IMG/VR virus record: IMGVR_UViG_3300037466_001335
Location: 16,926-80,925 of that record
Origin: a virus
Lineage: Duplodnaviria; Caudoviricetes
Direction: 5' to 3' (one strand)
Length of the DNA stretch: 64,000 bases
Shown here: one piece after another, positions 1 through 64,000 of the stretch
How the letters are laid out: each line of letters starts with the position of its first letter
Position numbering within the stretch: position 1 is the stretch's first letter
Program-made: the position numbers and the translations under genes
The notes under the pieces: model-generated
Told to the model about the DNA's origin: nothing
Seen by the model: only the letters and a program-made list of their open reading frames with translations
Databases searched by the model: none

Positions 1-70
1 GTGCTCGTTAGCTTCTCGCAGAAGCCTCGTCAGCCGTAAGGCTAACAGTCTCTAAGGTAGTAGAGACGAG
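1..70 (-). ncRNA. candidate structured RNA immediately 3' of tRNA-Gly (may continue beyond window)
   Basis: Three hairpins (gtctcta/tagagac, ttagcc/ggctga, gcttc/gaagc) closed by ctcgt/acgag; no ORF. Confidence 0.35.
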
Positions 71-143
71 AGCGGAATGTCAGGCTTGAACTGACGACAT
101 TCTGATTGGAAATCAGATGCTCTACCAACTGAGCTAATCCCGC
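71..143 (-). tRNA. trnG: tRNA-Gly(UCC)
   Basis: Reverse complement folds as a canonical cloverleaf: GCGGGAU/AUUCCGC acceptor, UCUGA-uuUCCaa-UCAGA anticodon arm, UUCAAGC T-loop, U73; CCA not encoded. Confidence 0.95.
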
Positions 144-149
144 ATTGTT

Positions 150-285
150 CTGGCCATAGTGGGCAGAGGCTGCTCATCCTCTCGGAGCCGTGAAGCACAC
201 GGTTTTATTGCCCAGCCAAGCTTAGTAAATGCAAGCTTCTGACAAAAACCGGCTCTACAGGCCGGATGTGGGTTGCTTGCGTAGA
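150..285 (-). ncRNA. candidate structured RNA with tRNA-like junction
   Basis: tgggca/tgccca stem enclosing ccgtg/cacgg and gagg/cctc hairpins; further aagctt/aagctt and ccggc/gccgg stems. Confidence 0.35.
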
Positions 286-360
286 TGGCTAATCCTCAAG
301 GAATCGAACCTTGTCCGTGCGAGGTTTTGGAGACCTGCTGCATACCATATGCTAGGACTA
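286..360 (-). tRNA. trnW: tRNA-Trp(CCA), atypical D arm and anticodon stem
   Basis: UAGUCCU/AGGAUUA acceptor, G73, encoded CCA, cuCCAaa loop, CAAGG-UUCGAUU-CCUUG T arm. Confidence 0.85.
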
Positions 361-361
361 G

Positions 362-535
362 TTGTAGGGGTGCTCCGTGCTGGGTTACTAGAACTCACGC
401 GAAGTGAGGGATGTTAATACCAGACTCCGAAGACTTCAGGGAGCGTCCTCCCATTTCTATAAAGTGCACTTTCGCGGCAAGAGCCGTCTCTGAAGACCGG
501 ATTCGGTTTACTCGTGCGTAGACGTTAAAACACTA
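362..535 (-). ncRNA. candidate ~170 nt structured RNA between tRNA-Thr and tRNA-Trp
   Basis: Long hairpin ctgg-tatta..ctcac-ttcgc-gtgag..tagta-ccag, gggag-gacg-ctccc hairpin, 12 bp palindrome aaagtgcacttt; no credible ORF. Confidence 0.4.
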
Positions 536-537
536 TT

Positions 538-609
538 TGCTGGATGTAGGACTCAAACCCACATTGTCTTTATTACAAGTAAAGTGCCTAATCTTTCAGC
601 CAATCCAGC
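538..609 (-). tRNA. trnT: tRNA-Thr(UGU)
   Basis: GCUGGAU/AUCCAGC acceptor, CUUUA-cuUGUaa-UAAAG anticodon arm, GUGGG-UUUGAGU-CCUAC T arm. Confidence 0.88.
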
Positions 610-619
610 AAGTAATGCT

Positions 620-858
620 CTAACTTTTAATTTTCAGGACGCCTCAACTGCTACAAAGCTGATGAGGAGGGGCACCTTCACTGTAGAGGAAGCGTCTTGA
701 AAACGGCCTCTTATGGAAGCCGAATGCCAATTCTGAAAGAGCTAAAGGCATGCTCTATAAGCTGTTCCTTCACTAGCATGCAGAAAGCTTCTAGGAGAGG
801 GTCTTGGCTAATTGGTGCACCTGATGTGGTCGTATTGTCAGTGCGTTCAATCTCAACA
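620..858 (-). ncRNA. candidate structured leader/ncRNA at 5' end of tRNA transcript
   Basis: Lies between a consensus promoter and tRNA-Thr; 9 bp stem tcaggacgc/gcgtcttga (634-700) with internal stems; no RBS-supported ORF. Confidence 0.4.
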
Positions 859-864
859 AAACCA

Positions 865-893
865 ATTATACACACCTTACCGCTTCTTGTCAA
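865..893 (-). promoter_or_regulatory. sigma70 promoter for tRNA cluster
   Basis: TTGACA-17-TATAAT on minus strand. Confidence 0.9.
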
Positions 894-919
894 ATCTTAT
901 TAACGCAGGCTCCAAAATA

Positions 920-948
920 TTGACAATAGGGGTATGCCACGGTATAAT
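920..948 (+). promoter_or_regulatory. sigma70 promoter
   Basis: TTGACA-17-TATAAT, divergent from the tRNA promoter. Confidence 0.9.
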
Positions 949-975
949 AGATTTTTAACTTGAAAGGAACGAGCA

Positions 976-1707
976 ATGACTGTGCATCTTGAACACATGT
1001 CCGATGAGGATATTTTTGAAAAATTTAAATCTACAACACGTCAAAACATGAAGCAATACTATAGAAAGTACGCTGACGACCAGACTATGTTGACTCGGCT
1101 GGACGTGGCAAAGGCAAAACTCCACGAATACAACTATATGCGTAAGTACGGGGCCAAGAAAGATATCCGGCAACGTGCAAACACCCTCTGGCAGAGTATG
1201 CTGTCTAGGTGCAACGAAGAACGTCAGCTTACACCTGATGGCGTGGCGTATACGGGCGTAACATATTCAGAAAATTTTGGTAATTTTGAGTACTTTATGA
1301 ACTGGTGCATAGGGCAAGTCGGCTTTACAGATAAAGACAGCAATGGATATTCCTTTGAACTTGATAAGGACATTGTATTGAGAGGAAATAAACAATACAA
1401 CGAAAACGTTTGTGTCTTTGTTCCAAAAGGGATAAATTTTTTCTTTGTTACTCGTGGTCGTAGAAGTAGTGGATTACCTGTAGGTGTGACGCGAGACAGG
1501 CATAGCGGAAAATATATCGCACAGATGAAATGCAAGGAGTTGGGAACTCAATACATAGGAAGTTTCGCAACACCAGAATCTGCAAGAGAAGCTTATAAAA
1601 AGTTCAGAAAAGATGCTGCAAATTCCCTTGCTGACAAATGGGAAGGTAAGCTTGACCCTCGCGTGATAATCTCTTTACGCAACTACGTTGAAAATAATGG
1701 AGATTAA
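976..1707 (+). CDS. putative homing endonuclease (HNH-like, AP2-like C-terminus)
   Basis: ELDKDIVLRGNKQYNENVCVFVPKGIN motif typical of phage free-standing endonucleases; GVTRDRHSGKYIAQ..IGSFATPESAREAY AP2-like tail. Confidence 0.7.
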   Translation: MTVHLEHMSDEDIFEKFKSTTRQNMKQYYRKYADDQTMLTRLDVAKAKLHEYNYMRKYGAKKDIRQRANTLWQSMLSRCNEERQLTPDGVAYTGVTYSENFGNFEYFMNWCIGQVGFTDKDSNGYSFELDKDIVLRGNKQYNENVCVFVPKGINFFFVTRGRRSSGLPVGVTRDRHSGKYIAQMKCKELGTQYIGSFATPESAREAYKKFRKDAANSLADKWEGKLDPRVIISLRNYVENNGD

Positions 1708-2078
1708 CCTAATTTGCTAACGTCGCCGAGGTCAACAACAGGCGTATCCCTAAATTCCGGGCTAATGTTGTCAAAATCTAACGCTGGAGCATCGTCATCC
1801 TCTTGTGCTGTGCTACCAGCACCTACCATACCCCGCAGCTTCACCTCTAGCAGAAGACGCTTCAACTCATCCTCATTGACATCCTTAGCCGAATCCGTGT
1901 AGAACTTCAACAGCTTTTCAGCAGCGATCATACGCACACGCTCATCTTCACTATCAAGACCCCTCTCAAGCACTTCGATAGCCTTCTTACTAATCTTCTT
2001 AAGATCACGAACAAGTTTGGCAAGCTCATGTGTCTTCTTGAACACAGCTTGCTCTTTAGTTGGTACAAGTTCACCCAT
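1704..2078 (-). CDS. hypothetical helical protein, possible terminase small subunit
   Basis: AGGAGG RBS before ATG at 2078, own promoter, same strand as tRNAs and virion genes; TerS identity is positional inference only. Confidence 0.4.
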   Translation of the reverse strand: MGELVPTKEQAVFKKTHELAKLVRDLKKISKKAIEVLERGLDSEDERVRMIAAEKLLKFYTDSAKDVNEDELKRLLLEVKLRGMVGAGSTAQEDDDAPALDFDNISPEFRDTPVVDLGDVSKLG

Positions 2079-2111
2079 GTGAACACCCTCCTTAAAATTC
2101 TTAACGAGCAA

Positions 2112-2140
2112 ATCTTAGCATATGAAAGATATCTTGTCAA
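2112..2140 (-). promoter_or_regulatory. sigma70 promoter
   Basis: TTGACA-17-TAAGAT. Confidence 0.75.
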
Positions 2141-2150
2141 TTTTAGGGGC

Positions 2151-2179
2151 TTGACAGACAGAATTGTTGGGTGTACTAT
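2151..2179 (+). promoter_or_regulatory. sigma70 promoter
   Basis: TTGACA-17-TACTAT. Confidence 0.8.
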
Positions 2180-2222
2180 CCACATCACTTGCCTGTCGCA
2201 AGCAACCAAACAGGAGGATAAA

Positions 2223-2381
2223 ATGTTGAACGATGTTAAAGTGTACTTCCACGAAGATGGTAAACTTGTTAAATACAATGTAGATAGGGTGGATTCTTAC
2301 AGCGAAGCCATCTCGGTAATCCGCACACAAGTTTATGGCGTACCGCTTACGCGCGCAGTGATGGCCCTGGTGAACAAATGA
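2223..2381 (+). CDS. hypothetical protein
   Basis: GGAGGA RBS, 52 aa. Confidence 0.7.
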   Translation: MLNDVKVYFHEDGKLVKYNVDRVDSYSEAISVIRTQVYGVPLTRAVMALVNK

Positions 2382-2548
2382 ACGACCTCGACCACATCCT
2401 GTACGAAGTGGAGCAACAAGAGCGCAACTTTGCTGACTTTGAAGACCTGCGCTTTGCAGAAATCTTCCTAACTGACAAAGAAGCAAAAAGTAAGAAAATT
2501 GCGCTGCATGTAGGGCGTACCCGCAACAAATCTAAACAACAATCTTAA
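2378..2548 (+). CDS. hypothetical protein
   Basis: ATGA overlap with upstream gene; 56 aa MNDLDHILYEVEQ... Confidence 0.65.
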   Translation: MNDLDHILYEVEQQERNFADFEDLRFAEIFLTDKEAKSKKIALHVGRTRNKSKQQS

Positions 2549-2557
2549 GGAGAAACA

Positions 2558-2884
2558 ATGAGCGACATCATCTCAACCGAAGTTAAAGAAGGTGCTACCG
2601 AGTACAAAACTATCGTCACCCCTAATTTCTACGAAATCGTAAACGAAGTGGTGAGCCACAAAGGATATGGCTGGGACATCGATCCTGATCGTGAGCCATT
2701 CTTCAGCTTCATCATGTATGAAGTGTATCTTATCCGCAACGCTAATACAATTGCTAAAGCTAAGCAACAGCTTGAGTCTGCTGAGAGCGGACGTGACGTG
2801 ATGACTAAAGAGAAACGTCAAGAAATCATGGCTAAGGCTCGTGCTGCTAAGAAGATTAATAAGGATGTGCAAGATGAAGGTTAA
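2558..2884 (+). CDS. hypothetical protein
   Basis: AGGAGA RBS, 108 aa. Confidence 0.8.
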   Translation: MSDIISTEVKEGATEYKTIVTPNFYEIVNEVVSHKGYGWDIDPDREPFFSFIMYEVYLIRNANTIAKAKQQLESAESGRDVMTKEKRQEIMAKARAAKKINKDVQDEG

Positions 2885-3074
2885 ATTTGCGAACGCGGAG
2901 GTGGATATTTGGAAGCTGCGCAAAGGTGTAGTACTAGAGTTTGCTTCTGAAATTGTGCATCTGTCCGGCGTAGTAAACCACGATAAAGGTATTGCGATCA
3001 TGCTTTCATACTGGGACCATGCCGAGAAAATGTGCGAACCTTCCTATGTCACATGGCTTGAACCACATGATTGA
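2874..3074 (+). CDS. hypothetical protein
   Basis: Overlapping start, operon context. Confidence 0.6.
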   Translation: MKVKFANAEVDIWKLRKGVVLEFASEIVHLSGVVNHDKGIAIMLSYWDHAEKMCEPSYVTWLEPHD

Positions 3075-3099
3075 CAGAAAGAAAGCCTAGTGCTATATT
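3071..3099 (+). promoter_or_regulatory. sigma70 promoter
   Basis: TTGACA-17-TATATT upstream of phoH. Confidence 0.75.
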
Positions 3100-3157
3100 G
3101 GAGTGTCTAACATCGCTGTTGGGCATTCCTATTAACATTTTTACAAGAGGATAATTA

Positions 3158-3937
3158 ATGTCCAACAATGCTAAGCGTTTTACACGAAAGCAAAAGACGG
3201 GTGAAAAGCCTGTAGTTGAGGTGGTTGCAGGAGAGGTTGTTGTTCCCGTGCAACAAAAGCAACTTACCGTCAAACCTGCTAATCCTCGGCAGAAAACTCT
3301 CCTTCAATATCTACAAGAAGGACGCCAAGTGGTGTTCGCCATTGGATCAGCGGGTACTGGCAAATCTTTCCTTGCTGCGTACCACGGCTCTGAACTTCTG
3401 CGAGCCAAGAAGATTGACAAGATTTTTCTTGTTCGTGCTAACGTTTCTACAGGTAAGAGTAACGGGGCATTGCCGGGCACTCTGGAAGAAAAACTGCTCC
3501 CGTTCTTCAAGCAGACGCTTGAGCATCTTGGCAAGTTTATGGGCAAAGGTTTCCTCGGCTACTGCTTGACGAGCAAGAAAGTGGAGATGCTGAGCGTTGA
3601 ACACATTCGTGGCATGAGCATCGAGAACGCGCTTGTCATTGTGGAGGAAAGTCAGAATCTTACGAAGGAAGAACTTGAGGCCATTCTTACCCGTATTGGT
3701 GATGGATGTCAGCTTGTACTGACGGGCGACCAGAAGCAGAACGACTTGAAGGGTAAGAGCGGGCTGATGGAAACTGTGGACCTTATCGACTACGTTGTTG
3801 GAGAGATGCCTGACTACCTGAGTGACGAAGATTTGCAATGCATGGCACAAAACATCGGTGTTGTTACGTTCACACCAGAAGATGTTGTTCGCTCTGGCCT
3901 GTGCCGAGCATTCGTCAAGATGTATTACCATAACTAA
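3158..3937 (+). CDS. phoH: PhoH-family ATPase
   Basis: Walker A GSAGTGKS, LPGTLEEKLLPF, HIRGMSI, IVEESQN, LTGDQKQND motifs. Confidence 0.93.
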   Translation: MSNNAKRFTRKQKTGEKPVVEVVAGEVVVPVQQKQLTVKPANPRQKTLLQYLQEGRQVVFAIGSAGTGKSFLAAYHGSELLRAKKIDKIFLVRANVSTGKSNGALPGTLEEKLLPFFKQTLEHLGKFMGKGFLGYCLTSKKVEMLSVEHIRGMSIENALVIVEESQNLTKEELEAILTRIGDGCQLVLTGDQKQNDLKGKSGLMETVDLIDYVVGEMPDYLSDEDLQCMAQNIGVVTFTPEDVVRSGLCRAFVKMYYHN

Positions 3938-3947
3938 GGAGCAACAC

Positions 3948-4595
3948 ATGGACAAGAAACAAATGGTTCGCTACAACGACGATAGCAACCAGTTCCCCAT
4001 CAGCTTTGAGCCACATCGCTCTGGCACCTACAACATCTACCTGTTCGGCGCTATCGAATGTCCTACACAATTCATCGGTGCTATTGAAGTGATGCGTATG
4101 GCTACTGAGAACGATACGATTGTTATCCACTTGCAGACCTGTGGCGGTTCTATTGACGCTACTGACACGTTCATCCAAGCTATGCGTGAATGCGAAGCAC
4201 CTATCGTTGTACGGGCATCTGGTGGTGTGCACAGCGCTGGCACGCTGATTCTTCTGGAAGCTGACCACTTTACGCTGTCTGAGAATTTTAGCAGCCTTAT
4301 CCACAATGGCTCCACTGGTGCAGCAGGTAAGTTCTCCGACTACAAGAGCGAAACAGCTTTCACTGCAAAGTGGTTTGAACGAGGTCTGCGCACAGCATAC
4401 GAAGGATTTCTTACGGAAGACGAGATTGATGACGTAATTAAGGGTGTGGACATGTGGTTAGATGCTGACGAGTGGATGCGTCGTGCACAAGCTCGTAATG
4501 AGTATGCAAAGCGCAAGATGGAAGAAGCTCAGCAACCTTCTAAGAAGCCTCGCACCAAGCGTATCAAGGCCGCGCAAGAACAACCTGTAGAATGA
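3948..4595 (+). CDS. clpP: ClpP-family peptidase
   Basis: IYLFGAI, IHLQTCGGS, VHSAGT (catalytic Ser), LIHN (His), DMWLDA (Asp). Confidence 0.85.
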   Translation: MDKKQMVRYNDDSNQFPISFEPHRSGTYNIYLFGAIECPTQFIGAIEVMRMATENDTIVIHLQTCGGSIDATDTFIQAMRECEAPIVVRASGGVHSAGTLILLEADHFTLSENFSSLIHNGSTGAAGKFSDYKSETAFTAKWFERGLRTAYEGFLTEDEIDDVIKGVDMWLDADEWMRRAQARNEYAKRKMEEAQQPSKKPRTKRIKAAQEQPVE

Positions 4596-4600
4596 TTTTT

Positions 4601-4630
4601 AGCCTCGCTTTGTGCGGGGCATTTTTATTT
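4601..4630 (+). terminator. intrinsic terminator
   Basis: gcctcgc-tttgt-gcggggc followed by T tract. Confidence 0.75.
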
Positions 4631-4641
4631 GTAGAAAACGC

Positions 4642-4670
4642 TTGCATTCTTACGATAGGTAAGCTACTAT
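4642..4670 (+). promoter_or_regulatory. sigma70 promoter
   Basis: TTGCAT-17-TACTAT. Confidence 0.7.
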
Positions 4671-4699
4671 AAAGCGTCAACACAAATTTAGGAGGGAAC

Positions 4700-4951
4700 A
4701 TGGAAATTAAACTTACGTACTTTAAACAGAGTGGCAAGTACTACACCTCTGGTAAGTACAACACAAACGTACCACCTCACGATGTGGGTACAGATCGTGC
4801 TATTGCAAATATGTATGCCATCGCTGATGAGGTGGAGTCTATGCGTTCTGCCAACAAGCTTCCTGGTTTGAATCACGGGGCGAGCTTTTTCATTCTGGTA
4901 GACTGTGAAGATGGCTTCCCTTGTCTGCTGCGTCCGGTGGGTGAGCAATGA
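4700..4951 (+). CDS. hypothetical protein
   Basis: AGGAGG RBS, 83 aa. Confidence 0.8.
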   Translation: MEIKLTYFKQSGKYYTSGKYNTNVPPHDVGTDRAIANMYAIADEVESMRSANKLPGLNHGASFFILVDCEDGFPCLLRPVGEQ

Positions 4952-5466
4952 ACTCCACATCCATCAGCCTTCTCAACGGAGGACACTTCGACTACGAAGC
5001 ACCTGAGCGTAGCCGTTACACCATTGAGGACATTGCTCGTGGGCTGTCCCACACAGCACGCTTCTCAGGGCAAACAGATCGTGTCTACACTGTCGCACAA
5101 CACAGCTACCTAGTAAGCAAGCTTGTACCGCCTGAACATGCCCTAGAAGGACTTCTGCACGATGGGACAGAGGCGTTCCTGTGCGACGTTCCTAGCCCCC
5201 TGAAACGTATGCTCCCAGGCTACATTGAGCTAGAGAGACGTGCAGAAGCTGACATGTGCAAGCGCTTTGGCATGAAGTTTCCCTTCCATCCAAGTATTAA
5301 GGAAGCTGACATTCGTGTCTTTCTTGCTGAACGTAGGGACATGCAGCCATGTGTCACAGAAGTTTGTTACAAGGGTTATGAGGCTTATCCTAATAAAATT
5401 ATTGCATGGGATAGCCACATGAGCTATATTTACTTTATGCGCAGATTTAATGAATTGACAAAATAA
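4948..5466 (+). CDS. HD-domain 5'-deoxynucleotidase (YfdR/YfbR-like)
   Basis: IEDIARGLS..RFSGQ..YTVAQHS, GLLHDGTEA, KEAD motifs. Confidence 0.85.
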   Translation: MNSTSISLLNGGHFDYEAPERSRYTIEDIARGLSHTARFSGQTDRVYTVAQHSYLVSKLVPPEHALEGLLHDGTEAFLCDVPSPLKRMLPGYIELERRAEADMCKRFGMKFPFHPSIKEADIRVFLAERRDMQPCVTEVCYKGYEAYPNKIIAWDSHMSYIYFMRRFNELTK

Positions 5467-5475
5467 GGAGAACTA

Positions 5476-6462
5476 ATGATTGTATTAAGCTTGTTTGATG
5501 GTATGTCTTGTGGTCGTATTGCTCTTGAACGTGCAGGTATTGAAGTGACTAAATACTTTTCCAGTGAGATTGATAAGCACGCTATCAAAGTTAGCAAAGC
5601 TAATTGGAGTGATGTGATTCATATTGGGGATGTTACTAAGGTGCGTTTTGAGGGTGGTGTGCTGTACACAGAGAATGGTGATTATGCCGTAGGCAACATT
5701 GATTTACTGATTGCAGGTAGTCCCTGTCAAGGTTTTTCAATGGCAGGCAAACAACTCGCTTTTGATGATGAACGAAGCATGTTGTATTTTGAGTTTGAGA
5801 GAATCAAAGATGAGGTCAATCCTTCTTACTTTTTGCTTGAGAACGTCAAAATGAAACAAGAATACAAGGATGTAATCACTGAACGACTAGGGGTGCTTCC
5901 CGTCGCAGTCAACTCAAACCTTGTGTCTGCGCAAAATCGATATCGCATTTATTGGTCAAACTTACCGATTGAGCAGCCTAAAGATAAAGGAATCGTATTA
6001 AAGGATGTTCTAGAGACTCTAGTAGACACCAAGTATCTTATCAAAGGTGGTAGGCTGGAATGGTTGAATAAGTTTGGTGATGTCAAGGAGAAAGATGGGT
6101 ATGTGGCTTTCAATCCAATTAAGGCTAAATGCTTGACGGTTCGGGCCGAACCGTCCTGGAACTGCACCTACATCGTACAATGGCCTCACGGTAGTAACTC
6201 TGGCGGGTTTCGAGCACTTGACGGTAAGACACCAGCACTTACCACGTCTGCTTGGGAGCACAACAATTTACTGCTGAAAGAGGGGACGGTAAGGAAGCTA
6301 ACACCTGTGGAGTGTGAACGCCTACAAACCGTACCAGACAATTACACTGCTCATGTGTCAGATAGCCAACGGTACAAGATGTTGGGAAACGGCTGGACAG
6401 TGGATGTTATCGCGCATATCTTTGAAGGTATTAAACAACAATCTGAAAAATTGGTTGCATAA
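5476..6462 (+). CDS. dcm: DNA cytosine-5 methyltransferase
   Basis: Motif I LSLFDG, motif IV GSPCQGFS, motif VI ENV, motif VIII QNRYR, motifs IX-X RKLTPVECERLQ..LGNGW. Confidence 0.95.
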   Translation: MIVLSLFDGMSCGRIALERAGIEVTKYFSSEIDKHAIKVSKANWSDVIHIGDVTKVRFEGGVLYTENGDYAVGNIDLLIAGSPCQGFSMAGKQLAFDDERSMLYFEFERIKDEVNPSYFLLENVKMKQEYKDVITERLGVLPVAVNSNLVSAQNRYRIYWSNLPIEQPKDKGIVLKDVLETLVDTKYLIKGGRLEWLNKFGDVKEKDGYVAFNPIKAKCLTVRAEPSWNCTYIVQWPHGSNSGGFRALDGKTPALTTSAWEHNNLLLKEGTVRKLTPVECERLQTVPDNYTAHVSDSQRYKMLGNGWTVDVIAHIFEGIKQQSEKLVA

Positions 6463-6732
6463 GGAGCTTACAAAATGAAAGATTTTCTGTATTGTGCCGC
6501 TGTTACGATTGTTATGCTGCTTGTTGGTATTGGGATTCTGCCGGATATGGTGGATGTATGAATTTCTATGTCATGTGTTTCATCTGCGGGTATATGATTG
6601 GGCAGACGTTTATTTATTGGTATTGTTAAGGAGGGTGTATGAAGATTTATGTTGTAATTGTAAAAGATGGCTCAGACACTTGGGCTGCTTGTGATTGGGC
6701 ACCGTTTACTATTGCGCTTGTAGGAGGGTGAT

Positions 6733-7002
6733 GTGGCAAGGAAGACAACACAAGAAGAAATTGACGAGGCAAATCGACTTCGTGCTGAAGGATTCACTAT
6801 GGAGGATGTTGCTGAGCGCCTTGGCAGGTCAACACCTTGGGTGTACAAACACACAGACAACACGGGTAAACGAGGTAAGACTGAGCACCTGACTCTGAAG
6901 CAGATTACAGTTGAGGAGAATAAGAAGCTGAAAGATGCTAAGAAGAAGCTTAGAGAAGTTACTTGCATTCCAGTTGTTTATGGAGGATATAACACAGTAT
7001 GA
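6733..7002 (+). CDS. HTH DNA-binding protein
   Basis: LRAEGFTMEDVAERLGRSTPWVYK helix-turn-helix. Confidence 0.75.
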   Translation: MARKTTQEEIDEANRLRAEGFTMEDVAERLGRSTPWVYKHTDNTGKRGKTEHLTLKQITVEENKKLKDAKKKLREVTCIPVVYGGYNTV

Positions 7003-7190
7003 CTAACGACATCATACGTTACGAGGTGAATGAACAAGGGGAGCTTCCTCTTTCTTATGGCAGGTATGTGAGGTTCGAGGATTATGAGGATAGGGTGCAG
7101 TGGCTTCTAGAGAAAGTTACGCGGCTTGAGACAAGATTGAGGGATTGTTACGATGATTACACTCACGAATACGAATTTTGGGATATGTGA
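6999..7190 (+). CDS. hypothetical protein
   Basis: Operon context, overlapping start/stop. Confidence 0.65.
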   Translation: MTNDIIRYEVNEQGELPLSYGRYVRFEDYEDRVQWLLEKVTRLETRLRDCYDDYTHEYEFWDM

Positions 7191-7363
7191 TGGAGATTAT
7201 TAAATATCATCGCAGAGATGGGAATATGGTTGTTGCAGAGGATGGCTTTTGGGTGAAGACTGATGATCATCTTGCCATTGTTGAGAAGCTGAAGGCGGAA
7301 ATTGAAGAAGCTTACGAACGAGGGTTCTTCAATGGCGCTTGTACAGGATATGGGCAGGGCTGA
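7190..7363 (+). CDS. hypothetical protein
   Basis: Start/stop overlap with upstream gene. Confidence 0.6.
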   Translation: MEIIKYHRRDGNMVVAEDGFWVKTDDHLAIVEKLKAEIEEAYERGFFNGACTGYGQG

Positions 7364-7434
7364 GTTGTAGCCGTCGCTCGCAGGCTCGCTAGGGGAAGCT
7401 CTGGTGGGCTTTATTTTGGTCTGGGTGCACAATG

Positions 7435-7463
7435 TTGACAAGATGCAATAACAATGCTATAAT
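7435..7463 (+). promoter_or_regulatory. sigma70 promoter
   Basis: TTGACA-17-TATAAT with extended -10 TG. Confidence 0.9.
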
Positions 7464-7510
7464 TCTCCTACTGTAAACGTCGTCTAAGAATAACGAAAGT
7501 GAGAGATAAT

Positions 7511-7963
7511 ATGGATAAGATTTGTTTTGAGTGTGATGCGCCTGCAACAGAGGAACATCATGTGATTCCAGAGAGTCTAGGCGGTACACGAACAGTGCCG
7601 CTGTGCGGGCCTTGTCACAATCGAGTGCATGACGGAAACTGGAAGCGACGGGATAACCACTCTGAGCTTACAAAGGAAGGTCTGCGGAGAGCCAAGGCTC
7701 GTGGTGTTAAACTTGGAAATCATACTAATTCAGAGTATGCAAGAAATAAAGGCAGGGAGTCACTTATTGCGAAGTCTGATGCTTTTGCTTTGAAAATATA
7801 TGAAATTATTTTACCTCTGAAAAATCAAGGTTGGGTTTTGGACAAGATAGCAGAATACCTCAATTCTGAAAATATTGCAACAGCTAGAGGTGGTAAGTGG
7901 CACAATAAATCTGTTAGTAATGTATGGATGAGGGCAAAGAGGCTACTTGAAGAAAAAGCTTGA
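7511..7963 (+). CDS. HNH endonuclease domain fused to serine-recombinase C-terminal DNA-binding domain
   Basis: CFEC..EEHHVIP..GG..TVPLCGPCHNRVH (HNH with Zn ligands), then ~90 aa 41% identical to the C-terminus of the adjacent resolvase. Confidence 0.85.
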   Translation: MDKICFECDAPATEEHHVIPESLGGTRTVPLCGPCHNRVHDGNWKRRDNHSELTKEGLRRAKARGVKLGNHTNSEYARNKGRESLIAKSDAFALKIYEIILPLKNQGWVLDKIAEYLNSENIATARGGKWHNKSVSNVWMRAKRLLEEKA

Positions 7964-7988
7964 CGAGCCCTTTTTATTTGTATATCAT
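7960..7988 (+). promoter_or_regulatory. sigma70 promoter for resolvase
   Basis: TTGACG-17-TATCAT. Confidence 0.7.
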
Positions 7989-8018
7989 ACACATATCTAA
8001 ACGTCTCTGGAGCAAATC

Positions 8019-8684
8019 GTGACTAAATCTTTCATCGGTGTGTGCCGCGTCTCCACCCGTGAACAGGGCCAGTCTAAGAACGGCCTTGAAAGCCAACGTG
8101 CTGAAATAGAACGCTGGGCGAAGCATCATGGGTACAACCTTGTTACGATCATGGATGAGGTGATTTCTGGCAGCACCCCTCTGAAGGATCGCCCTGTGAT
8201 GTCGGCTGCTCTGCTTCTTGCTAAGAAGATGAAGGCGCAAGTTGTGGTGACGAAGAGTGATCGATGCTCTCGTGACTTCGACATCTCCCGCGAGTTGATG
8301 CAGAAGAAAAAGCAGGTTGTGGCAATTGATCTGGGGGAGGATGCAGACAGCTTTGTTGAAATCATCTTCTCTGGCCTTGCTGAGAAAGAGCGCAAGATGA
8401 TTGGTCAGCGCACTAAGGCAGGCTTGGCTGCTGCTAAGGCTCGTGGTGTTGTGCTGGGTAATCGTACCAATCTTCCTGAAGCCAGAGAAAAAGCGGCTGC
8501 TGCCATCAAAGAGAAGGCTGACAGGTTCGCTGCTCGTGTGCGTCCACCTATCGAACGCATGGTTCATTGTGGGATGACTTATGCGGAGATTGCTCAAGAG
8601 ATGAACGAGCAGCACATTCCTACAGCGCGAGGTGGAGAGTGGAGTGCAACTAGCGTTTGTCGTATCGTTTCTAGATGGAAATAA
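8019..8684 (+). CDS. small serine recombinase (resolvase/invertase family)
   Basis: RVSTREQ with Ser12 nucleophile, DEVISG, RP, SDRCSRD; C-terminal IAQEMN..IPTARGGEW domain. Confidence 0.92.
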   Translation: MTKSFIGVCRVSTREQGQSKNGLESQRAEIERWAKHHGYNLVTIMDEVISGSTPLKDRPVMSAALLLAKKMKAQVVVTKSDRCSRDFDISRELMQKKKQVVAIDLGEDADSFVEIIFSGLAEKERKMIGQRTKAGLAAAKARGVVLGNRTNLPEAREKAAAAIKEKADRFAARVRPPIERMVHCGMTYAEIAQEMNEQHIPTARGGEWSATSVCRIVSRWK

Positions 8685-8713
8685 TTTTAAAAATTTACTT
8701 TAAGTAACAAAGG

Positions 8714-8757
8714 TATCGTGTTGTTTTAAAAGAAATATCTGACAAATATCGTGTTGT
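8714..8757. repeat. direct repeat TATCGTGTTGT x2, 33 bp period
   Basis: 8714-8724 and 8747-8757, both preceded by ACAAA. Confidence 0.8.
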
Positions 8758-8759
8758 GT

Positions 8760-8791
8760 GGGAGGGTGCTTTCGGGCATGCCTCCCTTTTT
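8760..8791 (+). terminator. intrinsic terminator
   Basis: gggagg-gtgc-UUCG loop-gcat-cctccc then T5. Confidence 0.8.
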
Positions 8792-9515
8792 GCATTTTTG
8801 GGATATAAAATTTTCTGTGATGTGGCCCTCTTAAGGACGAAGGGAGGGGGTCAGGTCCAAAAGTATCGCTTAGGCAGGATCACGGTCTAACAGTGCCCAG
8901 GGAGGGCCATGATCGCACCCATCTAGGGTGAAAAATATCAATTCCGCCTCATCGACAAATCTATATGCCCGTTTTGATCTGTGTTTTAGGCACCCTGTAG
9001 ACTACTCCAAGCACCCTCTTTCGCGTCGCACAGACAGGCCTACCAGCGCACGCTTGCCATCCTCTGCCCCTCATACACCTGCACAATCCCCTCTCCATCG
9101 CCGCCTAGGCCCCTTCCTAGCCCTCCTATCCCCATTCTGCGCAGCTTCCCTGTCTCACCATCTCTGACCCCCTCTATCGCGCTGTCCTGCTGCTGTCCTG
9201 TGCCCTTTCGCCTGGATAGGCGCTGCATATGTGCGTACACACTGTCGAAGACAGGCTTCTCGTAGAGATGACACTGCTACGGATAGCACTTTGGCAACAC
9301 ATAACCCGTTGGTTATGAATAATGTCTGTCACGGAATACCTCTCGTTGATGACAAGGGTTTTCGGATTTTGAGTCAGGGACGAGTTTTCGTCAAACACAG
9401 ATCACAGTCTATAATCTAGACCTAATAGCACATCGGATAGAATAGACGCCACTCTGTCCGCAATTAACTGTTATGGCACACTATACAGCAACACAAAAGC
9501 GCTCGCACAAATGGC
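8792..9515. other. non-coding zone between convergent terminators (possible terminus/origin)
   Basis: No RBS-supported ORF; purine/pyrimidine skew flips here; 11 bp inverted repeat 8844-8854/9164-9174. Confidence 0.6.
9336..9354. repeat. 19 bp dispersed direct repeat, copy 1
   Basis: ATACCTCTCGTTGATGACA, 18/19 identical to 27965-27983. Confidence 0.65.
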
Positions 9516-9536
9516 AAAAGCCACCTATACGGTGGC
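9516..9536 (-). terminator. intrinsic terminator ending early block
   Basis: gccacc-gtata-ggtggc then TTTT on minus strand. Confidence 0.75.
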
Positions 9537-9560
9537 CTGTTTAGTGTTGCTTTGCATTCG

Positions 9561-9758
9561 TCAATCGGCTATATAAGCTGCATATTCCTCATCGTATGGG
9601 TACGGTAGATACACAACACCATACACATAAGCACTCTTATTCAGATTGTTGATTGCCCTAATGTACTGCGGGAGTGTTGTCTTAGTCATGCTGTATTCTA
9701 CAGTCTCTGTACCATCACGTAGATTCAAGCACACAATGCGACGATTAATTGATTGCAT
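9561..9758 (-). CDS. hypothetical protein
   Basis: AGAGG RBS; last gene before terminator. Confidence 0.7.
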   Translation of the reverse strand: MQSINRRIVCLNLRDGTETVEYSMTKTTLPQYIRAINNLNKSAYVYGVVYLPYPYDEEYAAYIAD

Positions 9759-10279
9759 CTTCTAACCTCTCTTCTAAGTCTTGCACAATGTCACTATCCA
9801 CACACTTACAATCAGGACACATACCAATACTCTTAGCGTGCATGCTCCATAGCGTTGCATCACACTCTTTGCATTTGTTGCTTACGTAGACGTAGCTCAT
9901 TGCACCACCTCAAACAGTTGATTAATTTGTTCGCACGACAACATGTAGCCTTCATTCAGACGGGCAGTCTTAGCTCGCATAATCTTGATACCCTTGTCTT
10001 GCATATGCTTAGGATTGGTGACGGTGAAGACATCGCCAACTTTAACCTTGCAAGCACGTCCAGGACCTTCAAGCTTCATGCTGAATTCAACTTTAGCCAC
10101 CAAGTTAGAGAACTGTTCGAGGATCATTTTTAGCTCCATGTGTTTGTTTGCATCCGATGTAAGAATCGTAGCAAAACCTGACAAGCATTACAAGCACTTT
10201 GTTTAGAGTGCTTCCTCTAATTCTTATGTTTCTTATTCGTTAGGCCCTATGGTACAAATAATGAGGCGGCATGTCTCAA

Positions 10280-10363
10280 TCAATCTATCAAAGCTGACTT
10301 ATCCATTCCATTCTTAGTATTAGCCTTAATGACATGCTGATTAACATGTATTATGGGTTTCAT
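10280..10363 (-). pseudogene. possible truncated remnant of a conserved phage protein (IHVNQHVIK family)
   Basis: 27 aa MKPIIHVNQHVIKANTKNG with good RBS; from memory resembles the N-terminus of ~70-80 aa phage proteins. Confidence 0.35.
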
Positions 10364-10447
10364 CTCTTCCCCTCGTTGACCACATTGTAGCAGACATCCT
10401 CATCCCTGGACTAATTTCTAATTCTATTCTGTAGTGGGATTCCTAAA

Positions 10448-10570
10448 TCATTTATCCTTCCACTTCCCCTTGTCCCTCCAAGCACTCCTCACAACATAGC
10501 CTATTGCCACAATAGCAAGAACTCCAACAGGAACAAACACTAGGTATTCGAGGATGTCTTCGTAGGTCAT
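10448..10570 (-). CDS. small single-pass membrane protein
   Basis: 40 aa, hydrophobic core then basic tail; below ORF-track cutoff. Confidence 0.55.
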   Translation of the reverse strand: MTYEDILEYLVFVPVGVLAIVAIGYVVRSAWRDKGKWKDK

Positions 10571-10571
10571 G

Positions 10572-10826
10572 TTACAACCCCAATTCTTTCAGCAGTGCAT
10601 CAGCGTCGAAGTCTTCCACACGAGGCTCACTGTACACTTCGCCATCAAGCATAATCACAGCAGTGGCAACGTCAAGAAAATTGTAGTGCTGCGGATGCGC
10701 TTTAGCCTGCTCAATGTGACGCTTAAGATTCTTGATTTCAGAGAACGTGGCAAGCGGGCTTGCAGTTGCTTTGAAGAACTCATTACCGCTCTTGTCAGTG
10801 ATACAGATGTTGTGCCAGTCGTTCAT
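10572..10826 (-). CDS. hypothetical protein
   Basis: AGGAGA RBS, 84 aa. Confidence 0.75.
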   Translation of the reverse strand: MNDWHNICITDKSGNEFFKATASPLATFSEIKNLKRHIEQAKAHPQHYNFLDVATAVIMLDGEVYSEPRVEDFDADALLKELGL

Positions 10827-11653
10827 GATGTTCTCCTAGTTGATGTGTTTGCTGCTCCAATAGACACATCATCTCACACTAGAACTTAGCCTGTCAAGCG
10901 TTTTAAGCACTATTCCTCTACTTCCCACTCTTGCACATAATACATAAACCTTTCATCTTCTCTTGTCTCGGTAGCTTTCTCAGCGCCCTCTTCCGTTAAG
11001 TGGATGCTCACAATACCATCACAGCCTTCGTCCATCAGTTTCCGTACAACGTAAACAGTAGCCATATCACTCCCCTCAAATGTAAACAATCTTCCGTTTC
11101 ATAACATACAACACATCTTCCCTCTTAATCTCTGGGCTATCCTTTAGCAGCCTCTCTATCGCTTCAAGCTTGCTGCCAGCACACACAATAGCTTTCTCCC
11201 ATATGTAGCGCTCTAGCCCGATGTTCCATTGCATGTAGTTGACTTCGTACATGGCTGTTGCTCCTCACTGACAAGCGACTTCACATATCTTTCTAGTTTC
11301 TCCCAAGCTTCTTTCTCACGATGCTCGTTTTCGTTACTAACATAACCTGTAACACTGTACAGCATCTCATTACGCGATTGAACAGACGCATAGCTAGAAG
11401 CCAGTACGAGAATCTGTTTAGCTTGCTCTTGTGTAATCATAGCATTACTCCGTACCTATCAGTTCAAGATTTTGTCTATCTGCAAGATCATGCCTGTATT
11501 GATCGAAATCAATCATTACATCATTCTCATCCCTCAACACCCATCTCCCACCCATCTGATTATTGTTCGGTGTACGGGAATGGTATTCTCTTTTCATTAT
11601 CCATCTGTTTGTTGGTGATGCATATACATCTCCTAGCATAATCATTGGTATTT

Positions 11654-11881
11654 TCATTCTTCCCTCTCTTCCGGCAACAAACAGAAATGTGTAGGCATGA
11701 ACAAATGGGGCCAACGAATGAAGTCATCAGGACGCATGAACTCGTCAATATCATTCACCCAAACACACCAAGGATCGCTTGTATAAACGATCTTACCAAG
11801 ATGCACATCAAACGCCTTCACAACAAACATTTCGTTGCCCTTGACATATTCTCCAAGCTTGTCAATGCTAATCCATTTCAT
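11654..11881 (-). CDS. hypothetical protein (MKWIS.. type)
   Basis: W-I-S start and THF-LP end reminiscent of DUF551-type phage proteins. Confidence 0.6.
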   Translation of the reverse strand: MKWISIDKLGEYVKGNEMFVVKAFDVHLGKIVYTSDPWCVWVNDIDEFMRPDDFIRWPHLFMPTHFCLLPEEREE

Positions 11882-12079
11882 AGCTATTCCTTCACATCAA
11901 ACTAAGATTGTGCGGATGATATTGCTCAGACTCACCTGTACATAGAGACACAACAACATCAACTCCATTCTTGCTGTTCAGAGCAAATCCTTCCACATGT
12001 CCAATCAATCCCTCGTGAGTTTGTACAACTACACCTTTAGCGAATTGTCCAATATTCTCATCAAAGTAAATGTTCATAT

Positions 12080-12469
12080 TTATTTCTCCTCCCCAATCTC
12101 AATCATCGGCATTGTATTAGCCTTAGCTTGCCATACAGTAACATTCGTATGCGTATTTAAGGACTCGTCAGACATCACAATGAGCAATCCCTTATGACTC
12201 CTCAACAGCATACACTCTAAATCATCCTCATGGAAGCATACACGAGAAAGCACACGATTGACAATAGCTCGTCTCACCCCATTCTTGCCCATAGCCTGTT
12301 CCGTGTAGCACCCTCTGTCATAGCCTAGAATGTTGAGGCAATATGTTGTCTTCAGATGTAGGCCTGAGAGGGGATTGGCTTTCTCGTTAGCTTGTGTGGC
12401 TTTGACGGAGAGACCCATTAAGGCAAGCATGGAGACACAGGATACGATAAGCTTGATGCCGGAGATCAT
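12080..12469 (-). CDS. putative secreted/periplasmic protein
   Basis: Signal-peptide-like N-terminus ending ATQA; four Cys in the mature part. Confidence 0.65.
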   Translation of the reverse strand: MISGIKLIVSCVSMLALMGLSVKATQANEKANPLSGLHLKTTYCLNILGYDRGCYTEQAMGKNGVRRAIVNRVLSRVCFHEDDLECMLLRSHKGLLIVMSDESLNTHTNVTVWQAKANTMPMIEIGEEK

Positions 12470-12478
12470 GATTGTTCC

Positions 12479-12595
12479 TCAGAGAATGCCCGCTTTGTGA
12501 AAGTCGTAAGCAATAGCAAACGGGATAGCAATGAACGTAGCAGCCGTTGCAGTGATGAACACAATCCATGCTGCGGTTTCAAGCTTCTTAAACAT
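12479..12595 (-). CDS. small membrane protein
   Basis: AGGAGA RBS, one TM segment. Confidence 0.6.
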   Translation of the reverse strand: MFKKLETAAWIVFITATAATFIAIPFAIAYDFHKAGIL

Positions 12596-12632
12596 GTTGT
12601 TCTCCTTGTGTGTTTGTGCATCCAATGAGTCT

Positions 12633-12661
12633 ATTTTAGGACGATTGCACACAGAATGCAA
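12633..12661 (-). promoter_or_regulatory. sigma70 promoter
   Basis: TTGCAT-17-TAAAAT. Confidence 0.7.
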
Positions 12662-12857
12662 GAAGATTCTTAAAATTTTTATGGTTGATTGCTAGCAAGC
12701 TCTTTGATAGCGTCTACAAGCCATGACCAATCACCCTCACCGAATGCAGGGCTAGCCTGCTCCACTAGGTCTGCTGCGGCCTGTGCAACGCTCTTACGGT
12801 ATTTCTGCACTTCCTCTCTTGTGTATGTTCTAGTTGATGTATCCATACCTAACTACC

Positions 12858-13046
12858 TCATTTAAAGATGGCTGTAGTGGCCCACACAATACAACACACA
12901 AACAGTGCAGGAATTGCCCTAAACAATCTACCCACATCACTGAACGAGCCAAAACCATTAATAGGCCAAAGCACTACCCAAACAAATGCAACAAAAGTAA
13001 CTAATGTTGGAAACATCCACCAAGTAATATCCAGAGTAATATTCAT
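12858..13046 (-). CDS. two-TM membrane protein
   Basis: GGAGGG RBS, two hydrophobic segments. Confidence 0.65.
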   Translation of the reverse strand: MNITLDITWWMFPTLVTFVAFVWVVLWPINGFGSFSDVGRLFRAIPALFVCCIVWATTAIFK

Positions 13047-13659
13047 AACAATGCCCTCCCTTTATATCTGTACGCATCTTGAAACATCTTACTAAGCTTT
13101 GCAAGCACTATTTACAAATCATCATTCAAGCCTTTTTCTTCAAGGAATACTTCTACTGCAATCTTGTAGTCTCCGCAATGGTATCCTTCAAGTGTTCCTT
13201 CAAAGAAAGCCTCTTTAATCAGTGTGATAGCATCACTCTTAGATACAAGTTCTACTAAATTTGGATGATACCGAACATGCAAGGGGATCGCTTTCTCATC
13301 TACATAATAACAATTTAAAGCTTTGTTGTACCACATTATAGTATTCATAACTTTATCTCTGTTTCCGTAAAGAATCCATTAACCTAACAATCTGAGAAAG
13401 CCTTTCTATCATTACATGATATAACTCATCTACCGCAATATCTTTTGTTGTGCAGTACATATACATGCCTTCTCCATTGCTTTTTATGGGGAGCCAAAAG
13501 TTTAGCAAAGTGGTGTTGTCTACAAAACCGCCTTCAATCTCGGTTAGCGTAATATTGTCTTTGTCAATCAGCCAAATTGTATCATACATGATATTGTCCC
13601 TTCTTAGCTTTCTTCTCTGCCAAATTCTTTTGCAAACATGTTAGCACAAGCGAAAGCCG

Positions 13660-14007
13660 TTAGGCTTGAGTCTTGGCTGTCTTGGATGCGAGGTCTTCCC
13701 GCAGACATGACAGCATCCAGTCAATCCACTGTAGCCTGTAGCGCTTCATACTGTTAGCATTACGGGATAGTTCTGGTTGATCCCTCTCCAACCATTGATC
13801 AAGATATACATAGTTACCTAATCGCTTGCTGATGTAGTCACGAAGATTGTTTGCTGCTAAGCGGTATTTAGACTCTTCTGTAAGGTAATAAGACCAATAG
13901 ATTGCAGCACAAATCCCTCTAAACTCCCCACTCTTAATCTTCTTCCTAGCCCTCTGCAATACTTCAATCTTCGCTTCGAGCATTTCGATGCTATCTTTCT
14001 TAGCCAT
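13660..14007 (-). CDS. hypothetical protein
   Basis: AGGA RBS, 115 aa, RLQWIDWM C-terminal motif. Confidence 0.75.
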   Translation of the reverse strand: MAKKDSIEMLEAKIEVLQRARKKIKSGEFRGICAAIYWSYYLTEESKYRLAANNLRDYISKRLGNYVYLDQWLERDQPELSRNANSMKRYRLQWIDWMLSCLREDLASKTAKTQA

Positions 14008-14008
14008 G

Positions 14009-14185
14009 TTAGATTTCCTCCAAAATCATCTCACAAATGTCTTCACACGTTGAAAGCCATGTCATTGCATACTCAGCTTCATGCAAAGACTTGAATTTAT
14101 AAGCATGACGGTATTCGACCTGCCAACTCCATCCGGCAAAATCTTGTTCGAAATACTTACCGTCACTGTTTTTGATGATATACAT
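14009..14185 (-). CDS. hypothetical protein
   Basis: GAGGGGG RBS, 58 aa. Confidence 0.65.
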   Translation of the reverse strand: MYIIKNSDGKYFEQDFAGWSWQVEYRHAYKFKSLHEAEYAMTWLSTCEDICEMILEEI

Positions 14186-14210
14186 AATCAAATCCCCCTC
14201 TGTTGAAAAC

Positions 14211-14402
14211 TTAAGAGTTCCGCAAGGAACGAGTAAGACGTTGCGAAGCGGCGTACCTACGTTTAAATGCTTTCCAGCCTTCCCTCTCGAAAGCCTCCTC
14301 ATACATTCCCTTCTCCGCTTCCTGGCGCTCTTTATTGCTGCCTAGCATGTCATGAATGAGGATGACGAGGGAGAGGGACATTAAGATGATGGATGGGAGC
14401 AT
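14211..14402 (-). CDS. small membrane-anchored protein
   Basis: N-terminal TM; shares its RBS-to-ATG sequence with 13660..14007. Confidence 0.6.
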   Translation of the reverse strand: MLPSIILMSLSLVILIHDMLGSNKERQEAEKGMYEEAFEREGWKAFKRRYAASQRLTRSLRNS

Positions 14403-15733
14403 GTTAGATTTCCTTTAAATGTCAATGACAATATCATAGTCTCGTTGATCTTCTACTTGCATAATTTCCCAAGGTTCAAGCTTACGATCACTTACCCATT
14501 GCCCGTCAGGGTGTTTCCACATAAGCCATCCAGCAAATCTGCCAATCATACATGCAGCATATTGTTCTTGTCCCGACTTGGTTTGCAATAGGACGAAACC
14601 CTCAGGCATATTCGTATTCGACAAAATGCACTCCTTCATAATTGTTGAAAATCTCCATCAGTGCATCCCATTTGCTGTTGGCACTTACAAATTTTGTGAT
14701 GGAATACTCACATCCTGCGGCACCTTTAGGTTTGCCCATGAAAGTGATTTTATACGTCATCATATCATTCCCCTTATTCAGCACAACAAACACAAGCCTT
14801 CCAGCCCTCCACCCATTGCACAGCGTTATAGCTTCCTCTCATGTATGGACATTGAGACAGCTTGGCATATCCGTAGAGATGGGCGTTGTATCCTACATTG
14901 TATGCGAGGGACATGGCAGGCTCCTATAGTTAAATTTCTACAGCATCCAAACACCAGTCTACATTCTTGAGCATATCCCATTTCTTTGTGTACTGTTGCT
15001 CATGCTCAATTTGTTTAAGTGCTGTTCCTTTTGCATAGTAACTGTCTGTAGACACTACATCAATGTAAGCAAACACTTTGTTTGTGTAGCGTTCTTGCAC
15101 AAACACTAAATATTGTTTCTTGTTCATGGTGTTATTAGTATTTCTTAAAGAGGATGATGTAGATAAGATACCCTAAAACCACTGCAAGCACAAGATATGT
15201 TAGCACGGTTAATGTGTCGTCGTATGACATGTCACTCACTTCCTGTATTTCCTGTTAAACAAGATGTTTTCTATTGTCTCTTCTGCACTCTTGCCGTATC
15301 CGTAGCTGTGTACAACAGTTGAAACATCTTCTATGTCAATAGGTTGTTTTCCTTTTGCTACTAACATAAGGTCTACTTTTGTTAAGAAGTAATCGTAATC
15401 TTTAGGGTCCATATTAAGCTTCCAATTCATCAACAAAGAACTTGCACACAAGAGCCAATACAGCAAAACTTACAGGCATTGCCAGTGCTGTTCCAACACC
15501 AACAGCTTGCACGAACAGTACTCCAGCAAACAGAGAGACGCCACAACCAATAACACTCACCATACATACGAACATCAGGACAAGTGTAAGTTTTTCTTTG
15601 TTGGTCATGTTATGCTCCGTGTTTGTTGATTCGATGTGTGTATCTTACCTAAGCTTTCTAAGTTGTGCAAACATTTTCTTAAGAATTTTATTGTTGCAGA
15701 AATGACAAAACCGCCCGTAGGCGGCGAATGTTG

Positions 15734-15877
15734 CTAGAACGGCGTCCAGTTCTTATCGTACATTGCAAAGTCTTCGTCTAGTTGCTTCCAGAACTCTGGA
15801 CCGTCTTGCAACTCTTTCAGTTGTGCAACTTCTGTGTTGACGTAAGATTGCCACACTTCATAATCGATTTCTTCCAT
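15734..15877 (-). CDS. small acidic protein
   Basis: GAGGA RBS; 47 aa MEEIDYEVWQ..DKNWTPF; 12 D/E versus 3 K. Confidence 0.7.
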   Translation of the reverse strand: MEEIDYEVWQSYVNTEVAQLKELQDGPEFWKQLDEDFAMYDKNWTPF

Positions 15878-15940
15878 ATTTCCTCTTAAAAGCAAATAAC
15901 CGCCTCTAGGACGGTTTCTTGTAATTTGTTTGTTTTGCGC

Positions 15941-16699
15941 TTAAAATGACTCGTTCATGGCACTCATAAAGCTGTCAAAGTCACACTCTTCCACACTGTC
16001 CGAAAAAGTGTAATCTTGCACTATGCACTTTTCTACCTCAGGGAAATTTGGTGCGCACTTTTGCGTATAAGTATTTATAGAGTGCATAAAGTGCATACCT
16101 TCATCTGTGCCAGTGTCAGAGTTACGTTCTTCAAGCATAAGAACAATATCATTCAACCTGTCACAGTGCGTCTCTACACCCTCAGGGGTAAGGCCACTAC
16201 CATACAACAGTTTAATGATGGCGTATCTAATGCTCAGATCATAGGATGAATCCAAGTCTAGTTCGCGTCGAAAGTAAGACACTTGCTCACTAAGGCTAAT
16301 CATAACGTTGTCAACTGACGACATTAGCATGTTAAAACTAATCCTTGCGTTCTCAGGTTGCATCCAATACGGTCTAATAAGTGTGTTTGGTTGCTTCTTA
16401 ATTGCAGCCTTAAACCGTTTGATTGCTTTTTCTTCCATGTCTTGACTTTCCTTGGTGCCATCTTGTGGATAGATAGATCGAACAAGATACTTGATTTCTG
16501 CTACAGTGATTCCAGTAACAGACTGTGCAATCTTAACCGCTTGTTTGATTGCTTCTTTCTCATCCTTGTTCTTCTCAACATCTTTAAGATTCTTCTTACA
16601 CCAGTCTACACTATACCCTGTAGATTCAGCAATTTGTTGGTATGTCTGGCCTGCGGCCCGTAGTTCAATGGCTTGTTGTTTCTTATCTTGTGGCGTCAT
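15941..16699 (-). CDS. N-terminal HTH DNA-binding protein
   Basis: AIELRAAGQTYQQIAESTGYSVDWCKK HTH; own consensus promoter. Confidence 0.8.
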   Translation of the reverse strand: MTPQDKKQQAIELRAAGQTYQQIAESTGYSVDWCKKNLKDVEKNKDEKEAIKQAVKIAQSVTGITVAEIKYLVRSIYPQDGTKESQDMEEKAIKRFKAAIKKQPNTLIRPYWMQPENARISFNMLMSSVDNVMISLSEQVSYFRRELDLDSSYDLSIRYAIIKLLYGSGLTPEGVETHCDRLNDIVLMLEERNSDTGTDEGMHFMHSINTYTQKCAPNFPEVEKCIVQDYTFSDSVEECDFDSFMSAMNESF

Positions 16700-16728
16700 A
16701 AATTACCTTACATGATTCAATAAGTGTA

Positions 16729-16757
16729 ATTATACACCTTCTTATTAAGCCTGTCAA
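16729..16757 (-). promoter_or_regulatory. sigma70 promoter
   Basis: TTGACA-17-TATAAT. Confidence 0.9.
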
Positions 16758-17167
16758 GTTTGAGTGTATTTATGCACTTTGTTTGGTGCAAGAGCGAAGC
16801 GAATACAAGAGACAAGATAAATGCCTCTGTGTGAGGCAATACATTGCATCTGCTAGATGTACCATGCGAGAGACAGCAAACATATCACACCTACGACACA
16901 CGCAACAGCTAGCATCGTACAAATAATCTTGATCGCATATTTATAGTTATAGGTAGCCTCCGTCATACAGCCTCCAAAATCTTATATCCTACATCTGACG
17001 TTTGAATAGCAAGCCTACAGTTGCGAGTGACATATTGTAAAACTTGCTTCACATGCTCTAAATCATCTGTGAACTCACAACTTGTGTATCGACCTCCAAG
17101 AGATAAATTTACTAACAATGTTTGCTCGTAACTATTTGTGTACAGCAAAGCGTAGAGTTTCTTCACA

Positions 17168-17326
17168 CTACCAATCCCCATTCCCGATGTTAAGATACTG
17201 GTCTAAGGCATAACCCCATCCTGATAACCACATATAGTAATCATCTGTGCCGACCGGGTAGGGATTATCTACAGACTTCTGCTGAGCATTGTAAGCCTCG
17301 TAGCCTTCACTAAATGGTGTTGTCAT
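17168..17326 (-). CDS. Rmf/CrpP-fold small protein
   Basis: 52 aa FSEGYEAY..NPY..G..WLSGW pattern matches the RMF G-Y-A..PY..W..GW signature; below ORF-track cutoff. Confidence 0.6.
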   Translation of the reverse strand: MTTPFSEGYEAYNAQQKSVDNPYPVGTDDYYMWLSGWGYALDQYLNIGNGDW

Positions 17327-18006
17327 CGTCGTCTACTCTATTCTATCACGCCAATGAATTCCACCGTCTTTAGCACACCTAATAGCCTGTTCTAATTTGC
17401 GTATCATTTCTTCAGCATCTGATATGCTCTGCAATCGAATTGAAAATGTACAATCGTCAGATATACAATATTCAATGTATATCATGTCAAGCATGACACT
17501 TATTTCAATATCCATGTTTAATCCCCCGTCCTATCCCTCGGCACATCCCCTTGCCAAAACCCTGTATTCTCTAATGGGTCATCCATCCACCGGTCCCATA
17601 CCTCACACCCATCATACCCAAAATCTAGGCACACAGCGCATCAGCGCAAACGTGATGTTTCTTGCAAAGGGTTTTAAGCTCTGCAATAAAGTTGTCATAT
17701 TTGGTCGTCATTTGTCGCCTCAATAACCGTTCACGACATATTCTGGCAACCCATCGCACAGCCCCTCACGCTTAAGAATTGGCAACACTTTAGCCGCAAT
17801 CTCTGCATTCGATAACCCTTTGTGCTTGCTGAAAACGTCTTTCATAAGCTCTTTCTGTCTCTCTTGAAACTTAGAAAGCTTGGTAAGGTAGTCCGCCCAT
17901 TCTTCCATACCTTGCTTGCCTTGCATAGCTGCTGCAACCATATCAGCGTAGTTAGTCATCTTATCCTCCCTTTCCGGCCTCGCCCTCTGCGCTGCCCGTG
18001 TGATGT

Positions 18007-18036
18007 ATAGTAGAACACAAAAGGAAAGCTTGTCAA
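18007..18036 (-). promoter_or_regulatory. sigma70 promoter
   Basis: TTGACA-18-TACTAT. Confidence 0.7.
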
Positions 18037-18070
18037 GCCTTACACCAACTCTATTTAAGATACATCATGA

Positions 18071-18313
18071 TTAAATAACACCGATTGCGGCGAAATCATC
18101 ATAAGACATCGTTGAAAGCTGTTCAAAAGTCAAATTAGAAATAATCTTGGCATTCTCCCAATGTTCACCGGGCCGCATCGGCCGTGCCAACTGCGTGGCA
18201 CACAAAATAAACCAATGTGGAAATTCGTTCTTATCATAATTTTCCAAATCTTCTGGAACTTTGATGCTTGCTTCGTTTGCGGCTGCAACTAGCATTTGTG
18301 GAAAAATCAACAT
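18071..18313 (-). CDS. hypothetical protein
   Basis: GAGGAGG RBS, 80 aa. Confidence 0.75.
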   Translation of the reverse strand: MLIFPQMLVAAANEASIKVPEDLENYDKNEFPHWFILCATQLARPMRPGEHWENAKIISNLTFEQLSTMSYDDFAAIGVI

Positions 18314-18343
18314 ATATCCTCCTCATGTGTTAACCATGCACCC

Positions 18344-18372
18344 ATTCTATCTAAGCTTTTTAAGCCTGTCAA
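18344..18372 (-). promoter_or_regulatory. sigma70 promoter
   Basis: TTGACA-17-TAGAAT. Confidence 0.8.
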
Positions 18373-18519
18373 GCGCCATATCAATCTTATTTTCGTCACG
18401 CGTCACACAAAACAAAAAGGCCACACTACCCATTGCTGGAAAGCATGGCCCCGCGCCGCACGTTAGGCAAAGTGTTAGAAAGTGGCGCATGAATAGGGTA
18501 GATGGTTTGTGATGGCATG

Positions 18520-18726
18520 TCAAGTATTGTGTTGTCCTTCCCAATCTTCTGCAATCTTGATGTCAACACGTTTGTTGCACGAAATGCAGGTAGGTATCGT
18601 CTTAGAGACTGTCCGCTGCATTTCTGCTAATGCTGATTCACCCCAAGCACCTACCATATCATAGGATATTACGAGTTTGTAAGAGAACCCAATGTCACTT
18701 CCACATTTTGGGCAACAATCTTTCAT
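18520..18726 (-). CDS. zinc-ribbon protein
   Basis: CPKC and CISC pairs. Confidence 0.65.
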   Translation of the reverse strand: MKDCCPKCGSDIGFSYKLVISYDMVGAWGESALAEMQRTVSKTIPTCISCNKRVDIKIAEDWEGQHNT

Positions 18727-18916
18727 TCCCCACCCCCAAACACATCCTCCTCACTCTTCCGCATCCCCTTCAAGCTAAGCGCTCGATACGTCCTATAATA
18801 TTTCTTCCACACCATCTTTTCACGCTCCCATTTCTTTCTGCTGTTACGTGGAACTAACACCATAGCATACATGGCTTGTTTGCCGCCATAGTGGCCTTCT
18901 CTGGCATTGCGTGATG

Positions 18917-19174
18917 TCATCTGATGTTCCCTTCCTCGTCAATATTAGCATTAGCAAAAGCTTCCTCGACAAGCATTTGTGCAGCTTCAATGATGCCGAT
19001 GCCTGTCAGGTAAGACAATCCAGCTTCCGCAATGCACCATTGTTGCAAAGATTCGTCGTCAGTGTCAAGCCATGCATTTACCATTTCAACAGTTGGAAAA
19101 GCTCCGGCGCAGAGCAGACACAGCACTTCTATAAAACGTTGCCTTGTTTTATAAGATTTCCAATTCAATTCCAC
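18917..19174 (-). CDS. hypothetical protein
   Basis: GAGGAG RBS, 85 aa. Confidence 0.7.
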   Translation of the reverse strand: MELNWKSYKTRQRFIEVLCLLCAGAFPTVEMVNAWLDTDDESLQQWCIAEAGLSYLTGIGIIEAAQMLVEEAFANANIDEEGNIR

Positions 19175-19290
19175 AATAGTTTCTCCTCACATCTTAAAGC
19201 GATTGTAGGCGTTCGTCGAGCCCGGACATAGTTCGCAACGTCTTTGTTACGATCGTTGAATGTAGGCCCGTTTGGTGCTTCCTAGGGCTA

Positions 19291-19932
19291 TTATGGATGC
19301 CACCCCGGCACATTCAGGCGAACAACAGTGCGGATGCAATCATGTGGCACTGCTACGCTCTCGTGCAACATCGTTACATTGCCAGCATACACAACACCGG
19401 CTTGCATATCAAGACATTCGAGAGATGACAAGTTAATGTGTGCGCAATCCCCGCCGTCTTTAGGCTTTCCAACAAACTCACCATTATAAGCTTTTGCTGC
19501 CGTTACAGAAGAGGCAAGAATGATCCCTTCTTGTTGTTCGTAGCTTGCCTCTTCCCAGCTTTGCGCCATACTAATATGACTTCTTCCGGGCCATCCTCCG
19601 TGTGTCGGTTGAGATTTATGACTCGGCATACCACCGTGTGCGCTAATCCCTCGATGTCCTCCATGTGCAGAAATTCCGGGATTCCAATAACCGTCGATGT
19701 GCACGCCAGGACGACGGTGCGGGTTACCAGCTTTAACAACGCTTTGATCGACCATCAAATAGATAGGCCCATCAGTATCAACACCATCAAGCATTGCATC
19801 CACAGTGTTTTGCCAATGTTTGATATCTGTCGGTAAACCTTTGTGTTTGTAGAATTCACGCATATAGATGCGTTCACCAATTTGATTTGCAAATTTTACG
19901 TTTCCGCGCTGCTGCACTACACTTTTTAACAT
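19291..19932 (-). CDS. putative 2OG-Fe(II) dioxygenase-like protein
   Basis: RRPGVHIDG (HxD), distal LHES (His) and RTVVRL (2OG-binding Arg); His/Gly repeat insert. Confidence 0.65.
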   Translation of the reverse strand: MLKSVVQQRGNVKFANQIGERIYMREFYKHKGLPTDIKHWQNTVDAMLDGVDTDGPIYLMVDQSVVKAGNPHRRPGVHIDGYWNPGISAHGGHRGISAHGGMPSHKSQPTHGGWPGRSHISMAQSWEEASYEQQEGIILASSVTAAKAYNGEFVGKPKDGGDCAHINLSSLECLDMQAGVVYAGNVTMLHESVAVPHDCIRTVVRLNVPGWHP

Positions 19933-20230
19933 TTTAATTTCTCCTATCATCCCGCATTAAACGATTAGATAAAGCTTCATTGCACACCTCGAAGAGAAAC
20001 CACCTTCAAATGACAGCCCTTACGAGGTACATACGAATACTCCTCCTCAAACATTGGCTCATCTTCCCAATAGTTTCCCCATCCGTCCATATGCCTGTAC
20101 TGAACATCTCCTGTTTCTTTGTGGATACGCATCGAGTAGTCCAAATTGTAATACCACTGATCGGCAAATAAATAATTGAGGATAGCTTTAATGGTTTTCA
20201 TGATTGCCTCCGTTGTGTTAATGTAGAGCT

Positions 20231-20259
20231 AGTGTAGGTGCTTAAAAGGCTTGTGTCAA
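20231..20259 (-). promoter_or_regulatory. sigma70 promoter
   Basis: TTGACA-17-TACACT. Confidence 0.75.
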
Positions 20260-20708
20260 GCTTTATTTGCACGCTCGTTAGCGATGTTCATTTATCAATC
20301 TCCGTCAAAATAAACTCAACCTTGTGCACAGACAGTCGCGGCAGATATTGCCATGCATCATCAACCATGTAGTCTGTAGCCTCAGCAATACATGAAAACA
20401 CTTTAGCGCCTAATACAGAATTTGTGAGGAACATGTGGCCGTGATACTCTGCAATATATTCTTCGGTTTGTTTGTCATACAAAACATAATATGTCATTGC
20501 ACCTTCTCCCAATTGATAAAATCTGCAGGCTCATCGGAGCACCCTTTCAAGCTTTTCGCAAGAGTAAGAATCAATTCTTCTGTAAATTGCACATCAGCAA
20601 CCGCTGAATCTAGGTCAACAATAAATTCTTTCAGTTGCTCATGCGAGAGTGTGGATAGATTGTCGATTAGCGGCTCTGTGTCAAGCTCGATTTGTGCGTA
20701 AAATGTAG

Positions 20709-21014
20709 TCATTCTTCATTCTCCCTAATGTATTGCCTTACAGCGGCATCTGCACACATGCGAAGCGCAACTGTTGCAACTCCTTCGTTGCCTTCCACCT
20801 TATGTGCAGCACTCCAGATGTTGCATAGTTGCTCGTATGACAAACTACTCTTCGGATATTCCTTTTCTGGCTTGATGCGGTATTCTGCGTCTTCATCCCA
20901 AGTTGGGGCACTACTGAGTGTGTGCCAAGAACTAAAAGATTCATTCCAATATTGAATCTCTGCCCCATCGGCCCAGGCGTGGATTAGTGCTGCATGACGG
21001 TGTGGTTTCATCAT
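20709..21014 (-). CDS. hypothetical phage protein
   Basis: HAALIHAWADGAEIQ..W..PTW..YRIKP pattern recurrent in phages. Confidence 0.7.
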   Translation of the reverse strand: MMKPHRHAALIHAWADGAEIQYWNESFSSWHTLSSAPTWDEDAEYRIKPEKEYPKSSLSYEQLCNIWSAAHKVEGNEGVATVALRMCADAAVRQYIRENEE

Positions 21015-21636
21015 TCCTCCGTAGTTAATTCATCAATCATCTTAAACAATTCATCCCTCGCCCTATCACGTTCCGCTAGAGCCACTTCCAATTGCGATTC
21101 TGTCCCTTTCCCTTGATAAAACTGTATCATTGCTGTCACTTCGGAGAAATAGGACATCTTAAGCTTTAGCGTGTGTGCTTGTTGTTTGTTCATTAATCCT
21201 CCCCTTCTGGCTTAGTCCAAGAAATGATTAGAAAATGATCCTTCCATAATTCTAGCTTGACAATGTTAGGCTCGGTAGCTTTCAGACGATACAACATTCC
21301 CATTTGAGCCGAATCGTTCCCGTAATGTTCATACGGCACAGCATCAGGCGCTTGTGAGCTATACCACCATTTTAGAGTAAGCATGTCATTTCCCCTTCAT
21401 TCTGACAATCTGCTGAATTATGTCAACAGGAACGTTGTTTTCTAGCAAGCTATTCACAAGCTCTAGCCGCTCGGTGCATTTCGGCCATTTACGAATCCAC
21501 AACAAAGGTTTGCTATGCTCACTGTACACACGTGCCACCACTGAGCCATCATCGCGCCGAACAGTGACGTTTGCCAACTGTTTCTTGGATGAATTACTGC
21601 TAAAAACTTTGTAGATACCGTGTTGTTCTGCCATGA

Positions 21637-21882
21637 TTACATCTCCCGCATTGCTGCTTTGATCGTCGTTACGCTGTATGGTGCGCCGTCCGGTGTATGG
21701 GTAATGCCATCAGCTTTCAAGTGCGACAGGACAGCTTTTGCCACATCATCGGCCGTGTATCCTCCACGATGCCGCGCGGCCATTTTGTAATTGCGTGCGA
21801 GACGATACAACCCCTCATCGTTATTGATCCACAGAGATACATTCCAGTGGTTCCAATTTTTATGTCCGTTAAACTTTGCCAT
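21637..21882 (-). CDS. hypothetical phage protein
   Basis: FNGHKNWNHWNVSLWINNDEGLY pattern; AGGAGA RBS. Confidence 0.75.
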   Translation of the reverse strand: MAKFNGHKNWNHWNVSLWINNDEGLYRLARNYKMAARHRGGYTADDVAKAVLSHLKADGITHTPDGAPYSVTTIKAAMREM

Positions 21883-21929
21883 GATGTTCTCCTTGTTTGT
21901 TAGCGCCCTATGCGCCTTCCATGTAGAGC

Positions 21930-21958
21930 ATCTTAGACCAGCACACGAAGCCCGTCAA
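21930..21958 (-). promoter_or_regulatory. sigma70 promoter
   Basis: TTGACG-17-TAAGAT. Confidence 0.7.
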
Positions 21959-22015
21959 GCCACCAAAGCACAAATAGTTAGAGTGTCGCCTCTAAATTAT
22001 CTAGTAAAATTCTTG

Positions 22016-22045
22016 TTGACATATCATCCGTAAGAGTGATATTCT
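22016..22045 (+). promoter_or_regulatory. sigma70-like promoter oriented against the early block
   Basis: TTGACA-18-TATTCT with extended -10 TG. Confidence 0.5.
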
Positions 22046-22126
22046 GTGTCCATCAGTTCAAGAGTGGCTTTGCCGCTAATCCAGAGATTGATTAATCCAC
22101 CCCTGCGCGATTGGTTTGTGAGCGGG

Positions 22127-22152
22127 CAAAAAGAAAGCGCCCCGAAGGGCGC
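22127..22152 (-). terminator. intrinsic terminator (cUUCGg loop)
   Basis: gcgccc-ttcg-gggcgc then T tract on minus strand. Confidence 0.85.
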
Positions 22153-22156
22153 ATGC

Positions 22157-22570
22157 TCATACATCAAACTCAACTAACGCAAGGAACCCGCTAGTATCCA
22201 CTGTAACACCGCTGGGAACGTCGTTTAGCTTGAGGATACCGTCTTTAAAGTGATCCTTGCGAATCCTTGCCAGCATGCCTAGGAACAGGTCAGAGTTGGC
22301 GTACGATCCATACTTAGCATGTGTGCGGAAAGCATGCATATCGCAATGAGAACGTTTCAACACTGGCACAGAGATATACTCGTAAGCAAGCGTGTCGTCC
22401 ATGTTGAACATCTGTTGCGGTTTTGCGCGGAAAGAGATTTTAGCCATGTTATCACCTAATACTTGCACTAACTGTATATCCGTTGCATTTAGTAATATAG
22501 ACGTTCCAACCGTCAATACTGATGATGTAATCTCGCCAGTGGCCGTCTTCAGTTTCCCAACGTTTATCAC
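22157..22570 (-). CDS. hypothetical protein
   Basis: 137 aa ORF ending at terminator. Confidence 0.65.
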   Translation of the reverse strand: MINVGKLKTATGEITSSVLTVGTSILLNATDIQLVQVLGDNMAKISFRAKPQQMFNMDDTLAYEYISVPVLKRSHCDMHAFRTHAKYGSYANSDLFLGMLARIRKDHFKDGILKLNDVPSGVTVDTSGFLALVEFDV

Positions 22571-22896
22571 TTACAATCGTACCGTAGCGAAGACAGTGTT
22601 TTGCGAAAGCTTCGGGCGGTTGGCTGTACATAAACATAGTAGTGCTCATAGTTTCACATCCACATGATAGAAGGTTGATTACGTCCAGCCGCGCGCGCCA
22701 TTCGGCAGGCTTTATCAAAATGTTCTAGGCAAGCTTCCTTGGCTTTCTTCGCGTCGTCAAAACGTCCGATCTTTACAGGTTTTTGGTCATAGTCGTCTCC
22801 GTCATCTTTAATCTTGTGCAGCGATGCAAGGCCGTTTGCGATGTAGTAGCAGTAGATCATTTTGTTACCCCTTCTCGTTTCGTTGAACATGTAGCC

Positions 22897-22925
22897 ATAT
22901 TAGAGCATGCAATCTGACGTGTCAA
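22897..22925 (-). promoter_or_regulatory. sigma70 promoter
   Basis: TTGACA-17-TAATAT. Confidence 0.8.
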
Positions 22926-23055
22926 GCACTAAAAGCAAAACAAGCAAATTTCTTAGTGTTTTATGCGCCTCTATATAGCATGTCTCTAGGACGCATACAT
23001 CTAGGATGAACATGTAGCGGTCATACAGCTAAACCCTGGCTATCCGCTGTAGCGA

Positions 23056-23085
23056 TATTCATTATCACGACATTCATTATCACGA
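23056..23085. repeat. 15 bp tandem duplication
   Basis: (t/c)attcattatcacga x2. Confidence 0.85.
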
Positions 23086-23693
23086 TAAGCATTAAAAACA
23101 AAAGCCCGCACAAAGGCGAGCTAACAAGAATTTCCAAATTGTAAATACCCCCCCCGTTAATCCCAAGCCCTAAGCATTCCTGGCTCGGCAACGAATTTCT
23201 CCTCATAATCGTTTTTACAACTTGAAAATAAAATCATCCCTCCATTTTCACCCTCCTAGCCGCCATCCCTTGAAATTCCCAATAGAATGGATCAATCACC
23301 ATGTGAGTGTTTAGCATCCTAACACGTCCTCTTGATCCGTAATTCTTGAGGACAACATATTCGTCCTCGCAGAATTCTATAATGTCTAGCGGCTTGAAAC
23401 GTTCCTCTTTATTTGTTGTGCCTAACACTTTCCTCATATTCCCTTCTCCATTTACGGCATGATAAGAAGATAACGAGCAGCTTGTACGAATGTTCGCATT
23501 TCAACTGGCAAGTCCCACTTGTCGTCAAACTGGTATCGCAAGTTAAGATGCTCCATCTGTTGAGGCCAATCCTTACCGGCAGATGCTTGGTTGATGTAAG
23601 CGTAAAGTTCGTAGCCCTGCACGCTTAGAATTGTAATTTCATCTTTCGATAGTTCGGCCATCCCACTCTCCTGTGATTTTGTTTAGTGTGCAC

Positions 23694-23723
23694 ATTGTAG
23701 AATGGGAATGGTGTGTTAGTCAA
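23694..23723 (-). promoter_or_regulatory. sigma70 promoter
   Basis: TTGACT-18-TACAAT. Confidence 0.65.
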
Positions 23724-24112
23724 GTGTTTGTTTGCTTTAGATTCGATAGCTCGCGCTCAAGCTTGCGGATACGGGCGGCATACGAAGCGGCGAGCATGCG
23801 CAATTCGGCAATCTCGGCATCTTTGAAATAGCCCGTGCCGTGCATCTGCTTCGACGCCTCCGTGTTGTAGTGGTCCGCCATGCGTTCGGGCCAACGCTTC
23901 GGCAGGGTGATATCTGCGATATCTTCCCCAATAGGGGAGGAGACAGGAGCGGTTGTATCCACTGACGTGTCTACTGTGCGGCGGGCAAATGCACGTTTTC
24001 GTGCGCAGGGCCAGACATTACCCACTTCGTCGAAGCAAATGTCGCAAGTCTTTCTACAGGCTTCCTCGTCAAACGCCGCGCGCTCTGCGTCCATGTTCAG
24101 TTCAGTGCTCAT
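23720..24112 (-). CDS. hypothetical protein (GC-rich patch)
   Basis: AGGAGA RBS; LNMDAERAAF..AEIAELR temperate-phage-like style. Confidence 0.7.
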   Translation of the reverse strand: MSTELNMDAERAAFDEEACRKTCDICFDEVGNVWPCARKRAFARRTVDTSVDTTAPVSSPIGEDIADITLPKRWPERMADHYNTEASKQMHGTGYFKDAEIAELRMLAASYAARIRKLERELSNLKQTNT

Positions 24113-25050
24113 TTCTTCTCCTGTTCCGCGTTGGAGGCGATTGCTGCGTCGATGGCGGCGCGCTTGTTTGCCCCTTTGCCGGCGATCCGTCCGCGTGCGT
24201 CCAGCAGGTAGAATTCCTGGTCGATGATCTCGAAATGAAAACCGCTGATGTTCAGTAGCAGGTCCAGCCGTGCCGTATCGCGGCTGTCCTTTTCCGCAGA
24301 TGGGGAAGGAGCGGCGCGGTTAGAATCGATTGCGACGCGCGTATAGTTCAGCAGCGCTGGCATGCCGATAGTGCCCTGAGTAGCCTTTTGCCAGCTATCG
24401 GCATTCCATGTGAAATACGAGTTCGCTAACTCGAACACCTGTTCTCCAGATCGCAAATCGAAAGGCACCGCAGAAGCAGTCTGTTTGATATGCCTAACAC
24501 AGGCATCCCAGCCACCTCCCCAATAGTCGAGCGGCTTCCAGCCAACGTGGCTATCGTTCTTAAATCGCTCGTTGAACGATTCCTCGATTTGCGCCCGCTC
24601 ATCCGCCAGAGGTGCGCCCGAAGCTTGTCCGGTAAGCGCGGGAGGTTGGGTGGCGATTGCGTTGTTTGCGAAAAGCGGGACCGGCGAATGCTTCACGCCG
24701 TGTTTATCCATCACGCTGTCTATGTCGCCATCGCTGAAAAGTGCGGCCTCCCATGCAACGGTTCCTTCCAGTTGCGGAACCAGTTCTGGCGGGCAACTTG
24801 TGCGTGCACCTTCAAACGTCAGCAGCTTCGGAACCAGCCATGCATCTGGCTTCTGGCCATCAGCCCCGGCAGCGGCTGTTCCGTCGCTCCCGCTGGCCTT
24901 ATTATGCTCCAACACAATCTCACACGCAGCATGTCGAGCGTCACGATGGCCTTCTCTGTATGCGTAGTATTCCTGTGTAGTGGCAAAGTGTGACAGAGTT
25001 TTCTTTGTAGTGATGTTCATAATATCCATGTTCAGCTTGTCGATGTTCAT
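24109..25050 (-). CDS. mosaic hypothetical protein (GC-rich patch)
   Basis: GGAG RBS; KPDAW..PLF and DTARLDLL..RAAIDAAIA segments typical of temperate-phage accessory proteins. Confidence 0.7.
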   Translation of the reverse strand: MNIDKLNMDIMNITTKKTLSHFATTQEYYAYREGHRDARHAACEIVLEHNKASGSDGTAAAGADGQKPDAWLVPKLLTFEGARTSCPPELVPQLEGTVAWEAALFSDGDIDSVMDKHGVKHSPVPLFANNAIATQPPALTGQASGAPLADERAQIEESFNERFKNDSHVGWKPLDYWGGGWDACVRHIKQTASAVPFDLRSGEQVFELANSYFTWNADSWQKATQGTIGMPALLNYTRVAIDSNRAAPSPSAEKDSRDTARLDLLLNISGFHFEIIDQEFYLLDARGRIAGKGANKRAAIDAAIASNAEQEKK

Positions 25051-25051
25051 T

Positions 25052-26077
25052 TCACTCTCCACCATTCAGAAGATACGAATTGCTCACAGCTTTGAACGAA
25101 TACTCGGGATTGCTCAGGCTCTTGAACACAACACCTTCTGCAATCTTGTTGTTGATGCTAGGACGTTCAGCGTACGCAAGGAAATCTTGCACAGATTTGA
25201 AAGCTGAAAGGTCGTCGTAGTCAATCACAGGAGTATGTTGCAACTCAAGTCGTTTGCAGACGGCATGTCGCACTTCTGCACCAAGATAGCGTTGTTCGTC
25301 AATATCAAAGATGTCAAACACACTAAACTCATGGTGCGCGATACCTTCCCAATTGCCATTGATACCACTACCCCACAATTCGCCCTGAATGGCGATGTTT
25401 TTACCGTACGCACGAAGCTTTTCTTCTAAGCCAAGTTCAACAGCTTTCTTGATGAAGGCGTTGTCTTTGTTCTCATCATTAATCTTCAGTTCCAGGTTAC
25501 GAGAGCATACACCAAAGTCACCGTTGTTGTAAAAGACCGTCATGCTGCTGCCGTCAATCTTAAGTGTCACTTCGTACACATCGTCCAAATGCTCTTGCGT
25601 GAAACTCTTGAACACGTTCTGGATGCGCTCTTGATCAGTCTTGCGGAGGAACGAAGGGAAGTATCCCTTGGCTTGCCCTGCAAGCTGGGGAGACAGGGGG
25701 CGCTCCCATTTTTGGATGTTGAGGGCTGCGCTAACGTCTTGGCCGACTACATCCGTATTGGTGGTGGGCGGAAGCTCGTAGACTACGCTCAGCGGAAGAA
25801 TCAACCCTTGGCTAAGTTCTCCACGAAGTTTGATCGAACGAAGCCTCTCACCCTTCACACCATTGTATTCGCGAGGCTCTTTACCTTTCGACAGGAATGG
25901 GGCAACTTCGTTAGGAATCCACGAATCGATTTCGCAGAAAACCACGGTCTCCCCTGTTTTATATTGCCCTTTTTCAACTACGCATTGCCAGCCACCGATT
26001 TTCGCAAGCTCAAGTTTTTCAGCGTTGTTGTGAGGGTGTACCAAATCAATTGTTTGAATAGTCGCCATCTGACGCAT
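25052..26077 (-). CDS. RNA ligase (DRB0094/Rnl2-like)
   Basis: N-terminal HPHNNAEKLELAKIGGWQCVV, KTDQERIQN, motif I KIDGSS, QGELWG, AEGVVFK, FKAVSN. Confidence 0.9.
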   Translation of the reverse strand: MRQMATIQTIDLVHPHNNAEKLELAKIGGWQCVVEKGQYKTGETVVFCEIDSWIPNEVAPFLSKGKEPREYNGVKGERLRSIKLRGELSQGLILPLSVVYELPPTTNTDVVGQDVSAALNIQKWERPLSPQLAGQAKGYFPSFLRKTDQERIQNVFKSFTQEHLDDVYEVTLKIDGSSMTVFYNNGDFGVCSRNLELKINDENKDNAFIKKAVELGLEEKLRAYGKNIAIQGELWGSGINGNWEGIAHHEFSVFDIFDIDEQRYLGAEVRHAVCKRLELQHTPVIDYDDLSAFKSVQDFLAYAERPSINNKIAEGVVFKSLSNPEYSFKAVSNSYLLNGGE

Positions 26078-26474
26078 TTAAATATCTCCTAGCTTTATCT
26101 AAAATATAAGGGTTGTCGTTAAACATACCAAGGCCTTTGTTGCAAGCATTGCACAACAAACCTCTCACCTTGTTTGTCTTATGACAATGATCTACTGCCA
26201 CAACATCCAGAGGTTGCCCCCGCTTTTTTAACGGCATTCTCATATCTATGCCGCAAATACCGCACTTCCCACACTGCGCAATCCACCAAGCTTCAAATTC
26301 TTCCAGTGTAATGCCATATTTCTTTTGGAGTTGCCAGTCTCTTGCGTAATGTGCCCGATCTGTGGAGTTGTTTGCAACCTTACATGCGGCACATCGCGTG
26401 TACTCAATACGAGTTACAAAATTTTCACAGTCCAAACACTTCTTTTTAGACACTCTGCGTTTTTCTTTTCTCAA
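26046..26474 (-). CDS. endonuclease VII-type HNH endonuclease
   Basis: KYGITLEE..QCGKCGIC..VDHCH..VRGLLCNACNKGLG. Confidence 0.88.
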   Translation of the reverse strand: MRKEKRRVSKKKCLDCENFVTRIEYTRCAACKVANNSTDRAHYARDWQLQKKYGITLEEFEAWWIAQCGKCGICGIDMRMPLKKRGQPLDVVAVDHCHKTNKVRGLLCNACNKGLGMFNDNPYILDKARRYLNASDGDYSNN

Positions 26475-26504
26475 GTTCTTCCTTAAGTTTGTTAAGATGG
26501 TCGT

Positions 26505-26534
26505 ATCTTATAGTAAGAATCTTATACTTGTCAA
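26505..26534 (-). promoter_or_regulatory. sigma70 promoter
   Basis: TTGACA-18-TAAGAT. Confidence 0.65.
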
Positions 26535-26547
26535 GAACTTTTCGCAC

Positions 26548-26573
26548 AAAAGAAAAAGCCCTCCGAAGAGGGC
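26548..26573 (-). terminator. intrinsic terminator (cUUCGg loop)
   Basis: gccctc-ttcg-gagggc then T tract on minus strand. Confidence 0.85.
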
Positions 26574-26612
26574 AAAGTGCTTCACGAGGGAGGGTTGTCT
26601 CTGGCGAAACTG

Positions 26613-27275
26613 TTACATAACACCTTGCAGCAGTTTGGCAAGCTTCAGGGCGAATTCCATCATTTTCTCGTCCACCTCAGCTTGCGACACGCCCGGACCC
26701 GGCACAACAGGCTGCATCAACGTGGGCGACTCCGCAGCCACTTGGCCCAACTCGGACAGATAGCGTTTCATTGCTGCCTCGCTGCGCTTGTTCGATTTCT
26801 TGTTGTAGGCACGCTTCGTCTTGGCCTTCTCTTCAGCCGAACGAACCACCTTTGCACCTTCCGGGTTGTTTGCTGTCGCAACACCTTTCTGCTCAGGCTT
26901 CTTTGTTTCCTTGTCGTGCATCTCCTGCGCAAGCTGTTGCAGCGTTTCCGGTTCGTCCTTCTTTTCCTCATCTTTCTTGACAAGCACAAGGTTGGCATCG
27001 TTAAGCTTGCGAGGCAAAGCCTTCGTCTTCGGAAAGCGTTGACGCACAAGGATGTCATGCTCCGGAATGTTGGCATGCTTGGCATACGCACGAGCCACTT
27101 GCAGAGCCTGCTCAGGGTTGAGATGTTCCGTGTGCATGTAAAAATCGTAGCCTACTTCCACGTCCTTGCCGTCCATGTAGGCTTTGAGACGACCGTTGCC
27201 ACTTTCTTTCGACTCCACGTCAAAGATGACAGGGGTGTTCGTCAGGGGATAGATTCGTGCGATAACTTGTTTCAT
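26613..27275 (-). CDS. hypothetical protein, monocistronic first gene of early block
   Basis: AGGAG RBS, own promoter and terminator, K/E-rich C-terminal half. Confidence 0.8.
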   Translation of the reverse strand: MKQVIARIYPLTNTPVIFDVESKESGNGRLKAYMDGKDVEVGYDFYMHTEHLNPEQALQVARAYAKHANIPEHDILVRQRFPKTKALPRKLNDANLVLVKKDEEKKDEPETLQQLAQEMHDKETKKPEQKGVATANNPEGAKVVRSAEEKAKTKRAYNKKSNKRSEAAMKRYLSELGQVAAESPTLMQPVVPGPGVSQAEVDEKMMEFALKLAKLLQGVM

Positions 27276-27398
27276 GATGATGTTGCTCCTATATAGTGTT
27301 TGCGTGTATTTAGTTAAGTAGTGCTACTTATGAATTTGTCAGCTTCGACAGCTTTGCTTCTTCTTTGGCATCGCTGTGTTGCGCTGTCGATGAAGTGC

Positions 27399-27427
27399 AT
27401 CTTATCTAATGGTGTTGTACCTGTCAA
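27399..27427 (-). promoter_or_regulatory. sigma70 promoter
   Basis: TTGACA-17-TAAGAT. Confidence 0.8.
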
Positions 27428-27583
27428 GCGTGTTAGGTCAAAAACTACAAATATTTCTTGATGTTTGCTGTCGAGCATGCTAGGAAGTGAAAATTCACAG
27501 CCAGCCTGTATGCATAAACAGTGGTAGTGTCAGCAAAGTCCTACGTAAATACTCGGGTATGTGAGAATCGCGTGATAATTTCC

Positions 27584-27612
27584 TTGTGCTGAGCATGTTC
27601 AAGGTCTATATT
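27584..27612 (+). promoter_or_regulatory. possible sigma70 promoter in non-coding zone
   Basis: TTGTGC-17-TATATT. Confidence 0.45.
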
Positions 27613-27964
27613 GAACACAAGACGAGTGTAATTCTTGCGCTATCTATCTTCTGTACGGCGCTTAACGTTACATTGTTAGTGAGTGACCTATCAGAATTGA
27701 TAGGGTGTGCCCTGTAGGGTGAGAGTAGGATGAACACTAGAGATAGTTTTTGAACCGTGTAACTTACGGGTAGGGCCATCTATCGTCTTTTGAAAAGCAA
27801 CCGCTATGGATTAGTGGGTAGGGAGAGGTACATTCTGAATTTGCAGCCCTGGAGGTTGCACGGGAGAGATGCGCCTAGAGGGATGTGAAAGGAATACAGA
27901 AGGGCGTGTTGCTGGAGGAGAGTTGGAATAAAGTGTAGAAGAGAATTTAGAGGGGATGCCCAAG

Positions 27965-27983
27965 ATACCCCTCGTTGATGACA
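27965..27983. repeat. 19 bp dispersed direct repeat, copy 2
   Basis: ATACCCCTCGTTGATGACA. Confidence 0.65.
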
Positions 27984-28039
27984 TTATGTGCTGGATTCTA
28001 GCTCAGCAGCTAACTTCTCGTTATAAATTGCTGCCAAAT

Positions 28040-28687
28040 TCAGAAATCATTTTTAGCCATCTCCACCATTCGTGTGCCGAAGAACACAACTTTTTCAGCA
28101 TCGTACAAGCCATCGTCGTAGCCCTTCTTAGCCACACCTAGTGCTCGTGCTGCACAGGAGCGCCAGATGGCTTTGAAAGCGTTCCCTTCAGCATAGTTCA
28201 TGTTGAGCGCTTCGATGATGTCGTTGCACTCGGCTACGTAAGGAGCGCTGTCAGGGTTAGTGGGTTTACTCACTTCGACTTTATAGTAGCTGACAGACGA
28301 GCCTGTGTATTCTTCTGAAGGTTGTTCTTCATCTTGCGTAGCATCCTCTTCCACAACTTCAAAACGGCACTTATGCCAAGAGGCGTTGATGCCCTCCAAC
28401 ACATAATCTTTCTCAAGATACTCGCCGGTGGCAACATAAATTTCACCACGCTTAAGTGCATACTCGGCGCGTTCATCGTCAATACAACGTACGCGAAAAG
28501 GGAACTCGGGCTGTTCATCTTGAACTTCCGTGTCATCCACCATCAGCAGCCTTGCACCATGCCCGTGCTCACCGAGCAAGCGATACCAGCCAGGGGACGC
28601 CAAAATACATTCTACAGTGAACACTTTACCAACTTCCCCCTTATACCACAGATCATCGTGTGCACTTTTAATCACTTTCACCTTCAT
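28040..28687 (-). CDS. DUF3310/T7 gp1.7-related protein (possible nucleotide kinase domain)
   Basis: C-terminal SYYKV..AECNDIIEALNM..EGNAFKAIWR..YDAEK motif. Confidence 0.6.
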   Translation of the reverse strand: MKVKVIKSAHDDLWYKGEVGKVFTVECILASPGWYRLLGEHGHGARLLMVDDTEVQDEQPEFPFRVRCIDDERAEYALKRGEIYVATGEYLEKDYVLEGINASWHKCRFEVVEEDATQDEEQPSEEYTGSSVSYYKVEVSKPTNPDSAPYVAECNDIIEALNMNYAEGNAFKAIWRSCAARALGVAKKGYDDGLYDAEKVVFFGTRMVEMAKNDF

Positions 28688-28720
28688 AACACCCTCCCAT
28701 AAAATTTGACAACAAGCTGC

Positions 28721-28749
28721 ATCATACTCTCCTACGACGCCACTGTCAA
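28721..28749 (-). promoter_or_regulatory. sigma70 promoter
   Basis: TTGACA-17-TATGAT. Confidence 0.85.
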
Positions 28750-28856
28750 GCCCGTCCTGCTAAGATTGTTGTGCAGCGTAGCAGGCTTAAAATTGTTGTT
28801 GACAAAGCGCTGCGATATGTGAGAGTATGGCTGCACTGAACTAACAAGGAGGGTGT

Positions 28857-29168
28857 ATGAATTTCCCAATTGGAAGTATTTGCACAATAGTGCAGTCAGG
28901 AGATGTTCAAGCAAAATTTGTAGGGCTAGAGTGTACAGTTGTTGAAGGGCCAATTCCTCTGGATACACGCTGTGCGAACGGGGATTTGGAAGAATTTCAA
29001 GGTTATTTGATAGTTGTTGAGGGCATGGGGGACACCGAATTTGGAGTGAAGCCCCAGTCGCTCAAACTTAAGCGCTACCCAGGACAACTTGACTCTTGGG
29101 CAACAGAGAAAGTGAAGCAGCTTTTCACGCCAAATCCAAAACTTGTAGAGGAGATGGTACATGACTAA
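28857..29168 (+). CDS. hypothetical protein
   Basis: AAGGAGG RBS, 103 aa. Confidence 0.8.
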   Translation: MNFPIGSICTIVQSGDVQAKFVGLECTVVEGPIPLDTRCANGDLEEFQGYLIVVEGMGDTEFGVKPQSLKLKRYPGQLDSWATEKVKQLFTPNPKLVEEMVHD

Positions 29169-29403
29169 GAATGAACTGATGGACTACTGCTGGAGCAGAG
29201 ACTTTGGCTACACAGAAGTTCTTAACATTGCTTGCCGTTCGAACAGTACGGACATTCCTACGAAAGAGGAATACGCCAAGTATTCCCATGAGGCATTCGA
29301 AAGCATGCTTAGTTGGCTGGATCAGCAGTATGAGGACAGCCGCACGGAAGAACAGCGCGCGAAGGATGAACTAGGGTTTCCAATGGAGGATCGGGGGCGA
29401 TGA
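29161..29403 (+). CDS. hypothetical protein
   Basis: Overlap-coupled, 80 aa. Confidence 0.7.
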   Translation: MTKNELMDYCWSRDFGYTEVLNIACRSNSTDIPTKEEYAKYSHEAFESMLSWLDQQYEDSRTEEQRAKDELGFPMEDRGR

Positions 29404-29560
29404 ACTACTGCGGTGATACTGACGAAGACTGCACTGCTAACGAAGTATTTTCCAAGCTCGTCAGCGAAGACGAACTGAATTTGACACAAAAGTTCATTGC
29501 ACAAGACTACTTCAAATGGGGCTGGGAAGCTGCATTAGAGTGGGTCAAGAAAGTTGAACG

Positions 29561-29959
29561 TTGAGCACAACAGGGGCTCTTGTCCTAGTGTTACTCTTGT
29601 CGCAAGGCGCACAAGCTAGGAGTGCTGACGAACACTGCAAAGCATACACAATAATGCGTGAAGCGGGGTCTGAGAGCAAACGAAGCCGTCGTGCTGTCTT
29701 AGATGTCCTCGAAAATCGCATGCGTAAGATGCACAAGAGTTGTAAGGCCACTGTGTCGCAAGCGCATCAGTTTTCTTGGTACAAGCGTGGCATCAAGTTG
29801 AAGGTTGACAGAATTCGCTTGCAATCTTATCGAGATGTGGCTACAATGCGCCCTGTGCTGAGAAGCTGTGCAGAATTCTTTCACAGCGGGGAGAAGCCAA
29901 GCTGGGCAAGGAAGATGAAGTTGGTGCACAAGGAAGAGAAACTTAAATTTTATTGTTAG
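29561..29959 (+). CDS. SleB-like cell wall hydrolase
   Basis: Signal peptide, TIMREA (catalytic Glu), AVLDVLENR, VSQAHQFSW, HKEEKLKFY. Confidence 0.8.
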   Translation: MSTTGALVLVLLLSQGAQARSADEHCKAYTIMREAGSESKRSRRAVLDVLENRMRKMHKSCKATVSQAHQFSWYKRGIKLKVDRIRLQSYRDVATMRPVLRSCAEFFHSGEKPSWARKMKLVHKEEKLKFYC

Positions 29960-29964
29960 GAGGG

Positions 29965-30258
29965 ATGATGAAAGGTATTTACGAGTTCTTTTGGGACTGT
30001 GGCCGTATGGGCGAAGTGGGCGGTACGTTCATTGCAGACAGTAATTTGGTTGATAAAGCCATCGGTAAGCAAGTGTATTTTGGCGAGATTCTTGGCAAAC
30101 ACAGTGAAGTATATGGCAAACTTGACGAGAGTGACCTTGTGCTGAAGACACAAGATCAAGGCTTTATTGCCAAGTTCGAAGATATTATGGGTGAAGGTTA
30201 CAGCACTAGTTACAATCCGCTGGACTATATTGAAACTGACGAAGAGGAGGATGAATGA
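29965..30258 (+). CDS. hypothetical protein
   Basis: AGGAGG RBS. Confidence 0.75.
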   Translation: MMKGIYEFFWDCGRMGEVGGTFIADSNLVDKAIGKQVYFGEILGKHSEVYGKLDESDLVLKTQDQGFIAKFEDIMGEGYSTSYNPLDYIETDEEEDE

Positions 30259-30575
30259 CTCTTGAACAACTGAAAGCAATGCTTGACGCAGAGTGCCTGA
30301 ACGAATACGGCGAAGGTTGCTATGACATCGAGAACATCGATTTTGACGATGAACACGGCCTGAAAGTAGTTGTATCTGGCGAATGGGTGCAAGATGGTAA
30401 GTATCAATACCACGAAGAGATTGTGCAAGATAATGAAGGCAACTACTTCTGCATCAACAACAATCGCTCCGGTAGCTATCACACGGATTGGTATTACGGA
30501 GAGCCTAGTGTTTGCCAAGTGAAGCGTGTTGAGAAAGTTGTGACGAAAACACTTGTTAACTGGGAGGCTGTGTGA
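30255..30575 (+). CDS. hypothetical phage protein
   Basis: GAGGAGG RBS; RSGSYHTDWYY motif. Confidence 0.75.
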   Translation: MTLEQLKAMLDAECLNEYGEGCYDIENIDFDDEHGLKVVVSGEWVQDGKYQYHEEIVQDNEGNYFCINNNRSGSYHTDWYYGEPSVCQVKRVEKVVTKTLVNWEAV

Positions 30576-31599
30576 CAAAAATCTTCGGAATCCTCGACAC
30601 AGAAACTAACGAGTTTGTGTCGTACAACAGCAAGTGTGCGTGGTCCAAAATTGGCAACGCTAAGAATGCTTTTGCGTTACATGGGAATGTCTACGATAAA
30701 TTTGCAGGTTGTTTTGTGAAACCTTATTTCGATGACCAGACACGTTACGTCATCGTTGACTTGACAGAAACTTACTATCGATTGGAAGGGCTGGAAAAAT
30801 GAAGACTTACGTAGAGGTGGCTTGCACTATTTACAAAACTGCACTTGTGGAAGTTGAGCATGAACGAGACACAAGTGAAGCAGAAGTTCTTGACATCGCA
30901 ATGACCGTTGCCAGGGATGAATACTCGGCAGATGACGTTGAAATTGTGGGGATTGACTACACTAAACCGACTAAGAATAATATGGCAAAGTATGATGACT
31001 TTTTGGAGGTAAACGAATGAACGACGAAATGATGAAGCGCTTTGACGAGAGAATGCAAGAGAAAAAGGCTAATCAGCCCAAGCTGCACGATTTCACGGCT
31101 GAGTTTCGGATTGGGATTAAGGCAAAAGACGAAGAAACGGCACAAGGCACTGTGAAGATTATTGAGCAGATGCTTACGCGGTTTGAGGATATTGGATTTG
31201 TGGAGGGGAAGTTGAAATGATTGTCATGATGATATTGTACGCCATTCTTGGATTTGTGTTGACTTGTGCAGGTGTCAGCACGCCTTATCTTGCCGGTGTA
31301 GTCGCAGTCGTTGCTTGCATTGACGTGTGGTCACATATCTGTGCTAAGACGGGGAAGATTAAATGACTGACGACGAACGCAACTTTATTATCGAACTTGA
31401 GGCTTTGTCTCGCAAGTACAAAGTGCTAGTCGGCGGCTGTGGCTGCTGCGGAAGCCCTTACCTCACCAAAATTTCTGATGAATGTGAGTGGGACGAACGA
31501 GAGGGCTACACTTACGAGGATCGTCTAGATTGGCTTGAAATGGACGATTATGATTGGGATGAAATGAAGGGTAAGATTGTTGGGAAGGAAACGAATTGA
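30572..31599 (+). other. run of small hypothetical genes
   Basis: 30572..30802, 30799..31020, 31017..31220, 31363..31599, mostly with overlapping start/stops. Confidence 0.7.
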
Positions 31600-32351
31600 G
31601 CCGAGAAATTAAATACGAAGAAATTGGTGTAGAACTGATCGACTACATGGGTAGCGATCTTCGCGTATCTAACGTAGCAAAAGTCAGCTTCAATAAATGG
31701 GATGACGAGTCTGTAGAGATTAACGACAAACAGAAAGGCTTGCTGTCATATCTTGCAACTGGCTTGCCAAGCAGCGAGCGGGATGATTGGGAGAAGCGTG
31801 CTAAGGCAAGCACTCATTTCACCCCATACGGACATTGCTTTCTTACGCTGCGTTGCTCTGCCCCGATCTTCCTCGCACGCCAACTTGTAAAGCATCAGAT
31901 TGGTCTGTGTTGGAATGAGGAGAGCCGTCGTTACATCACTGAAGATGTTGCACTGTGGTTGCCAGAAGCGGTGCACAAGAAACCTGAGAATGCTAAACAG
32001 GGCGCGAGTGCTGACGTTCACGAGGATGCGATTTTTTCTTACATCGGCTACTATGGAGAGGTTTATGAAGAACCTATGGACATGATTCGCAAGCAGGCAG
32101 AGAGTGCTGTGGAAACGTACTACAGACTGATCGAAGGTGGTGTGGCGGGTGAAGAGGCTCGCATGGTTCTCCCATTAAACGCTGTAACACACTGGATTTG
32201 GAGCGGAAGCTTGATGGCATTTATGCGTGTTGTGAAGCAGCGCGTGGACAGTCATGCGCAAGGGGCAGCACAAGAGTTTGGACACAAGCTGCTCGCCATC
32301 CTCGAAGATAAGTTCCCTGAGAGCGTTAAAGCGTTTGAACTCTCTGCTTGA
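31596..32351 (+). CDS. thyX: flavin-dependent thymidylate synthase
   Basis: VELIDYMGSD, HFTPYGH, APIFLARQLVKH..WNEESRRY, EEARMVLP, R..HAQ. Confidence 0.92.
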   Translation: MSREIKYEEIGVELIDYMGSDLRVSNVAKVSFNKWDDESVEINDKQKGLLSYLATGLPSSERDDWEKRAKASTHFTPYGHCFLTLRCSAPIFLARQLVKHQIGLCWNEESRRYITEDVALWLPEAVHKKPENAKQGASADVHEDAIFSYIGYYGEVYEEPMDMIRKQAESAVETYYRLIEGGVAGEEARMVLPLNAVTHWIWSGSLMAFMRVVKQRVDSHAQGAAQEFGHKLLAILEDKFPESVKAFELSA

Positions 32352-32376
32352 CTCAACATTAGTTCTCGTGTAATAT
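32348..32376 (+). promoter_or_regulatory. sigma70 promoter
   Basis: TTGACT-17-TAATAT. Confidence 0.75.
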
Positions 32377-32446
32377 GGCCTCACGCTCACCACTGCTGAT
32401 CCCAGCAGAACTTTCGAGCGTAACTTCAATAACAAAGGATATAACC

Positions 32447-32758
32447 ATGAAGAAAATTATCGCTTTCACTGCAATGTTCTTTGCCGCTTCGGCAGCGTTC
32501 TCGCAAAGCCTGCCTGTGTCGGCGTCTTACGATGGCCGTGTGTCGTCGCCTAGTGTATCTGCTACGGCCACTGCACAGGATGTCAGCGCACCGTACATTG
32601 GTGCTATGGATTGCTGCACAGTGTCCAATCCTGTCTCGGCTCCGCAGATGACTGCACAAGACGACAGCAGCAATTCGCTTGCAATGGCGGGCTTGGGCTT
32701 TGGCCTGTTTGGTCTAGTTGGCCTGACGAAGTTTGCTCGTCGGAAGAAGCAGAAGTAA
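32447..32758 (+). CDS. secreted protein with C-terminal membrane anchor (CTERM-like)
   Basis: MKKIIAF..AAFS signal peptide; S/A/P-rich body; TM plus RRKKQK tail. Confidence 0.8.
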   Translation: MKKIIAFTAMFFAASAAFSQSLPVSASYDGRVSSPSVSATATAQDVSAPYIGAMDCCTVSNPVSAPQMTAQDDSSNSLAMAGLGFGLFGLVGLTKFARRKKQK

Positions 32759-32769
32759 TTTGTAGAGAG

Positions 32770-32793
32770 GAGGGCTTCGGCCCTCTGTTAATT
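32770..32793 (+). terminator. intrinsic terminator (cUUCGg loop)
   Basis: gagggc-ttcg-gccctc then T-rich tract. Confidence 0.7.
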
Positions 32794-32809
32794 TAACTAA
32801 GGAGGGAAT

Positions 32810-33034
32810 ATGAAAAAGCTTATCGCAATCTCAGCAGTGGCTGTCGCTCTGACGGGCTGCACTTCCAAAACCGAGTACGGTGAATGTATCGGCGTCCTAC
32901 AAGACAAGAAGCCTGATTTGGAATACAAACTGTCGGGGTGGAACACGTTTCTTGCAGTGGTGTTCGGCGAGACAATTGTAGTGCCAATCATGGTTGTCGC
33001 TAACGAGCATTCCTGCCCGGTGTCAAAGAAATAA
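32810..33034 (+). CDS. lipoprotein
   Basis: MKK-hydrophobic-LTG/C lipobox. Confidence 0.8.
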   Translation: MKKLIAISAVAVALTGCTSKTEYGECIGVLQDKKPDLEYKLSGWNTFLAVVFGETIVVPIMVVANEHSCPVSKK

Positions 33035-33050
33035 TCATTAAGGAGGTTGT

Positions 33051-34254
33051 ATGATTGCTGTTGCTATTATTGTAGGGCTTGTGGTATTTGTGTGGGCTGT
33101 CATTGCAGCCGTCCGTATTGAAATGGTCTATAAGTACCTTGATCGCAGGATTGATGAAGTTTATGCATCCCCAAATTGGTATAAATATGACATCGATATT
33201 TCTGGCACTTACAACAAGGCCTTTTGGGATTATCGCAAGTGGAAATACGAAGATTTCTTCCCGGAGGCTGTAGAATGAAAAAGGTCAAACAAGGTCACAC
33301 AAAATTTAAGGTTGTAGTGTATGATCCTGGTAAAATTGAAGGTTATGATGATCGTCATGTTGCATGCGTATATACTTGTGCCGTAACAAAAGTTCATGGA
33401 CATTCAATCTACTATTCGACTGAAAGCGGCCCGTACATCGCACACGTACTATTCTGGCACAACAAGCTGTTCAGCACTCGTCGTAAGGCTTTGCGATACG
33501 CACGACAGCAAATCGATAAAATCGACAGGGAGAACGGATACAAATGAAACAAGTCTTTGAAGATTTGATCTTGTACCTAAAGCTGCAAAGCGGGAATTTC
33601 CACTACGAAGCAGAAAATGGCTCTGACGAGTTTGATCTAAGTGCGCTTTGGAGTGAGATTAGAGCGTTCAGCGCAGAATTTGAGAGGCAGATACAATGAG
33701 CATCCTAGACCAAATCGAAACACAATGGCTTTCCTACATTGGGGAGACGGGACGCTCTGCAAAATATTTATTCCTTGGCTACAAGGAAATTGCGGAGTTG
33801 GATAAGGAGCTTGGCATGATTACGTTTCGGCACAAGGATATGGACGTTATTCGTGTTGACCGTGAGAGTCATGTTTCTTGTGGGAATAAATATCGGGAGG
33901 ATGTATGAACAAGTATAAGATTCATATTGAAGATGGCTATATCACTGTGACGCTGCTTAAGGAGGAAGCTGTTCAGGCATTCTACTTTGATGCCGGGGCT
34001 GATGACATTGGCACTGCGCAGGAGTTGTATGATTTGCTTTTGAGCACAGGTGCAGATGTGGATGAGTGGGAGGGTCGATGAATCTGATTGACATGTACGT
34101 TGTGGAAGTGATTGGCGAGCCTTACGAGGCTTATGGTCGGTGGCTGGTCAAAGTAAAGGCTGACGGATGGGGGCATGTCTCGGAAAGTACTGTGATGTGC
34201 AGAACTCTGGAAGAGGCTGAGAATGTTAAGCCTGGGTTTGTTTATCAGGCATAG
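33051..34254 (+). other. run of small hypothetical genes
   Basis: 33051..33278 (TM), 33275..33547, 33696..33908, 33905..34081 (acidic), 34078..34254. Confidence 0.7.
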
Positions 34255-34259
34255 GAGGG

Positions 34260-35915
34260 TTGATGGGTTACGAGCGAAAGGGTAAGGACTACAAAGATAT
34301 GACTGAATTCGTACCAAAAGAGAAAGTGCAAGACGTGCTTGAGTATCCGTTCGTGGATATTCCGGCACGAGGGATTCGTAAGGAAACTTGCGAAAAATTT
34401 GGCGTACGGGCTGCGTTGTCACAAAAGGACGGCAAGACTGTAGAGGCAGTGTACTTCCCTTCGTACAACCAAAAAGGCAAGCTAACAGGCTTCAAGAAAC
34501 AAGACCTCACAAAAGATAAGAGCGAAACTTTTCACTGGACTACGGTAGGTAGCGTCAACATTGGTAACAAAATGTTTGGTCAAGATGTCGCGGAGAAAGT
34601 TCAGCGAAAGCGCAATAATCTTATCGCAACAGAGGGCGAATGGGACGCAATGAGCGTTTATCAAGCTTGTGTGGATGATGTCAAGGGAACAAAGTTTGCT
34701 GGGATGGAACCCTTTGCTGTAAGTATTCCGCTAGGCACTGCTAATGCGGTAGAGTCGTTCCTTCACAATAATGACTTTGTACACAGCTTTGAGGGCTGCA
34801 CCTTCTTTTTTGATGACGACTATTGCACGCCAGCGGAGAAGAAGAAAAACATTATGAAGGGACATGAAGCACGAGAGGCTGTTGCCAACGCTCTTGTGGG
34901 TTCGTCCCTTGCAATGTTTGTACTCACACCGGGCGACGGGCACAAGGATGCATCCGACATGATGCAGGCTGGACTGTCGAAAGAGTTGGCAAAGCTTGTC
35001 TCATTTGGTAAGCGTGTCTATAGCGCCGAGAAGATTGTTAAGGCTTCTGACATCAGTTTTGACGAGCTTATCGAAGCACGAGAAGAGGGCATCTACATCG
35101 ATTGCTTCCCTGGCCTGATGAAGAAGATTCATGGCTTCCGAAAGCGTGAGCTTGTTCTTGTTACGTCACCCTCCGGTGTGGGCAAATCGACTGTGACAAG
35201 CATCATCGGCAGCGGCTTGCAGAAAGCTGGTGAACGTGTCGGTATGATCTACCTTGAAGAGAACAACAAAGAAACTCTTCAGCGCATGGTTGCGGCGGAA
35301 CTGAAGGTTAACTACAACAAGTTTAAGAACAATCCGCTTAGCTGCGCAAGTCGTGAAGATATCCAAGCAGCTTATGATAAAATTGTTGAGAACGATAGTG
35401 TTGTTATGCTAGGTCACTTTGGCTCGCTGCCTATTACGGAGCTTATGGCTAAGATTAAGCATATGCACCTTGTAGAGAAGTGTGGATATATCATTCTTGA
35501 CCACCTTAGCGTTGTTATCAGCGGCTCTGACATTGCCAACGAGCGCAAGGAGCTTGACATGGTGATGACCGAGCTTGCTGCGTTCTGTGCTGCAAATGAT
35601 GTTGGCATTCTTGCTGTGTCGCACATCAACCGCACTGCCGCTCAAGACTTCAAACCCCCAAAGGGTGAGGAAGATCAACCATTTTGGGTGAAGGTGACTA
35701 AGGAAATGATGAGAGGTAGTGCGGCCCTTGAGCAGCTTAGCTGGATTATCATTGGCCTGGAGCCTCAGATTATGCCAGATCGTAGCCGTGGAAATGTTCG
35801 CACTACAGTGCTCAAGAATCGCCCATGGAGCTATCTTGGCGTCGCTGATGAGTTTTCGATTGATGAGGATACATGGGAAGTGTTGCTGGCAGATCAAGTT
35901 GTGCCGCAATTCTAA
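34260..35915 (+). CDS. DNA primase-helicase (T7 gp4-like, no N-terminal zinc finger)
   Basis: RGI..TCEKFGV, TOPRIM EGEWDAMS and FDDD, Walker A SPSGVGKS, YLEE, ILDHLS, MRGSAALEQ, KNR. Confidence 0.93.
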   Translation: MMGYERKGKDYKDMTEFVPKEKVQDVLEYPFVDIPARGIRKETCEKFGVRAALSQKDGKTVEAVYFPSYNQKGKLTGFKKQDLTKDKSETFHWTTVGSVNIGNKMFGQDVAEKVQRKRNNLIATEGEWDAMSVYQACVDDVKGTKFAGMEPFAVSIPLGTANAVESFLHNNDFVHSFEGCTFFFDDDYCTPAEKKKNIMKGHEAREAVANALVGSSLAMFVLTPGDGHKDASDMMQAGLSKELAKLVSFGKRVYSAEKIVKASDISFDELIEAREEGIYIDCFPGLMKKIHGFRKRELVLVTSPSGVGKSTVTSIIGSGLQKAGERVGMIYLEENNKETLQRMVAAELKVNYNKFKNNPLSCASREDIQAAYDKIVENDSVVMLGHFGSLPITELMAKIKHMHLVEKCGYIILDHLSVVISGSDIANERKELDMVMTELAAFCAANDVGILAVSHINRTAAQDFKPPKGEEDQPFWVKVTKEMMRGSAALEQLSWIIIGLEPQIMPDRSRGNVRTTVLKNRPWSYLGVADEFSIDEDTWEVLLADQVVPQF

Positions 35916-35944
35916 TTGACACAGGCGTAAATTTGCTCTACAAT
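35916..35944 (+). promoter_or_regulatory. sigma70 promoter
   Basis: TTGACA-17-TACAAT. Confidence 0.85.
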
Positions 35945-35970
35945 ACGCCTAACATTCTTAAGGAGGGTAC

Positions 35971-36546
35971 ATGAATAATATGAAGATTCGCATCGAGTCG
36001 CCAACACATTGCCACTATATGCAAGATGCCTTATTCTCAGCGGGCTATAGCTGGAGTACCACAGGCCCGAAAGAACGTCTCGAGGCCTGTGGGAACGAAG
36101 CAGCATGGATTTTTGCATATGATGATGGTCGTTTAACTTGGGATCACGGAGCGGAGTACGGAGAGGACCATCCAAACGATGAGTATATTTGGACGCCACA
36201 AAAGTGCTTTGTGAAACGTTCCGAGTATTACAAGCAGCCTGAGACGAGGGCTGACAAGATGGAGCAAGGTATTCTTAACAAGTATCTTCCTCATGGCAAT
36301 TACTCTCAGGTATTGTTCACTACAGAAGGTGCTGTTGAACGAAAGTTTAACATTGGACAATTGACGTACGACATACAGTTAATCTCCAAAGAAGAACATC
36401 AACGTCTTCGTAAGATGGACATTCTTCGTGCAATGTTGAAGAAGCTTGAGCAGAAGGAAGATGTGCCGGACGAGTGGCATGAGGAGTTGAATCAGTTGAT
36501 GTGGGAACGGCAGAATAGTAAGCAATTTATTAAGGAGAAGAACTGA
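35971..36546 (+). CDS. hypothetical protein
   Basis: AAGGAGG RBS, 191 aa. Confidence 0.8.
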   Translation: MNNMKIRIESPTHCHYMQDALFSAGYSWSTTGPKERLEACGNEAAWIFAYDDGRLTWDHGAEYGEDHPNDEYIWTPQKCFVKRSEYYKQPETRADKMEQGILNKYLPHGNYSQVLFTTEGAVERKFNIGQLTYDIQLISKEEHQRLRKMDILRAMLKKLEQKEDVPDEWHEELNQLMWERQNSKQFIKEKN

Positions 36547-36908
36547 TGAGTGGTTATCAAGAAGCTATGGAAGCAGCAGGTGCTAAGGTGCTGGCGTTTG
36601 AAAGCTTTGGTAGTTATCAAGGCGAGTGGTTTGCAAAAGTTGATTACAATGGCGACGTTGGTTGGATTACTGGATCGTTTGGCTCTTGCTCCTACTGCGA
36701 TGCGTTTGAGGGCGAGTTCGGTTGGAGCGATTACGAACATCCGGATTATCAAGAGCGTCTAGCAGATTTCGGACGTACGTATCTTGACACAATTCTACAA
36801 CAAGAAAAACAAGAAGAGCTATTGCAGTCAGCATTGGATGGGCGAGACGGCCACTGGTATTACGAAGACTATCAGGCAACTTTGGAATTTGTGAAAGGTA
36901 ATCGATAA
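36546..36908 (+). CDS. hypothetical phage protein
   Basis: FGSYQGEW..GSCSYCDAFE motif. Confidence 0.75.
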   Translation: MSGYQEAMEAAGAKVLAFESFGSYQGEWFAKVDYNGDVGWITGSFGSCSYCDAFEGEFGWSDYEHPDYQERLADFGRTYLDTILQQEKQEELLQSALDGRDGHWYYEDYQATLEFVKGNR

Positions 36909-37882
36909 TGAAAGCAGCATTGATTCAAGTTCAACTGGGCCTGAACGCCCAAGTGTTGCGAGGGCTTTATGAGGAGATTGCGAATCTGCGTAAGGCGAGG
37001 AAGCATTTTAATGAAGAAGCTGACAAGTTTGTTAAAGAGTCACTTGACCACGCTGCAAATGAAGACTTTACAAGGGCAGGAGATGTAAACCATTTGGCAG
37101 TGCAGCACAAGGAACAAGCCGCCGTCTACACGCCGTATATCAAGAAATTTGCCAAGCGTATTAAAGCGATTGAGGCTGTGCAGAAGGCTCTGAAGCAAGA
37201 CTTGAAGACGGAGCAAGCGGTGGAAGCATGGCAGAATGAAGAGAGCTACGAATGGGACTTTAGCAAATCTTTGGGAGAGCAGTCTTACACCACCATGCAC
37301 GGGTATATGGATAGCAATGGTAATATTGTGTGGGTGGAGTGATGCATTTCTTCATGTTCAGCAGTGGCGAGTATAGCGACTACTGTGTTGGCGGAATGTA
37401 CATGTGCGATCATATTGTAACTGAAGAGGAGTGGCAGCAGTTTGCTAAGGATAAGCACGAGCAGATTCAAGAAGCTCGTATTAGTAGTCTCGATAAATAC
37501 CGAGCACGTACTGGATTGAACACGTCAGAGTGGTACAAAAGCGACGAGTACAAGGAATATTGCAAGTATGCGGAGGAGAATAGCCCTGAAGATTTGTTCG
37601 TCAAGGCACACAACATGAAGCGTGTAGAGTACACAGAACTGTGGGAGTATTGATGTGGCTACAGTAAACATTACCGCATGGGACATCGCAGAAAAACTCG
37701 GCCTTGTATTTGTTGGCGAAATTTGGGACGACGATCTGTGTCATGCTGTGTTCAAGTACAATTTTCACGGCAAGGAGATTGTGGATGATCTGTGGTATGA
37801 GACTACAGAGGATGCTAAGAACTCTGTTGCGGAAGAGTTGCTGAGGGATATTGGGAAGTATTTGGCTGGGATTATTGATTAG
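36908..37882 (+). other. three hypothetical genes
   Basis: 36908..37342, 37342..37653, 37655..37882. Confidence 0.7.
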
Positions 37883-37890
37883 GGGGATGT

Positions 37891-39831
37891 GTGGGGATTT
37901 TTGCGGCAGATATTGAAACGACTGGGTTGTTGGAACAGATGCAGAAGCAGGCCAACCCAAAGCTGCACAACTTCTGCGCGATTGACATTGATACGCCCCA
38001 CACTATTCTTTTTGAGGGGCATCAGCGAAAAGACTTGCAAGAGTTTCTGAATGCAGGGCACACGCTTGTTATGCATAATGGCAAGCTGTTCGACATGGAA
38101 GCACTCAAGCTTTTTGGCTATGATGTGTCCCGTGTGAATCTTATCGACTCACTTGCGCTTAGCTGGTATCTTGAGCCTAATCGCATGAAGCATGGCTTGG
38201 CGGAATACGGGGAAGAGTTTGGCGTACCGAAGCCTGAGATTGAAGATTGGGAGAATCAGACGCAGGAAGAGTATAACCATCGTGTAACTGAAGACTGCAA
38301 GATTCAAAAGAAGCTGTGGCAGCGTCAAGTGGCGAAGCTGAATGTGTTGTATGGCAAAGAGCCTGATGCACACAAGAAAATTATTGCCTACCTGATGCAG
38401 AAGATGGAGGAGTTTCGCCAACAGCAGGAAAACCGCTGGACGCTGGATGTAGAGGCTGCGGAGAAGCTTCAGGCAGAGCTTGAGAAGGCTATTGAGGAGA
38501 AGACTGAGGCGTTGCGTCAAGTAATGCCGAAGGTGCCAGAGTATGTTGTGCGAAAGCGGCCTGCGCAGCCATACAAAAAGAATGGTGAACTTTCTGAGGC
38601 TGGCAAACGTTGGATGGAAATTACGAATGCTGCTGGATTTGATTTATCGCACACCGAAGATATCAAGGTTGTGAAGGACTGGAAAATTGGCAACCCTGCA
38701 TCACATTCCCAGATTAAAGCGTGGCTGGATAGCTTGGGATGGGAGCCCATCACCTTCAAGTTCATTCGTGGTGAAAATGGTGAGCCGGATCGCAACATCC
38801 CTCAGATCAACCTGAAGGGCGGCGAGATTTGCCAATCTGTGAAGGATTTGATTCCGAAGTGTGCAGGTATTGAACACATTGCAGGTTTGGGTATTCTCAA
38901 TCACAGGCTTGGTGTTGTGAAGGGGTTCTTGCGGGATCACATTGATGGCGAGCTAACAGCGCGTATGCAAGGCTTTACCAATACGCTCAGGGTGCAACAT
39001 CGCGAAATCGTGAATCTGCCGAGTTTGCGCGTCAAGTATGGTGAGGAACTTCGAGGTTTGCTGATGGCACGCCCTGGGATGAAGCTGCTTGGCTCGGACG
39101 AATCGTCGTTAGAGGACCGCCTCAAACACCATTTCCAATGGAAGCTTGACCCGGAGTATGTCAAATCTCAGATGACTAAAGGTTTTGATCCGCACAACAC
39201 AATTGCTGTGATTGCAGGATTGATGACCCAAGCTGATGCAGACTGGTATTCGCAATACAAAGCGCTTCCAAAGAACGAGCACACGGAAGGGGGTGATAAG
39301 AAGTTTGAGAAGATTGATGCTGTTCGTGCTGTTGGCAAAAGTACTAACTACGCGTGTCAGTACGGGGCAGGGGCTGCAACAATTGCTCGCACTGCGAAAG
39401 TTAGCATGGCGGTTGCTAAGAAGTTGCACGCCGCGTACCACAAGATGAACTGGTCAATTGCTAAGATCGCTAGTATGATGGTTGTTAAGAAGACTGATTT
39501 TGGCGACTGGCAGCTTAACCCCATCAACAAGATGTGGTATTCCCTGCGCTCTGACAAGGATAGGTTCTCTACGCTGATTCAAGGTACTGGCGCCTACACG
39601 TTGGACTTGTGGCTTTACCACTGCGAGCGGCTTGCCAAGCAACGTGGTTTGCATTGGAAACTGTTGGGGCAAATGCACGACGAACTGATCGCCGAAGTGC
39701 CAGAGGGTGAAGAGGAAGTTTACCGCACGCTTGTTGCAGATGCTATGGGCAAGGTAAACGATCAACTGAAGCTTAACAGGGAGCTTGCATGCGATATTAA
39801 TTTTGGAGATAGGTATAGTGACATCCACTAA
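37891..39831 (+). CDS. polA: family A DNA polymerase with 3'-5' exonuclease
   Basis: ExoI DIET, ExoII HNGKLFD, motif A DESSLEDR, motif B K-STN-Y-ACQ-YG (Tyr at position 762), motif C MHDE. Confidence 0.96.
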   Translation: MGIFAADIETTGLLEQMQKQANPKLHNFCAIDIDTPHTILFEGHQRKDLQEFLNAGHTLVMHNGKLFDMEALKLFGYDVSRVNLIDSLALSWYLEPNRMKHGLAEYGEEFGVPKPEIEDWENQTQEEYNHRVTEDCKIQKKLWQRQVAKLNVLYGKEPDAHKKIIAYLMQKMEEFRQQQENRWTLDVEAAEKLQAELEKAIEEKTEALRQVMPKVPEYVVRKRPAQPYKKNGELSEAGKRWMEITNAAGFDLSHTEDIKVVKDWKIGNPASHSQIKAWLDSLGWEPITFKFIRGENGEPDRNIPQINLKGGEICQSVKDLIPKCAGIEHIAGLGILNHRLGVVKGFLRDHIDGELTARMQGFTNTLRVQHREIVNLPSLRVKYGEELRGLLMARPGMKLLGSDESSLEDRLKHHFQWKLDPEYVKSQMTKGFDPHNTIAVIAGLMTQADADWYSQYKALPKNEHTEGGDKKFEKIDAVRAVGKSTNYACQYGAGAATIARTAKVSMAVAKKLHAAYHKMNWSIAKIASMMVVKKTDFGDWQLNPINKMWYSLRSDKDRFSTLIQGTGAYTLDLWLYHCERLAKQRGLHWKLLGQMHDELIAEVPEGEEEVYRTLVADAMGKVNDQLKLNRELACDINFGDRYSDIH

Positions 39832-40402
39832 GAATTTTAACAGAGACTTAGAAGGTCTTGATGAATTGTTTTACTACGACTCTTCCAGCCCAACAGGGTT
39901 GAGAAGGAAAACAGATTGGCGATCTGGTAGAAAGCTTGCCACAGTTAGGGCCAAAGTGGGTGACCCAACAGGCAGTGCTGGAAAAGATTATTATGCTGTC
40001 TACGACGGCTCAAAACTTATTCTGGCACATGTTGTTATTTGGATTTTAGAAATGGGTCCGATACCTGATGGGTACGTTGTAGACCACATTGATGGTGATG
40101 GCTTTAATAACAACATCTCAAATCTGAGGTGCATTAAAGAAAGGCTAAACGCCCAAAACATGAGAAAAATGTCTTCAAATTCTTCTGGTGTTTGTGGGGT
40201 GCACTACCGGGACGGGGAAGGTGAATATCCAAGATGGCTGGCGCAGTGCTACAACCTTGAAAACAAGAGGTTGAGCAAGTCTTTTAGTGTAAAAAAGTAT
40301 GGCTACGACGAAGCTTTCCGCCTAGCATGCGAATATCGTGCTAAAATGATTGAAGAACTTAACGCACAAGGTGCAGGATACACTGAACGACATGGTACGT
40401 AA
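39818..40402 (+). CDS. HNH homing endonuclease (HNH_3 + AP2-like)
   Basis: AHVVIW..G.IPDGYVVDHIDGDGFNNNISNLR; SFSVKKYGYDEAFRLA. Confidence 0.9.
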   Translation: MTSTKNFNRDLEGLDELFYYDSSSPTGLRRKTDWRSGRKLATVRAKVGDPTGSAGKDYYAVYDGSKLILAHVVIWILEMGPIPDGYVVDHIDGDGFNNNISNLRCIKERLNAQNMRKMSSNSSGVCGVHYRDGEGEYPRWLAQCYNLENKRLSKSFSVKKYGYDEAFRLACEYRAKMIEELNAQGAGYTERHGT

Positions 40403-40405
40403 CAA

Positions 40406-40600
40406 ATGAAATCCAAATATTATTTCGAAGGCCGTGCAGCCTACTCTCGCGGCATCACCACCAACCCTTACACGAACGGAGATGACGAACGTGCAGCAGA
40501 ACACTGGCAAGACGGCTTCGACGCCTGCGAACAAGAGTTTTTCGACAACGAATACGTCACCAACGTTCGGAGCAGGAATGTACAGTGGTCGTATGAATGA
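40406..40600 (+). CDS. Rmf/CrpP-fold small protein
   Basis: YFEGRAAYSRG..NPY..HWQDGF. Confidence 0.55.
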   Translation: MKSKYYFEGRAAYSRGITTNPYTNGDDERAAEHWQDGFDACEQEFFDNEYVTNVRSRNVQWSYE

Positions 40601-40663
40601 GCGGGATGTGGCTTGGAATGGGCATACTTGGCAAAAAGTACCAAACAAATATTTTGAGGACTA

Positions 40664-41155
40664 ATGATGGACGACAGACGCTACAACGGGAAGTACGACG
40701 CTCTGAGAATTATCGACGAAACTCTTCCACCACAATCTGCTGCCAAGTTTCACCACGGAAGTCGTAAACCGTATGACTACGAGCAACCTGTATTGGACGT
40801 AGCAAAAGCTGCTATGGCAGAAGTTGGCGGGTTTAGGAATGTCACACAGGAGAAGATTATGAAAGCAACTTATATCAACCTGCCATACTGGCCTTTCGAT
40901 GTCGAAGAAGGGTTGATGCGACGAATTCAAGAAGTCAATTCTTGGTTTGGTCGTTGGCTACCTTCAAAACCACTATTCCGTGTAGCTTTGACGAATGATC
41001 AATGGCCAGATTTGACGACTAAGAATGAAGCCCGTGCAATGTTCACTTTCTTTGTCAGAAATGATGACGAAGTGCACCCTACATTACCGCCTGACGGTGG
41101 CGAGTACGAGCAGTGGATTCAGATTGCTAACGTGCTGTTCTTTGTGGAGAAGTAG
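40664..41155 (+). CDS. hypothetical protein
   Basis: GAGGA RBS, 163 aa. Confidence 0.75.
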   Translation: MMDDRRYNGKYDALRIIDETLPPQSAAKFHHGSRKPYDYEQPVLDVAKAAMAEVGGFRNVTQEKIMKATYINLPYWPFDVEEGLMRRIQEVNSWFGRWLPSKPLFRVALTNDQWPDLTTKNEARAMFTFFVRNDDEVHPTLPPDGGEYEQWIQIANVLFFVEK

Positions 41156-41331
41156 AATGATCCCTCAAACAGAAAAATTAGAATACGCCGGAAAGAAGTA
41201 CGAACTGCGTTCAGATTGTTTTGGATGCGATTTGTACAGCATTTCCGACGATGGCACAGCAACAGCTATGCACTATCCTGCAAACTGGATTAGCATCGAA
41301 GATTTCTTGAAACTTAAACACCTGAACGAAA

Positions 41332-41766
41332 ATGGTATCTCGCCATAAACCTACACGAGAGCAACGAGCAGCCACACATGCTGCAACTGACGCAGACTAT
41401 ACTATCTTAGCACAACACGTTGTCTCAGCAGTTATTGCAAAGTGCCGAGATATCGTAATCCGCTTCCCTTATTTTGTGGCGCTTCCTGATGATTGGCCTC
41501 GCGGGATTCTTGTGAAGCGTGACGAATCCTATAATTACTACCGTGTTAAGGTCTTCAAGGCAGCGGATTGGATGTTTAAGCATGGGTATCTACAACAGGA
41601 TGCCAAGGGGCTTGTCAAGAGCATGCGCAGCGTCGTTAACATGACAGGCGAAGCCGACAGACTTCTTACAACACCTGAGCAAGAATTCTTAAAAGGCAGT
41701 AAGATTTCTGTTGACAACGACGAAGCGAATCTGTATAATTCTACATCTGAAACTACGGAGGAATGA
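41332..41766 (+). CDS. hypothetical protein
   Basis: 144 aa, operon context. Confidence 0.7.
   Translation: MVSRHKPTREQRAATHAATDADYTILAQHVVSAVIAKCRDIVIRFPYFVALPDDWPRGILVKRDESYNYYRVKVFKAADWMFKHGYLQQDAKGLVKSMRSVVNMTGEADRLLTTPEQEFLKGSKISVDNDEANLYNSTSETTEE
41711..41739 (+). promoter_or_regulatory. intragenic sigma70 promoter
   Basis: TTGACA-17-TATAAT with extended -10 TG. Confidence 0.8.
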
Positions 41767-42217
41767 TGACGAAACAAGAAATTGTACGGGAATTGTACCT
41801 TATGCGAGACAACAAGGACCGGCTTCTGTACGCATTGCACCAGCAAGAAGCTGAGATTACTAAGTATGAAGAGATGCTAAAAAAGATGAAACAACTGGAG
41901 GCAGAGTGAATGAATTATCGTATCGCCTAATGCTTGTAAAAATCGGCTTTCTGCTACTATGGGAGAATATTCTTGACCTATTCCGACAAGCCTAATTTCT
42001 ATGTGCGACGTATCAATCTTCGTGGCCTTGAGCTTGACGTAGAGTTTCGATTCTATCAAGGCATCCCTGCCACGAACGATGAGCCAGAGTCGCCTGAAGA
42101 GTTAATGATTGAAGCTGTGTTTCTTGATGAGCATGACATAATCCACCTCATCGGGAACAAAACCTTCTTAGAGATTGAGAAGGAAATTTATAAATTGTTT
42201 GATGATAAAGGAGATGT

Positions 42218-42700
42218 ATGAAATTATTTGGTAAATTTGTCCTGGGCCTGATTGCAACAGGTTTCCATGCGTTCGTAATTACGATGCTTTGGAGTTGGTT
42301 CGCTGTCGCAACATTTGGCTTGCCTGCTCTGTCCATTGTAGCTGTATTTGGATTTGAACTGTTGGTTAATACGTTTATGTTCAATCCTTACAAAACTGAA
42401 GTGCAAAAGAAAGAAGGCACGCAAGCGTCTCTCGAAATTATCGGCGTGTCTGCATTGACGCTCCTGTCTGGCTTCCTGCTGCACCTGATGATGTGAGGAC
42501 ACATGTTCATTTTCTATATCGTAAGCTGTGTATTAGCCCTTCTGTTTGTGCTGAGCAATCTTCACTTTGCTGATAACAAGCTAAATTGGAAGCAGACTAT
42601 TTGTTGTGTTGTAGCTAGTCTGACTCCTGTTGTAAACACTGTGTTTGTTATTCTTCTGATTGTTGTGGCTTACAAGATGGCTAAGGCGGAAGCGGGTTGA
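42218..42700 (+). other. two small membrane proteins
   Basis: 42218..42496 (3 TM) and 42503..42700 (2 TM). Confidence 0.7.
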
Positions 42701-42783
42701 ATGCTGTAAATGCGTCCTGCATTCTCAGGACAAAGCCTGCGCTGGCTTAGCGCAATTTAATTTAACTTAAAAGGAAATACAAA

Positions 42784-43815
42784 TTGAAACCACGTAATAT
42801 TAATGCTCCTGCACGTAACACCGAAAACTCTGAACAAAAAGCATACGTGCCCATCCTCCCTGAAGATGGTTTGGTTGCTGTTCAAGTGGGCCTTCTCGTT
42901 GATCTGGGTAGCCACAAAAAGCTGCCTAAGTTTGCCAAAGACAATGCTGGTAATCGTGAAAAAGACGAAGACACCGGAGAAGACAAAATCCTGTGGCCCA
43001 AAGATGGCGCTGTAGAGCAGAAAATTGCATGCTACATTGATCTGCTGGACCAGACTCATGACTACGAAGGTGACATTGGTGTGAAGAACATTCGTCTACC
43101 GCTACACCCTGTCAATCGTGGCATGTCGGATGGTCTGAACTTCACTACTGTTGCTCCACGTGATCCGAAGACGAATGCGTACATCAAGGGTCGTCCGTGG
43201 ATTCTTGCAGGTACGTCCAACTTCTATAAGATTGCTGGTGTGACGAAGTATGAAGACGGTACGAAAGTTAGTGATGTTATCTTCAAGGCAGACTATAAGA
43301 ATGCTAAGCTGAATGACATCTCGCAACTGCTCGGCAAGCCGTTCATGTTCAATCTGGAAGTGAAGGTGCAAGAGAAGGACGACAAGAAGTTTGTCAACAC
43401 CAAACTCAAGTCGCCTGTGCCGCTGATGAAGGGCATGAAGCCTGCTGATCCTCTGATGCCTGCAATTTCGGTCAACTTTGACGACGAAGACCTGCTGGAA
43501 GAAAAGGAAGAACTGGGCGGTGTAGCTAAGTTCGACTTGCTCCGTCTTGCTGATTTGCGTAAGATTGTTCTGGCTGAAGAGTACGCGGGCTCGAAGATGC
43601 AAGAAGCTGTGATTGAGCGAAATGGCAAAGATGGTGAGAAAGAAATCATCGCCAAGGCCAAGGAGATCGCAGAGAAGATTGTTGAAGGTGACAAAGACCT
43701 GCAAGAAATCTTTGCTAAGTATCCGAATGGTAAGCCGGGTGTTGAAGGCGAAGCTGCTCCAGTGGCACAGCCGAAGGCTCCTGACTTTGATGATATCGAA
43801 GATACGCCGTTTTAG
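42784..43815 (+). CDS. putative single-stranded DNA-binding protein
   Basis: Position between polymerase and exonuclease; acidic SSB-like tail PDFDDIEDTPF. Confidence 0.55.
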   Translation: MKPRNINAPARNTENSEQKAYVPILPEDGLVAVQVGLLVDLGSHKKLPKFAKDNAGNREKDEDTGEDKILWPKDGAVEQKIACYIDLLDQTHDYEGDIGVKNIRLPLHPVNRGMSDGLNFTTVAPRDPKTNAYIKGRPWILAGTSNFYKIAGVTKYEDGTKVSDVIFKADYKNAKLNDISQLLGKPFMFNLEVKVQEKDDKKFVNTKLKSPVPLMKGMKPADPLMPAISVNFDDEDLLEEKEELGGVAKFDLLRLADLRKIVLAEEYAGSKMQEAVIERNGKDGEKEIIAKAKEIAEKIVEGDKDLQEIFAKYPNGKPGVEGEAAPVAQPKAPDFDDIEDTPF

Positions 43816-43822
43816 GATGTAG

Positions 43823-44362
43823 ATGGAGACGCCGGTCACTAAGGCATGCTTTAAGTGCGGAGAGACTAAACCCCTCTCCGACTTTTACAAGCACTCAGAA
43901 ATGGCAGATGGTCACGTCAACAAATGTAAGGAATGTAATAAACTAGACGTTAGAAGTAATCGTAAAAAGCGCGAAGACTATTACAATGCTTATGACAGGT
44001 TGAGAAGTACAAAACCTGAACGTAAAGAGTATCGTAAAAAGAACGAGCAAAAGCCCGAAAGAAAGGCCAAGATACAGGCTTATAAAAGGGTATGGCACTC
44101 TGAATACGATATGAAAAAGAAGGCGGCAACGACCGCAGTTGGGAATGCTTTGCGCGACGGTAAGTTGGAAAAGTGGCCGTGTTGGGTTTGTGGAACTACT
44201 GAAAACATAGAAGGTCATCATGTTCACTATGATATGCCTCTAGACGTGATTTGGCTGTGCACAAAACATCATGCAGAGGTTCACCGTGACTACGATCACG
44301 AACAAGACATTATTCTGCTTGAAACCACAGAAAAAGGCAGTCGTTGGAAACAAGACGACTGA
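43823..44362 (+). CDS. HNH endonuclease
   Basis: CFKC..CKEC zinc ribbon; CWVC..EGHH..DVIWLCTKHHAEVH. Confidence 0.85.
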   Translation: METPVTKACFKCGETKPLSDFYKHSEMADGHVNKCKECNKLDVRSNRKKREDYYNAYDRLRSTKPERKEYRKKNEQKPERKAKIQAYKRVWHSEYDMKKKAATTAVGNALRDGKLEKWPCWVCGTTENIEGHHVHYDMPLDVIWLCTKHHAEVHRDYDHEQDIILLETTEKGSRWKQDD

Positions 44363-44409
44363 CATACGCCCTACTCCGAGATGGGTGGGGCTTTTCTTTT
44401 AGGGACATT

Positions 44410-45369
44410 ATGAAGACAATTGCAATTGTTGACGCAGATATTCTCGCCTTCAGGTGCAGTGCTGCAAATGCGACACGTAGTATCCGAGCAACACATAAGA
44501 TGTCGGGCCAAGTAATTGAGTGCCCGCACCGTACAGCCCTTAAAGAACAGATCAAAGGCGCTTTTGAGTTGGACGAATTCGATATAGAAGATGTGCAAAC
44601 CGCAGCAGATATAAGTTTTGCCTTCAATGCAATGAACACTTGCCTAAAAGCGTGGAAACAAAGTGTCGGCGCAAGCTCGGTTGAGTTATACATTAGCGGC
44701 GAGAATAACTTTAGGGATTACTTGCCGCTTCCGACAAAGTATAAAAGCAATCGTTCAGGAATCAAGCCTGTTCAACTACAAGAATGCCGTCAATACCTTA
44801 TTGAACGTAAGAAGGCTGTCGTGGTTAATGGCAAAGAAGTTGACGACCATCTTGCACAACGTTGTTATGAGGGCTTAAAGCAGGGTATCAAAACAGTCGC
44901 AGTTACAAATGATGGCGACCAGAATGGAGTGGCAGGCTGGATGTACAACTGGACTAAGATGAATGAGCCAAAGCTTATTTGCGGTTTGGGCGACATATGG
45001 TTGAATGACGAACGAAATGATTTCGACGGACATGGGCGGAAATTTTTTTATGCTCAGTGGCTATACGGAGACTGGAACGTTGATCGTTTCAAACCTGCCG
45101 AGTTGTCCGGGAAGAAGTTTGGTGTGGTGGCTATGTACAACATTCTTAAAGATTGTAATACGGACAAGGAATGTGTGCAGGCTGTTTACAACCAGTACTC
45201 AAAGTGGTATCCTGAGCCTGTAACATACACAGCGTGGGACGGCGCTGAACACACTAAAGATGTTATCGAAATTATGGATATGTATGCTGCTTGCGCACAC
45301 ATGAAGAGGTTCGACGGAGACGTTTTTGACACTCGTAAGCTTCTTAACAAACTGGAGATTGAAGTATGA
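44410..45369 (+). CDS. 5'-3' exonuclease (FEN/RNase H-like)
   Basis: IVDADILAF, NFR..YKSNR, EVDD, D-GD-Q acidic motifs. Confidence 0.88.
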   Translation: MKTIAIVDADILAFRCSAANATRSIRATHKMSGQVIECPHRTALKEQIKGAFELDEFDIEDVQTAADISFAFNAMNTCLKAWKQSVGASSVELYISGENNFRDYLPLPTKYKSNRSGIKPVQLQECRQYLIERKKAVVVNGKEVDDHLAQRCYEGLKQGIKTVAVTNDGDQNGVAGWMYNWTKMNEPKLICGLGDIWLNDERNDFDGHGRKFFYAQWLYGDWNVDRFKPAELSGKKFGVVAMYNILKDCNTDKECVQAVYNQYSKWYPEPVTYTAWDGAEHTKDVIEIMDMYAACAHMKRFDGDVFDTRKLLNKLEIEV

Positions 45370-45549
45370 CTAAGGGAATCGTCTTTGCAGAGCCTGTTCG
45401 CTACATGGTGATTGCTACGTGGTATGGCTACAAAATCCTCGACACACTCACTGAAGGCTTCAAAACTGTTAAGCGCTTTGTAGACTACGACAACGAAGCC
45501 CACCTTCGTGCTCATGACTACGCAAGGGAACTGAATATCAAGGAGGGGT

Positions 45550-46095
45550 ATGTCTATTGGTACTAAAGAAGCTTGGGAGTCTTACCCTGAAATCTGGCCT
45601 GATGAGAAAGCCTTCATGTTGTATTTGCGAGGGGCTTTCCGTTCTGTGTGGAGTCGCTACCCTGCCAAGTTAGAGTGGAAGAAGCGCCAAATGACCCCCC
45701 CGCCAGCGGGATACACAGGACGTGCTAAGAATGTTGGGTACTGTGCATTCTGTGGCAAGATGGGATCAGCATCCTCCTTTGAAGTGGACCACATAGACCA
45801 AGCAGGCTCTTTCGGCAACAAGGAAGAAGCTGTGCAGTGGTTCTGGAGGTTGCTAGACACAAACGACAACTGGCAGCTTGCGTGCAAACCTTGCCACAAA
45901 ACTAAATCTTACGCTGACAGGATGGGGATTAGTTTTGAAGATGCAAGCGTAGAGAAAGAAGTAATCGCCATTTGCAAGAAACCTGTCAAAGATGTCAAAC
46001 AGTTTTGTTACGATTACGGCTACAGTAATGAGCAATTGAGCAATCCAGAGAAACGCCGAATGGCAGTGGAACAAATTCTATGCTCTGTAAAATAA
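45550..46095 (+). CDS. HNH endonuclease (conserved, replication/packaging type)
   Basis: CAFC..FEVDHI..LACKPCHKTK. Confidence 0.8.
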   Translation: MSIGTKEAWESYPEIWPDEKAFMLYLRGAFRSVWSRYPAKLEWKKRQMTPPPAGYTGRAKNVGYCAFCGKMGSASSFEVDHIDQAGSFGNKEEAVQWFWRLLDTNDNWQLACKPCHKTKSYADRMGISFEDASVEKEVIAICKKPVKDVKQFCYDYGYSNEQLSNPEKRRMAVEQILCSVK

Positions 46096-46098
46096 GGC

Positions 46099-46127
46099 TT
46101 GCAATGGCACAACAACTTGTGTAGAAT
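46099..46127 (+). promoter_or_regulatory. sigma70 promoter
   Basis: TTGCAA-17-TAGAAT with extended -10 TG. Confidence 0.75.
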
Positions 46128-46158
46128 ACGTTCTACAACATTCTTAAGGAGAAAGCAG

Positions 46159-47285
46159 ATGGGTGATTTTGGATTTATCACTGAGTCAAGCTGTGATTAT
46201 GACGTGTACATCTATGACGAGTGGAACGACGGAAACATATATCTGCACGACACAAGCGGCGGAAGGAGCTACGTCAATGCGGAAGATATTCCGAAATTGA
46301 TTAATGCTTTGCAAAAGGCTTACGAATATATCAAACAAAAGGAACAATCATGACCAACGAATTCAGATTCCATTACAACGGATTTCGCAGCCTCTACACT
46401 GCCAAGCTTCGAGACGATTGGTATCGCGTGTATTTTAATGAAGAGTATGTCGCAGCATTTACGAAGGATGAGATGAAGCATATGATTGATAGTCAACGTG
46501 CACGTATTGTGGAGGAAGATGATGAAGTTGCCGAATAAGTTTCAATTTCGTGTGAAGTGCCTACCTGGGTTTACACATACCATTTCCAAGAATGCTCACG
46601 GTGATTACGAGGTGAAGTGGGCACGAGGGTATCCAAATAAGATTCGTGAAGTCCCTCGTGCGGTGCTTGAAGAGTGCCGCGTTCACTCCTTGGTTGAGGT
46701 TGGCGCGTGGATTGTCGTGAATGACAAGCAGAAGCAAGATGAATTGCCAGATGAGTTTTATTTCAAGCATTCGCATTGCCCCGATGACATGCATTTCACG
46801 AAACGCTGCGGAGATTTTTATATGACAACGTGGAACTGCGGGACGGAAGAACAACACACAGTTTCCGGTGTCGTAGATTACGTGAAAAAATTTGGGTGGT
46901 GGATTATTCAGGACAAGAAACCTCTCACAGCCGAACAACAACGCCAACTGAACGACTTCAAAGAGCGAATTGCTTCGCTTGAGCAGTCTATCAAGCTGAA
47001 TGAGCAGGATGTGGAGCATAAGAGGCGGCTCATTTCAAACTATGAGGCAACGAAGGCAGATTTGCTGAAGAAAATTGAGGAGATGGTATGAGTGACTTGA
47101 CAGAATTCATCAAACTAAATATGGAAGTCCACCGTTCTACAAAAGAGCGCATTGATTTGTTGGAAAATGAGATTAAGGAACTTCGCCGTAAGATTGATAG
47201 CCCGGCTGTTTATGGCCCTTTGAAGTGGCAAGTGCCACAAGGTCCGTCGGACTTCCCGTTTAGCTTTGATTGGAGTATTAAATGA
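46159..47285 (+). other. run of hypothetical genes
   Basis: 46159..46353, 46350..46538, ~46519..47091 (coiled-coil tail), 47088..47285. Confidence 0.65.
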
Positions 47286-48226
47286 CTGAGAATGAAGACT
47301 GGAAAGTTCAGGCGATTGCTCTGCATAACACAGGTACAATGAGTTGGCGAGACATTGCGAAGGCCGTTAACAAGCCGAAGAGTACGGTCTCTGATCTACT
47401 TCGCAGCTACGTATCTTCGCTTAACCCGCAAAAGGAAGGCGGCACTACTCACCTTGTCATTCCTGATACACAAGTGAGGCCAGGGATTTCTCTGGACTAT
47501 CTTCGATGGATCGGTGAATACATCGTACGGAAGCAACCGGATGTGGTCGTGCATATCGGCGATCACGCGGACATGGAAGGGCTTAGCAGCTACGATAAAG
47601 GGATGCGTTCGGCAGAAGGTAAGCGTGTTGCAGAAGACATTAAAGCGTCTATCGAAGGCATGAATGTTCTGCTTGCCCCGCTGCGAAATTTACAAAAGCA
47701 GCAAATGCAAGCTGGTGAGAAAGTGTATAATCCGAGACTTGTGCTCACGCTAGGTAATCACGAAGATCGCATTAATCGTCATGTGAATGCTAACCCAGAA
47801 CTTCATGGTTTTCTCAGCATTGATGATCTGAAGTATGAAGAGGCAGGCTGGGAAGTAGTCCCTTTTCTCACTCCGATTACCATTGATGGTGTGAATTATT
47901 GCCACTACTTCCCGAATGTCATGACGGGCAAGCCTCTTGGCGGTACTGCACAAACGATGATGAAGACGATTGGCGAAAGCTTTACGATGGGCCATCGACA
48001 GACTTTAGATGTTACTACGAGATTCTTACCTTCCAGCGGCAGGCAGCAGTGGGGGCTGATCTGTGGGGCAGCGTACGTACACGATGAGCATTATAAAGGC
48101 GTGCAGGGGAACAAACACTGGCGGGGTATTGTGCTGAAGCATAACGTGCGGGATGGTAGCTACGACCCCCTGTTTGTTAGTATGCAATGGTTGGAACAGG
48201 AATATGGTAACAAGGGGAACAAATGA
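47282..48226 (+). CDS. calcineurin-like metallophosphoesterase with N-terminal HTH
   Basis: IPDTQ, HIGDHADM, LGNHE, YCHY, MGH motifs; MSWRDIAKAVNKPKSTVSD HTH. Confidence 0.88.
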   Translation: MTENEDWKVQAIALHNTGTMSWRDIAKAVNKPKSTVSDLLRSYVSSLNPQKEGGTTHLVIPDTQVRPGISLDYLRWIGEYIVRKQPDVVVHIGDHADMEGLSSYDKGMRSAEGKRVAEDIKASIEGMNVLLAPLRNLQKQQMQAGEKVYNPRLVLTLGNHEDRINRHVNANPELHGFLSIDDLKYEEAGWEVVPFLTPITIDGVNYCHYFPNVMTGKPLGGTAQTMMKTIGESFTMGHRQTLDVTTRFLPSSGRQQWGLICGAAYVHDEHYKGVQGNKHWRGIVLKHNVRDGSYDPLFVSMQWLEQEYGNKGNK

Positions 48227-48690
48227 ATATTGAAGAACATTACTGGGACGTATACGCTTTCAATAACATTGCTGGCAATCTTGCAAATGTTGACGAAGCA
48301 AGTGTAGCAGCCCAAATAAAAGTTGTTGTAGAGGAAGTGAAAGAGATTGAGAAAGCATTTGCAGAGAAAGACTCTGTAGAACTTCTTGATGGTGTGTGCG
48401 ATGCGTTTGTTACAGTGGCAGGATTGATGCAGAAGATGAGCTATGCAGGATTCAAGGTGGATGAAGCACTTGAGCGAGTGTGTTTAAACAATATGGCTAA
48501 ATATCCCTCGGAGATGTCCAAAGAAGAGTTGGACAATTGCGACAAACAAGGTTGGGACGTTCTGTACAACATCGACTGTGAGTGCTATGTGTTGAAAGAT
48601 AAAAACGGTAAGATTCGTAAGCCGCTTGGATTTAAATCTGTAGAAATCTCCGATTTGGTGCCTGATAATTTCTTCGGAGAACAACCATGA
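48223..48690 (+). CDS. MazG-like NTP pyrophosphohydrolase
   Basis: EEVKE..ELLDGVCD (ExxE..ExxD), V..NN.AK, KIRKP. Confidence 0.8.
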   Translation: MNIEEHYWDVYAFNNIAGNLANVDEASVAAQIKVVVEEVKEIEKAFAEKDSVELLDGVCDAFVTVAGLMQKMSYAGFKVDEALERVCLNNMAKYPSEMSKEELDNCDKQGWDVLYNIDCECYVLKDKNGKIRKPLGFKSVEISDLVPDNFFGEQP

Positions 48691-49268
48691 AGGTTCTTTC
48701 GTGCTATGATATCTTGCTCGCAGATGAACTCAAAGGTATGAACATCTTTGATCTTTGCAGCTTGGACAACGCAGACAAAGTGTACAGTGTACTAGAAATG
48801 CTGGGTATGGATGTTGTAAAACCTGTGCATATATATGCCGCCAATCACCGCACATTGGCAGGGCAAGTCAAGATTGGATTTTTGTTCGCTGGGGAATTGT
48901 CTGTCCGGCGAGAGCACCTGAAAGGTAAGTACTCTCAACCGGAGGATGTTCTTATCGCAGCAAGTCTCACCGACAGGTCGCTGTTTGAAGAGTTGCATGC
49001 GATGGGGCACACTTCGCCAATGTATGGCGGTATGGCCGCGCTTGATGAGAATGTTGTGGCGAAAGAGGATGAAGAGTATCTTGAGGAAGAACGTAAGATT
49101 GTTGCACAAGTCAAGCAACTAGAAGACATTCTTTTTCACATCCGAGGGAACCAATTCAACGAAGATGGTAGTGTGAAGACGCTGGAGGAATATTTCAATC
49201 CTCGCCCTGTTGAGAAAAAGCGGAAGAAGCATGCGCGACGAAATAAAGAGGAAAACATTGATGAGTAA
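48687..49268 (+). CDS. hypothetical protein
   Basis: 193 aa, overlap-coupled. Confidence 0.75.
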   Translation: MKVLSCYDILLADELKGMNIFDLCSLDNADKVYSVLEMLGMDVVKPVHIYAANHRTLAGQVKIGFLFAGELSVRREHLKGKYSQPEDVLIAASLTDRSLFEELHAMGHTSPMYGGMAALDENVVAKEDEEYLEEERKIVAQVKQLEDILFHIRGNQFNEDGSVKTLEEYFNPRPVEKKRKKHARRNKEENIDE

Positions 49269-50259
49269 AAAAGAACCACGAATTAAGACGCATACAGATA
49301 GTTATGTCACGTATTATCCTCAGTTTGTCGAATTTGCCAACACACAGCTTGAGAAGTGCTTCTGGACAGCGAACGAAATCGCGATGGAGAAGGATAAGCA
49401 GGACATGCTTGTCAACATGACGGATGCAGAACGCCATGCTGTAACTACTGCCCTTAAGCTTTTTGTCAAGTATGAGATTTTTGTAGGCACAGAATATTGG
49501 ATGACACGGGTTATGAACAAATACCCTCGTCCAGAAATTCAGCGCATGGCATCTGTGTTCGGCATGATGGAATTGGCAGTACATGCACCTTTCTATAACA
49601 AGCTTAATGAGGTGCTTGGCCTTAACACCGATGAGTTTTACACTAGCTACATTGATGACCCCGTGCTGAATGAACGTGTTGAGTTTCTTGACAAGGCCGT
49701 AGACGGACAAGATGACCTACTGAGCCTTGCAACATTTAGCATGCTAGAGGGTGCTGTGCTGTTCAGTAGCTTTGCTATGTTTAAGAATTTCCAAAGCAAT
49801 GGTAACAATCTTATCAGCAACACTGTGCGAGGTATTAATCAGTCACTGATCGACGAGGGCTTACACCAACAGGCAGGCGCGGCTCTCTTCAAGCAAGTTG
49901 TCAAAGAGTCCAAGCTGAAGAAGGAAGAACTGGACCTGCTGCACGAGGAGATTAAACTTGTTGCAGGTATTCTGCTGGAGCATGAAGAACGTATTGTAGA
50001 TATGCTGTTTGAGAAGGGTCCGCTGCGTGGAATTACAGCAGAGCAGATGAAGGCGTTTGTTGCTCACCGGGTTAATGTGTGTCTTGACTCGCTAGGCGTA
50101 GAGCCCTGCTTCGAAGTGAATGATCATACGATTGAAGGGTGGTTCTACACCTCCGCACAAGGATACCAACAGGTTGACTTCTTTACAGGCGTGGGACGAG
50201 AGTACCAGCGTGGATGGAACGAAAAAGCTTTTGAATGGAATGTGAAGGAAGATGAATGA
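49261..50259 (+). CDS. nrdB: ribonucleotide reductase class I beta subunit
   Basis: FW..EI..D, E-LAVH..Y, LEG..SSFA, DEGLH diiron ligands. Confidence 0.93.
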   Translation: MSKKEPRIKTHTDSYVTYYPQFVEFANTQLEKCFWTANEIAMEKDKQDMLVNMTDAERHAVTTALKLFVKYEIFVGTEYWMTRVMNKYPRPEIQRMASVFGMMELAVHAPFYNKLNEVLGLNTDEFYTSYIDDPVLNERVEFLDKAVDGQDDLLSLATFSMLEGAVLFSSFAMFKNFQSNGNNLISNTVRGINQSLIDEGLHQQAGAALFKQVVKESKLKKEELDLLHEEIKLVAGILLEHEERIVDMLFEKGPLRGITAEQMKAFVAHRVNVCLDSLGVEPCFEVNDHTIEGWFYTSAQGYQQVDFFTGVGREYQRGWNEKAFEWNVKEDE

Positions 50260-51998
50260 CTGAAAACCTCTACGAGAAGTTTAGCCAAGAGCGGAAAGAG
50301 GGGCAAGAGAATGGAACAGTGCCGCCGTGGATGAGTACTGCGGGGTATCAGATGTTCGTTCAGAAATATTTGTTCAATGCTGAGAACCCGCGAGAGCAAT
50401 TCATGCGGATTGCCAGCACTGTTGCGAAGCACGCCCCTAAGCGAAAGATTTACGACGAGCACTACAAAGAGTGGTACAATTTACTGACGCCGGAAGACTA
50501 CTGGCAGCAGAAGTTCTTTGAAGTGTTGTGGCAGGGCTGGGTTTGCTGCTCTACGCCTGTTCTAGCCAACATGGGAACGAATCGAGGTTGTCCTGTGAGT
50601 TGCGCCGGGAGTGTTGTGGATGACAGCATTGAAGGCTTCTATGACGCTTATCGCGAGATTGCAATTCTGACGAAACAAGGATTTGGTACGGCATCTGATT
50701 TGTCTAACATTCGCCCTCGTGGCAGTAAGATTAGTGTTGGTGGTAAAGCGAGTGGTGTACTTCCTGTCATCAAGCATTTCGTACAGGACATGCGGGATGT
50801 GGCACAAGGTACTGCACGGCGTGGTGCATGGGCGGCGTATCTGGACATCGAGCACGGAGACTTTTGGGAAGTTGTGCAGTATTTGGAGGAACAGCCTGAT
50901 GATTTGAACATCGGTTGGATTATCACGGATAAGTTCATAGCTAAGCTTAAAAAGGGCGGCAAAGAGGCCACTAAGCGTTATCAGCGAGCCTTGAAGGCTA
51001 AGATGATCTTCGGCAAAGGTTATTTCTTCTTTGTAGATAAGGTAAATCGTCAGCGCCCACAGATGTACAAGGATTTGGGCTTGATGGTGAAGGCAAGTCA
51101 ACTCTGCTCGGAAATTATGCTGCATAGCAGTCTTGATTACACGTACACTTGTGTGCTGTCGTGGATGAATCTGGCTCGTTACGATGAGTGGAAAGACACG
51201 GACGCTGTGTTTGTTGGCACTGTGTTTTTGGATTGCGTGATCTCTGAGTTCATTGAGCAAGCGTCTAAGATTTGCGGTATGGAGAAAGCTGTTGCATCGA
51301 CTGTCAAAGGTAGAGCCATTGGGCTTGGCGCAGGCGGCTTCCACACCTATCTGCAAGAGCATATGATGGAATTCGGTAGCGTTGATGCGCACATGTTTAA
51401 TGCTCGTGTATTCAAACAGATTGATGAGCAGTCGCTGGAGGCGTCGAAGTGGTTGGCTAAAGAACTTGGCGAGCCTGAATGGTGCAAAGGGTACGGTGTA
51501 CGATTCACGCACCGAATGGCTGTCGCTCCGACAAAGAGCACTGCACTGATTTATGGCGGAATTAGTGAGGGCATCAACCCTGACATTGCTATGAGTTTTA
51601 CTCAGCTTACAGCTGCAGGTGAAATGGATCGTGTCAACCCAACACTTCTTAAGCTGATTAAGGAGAAGGGTTTGGACGTTGAGATTTGCATTCGTGACAC
51701 CGTTAAGAGTCAAGGTAGTGTGCAGCATGTTGATTGGTTGACGGAGGATGAGAAACGAGTGTTCAAGACTGCGTTTGAGATTAACCAGAAAGACATCATT
51801 CGTCTTGCAGCAACGCGCCAGAAATACATCGACCAAGGGCAGAGCACCAATCTGTTCTTTGCAGGTAACGCAGACGAGAAGTTGATTTCGGAGATTCACC
51901 AAGAGGCATTTGAGAATGAAAATATTCTCAGTCTGTACTACGTGTATTCGTCTCGTGGTGTTGTGAGCAGTAGCGGCGAATGTGTCGCATGTCAATAG
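50256..51998 (+). CDS. nrdA: ribonucleotide reductase class I alpha subunit (no ATP cone)
   Basis: STPVLAN, PVSC, SQLCSEI (catalytic Cys/Glu), APT.S, SLYY, C-terminal CVACQ. Confidence 0.95.
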   Translation: MTENLYEKFSQERKEGQENGTVPPWMSTAGYQMFVQKYLFNAENPREQFMRIASTVAKHAPKRKIYDEHYKEWYNLLTPEDYWQQKFFEVLWQGWVCCSTPVLANMGTNRGCPVSCAGSVVDDSIEGFYDAYREIAILTKQGFGTASDLSNIRPRGSKISVGGKASGVLPVIKHFVQDMRDVAQGTARRGAWAAYLDIEHGDFWEVVQYLEEQPDDLNIGWIITDKFIAKLKKGGKEATKRYQRALKAKMIFGKGYFFFVDKVNRQRPQMYKDLGLMVKASQLCSEIMLHSSLDYTYTCVLSWMNLARYDEWKDTDAVFVGTVFLDCVISEFIEQASKICGMEKAVASTVKGRAIGLGAGGFHTYLQEHMMEFGSVDAHMFNARVFKQIDEQSLEASKWLAKELGEPEWCKGYGVRFTHRMAVAPTKSTALIYGGISEGINPDIAMSFTQLTAAGEMDRVNPTLLKLIKEKGLDVEICIRDTVKSQGSVQHVDWLTEDEKRVFKTAFEINQKDIIRLAATRQKYIDQGQSTNLFFAGNADEKLISEIHQEAFENENILSLYYVYSSRGVVSSSGECVACQ

Positions 51999-52006
51999 GA
52001 GGAAGT

Positions 52007-52249
52007 ATGATTGTTGTGTATTCAATGGAAGGTTGTGCGCAGTGTGTCCAAGCTGTGAAGCTGCTTGAGCGTAAAGCTGTGCCATTCAAAGTGGTTAAGA
52101 TCGATGAAGACTTTGAGGCTTATGAGTTTCTTAAGCGTGAAGGTCATCGCAGTATGCCTCAGATTTACAAAGACGGTAAGCTTCTTATTCAAGGTGGGTA
52201 CTCCGGTCTTACCAAGCTTACCGACGAAGACTTCGAGAAGCTAAAATAA
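52007..52249 (+). CDS. glutaredoxin
   Basis: CAQC active site, SMPQIY (cis-Pro), GGY. Confidence 0.92.
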   Translation: MIVVYSMEGCAQCVQAVKLLERKAVPFKVVKIDEDFEAYEFLKREGHRSMPQIYKDGKLLIQGGYSGLTKLTDEDFEKLK

Positions 52250-52262
52250 TTTAAAAATGTTG

Positions 52263-52291
52263 TTGACAAGCGCTGTGCTCATCTGTAGAAT
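52263..52291 (+). promoter_or_regulatory. sigma70 promoter
   Basis: TTGACA-17-TAGAAT with extended -10 TG. Confidence 0.85.
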
Positions 52292-52330
52292 GGCGTTTGT
52301 CGATTGAGACGAATTTAAAGGAGAATTTGA

Positions 52331-52534
52331 ATGAACAGTAAAATTGTTAAGGCACATTGCTACAGCCCCGAAGATCAAGTCTATTGCGTAACGGGTAAAG
52401 TCTTGCGAGTATTTGACACGAACGGTAGTGGCGATCTTATCCCCGTGTCATTCCAGCGGGATGTCGAATTCAAAAACCAGTTCAGTCTTGAGTCTTTCGC
52501 TTATGGACAAATTTACGCTGAAATTTCTAACTAA
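52331..52534 (+). CDS. hypothetical protein
   Basis: AAGGAG RBS. Confidence 0.6.
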   Translation: MNSKIVKAHCYSPEDQVYCVTGKVLRVFDTNGSGDLIPVSFQRDVEFKNQFSLESFAYGQIYAEISN

Positions 52535-52550
52535 CCAAGGAGAACCAACA

Positions 52551-52814
52551 ATGACCAAAACTATTACCATCGATAACGCGACTGTCAACGCTGACGAACT
52601 TACCAGCTTTCTTCGTCGGGCTATCAACGTTCAAGGTGAAATTGATAGTTTGAAGGAAGACTTCAAAGCCCTCGTTCAAGAAGCTGCGGACGCAACTAAG
52701 CTTGATAAGAAGATTGCTCGCAAGTTCTTCGTGGCGCGCTTCAAAGCCACCACCAAGGATATCGTTGCCGAAGCAGAAACGCTGGATGCGCTGAGCAAGG
52801 CGGTTGATGAGTAA
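52551..52814 (+). CDS. dsDNA-binding protein (T4 DsbA/GapR-like)
   Basis: ELTSFL..EIDSLKEDFK.LVQEA..LDKK pattern. Confidence 0.55.
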   Translation: MTKTITIDNATVNADELTSFLRRAINVQGEIDSLKEDFKALVQEAADATKLDKKIARKFFVARFKATTKDIVAEAETLDALSKAVDE

Positions 52815-52903
52815 CAATTAGTCAACTGTGAGCATTCACGCAACATTTACAAAAGATCAGGTATACGTTGTTGTAATTGCGTGAGATTTCTCACAGATAT
52901 TTC

Positions 52904-52933
52904 TTGACGCCATCAAACCTGTAGGCATACACT
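52904..52933 (+). promoter_or_regulatory. sigma70 promoter
   Basis: TTGACG-18-TACACT. Confidence 0.6.
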
Positions 52934-53027
52934 TACAAACATGCTGATCCAGAACAAGGTTCAGCTAACAAGAACAACTTAACAACGAAGTACATTTCTA
53001 CCAATCTATCTTACTAAGGAAGTAACC

Positions 53028-53321
53028 ATGAACATCGATTCCATCGTCGCAGACCTCCTCTATATCAACAAAGTGGTGGCTGCTCTGTATCCTGTCATCA
53101 CCGACCAAGTGAAGGCTGTCGAAGCTGCATACGGCTCAGGCAACGGTGCACAGAAGCTACAAGTGGCTATCACGGCAATCAAGGCCATCTACGAAGCAGC
53201 GCACGGCCCTGTCCCGTTCGGCAACATCCTGAACATCATCGTGGAACTCATCACTGCAAGTGTTACCTACTACAACGCTGTCAAGGCGTTCCCGAAGGCT
53301 GCACAGGCCGCAGCAGCATAA
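53028..53321 (+). CDS. amphipathic protein, LL-H-holin-like motif
   Basis: AAGGAAG RBS; VKAVEA..G.GAQKL motif; own promoter and terminator. Confidence 0.6.
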   Translation: MNIDSIVADLLYINKVVAALYPVITDQVKAVEAAYGSGNGAQKLQVAITAIKAIYEAAHGPVPFGNILNIIVELITASVTYYNAVKAFPKAAQAAAA

Positions 53322-53328
53322 GCTATAA

Positions 53329-53363
53329 ATAAAAATGCCCCAACACCGAAGTGAAGGGGCAAA
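53329..53363. terminator. hairpin terminator between convergent genes
   Basis: tgcccc..cac-cgaa-gtg..ggggca flanked by A tracts. Confidence 0.7.
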
Positions 53364-53431
53364 GGGTGCTCTACCAAGAGCTTACTAAGGAAAGGGTGAG
53401 GGGCTGAGCGACAGCTTCCTCTCCTTCATAA

Positions 53432-53791
53432 TTATAATCGACATTTCAGAGACACGTCAATGCCTTTGAGGTTGTTAAGCATCATTTGCCAAACCGTTGG
53501 TTGCACTGTGTCGCCTTGCCCATTCAATGGCCCGAGCGCGTACGTCGTCATCAATTGTCGAAGCAACGCTTCCTCGTTCAGTATTAGGTGCGACGCTAAG
53601 CGACACTGCTGCGGGATCTTCTTTGGCAGGCTGTTCAACGCTTTGCACAGGCGGTTCGGCTTCTCGTACGGCTCCCGTAGGCACTCCATGTTCTTTGGAG
53701 GTGGCGATGTTGATGCCAACGTTTGCGAGGGCCAGTAGGCCAATGCTAATATCAGCACAAGTCTGCATGTCAATTCCAAAATCGTAGCCAC
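53432..53791 (-). CDS. candidate overprinted gene inside putative holin
   Basis: GTG start with GGGGA RBS; signal-peptide-like N-terminus; 119 aa. Confidence 0.35.
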   Translation of the reverse strand: MATILELTCRLVLILALAYWPSQTLASTSPPPKNMECLREPYEKPNRLCKALNSLPKKIPQQCRLASHLILNEEALLRQLMTTYALGPLNGQGDTVQPTVWQMMLNNLKGIDVSLKCRL

Positions 53792-53933
53792 AAGCCTTCC
53801 CCAATGTCACAATAGCGAACAGCAAACCTGCAATCATGTTGGCCGTGATTTGATGGCCGCGCCATGCTGCCGGGTCTGCCACAGCTTTGCCCTGCTGAAA
53901 GACAGCGTAAAGGGCTTTCATTTTCTCAAGCAT
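53475..53933 (-). CDS. putative holin/lysis membrane protein
   Basis: Two TM segments, directly downstream of endolysin. Confidence 0.6.
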   Translation of the reverse strand: MLEKMKALYAVFQQGKAVADPAAWRGHQITANMIAGLLFAIVTLGKACGYDFGIDMQTCADISIGLLALANVGINIATSKEHGVPTGAVREAEPPVQSVEQPAKEDPAAVSLSVAPNTERGSVASTIDDDVRARAIEWARRHSATNGLANDA

Positions 53934-54333
53934 TTCTTTTCCTCAACCCTTCAAGGGTATGTCCAGCTTCCTGTAAGTGCGCAAGTTCGCGGAAACTAGA
54001 CCACCTTCCTGCCCATTCCAAACCCAACGACTCCCCGATCTGTCCACACTTAGTGAACGTTTTAATGTCACCCCATTGGCACTTGCCATTTACAATCGGG
54101 CAGAAGTCAAACGCAATGTGATAGTTGTGGAACGATTCTCCACCGCGAGCGTTCGTCACTTTGCTTCCAGGCTTCGTCCTACCTTGTGCGTAGAGAGCAT
54201 CCTGAGACTCGTTGTCCCTGTAAGTGGACGTGATGATTACGTCGATACCAACTTCCTTGCACTTGGCGATGAACTCTTTGCACTTCACCTGCATGGATGG
54301 TGTCAGGTCTGCAATATCTCGACTGTTGATCAT
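53926..54333 (-). CDS. endolysin, peptidase M15C (L-Ala-D-Glu peptidase-like)
   Basis: TSTYR..QDALYAQGR, SFHNYHIAFD (Zn His/Asp), WAGRW, ELAHLQ. Confidence 0.92.
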   Translation of the reverse strand: MINSRDIADLTPSMQVKCKEFIAKCKEVGIDVIITSTYRDNESQDALYAQGRTKPGSKVTNARGGESFHNYHIAFDFCPIVNGKCQWGDIKTFTKCGQIGESLGLEWAGRWSSFRELAHLQEAGHTLEGLRKRNA

Positions 54334-54617
54334 TATTTATCCTTTTGCTCTATCATCTTGTTAAGACGCTCATCGATCCTGTCAAGGCGCGCATCCAACT
54401 TCGTACCATAGGCTTCGAATGTCTTGTTGATGTCTCTGAGGGCGTCCTTCAACTCCTCACTTGTAGAGTAAGTTTCTGCTACGTGGATTTTGTAGCTGGC
54501 TAGATCGCCTTCCACCTTCTCAGCCTTCTTCTTCGTCTCTGTCAGAGTAAACCAAAGCACTGCGCACAAGGCGCCCAACAAAGCTTGCACCGGCCCTACA
54601 AACACGCTATAATCCAT
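54333..54617 (-). CDS. putative holin (single TM plus coiled coil)
   Basis: N-terminal TM, coiled-coil C-terminus, immediately upstream of endolysin. Confidence 0.6.
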   Translation of the reverse strand: MDYSVFVGPVQALLGALCAVLWFTLTETKKKAEKVEGDLASYKIHVAETYSTSEELKDALRDINKTFEAYGTKLDARLDRIDERLNKMIEQKDK

Positions 54618-55383
54618 TTGTGATTTCCTCTAGTGGTACTGGCTCCCACATGTCAGGCCACCAGCGGTTATTCTTACTTTGATTTTCAGACTTTAAAATT
54701 ACTTGTAGATTAGCTTCGCAATGTAGCCCGCACACGTACTGAGATTGCAGGGGCACAATGTGGTCTACGTTGTACCATTCACCTAACAACATCGACAGGC
54801 CAGCAGAGGTTTCGTAAAAGCCTTTAATCTTCTTCTGATCAGCCCATGCAGGTGTGGCACGCAGTTTGTGTGCACGACGCCTCCAAGTCAAAGCGTTAGC
54901 CTTGCCTGGATTGTTCAACCGCCAAGCTTTCGTGCTTTGCGCCTGTTGTAACGAGTTCTTTCTGGCCCACAATCGCTTATACACACGAATTTTGTCTCGG
55001 TGCAGTGCGACGTGTGCGGCCTTGTACTCTTTCATCTTGTCTGCGTTTGCTGCCCTATATTCTCTTTGGTAAGATGAGACGCACTCTTTACAGACGTTGT
55101 TTGTTTGGCGCTTGCGATATGTAAACTCCGTAGCCAGTTTAAACAGCCCGCACTTGTGACAAGTTCTATCAGTGTTATCAACAGGAACAAGTTTGTTCTT
55201 CGACTTAGCGTAGGACTTATCCTTGACTTCCTTAATTCTCTCTGCATTCTTGGCGACATAATCTTGCTGAGCCTTTTTCAAACAAGCTTTACAAGAGCGC
55301 TTAAGATTCCCTGCCGCCGTTTGCTCGTATGCTGCTGTGGGCAAAACCTCATTGCAGGAATAACATTCTTTTGTATCTGACAT
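54607..55383 (-). CDS. HNH endonuclease
   Basis: Two CxxC..CxxC ribbons; ATPAWAD..VDHIVPL..VCGLH..NLQV..EN.SKNN. Confidence 0.9.
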   Translation of the reverse strand: MSDTKECYSCNEVLPTAAYEQTAAGNLKRSCKACLKKAQQDYVAKNAERIKEVKDKSYAKSKNKLVPVDNTDRTCHKCGLFKLATEFTYRKRQTNNVCKECVSSYQREYRAANADKMKEYKAAHVALHRDKIRVYKRLWARKNSLQQAQSTKAWRLNNPGKANALTWRRRAHKLRATPAWADQKKIKGFYETSAGLSMLLGEWYNVDHIVPLQSQYVCGLHCEANLQVILKSENQSKNNRWWPDMWEPVPLEEITNGL

Positions 55384-55384
55384 A

Positions 55385-55897
55385 TTACTCCTTTGAAACG
55401 AAGTGCAAGCCATAGCCCTTAGAAAGAGCCGTCTGCACTACAGAAGCGGGTGTCGCAATTGGGCCTAAACTGACCCCAGACATCTTGCGCATCGAGATTG
55501 TTAGCTCAGAACACTGCCAGCGCACGTCCTGTCCGATGTCTAACATGTGCAGATAGCCCTCTACTGCTTGGACCTTCGAATAAGCTTGCCCTACTTTAGA
55601 GAAGCCGTAAGCTTCTTCCTCTTTGCTCATAGGTTTATCTGGCATCGGAATGTGATAAAAGCCGTGGTCTAGATACTTCGTAAGAGGACTAACAGTCACT
55701 TGTGGCACGACTGCTTCGATTACGTGAGGCTCACCATTGATGTCTTTCCAGATTACGCACACGTGACTGAATTCTGACTCGGTGAACATGCGGACTATCT
55801 GACTCTCAACATCAGAGATAGTCTTCCACTCTCTATGGCTGACAGCGATTAGGTCGCCGCTGTGGCAAACACTCTTAAAATCTGAATAGCGCATCAA
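55385..55897 (-). CDS. permuted papain-like NlpC/P60 (YiiX/YaeF-like) protein
   Basis: GDLI, SEFSHV (His), IEA, G..YS, QCSEL (Cys). Confidence 0.8.
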   Translation of the reverse strand: MMRYSDFKSVCHSGDLIAVSHREWKTISDVESQIVRMFTESEFSHVCVIWKDINGEPHVIEAVVPQVTVSPLTKYLDHGFYHIPMPDKPMSKEEEAYGFSKVGQAYSKVQAVEGYLHMLDIGQDVRWQCSELTISMRKMSGVSLGPIATPASVVQTALSKGYGLHFVSKE

Positions 55898-56727
55898 ACC
55901 TCCTCAATTTCCAGTGTGGCAGCCAAATACGAAAAATACGGAGTTGACATCACCGGACTCGTAACAAGCTTACCATACAACATGTTCGCAGTGTCCAAGC
56001 TTCCGTCAGTGTTATTAGAGAACGTAGAGACGAACAGAGGAACTGTCATGCCGTTGTTCCAAACAATATCCCAAAGCGGCTTACGAGAAGCAGCTTCAAT
56101 GCTTGGCATGTTCAACACTTGCTTGCGGTGTCTTGTGCCAACATACGTGTAAAGATCGCCACCATCTGTACGGGTGTGTGTGCTAGTATCTACAATGGAA
56201 AGAGATGTGTTCTGCACATCAACCACACTGACGCTCCAATAGTCCCCAATAACAAGCTTGCCCATTTCGACGTAGCCTGCGGGGTTTGTAGAAGCATTGA
56301 TGTCGATAACAATCTTAGTTACTTGAATAGTTGACGAGAGCCATACACGACCATAGTTGCCACCGCCGTATGCGAAAGAATTAACGCCTGTGGCTTGTAC
56401 ACCCCAAGTCTTATTGCCGGGCGAATCCGAAGGGCACGCTGCTACGTATCCCGTATCAAGCACCGGGTCTGTGTCGGTAGCCAGCGTATAGGCACGAATG
56501 CGAACAGTGTCTGCCGACGTTAGATTACAAAATGGAAATGCAATGACAGACACTTTCTCAGCAGCCAACCACGTAGCTGTAAGAGTCTCTGTTGTAGAAG
56601 AAGATCGCCACACTTTACTTTTGACTGAGGACTTCAAGTTATTGACAACCATTGTTCCTGCTGTAGAAGAAGCAGACAGCGTGGCCCTATCTGCTGCATT
56701 ATTATATACGATACGAATGTTTGACAT
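55894..56727 (-). CDS. tail protein
   Basis: S/T-rich beta protein in tail module. Confidence 0.65.
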   Translation of the reverse strand: MSNIRIVYNNAADRATLSASSTAGTMVVNNLKSSVKSKVWRSSSTTETLTATWLAAEKVSVIAFPFCNLTSADTVRIRAYTLATDTDPVLDTGYVAACPSDSPGNKTWGVQATGVNSFAYGGGNYGRVWLSSTIQVTKIVIDINASTNPAGYVEMGKLVIGDYWSVSVVDVQNTSLSIVDTSTHTRTDGGDLYTYVGTRHRKQVLNMPSIEAASRKPLWDIVWNNGMTVPLFVSTFSNNTDGSLDTANMLYGKLVTSPVMSTPYFSYLAATLEIEEV

Positions 56728-56793
56728 GATATCCCAGCATCTAAATGTTAATAAGAATTATAGCATTCTTATCGTATTAAGTCAAAATTGCAG

Positions 56794-57366
56794 TTACCAA
56801 ACTATCTGTGCAATTTCCTCTTCTGTCGTGGCGTTAGCAAGCTGAACTTTTAACTCCTGAGCATGCGCAAAATTAGCTTGGCCCTGATCTACCATAGCTC
56901 CATAGAACGCTTTCCAGTCATCCACTGTATTGATCGGTACGTACGTGTTATCGATTGCTTTCCACGCTCCGGGCCAACCGCCTCTGAAAGTGCCTGTCAA
57001 AGTTACATAACCATTTACAGCGTCAATATCACTTCGGCTCAAAGTATCACAAGATATATGCTTACCACTAAACACGAAGAAACTCAAATTGGCAGCAAGT
57101 CTTGCAGAGTTTATTTCTGCATTCTTAGCCGCTTTCAATTGATCAAGAGTGACATCCCATGTAGGTTGATTATCTCGCCAGATCAAGGTTGCATCTGGCG
57201 TAGGTCCGTCAGTTAAGATTAAATCACCCTGCCAAGGGTAGTAAATGATATCCCCCTCTTCCAAGGGGGTTTCAGCCATCGGCCCTACAAGATCAGGCGC
57301 ATCTGGTCTGCCCACACCAAATAAAACCTTATTAGTGTTTTTATCAACAGCGACGAATTGAGTCAT
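56794..57366 (-). CDS. tail fibre assembly protein (DUF4376-like)
   Basis: QLKAAKNAEINSARL..WKAIDN..ELKVQL..EIAQIVW, downstream of fibre. Confidence 0.75.
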   Translation of the reverse strand: MTQFVAVDKNTNKVLFGVGRPDAPDLVGPMAETPLEEGDIIYYPWQGDLILTDGPTPDATLIWRDNQPTWDVTLDQLKAAKNAEINSARLAANLSFFVFSGKHISCDTLSRSDIDAVNGYVTLTGTFRGGWPGAWKAIDNTYVPINTVDDWKAFYGAMVDQGQANFAHAQELKVQLANATTEEEIAQIVW

Positions 57367-60182
57367 GAGAAATATATAGTCGTAAGGTAAGTAATAGTCT
57401 TGGAAATGTTGCTGGCAGTATCAGTGACAACACAAGTCATGTAAAAATCTTGCTGATCCCCTGATGCACGCCCATTGGACTCAATTGATAGTTGCGCCTG
57501 CTGACCTGTAGATGAGCCACCAACCCATCCACGCGATATACCTGACGTGCCGACACTCCATGAGTATGAGTATGGGCCTGTGCCATTTGCTGGATTCGCT
57601 GTGTATGTACCGCCAAAACCATTCGTTGCCGTACGCGACACAGTGTACGAACTTGACGTACTTGTGACAGTGGCGCTAAAAGGGCTAGACACTGTTGGGT
57701 TTTGAACAGTAAGCGTCGTACCATCCCAACGAATGCCTGTGCCATTAGCAATACCTAAGCTAAACACAGGCGTGCTACCATTGAAGCCTAGGAAGAAACC
57801 TGTCCCCGTGTTATACGCAGTTTGACCAGATGCGACATAGCCTCCAGAAGCAATAGACACGGACCCGAATGTTCCGTAAGCCGCCGCCAGTTGCCCTGCA
57901 AACGTCGCATTACCTGTAGTGCCATCAAGTGTGAACGTAGCAACACCGCTGCTGTTGTAGGCAACGATACCTTTTTGGTTCATGCCTACACCGTAACCAC
58001 TGGTGCGATTACCTGAACCGTCCCATGCCAGATTGCCTGTAGCAAGGCCCGCGCTGCCGGACAGAATGTTCTGTGCGTTGGCTTTTAGCTTTTGGGCAAG
58101 ACCATTTGTGGCGTCGTTCACTGCGTTGTAAGCGGTGTTGCCGTTAGCTGCATTAGATTCCACGGTTGTAGCAGAGGTGCTACCGACATTAGTACCGGCA
58201 GGTGCTCCAACTGTTGCATTGTTTTCAGGTTTTGTGGAACCTCCGACATCTGCGAAGTTATTAGATGTCATCGGACCAAAACGAATATTAGATAATGCCG
58301 CGCCTGCCGAACAAAACGAACTGTCGATATAAAGCGGTGCAGTTATTCGTGCAGGTGGTGTGTAAGTATATAGAACTGCACCGTTTCTTATCCAATATAG
58401 CTTCGTTCCGTCGTATATCACGCTTAAAACGTCCCCCGTGGAATATGAGCCAATTGAATTACCACTGTTCAATGGGGTTCCATTATTATAAGCGTACAGG
58501 TTGCCATCGCTAAAAGGGTAGATTGCGTAATCAATTGTCCTGTAGTCCGCATCAGAGTCAGGGTCGATGTTTAAGCCAAACATCATTAAACCTGGGACAT
58601 CGATTTTAGCAGATGCATATGCCCCCCCAATAAAACCGTCTAGGCTTTGAAACTGTGAGTCCCAGGAGTTGTCACCACCATTTTTTACTGCACGGTTACC
58701 TACAACAGACACGTGGTTATAACCAATCAGTGTAACATCACTTGTAGCATTATCGGCTGGCCTACCTGTGCCACCCACCTCTGACCACTGCTGCTGACTA
58801 TTAAGTGTCCCCGGCGCCGCATAGGCTGCACTGAGCCCACCAGCATTAAGAATCGTCGCGCCGGTTGAATCATCAACAATTGTAATTTTTCTGAAAGTCG
58901 CTGTGCCATCATTTTGCAGAACAATCTTGCCAGAGCCAAGATCAATCGATCCTGCATTAATCGAACCTAGATTTGCCGTAATGGCGGACAAGCTGCCCAC
59001 TTTCAGGGAAGACCAATAAGGAATAGACCAAGTAACTTTATTCGTAGTAGGGTCGTAAATACCGTCAGATTGGTAGAGATATTGATTGACAGACAGTGCC
59101 GGAACTGTAGAAGACCATGTGCCAGTAATGCCGCCATCATTTGTAGCTGGCAAACTTGTTTTGCCTGTTGTTTGAGCAGGGGCTGTACTTGTTGTTCCTG
59201 TTGTAGATGCGCAGTAAGCCGTAACATAAGATGCACCACTTGGTCCTGCATCTCCATTCGATCCAGAAGAACCCACAGCAACAATTGCTGCCGAAGTCCA
59301 GTTGTAAGCTGTTTGAGTAACCGTTGCAGAGTCAATAATCTGTAGCTTAGCAGCCCACAACGTAAGGCCCTGCGAGGGTGCAATGCCAGGGGCAAGGGTC
59401 CACACTGTCGGAGATGTTGGAGCTGCTCCAAAGTCTCCAGACGACCACGTGTATGTGCCCGTACCGGCAGGGCCAGCAGGGGCTGTAGAAGAGTCCCAAC
59501 GATATACTTGAATCGTTGCAGACTGATACCCGCTCACACCGTTATTGCCATTCTGAGCCCACACTTGAACCGATGCATTGGTGTAAGACACAACGGTAGA
59601 CGCTGTACCTCCAGCAGCGGTAATTTGGACAGCAGCAACATACAGCTTCAGGCCCGGAGTGCCAGGATTCGTAGCAGTAATCTGCCATTGGTCCGTGCCG
59701 TTGTACGTGCTGTTGATGCCCGTCGCCCAAGTATAGCCGCTAGTGCCGTTAGGCTTAGCAGGCGTAGAAGCGGACCATTGATACAAGTAAACGGTCGCAT
59801 ACTGATTACCGCTTGTGCCGTTATCACCTTTGCTACCATCAGTAAATTTAGTAATCTGTACACTGCGGTTAAACACTTGACCATTGGATGTCAAGCTTGC
59901 TGTAATTGTGCACGCATTACCAGTTAGGCTAGAATACGCTACAGTGGCCGTATTATCATTATTATTCGTAACTGTCGCACCAGTTGCACTAAACGACACA
60001 GTGCCTGTCAAGCTAATAAGGTTGGCAGTGACAGTGATGGTGGAAGGGAGGGGATTTCCGCTTGTGTCCACTTTAAACAGAGGTGCACTTAATTGAAGCA
60101 GGATGTCCGCCCCTAGCGGATTCAATGCCCGCTGACTACTACCAAGTAGTAGCACATCACGGTCGCCAATCACTGTTGCCAT
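57363..60182 (-). CDS. tail fibre/central tail spike
   Basis: G/S/T-rich, collagen-like linkers, PxxNAT repeats, TGFFLG..FSLG segment. Confidence 0.85.
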   Translation of the reverse strand: MATVIGDRDVLLLGSSQRALNPLGADILLQLSAPLFKVDTSGNPLPSTITVTANLISLTGTVSFSATGATVTNNNDNTATVAYSSLTGNACTITASLTSNGQVFNRSVQITKFTDGSKGDNGTSGNQYATVYLYQWSASTPAKPNGTSGYTWATGINSTYNGTDQWQITATNPGTPGLKLYVAAVQITAAGGTASTVVSYTNASVQVWAQNGNNGVSGYQSATIQVYRWDSSTAPAGPAGTGTYTWSSGDFGAAPTSPTVWTLAPGIAPSQGLTLWAAKLQIIDSATVTQTAYNWTSAAIVAVGSSGSNGDAGPSGASYVTAYCASTTGTTSTAPAQTTGKTSLPATNDGGITGTWSSTVPALSVNQYLYQSDGIYDPTTNKVTWSIPYWSSLKVGSLSAITANLGSINAGSIDLGSGKIVLQNDGTATFRKITIVDDSTGATILNAGGLSAAYAAPGTLNSQQQWSEVGGTGRPADNATSDVTLIGYNHVSVVGNRAVKNGGDNSWDSQFQSLDGFIGGAYASAKIDVPGLMMFGLNIDPDSDADYRTIDYAIYPFSDGNLYAYNNGTPLNSGNSIGSYSTGDVLSVIYDGTKLYWIRNGAVLYTYTPPARITAPLYIDSSFCSAGAALSNIRFGPMTSNNFADVGGSTKPENNATVGAPAGTNVGSTSATTVESNAANGNTAYNAVNDATNGLAQKLKANAQNILSGSAGLATGNLAWDGSGNRTSGYGVGMNQKGIVAYNSSGVATFTLDGTTGNATFAGQLAAAYGTFGSVSIASGGYVASGQTAYNTGTGFFLGFNGSTPVFSLGIANGTGIRWDGTTLTVQNPTVSSPFSATVTSTSSSYTVSRTATNGFGGTYTANPANGTGPYSYSWSVGTSGISRGWVGGSSTGQQAQLSIESNGRASGDQQDFYMTCVVTDTASNISKTITYLTTIYFS

Positions 60183-60192
60183 TTAAATTCCT

Positions 60193-61674
60193 TTATACTA
60201 AAATCTTAACTGTAATAGTTCCCTTAAACCAGTTAGGGGATAGCGATACCACTGTGCCTGTCTTACCACTAGAGAGCCCAAAGCGAGGATGTGTAAGAGT
60301 TGCAGCACAGCCAAGAGACAAAGAACCGATAAGATCGGACGTACCTTCGAACTGAAACACTGTACGAGGGGTGCTCCACACAGCAACACGACGGTTTGCT
60401 TCTGCATCTGCGTCAGTGCGGCGCTTCAACATTGTGTCTGTCTGAGGAGGGGCATCGTTCAGCTTGTAGTCAGCTTTTGCTTGCAAGTTTGTAGAGGTAG
60501 ACGTAAGCCACTCTGTTGCAAACATCGTCTTATGCGCCTCTGGAATACCTGTCAGAAGATTGTTCTGCACTGTCCAGTTCTTATCGAAGCCAAGCATGAC
60601 GGCAGCTTTAACGAAAGGTCGCTCTGCAATGGTAAGGGACTTAGCAATAATCTGCGAAGGTCCGATAGGAACAGCAGTGCCAAACCCTGGGACAGTTACT
60701 TGCAACAGTTGCATAAGACCTGTGCGGGACATTACGATGCGCGCATCCACGCTGGCGGCGATGTCTTGGCAAAGAGTGAGCAGATTCGTATTCCCATCTG
60801 CGTACACACCAATTGGCTGCGGGCACTGTGTATCGAATGCGGCAAGATTCGTAGCATCCAAATCTGCCGAAGTGAATCGAGATGAGGCACTGCCATACCC
60901 TGTTGCTAGCCTTTGAATCACTTTAGAAATCGTGTTAATGTACGTAGTGTTTTTATCACCTTGTACAGACACTGTGATTTCGCCAGCAGATGCTTGGTTC
61001 AGTGTGAACGTGCCTGTCGAGGGATGTACAGTGACACTGACAGGTTGCCCATTATCCCTTACTTCAAGGAAACCCTCGATAGGTCCATTGTGAACTTGAT
61101 ACGTGAGCGTGTTGCCAGTGATAGGATCAACAGGGGCCAACTGTGGAGTGATGTTGTGCACTTCACCAAAACAAAGGCTGACGACATTATCTTTGTTAGT
61201 TCCTGTTCCGCCAATCTTCTGATCGGTCACAGGTGCATTCAGTTGTTGAAGCTTATCCCGAATAGTGATCGTAAGAGTGTCATTGGAAGAACCTGACAGT
61301 GTCGCCACAATACCATTGAAGATTGGCTGGAAGTCAGCCCTAGCCCAACTAGGATCACCAATCCACGCCTTGATACTGCGATTGTCCCACACATCGTTCA
61401 GCCAATCGTCCCTCTCACCATTGTAGTTTGCTATCGTAATGTCTCCACCAGACATCCCACCTGTACCTGCAATATCTAGCACTTCAGTATATTGAATCCC
61501 ACCAACAATGATGGGTTCGTAATACCTATTTGGTGTTGCATCTGTTGGAGACGTAACATAAGCTTTAGTGGAAAGATAGCGGGTAATTTCTGACCCGCCA
61601 CTTTTCACATTTACTTCTACAATTACAATACGAGGGACGGTAGGATCACTTAGCCAAGAAGTAAAATCTACCAT
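60193..61674 (-). CDS. tail tip/hub protein
   Basis: Directly after tape measure; CFGEVHNITP and VRDNG motifs. Confidence 0.7.
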   Translation of the reverse strand: MVDFTSWLSDPTVPRIVIVEVNVKSGGSEITRYLSTKAYVTSPTDATPNRYYEPIIVGGIQYTEVLDIAGTGGMSGGDITIANYNGERDDWLNDVWDNRSIKAWIGDPSWARADFQPIFNGIVATLSGSSNDTLTITIRDKLQQLNAPVTDQKIGGTGTNKDNVVSLCFGEVHNITPQLAPVDPITGNTLTYQVHNGPIEGFLEVRDNGQPVSVTVHPSTGTFTLNQASAGEITVSVQGDKNTTYINTISKVIQRLATGYGSASSRFTSADLDATNLAAFDTQCPQPIGVYADGNTNLLTLCQDIAASVDARIVMSRTGLMQLLQVTVPGFGTAVPIGPSQIIAKSLTIAERPFVKAAVMLGFDKNWTVQNNLLTGIPEAHKTMFATEWLTSTSTNLQAKADYKLNDAPPQTDTMLKRRTDADAEANRRVAVWSTPRTVFQFEGTSDLIGSLSLGCAATLTHPRFGLSSGKTGTVVSLSPNWFKGTITVKILV

Positions 61675-61685
61675 ATTTTCCTTTC

Positions 61686-64000
61686 TTATCTACTCACCAC
61701 TTCATACAGACCATTGCTATTTTTTGGCACGTTGATTACGGCTTTAACGATTTCCCCAATAGCAGTCGCAGCGGCGTGTTGACCGTCATACGTAGCAGCA
61801 GCAACATTGTTAAGACCTGCACTGTTGTTCTCATCGCTTTGTTGAATAGTTCCAACAAGGGATTTGAGTACAGTTAGAAGCTCTTGATTCGTTGTGCTAT
61901 TGCTCGTTGCAGTGGTTGCCGGTGATGTGCCGTTAGTGAGATTGTTCAGGCTATTCAGAATATCAGTTGCTGTACCATTCAACGAGTTCAAACTAACAAG
62001 TTGGTTGTTGAGAGTGTCGAGTTGCTTCTGCGAATCGGAGATACCGCCATCTGCAAAGTTCTGAGCCTTGGCAAGTTCTGCTTCGACTTTATTGAAGATC
62101 GCTGTATAAGCGTCGCTGCTTGCGTACAGCGTGCGTGCAGCATCCAAATAGGATTGAGCAACATCGGTTACATTACCTTGTGCCGTAGTGTCACCAGACA
62201 TTGCTTTGCTCAGCGTCGTATCAAACTGGCTTTGAGCACTTGCAAGTTTCTGTGCAGGGGTGAGCGGAGAGTTTGCACCCAACACCAAACCATCACGGAA
62301 CTTCTGAACGTTGTCGGAGAATTGCTTCAGCTTGTCAATCGCACTTTGCAGCGAATCTTTTGCTGTTTGATTTGCTTTCGACAAACCATCAATTGCATTG
62401 CCGAATGTAGGAGCAAGAAACATCAGCTTATTGAACAGTGCAACACCAGAATCAGATGTGAGGTCCAAGCTGTCAACAACTAGCTTGAAATCTTCTTTAG
62501 TTTTGATGCTAGACAACCCCATTGAATTGAGCGCATCCTTGACAGAGCTAATCACAGGGGCAAGCTTTTCATTGTCCGTGTAGATAGAGTCCTCATAGGA
62601 TTTCACAGCTTTTGTCAATGCGTCAGAGCTACCAAAACTATCTACAAGCTTTTCAGCTTGAGCAATTCCAGCAGCAGCTTGTGGCATTGTCCGACCGAGC
62701 ACCTTGAACACATCGTTCACTTGCATCAGATCGTTTGCAACCCGCACAACTGTCTCCATCAGCCCTTCACCAACCTTCTGAAAATTTTGAAGATCGGAGA
62801 AAGCAAACTGTGCCATTTGGTCACCGAGCTTAGAGAACACATTGTTCAGTGCTGTTGTGATCTGGTCGCCAGACAAGCCTTTAAAGCTGATGTTGCCAAT
62901 GTCAACAACGAAGCTTTTCAACCTCGCATTGAACGCATCACCACCGACTCCAAGAGCATTCGCTGCCGTTTGCAATGTCGAATACATGCTATCAATGACA
63001 GATGTGATTTGATTGTTTACATCCGAACCAAGAGAAGTTTTCTTTGTGTCGTGTTTATCCGAATGGAACCAACCTCCAGATGTCGTAATGTTTGCATATG
63101 ACATGGCATTAGCTCCACTTGCCATCAGCGAGCCAAGATCAGTCTTGCCCATCGTCACGCCAGAGTCGTCCAGATTTTGTTTGCCACCAAAGATCGATGT
63201 GCCAATCTTACCGATAAGGTTTCCGATAACTGGAATCTTATTCAGCACTGTACCAACTACATTTCCAATAAGTGTTCCGATGCCAGGAAGAATCACACTT
63301 CCAATTGCACTCAGAGCACCCGTAAGTGCCATACCCGTTACAGTTTTGCCGAAGCCATTATTGGTGTTCAGGTTGATGTTTGGATTCGTTACGTTGGCAC
63401 TCTTTACAAGCTCAGCAGCAAATTTGCCGATGTTGTTGTTAAGTGCCTGCAAAGCAGCCAACATGTCGTTCTGCACAACTAACCCTAGCCCAGAGTTCTT
63501 CTCGGCAATCTTCAAAGAATTTGCAATCGAATTACTCTTTTCGCCAACCAGAACGACATTGGTGCCGTTAGTGATTGTTGGAGAACCAAGAACAGTTCCT
63601 GTGCCTTGAATCTTTTGCTGGTCAGCCGCAGAGAAACCTCCACCACCGCCACCTCCAGACACTGCAACACCAAGCCCTGCTACGATTGCTGTCATTGCAG
63701 CCATACGAGCAAATGCTGTATAAGGGTCGCCTTCACCTTGCGTCAGGATTGCGTTGACGCCTTTAATCAGGGACAGAGCAACTTCGGCAGTGTGCAACAC
63801 CATCGCAGCTTTAGCCATTGCTTGGTAGCCTGTGGAGCCTTTGTCGAAGAAGCCACTTGCTGCATCAGCCATGTTGCCGTACATGCCAACTTGGTTCTGT
63901 GCACCTTGTAACTGGATATCGTTGAGTTGCTTTTCTTTTTCTTGTACACTGAGCGAAGCATTCTCACGAACAACACGAGCTTGATTAGTAAGGCTAATCT
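61686..64000 (-). CDS. tail tape measure protein (C-terminal part, truncated by window)
   Basis: Frame stays open past 63884 to the window end; A/G/S-rich helical; hydrophobic GxxG repeats. Confidence 0.88.
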   Translation of the reverse strand, partial: ISLTNQARVVRENASLSVQEKEKQLNDIQLQGAQNQVGMYGNMADAASGFFDKGSTGYQAMAKAAMVLHTAEVALSLIKGVNAILTQGEGDPYTAFARMAAMTAIVAGLGVAVSGGGGGGGFSAADQQKIQGTGTVLGSPTITNGTNVVLVGEKSNSIANSLKIAEKNSGLGLVVQNDMLAALQALNNNIGKFAAELVKSANVTNPNINLNTNNGFGKTVTGMALTGALSAIGSVILPGIGTLIGNVVGTVLNKIPVIGNLIGKIGTSIFGGKQNLDDSGVTMGKTDLGSLMASGANAMSYANITTSGGWFHSDKHDTKKTSLGSDVNNQITSVIDSMYSTLQTAANALGVGGDAFNARLKSFVVDIGNISFKGLSGDQITTALNNVFSKLGDQMAQFAFSDLQNFQKVGEGLMETVVRVANDLMQVNDVFKVLGRTMPQAAAGIAQAEKLVDSFGSSDALTKAVKSYEDSIYTDNEKLAPVISSVKDALNSMGLSSIKTKEDFKLVVDSLDLTSDSGVALFNKLMFLAPTFGNAIDGLSKANQTAKDSLQSAIDKLKQFSDNVQKFRDGLVLGANSPLTPAQKLASAQSQFDTTLSKAMSGDTTAQGNVTDVAQSYLDAARTLYASSDAYTAIFNKVEAELAKAQNFADGGISDSQKQLDTLNNQLVSLNSLNGTATDILNSLNNLTNGTSPATTATSNSTTNQELLTVLKSLVGTIQQSDENNSAGLNNVAAATYDGQHAAATAIGEIVKAVINVPKNSNGLYEVVSR

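Follow-up and report, generated by a model that had tools for sequence, protein, structure and literature searches.

The virus record from which the sequence derives is 80.9 kb long and carries genes for a primase/helicase, a DNA polymerase, a ribonucleotide reductase, an RNA ligase and a tape measure protein. The window, which is the whole stretch of 64,000 nucleotides of that record that was analysed, contains two adjacent genes: the first encodes a protein with an HNH nuclease motif (hereafter the HNH protein) and the second a small serine recombinase (hereafter the resolvase). The genes, their domains and the signals around them are listed in Table 1.

Table 1. Features of the HNH-resolvase locus (positions in the window)
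Feature	Position	Strand	Basis or description
Terminator-like hairpin closing the upstream small-ORF unit, just 5' of the HNH cassette	7382-7411	+	Terminator scan: 13 pairs, 6 G-C, T-rich tail
HNH gene promoter, sigma-70-type, TTGACA-17-TATAAT with TG extension	7435-7463	+	12/12 matches
HNH protein ORF	7511-7963	+	150 aa
HNH (His-Me finger) nuclease module, residues 1-44: C5xxC8, H16-H17, C32xxC35-H36, H40	7511-7642	+	Pfam, profile, AlphaFold (AF2), conservation
Serine-recombinase-type DNA-binding tail, residues 45-150	7643-7960	+	BLASTP, PF07508 at residues 105-138, AF2
Resolvase gene promoter, TTGACG-17-TATCAT	7960-7988	+	10/12 matches
Small serine recombinase (resolvase/invertase type): catalytic domain, helix E, truncated 'Recombinase'-type DNA-binding tail	8019-8684	+	221 aa, GTG start
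Terminator-like hairpin GGGAGGGTGC...GCATGCCTCCC followed by a T run, ending the HNH-resolvase unit	8760-8799	+	Read from the sequence

The resolvase is matched in Pfam by the catalytic domain PF00239 (87.9 bits at residues 6-144, cut-off 23.3) and by PF07508 (25.7 bits at residues 181-218), and its residues R10, S12, D81, R82, E124 and R125 are invariant among 33 homologues. PF00239 is absent from the HNH protein (Pfam, E up to 1), and the tail is all that the two proteins have in common. BLASTP aligns residues 45-141 of the HNH protein with residues 123-219 of the resolvase without gaps (39/97 identical, 40%, E 2e-16), an alignment slightly longer and better than the hand count of 37/90 (residues 52-141 against 130-219) by which the similarity was originally noticed. 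The initial annotation had also placed the HNH motif where the serine catalytic domain would be, and the alignment bears this out: with the shared stretch starting in the C-terminal half of helix E, what the HNH module replaces is the catalytic domain together with the N-terminal half of that helix. The HNH protein thus lacks the catalytic domain, the nucleophilic serine and this part of helix E, and on such a domain content it cannot be a recombinase. A complex prediction for the resolvase and the HNH protein, made without control runs, gave a score of 0.00 and counts neither for nor against binding.

Each gene has a sigma-70 promoter of its own, as had been proposed, that of the HNH gene being a perfect match to the consensus. 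The HNH gene reads as a self-contained cassette composed of a terminator-like hairpin, this promoter and the open reading frame. The -35 hexamer of the resolvase promoter contains the HNH stop codon (TGA, 7961-7963), and between the two genes no terminator-like site was found by terminator scan or in the sequence itself, so that read-through into the resolvase gene is possible. The resolvase promoter and the CTAAACG motif that follows it are kept in most close relatives, including loci with the fusion of HNH module and tail (L035, L036, L037, L041) and loci without it (L038, L042). The hairpin behind the resolvase was not called by the consensus terminator scan and is conserved in L035, L036, L038 and L041.

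The surroundings were also inspected for candidate recognition sites. Two copies of TATCGTGTTGT stand 33 bp apart downstream of the resolvase gene and are not conserved in relatives. A 19-nt repeat at 9336 and 27965 is real, and its 13-nt core is missing from all related loci. Inverted repeats in 7300-9700 are short and unremarkable, and Rfam gave no match on 8600-9700.

The HNH module and the recombinase-type tail

Pfam detects HNH_5 and HNH at residues 5-41 of the HNH protein and PF07508 further downstream, all slightly under their curated cut-offs (HNH_5 22.3 bits against 27.5; HNH 18.5 against 21.4). These scores reflect a short, divergent HNH domain rather than a missing fold. Precomputed PF14279 or PF01844 matches exist for several homologues, and a profile built from 36 homologues matches the solved HNH domains of IscB (E 4e-9) and McrA (E 3.5e-6). 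Among these 36 proteins, which are 31-81% identical to the window protein, no substitution occurs at H16, H17, C32, H36 or H40, and C5, C8 and C35 are kept in at least 90%. The CxxC, HH and CxxCH motifs recognised in the single sequence are therefore a property of the family, with the histidine of the metal-binding helix and the two CxxC zinc knuckles in place. The asparagine of the H-N-H motif is unalignable: the loop is four residues shorter in the window subgroup, and the asparagine of other members (P0034, P0039, P0040, P0053, P0260) falls in the alignment gap opposite that subgroup. This asparagine is a structural position, replaceable in many active His-Me fingers. The diversity of the His-Me finger fold has been described (PMC5714182).

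Between the window gene and L001, its closest relative, dN/dS amounts to 0.02 in the HNH half and to 0.03 in the tail half, so that both the module and the tail are under purifying selection.

An AlphaFold model based on the alignment of homologues has a mean pLDDT of 91 and, together with the HMM matches, resolves the protein into an HNH unit, a linker and a recombinase-type tail with a helix-turn-helix (HTH). [quoted passage not shown] The predicted tail begins with a helix at residues 50-63, the counterpart of the C-terminal end of resolvase helix E, and continues with the KARGVKLGN arm, a long helix (74-105) and an HTH (110-149) that includes the TARGGKW loop; residues 81-140 are modelled at pLDDT 97-99. 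When the complete model was compared with the PDB by Foldseek, no entry reached E<=0.001. The matches from VIA-align were weak and of a general HTH type, and included a serine integrase (9dxd, Z 5.0) as well as Tn3 resolvase (5cy1, Z 4.7); for the modelled tail they are consistent with an HTH, are not diagnostic of it, and are too weak alone to assign a family.

The tail is homologous to the helix-E end, arm and HTH of serine recombinases, which upholds the earlier view that the C-terminal region corresponds to the site-recognition part of these enzymes. In complexes of gamma-delta and Tn3 resolvase with DNA, the end of helix E and the arm contact the minor groove near the crossover point, the HTH sits in the major groove at the outer end of the half-site, and the N-terminal half of helix E forms the dimer interface.

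Distribution of the fusion and history of its parts

About 40 full-length homologues of the HNH protein, 33-82% identical and encoded on contigs as long as 90 kb, came up in a word-indexed search. When 1.84 billion representatives were searched exhaustively with HMMER, 2330 matched at E<=1e-3, of which 601 also at E<=1e-10; the top 150 matches are mostly 130-170 aa long and align end to end. The HNH module and the full tail occur together in 171 of the proteins fetched, and the family comprises at least 170 clusters at 50% identity, of metagenomic origin. No fusion was present among 50,697 cultured phage records, where tblastn gave resolvase tails only, and megablast of positions 6700-9600 against the same records gave no match. 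A pattern scan of one genome for each of 185,579 species detected seven full fusions, all of them in MAG contigs; an earlier scan of those genome contigs with other patterns had given no match. Some source databases label family members 'DNA invertase' or 'recombinase family protein', names which are wrong for the fusion genes.

The gene neighbourhoods were compared for 64 unique fusion genes (95% clusters) pooled from four scans of viral contigs; all genomic contexts described here are those of metagenomic viral contigs. The catalytic-domain profile used for the counts was home-made and included the divergent L013/L014 recombinases among its seeds; very divergent recombinases could escape it. 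A serine-recombinase catalytic domain lies within 5 kb of the fusion in 14/64 cases (directly adjacent in 13 of the 14), against 1/43 control loci with an HNH alone (Fisher p 0.004, the lineages being non-independent). Where at least 1.5 kb was visible on both sides, 12/39 fusion genes had a resolvase within this distance and 27/39 did not. The adjacency of fusion and resolvase is thus enriched and the link between them is real at the level of the family, but it is not general, as 50 of the 64 fusions have no resolvase within 5 kb. A complete phage of 40.9 kb (L017) has no PF00239 match anywhere in its genome, and in two other complete phages the nearest match is about 10 kb from the fusion.

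Where a resolvase adjoins the fusion, the arrangement differs between lineages. The HNH gene precedes the resolvase gene in the window, L001-L004 and L007, the two converge in L005, L006 and L008/L009, and the resolvase comes first in L011, L018, L192, L216 and the MAG locus L220. Fusions that have no resolvase as neighbour abut genes for DNA polymerase (L201), NrdA (L024, L203), NinG/Rap (L174) or a DNA methyltransferase (L151). In the terms used for homing endonucleases, DNA polymerase, nrdA and NinG/Rap are conserved or essential neighbours, and in the window this neighbour is the conserved resolvase.

The history of the tail was addressed with a FastTree phylogeny of 271 tails over about 95 columns. 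The tail of the window HNH protein falls, with those of its phage relatives, in a clade composed entirely of HNH proteins (n=32, support 92). That of the window resolvase belongs to a resolvase clade (n=14), and the sister group of this clade is formed by five other HNH proteins (support 95). At 40% identity, the neighbour ranks 41st of the 105 resolvases compared with the window HNH tail, and the best resolvase match is the unrelated P0038 (50.5%). The separate clades and the low identity show that the swap seen in the window is old and neither local nor recent. The initial annotation had proposed that the HNH protein could target the same site as the resolvase or a related one; with this rank and identity, and with the two tails in different clades, common site specificity is not inferable for the window pair.

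A different picture emerges in four other lineages, all of them tandems in which the resolvase precedes the HNH gene. Here the tail of the HNH protein is 73% (L216), 61% (L018/L215), 60% (L192) and 44% (L011/L214) identical to that of the neighbour, which is the best match in the first three and the best or near-best across all four. Across the tree, eight changes between HNH-linked and resolvase-linked tails are needed. The fusions use at least two HNH subtypes and at least two recombinase tail types, the Recombinase type and a short HTH_7 type (L229, P0027, P0043). These data show that the tail was captured or exchanged many times, typically between neighbours. The catalytic-domain swap postulated for the window thus has a basis in recurrent exchange between HNH proteins and resolvases, the part that did not stand being a local or recent event. 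Fusions seem to be formed anew next to a resolvase gene, the tail of which is copied, and the window copy is an old member of the family whose tail has since diverged from that of its neighbour.

Alternatively, a functional connection to the recombinase or to the sites on which it acts could underlie the enrichment of resolvases near the fusions and the tails of 60-73% identity in three lineages.

The slot upstream of the resolvase was compared in related phage contigs of 45-93 kb, in which the resolvase gene is conserved at 46-95% identity. The fusion occupies the slot in the window, L001-L004 and L007. Two relatives with a resolvase 83-88% identical lack it: in L038 the slot holds a second, diverged resolvase paralogue and in L042 an HNH endonuclease of 299 aa (phrog_953). 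A 409-aa endonuclease of HNH_5/EndoVII type is found in L039/L040 (resolvase 62% identical), and no nuclease in L043/L044 (46%). A single intergenic slot therefore hosts three unrelated HNH lineages, with patchy presence among close relatives. Homing endonuclease genes cluster near essential genes, often beside other endonuclease genes, and the occupation of one site by several HNH lineages is the pattern reported for them (PMC10448857). No clean empty-site allele was found among the relatives, the slot differing by several indels every time. The L038-type paralogue was considered as the source of a recent in-situ swap and ruled out, its tail being unmatched by the fusion profile at E<1e-3.

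Compared with L036, the HNH gene has a nucleotide identity of 0.62-0.70, and the resolvase gene with the first 100 bases beyond it one of 0.79-0.90; the switch, from about 0.65 to about 0.86, comes at about 7960-8000, approximately at the gene boundary, and the encoded proteins are 63% (HNH protein) and 95% (resolvase) identical. With L035, the nucleotide identity stays at about 0.85 throughout. On these comparisons, the HNH gene and the resolvase gene have discordant histories, with an exchange boundary at the gene edge.

Possible functions of the fusion protein

The HNH protein is probably a free-standing endonuclease of the homing type, which uses the DNA-contacting tail of a serine recombinase as its targeting module. 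The observations that bear on this are the architecture of the protein, its conservation and purifying selection, the patchy slot, the discordant history and the preference of the family for neighbourhoods of the homing-endonuclease type. Among the roles suggested at the outset, that of a site-specific homing device is the one favoured by the patchiness of the slot, the discordant history and the neighbourhoods.

We infer that the protein acts as a nuclease at a target site of its own and promotes homing, in the following way. The targeting module would consist of the C-terminal end of helix E, the minor-groove arm and the Recombinase-type HTH, and would dock at a specific site as a resolvase subunit does on its half-site. 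Docking would place the single HNH active site near the position usually taken by the recombinase catalytic domain, so that the DNA would be nicked or cut beside the recognised sequence. Acting as a monomer with one HNH on an eight-residue flexible linker, the protein would produce a nick or a two-step cut a few base pairs from that sequence, and repair from the gene-bearing phage would copy the cassette and nearby markers into a co-infecting relative.

A related mechanism is known from Odn, the origin-directed nuclease of Vibrio phage ICP1, in which a T5orf172 nuclease derived from a homing endonuclease is combined with a RepA_N domain like that of a satellite's replication initiator, and which cleaves the satellite origin (PMC10448857). 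RepA_N-T5orf172 proteins of coliphages are of the same kind and have originated repeatedly by domain swapping, so that there is a precedent for genes of this type arising several times (PMC10448857). It is unlikely, this precedent notwithstanding, that the window protein is a nuclease retargeted in the manner of Odn, its copied recombinase tail directing it to cut the cognate site of that recombinase, be it a res- or att-like site of a competing phage, plasmid or satellite or a homing site beside resolvase genes. Several family-level data speak for such a role: the young tandems with tails close to those of their neighbours, the resolvase enrichment over the HNH-only controls and the variety of tail types and HNH subtypes in use. 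A tail closest to one identifiable protein, as in Odn, is found in L216, L018/L215 and L192, but not in the window, where the tail is closer to unrelated resolvases than to the neighbour. Cutting the site of the phage's own recombinase would moreover be self-harm unless the site were absent or protected, relatives do not share the candidate repeats near the gene, and most family members have no recombinase nearby.

The protein could also be a partner or regulator of the adjacent resolvase, nicking the recombination site so as to initiate or bias recombination, or competing for resolvase sites or the resolvase promoter and in this way tuning recombination or the expression of the resolvase; this is quite improbable. 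The fusion directly adjoins the resolvase in all the nearest fusion-bearing relatives (L001-L009), in tandem as well as convergent orientation, transcription from the HNH promoter could run into the resolvase gene, and the tail keeps the end of helix E and the arm, the elements that make crossover-site contacts in the solved resolvase complexes. Both the nick- or cut-and-resolve pair and the regulator of the resolvase, which had been offered as options from the sequence, are nevertheless weakened by the 50/64 unique fusion genes without a resolvase within 5 kb, by the L017 phage without a recombinase and the two complete phages with one only about 10 kb off, and by relatives that keep the resolvase free of the fusion (L038, L042). 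The differing histories of the two genes and the loss of the dimer-interface half of helix E from the HNH protein argue against a partnership as well.

That the HNH is dead and the protein a small zinc-finger and HTH DNA-binder such as a repressor, as its small size, strong HTH, own promoter, unalignable motif asparagine and Pfam HNH scores under the cut-offs might suggest, is very improbable, given the (nearly) invariant general base H17, H36, H40 and both CxxC pairs at 31-81% identity, the profile matches to the active nucleases IscB and McrA and the replaceability of that asparagine in many active His-Me fingers.

Relation to known systems and significance

The architecture of the HNH protein resembles that of the free-standing HNH homing endonucleases of phages (I-HmuI, the T4 Mob proteins, the ICP1 HNH), which likewise join a small HNH to a separate DNA-binding module through a linker. 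It differs from them in the nature of this module, which consists of a serine-recombinase helix-E end, arm and HTH rather than of NUMOD, zinc-finger or AP2-type elements. In I-TevI, a GIY-YIG domain is followed by a long linker, minor-groove elements and a C-terminal HTH. The HNH protein shares with it the succession of catalytic cartridge, flexible linker, minor-groove segment and HTH, by which the distance between the cut and the recognised sequence would be fixed. The two proteins have different nuclease folds and unrelated binding modules, and resemble each other in architecture only. Shuffling of DNA-binding modules is known among homing endonucleases. At the genomic level, the lone gene with its own promoter, patchy presence, a shared slot and an identity boundary at the gene edge is typical of free-standing homing genes (PMC10448857).

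With Odn the HNH protein has in common a homing-type nuclease and a copied binding domain, and here too the swaps are repeated, with the tail tightly matching a specific recombinase in some lineages. Unlike in Odn, the nuclease is an HNH and not a T5orf172 domain, the donor is a serine recombinase and not a replication initiator, and the closest recognisable donor is a neighbour gene in the same genome and not a satellite, none being close in the window. Among cultured phages, the 'resolvase/DNA invertase' genes of Phapecoctavirus (phAPEC8, ESCO13), which have a truncated PF07508 tail, are 44% identical to residues 55-141 of the HNH protein. The KARGVxLGN arm and the TARGGxW loop are common to these resolvases, the window resolvase and the HNH protein, whereas the HNH protein has no counterpart of the catalytic domain with its nucleophilic serine, or of the N-terminal half of helix E, of the Phapecoctavirus proteins.

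Full-text searching of the literature brought up no account of an HNH nuclease that carries the tail of a serine recombinase, and a survey of His-Me finger proteins makes no mention of one under recombinase or resolvase wording. As far as the literature searched shows, the use of a serine-recombinase tail as targeting module is apparently undescribed, although the family is large and almost entirely metagenomic. The modular free-standing HNH endonuclease is a known kind of protein, and the recurrent capture of a tail from a neighbour gene is the noteworthy part.

By analogy with Odn, it may tentatively be proposed that HNH nucleases recurrently copy the tail of the adjoining serine recombinase and gain by it an aim at the recombination or operator sites of that enzyme. 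If this were true, such nucleases would exploit resolvase sites for homing or as weapons against competing mobile elements, and the window gene would be an old outcome of this copying that has since diverged. If the young pairs with tails of 60-73% identity truly share specificity, they would provide matched sets of a recombinase and a nuclease for one DNA site, and would represent the second natural case, after Odn, of a nuclease retargeted by copying the DNA-binding domain of another protein.

Further fusions of HNH modules to resolvase tails

The short classical HTH_7-type resolvase tail was also found joined to HNH modules, in two proteins matching the HNH fusion of the window (P0027 and P0043) and in the metagenomic locus L229, where the fusion lies directly behind a classical resolvase. 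Such proteins represent a second type of HNH-resolvase-tail fusion, independent of the first. A fusion and a resolvase also occur together in L192, a locus of another lineage with a plasmid-like gene order (resolvase, 103-aa excisionase-like HTH protein, HNH fusion and ParA-like ATPase), and the tails of the two proteins are 60% identical. In the window itself, the profile built from homologues of the 150-aa fusion gives a weak match, in its HNH half, to a second ORF, which carries no recombinase-type tail and whose top Pfam match falls slightly below the 26.4-bit cut-off.

Features of the window and of other loci
Locus	Coordinates	Feature	Domain match
Window	5476-6462	C5 cytosine DNA methyltransferase gene	PF00145, 158.6 bits
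Window	6733-7002	Small HTH protein	HTH_23/HTH_38
Window	8714-8724; 8747-8757	TATCGTGTTGT, two copies	
Window	9336-9354; 27965-27983	19-nt direct repeat, ATACC(T/C)CTCGTTGATGACA	
Window	43823-44362	Second ORF with a weak HNH match, 179 aa	DUF6510, 25.2 bits
L038	4296-4916	Additional, diverged paralogue of the resolvase, 206 aa	PF00239, 43.5 bits
L042	3789-4007	Small HTH protein	HTH_23/HTH_38 and HTH_7 'resolvase' HTH
L192	2341-4609	Resolvase to ParA-like ATPase	
L229	4378-5300	HNH/HTH_7-tail fusion	

Accessory genes and non-coding repeats

The methyltransferase gene is absent from four related phage loci, with the fusion (L035, L036) or lacking it (L038, L042), which are otherwise syntenic; it is an insertion, and the mosaic accessory region is common to it and the HNH cassette. 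Small HTH genes a little 5' of the nuclease slot, the site upstream of the conserved resolvase, occur in the window's phage group, with examples in the window and L042.

The copies of the 19-nt repeat agree at 18/19 positions and are located one in each of the window's two large non-coding zones. Its 13-nt core was not found in any retrieved locus of related phages, and the repeat was therefore rejected as a conserved recombinase site. The two copies of TATCGTGTTGT, spaced by 33 bp, lie between the resolvase stop codon and a terminator-like hairpin. This repeat is not retained in the relatives, although the non-coding DNA flanking it is as conserved as the resolvase gene (0.87-0.90 identity).

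Tail copies and tandem resolvases

Three long proteins with a serine-recombinase catalytic domain, P0123 (902 aa), P0133 (537 aa) and P0184 (683 aa), contain three to six stretches matching the HNH protein of the window, which are at least partly DNA-binding tail copies in tandem. The L038 paralogue is encoded immediately 5' of the conserved resolvase, in the position occupied by the HNH fusion in the window, and tandem resolvase duplicates of this type could have been the starting stock for catalytic-domain replacement.
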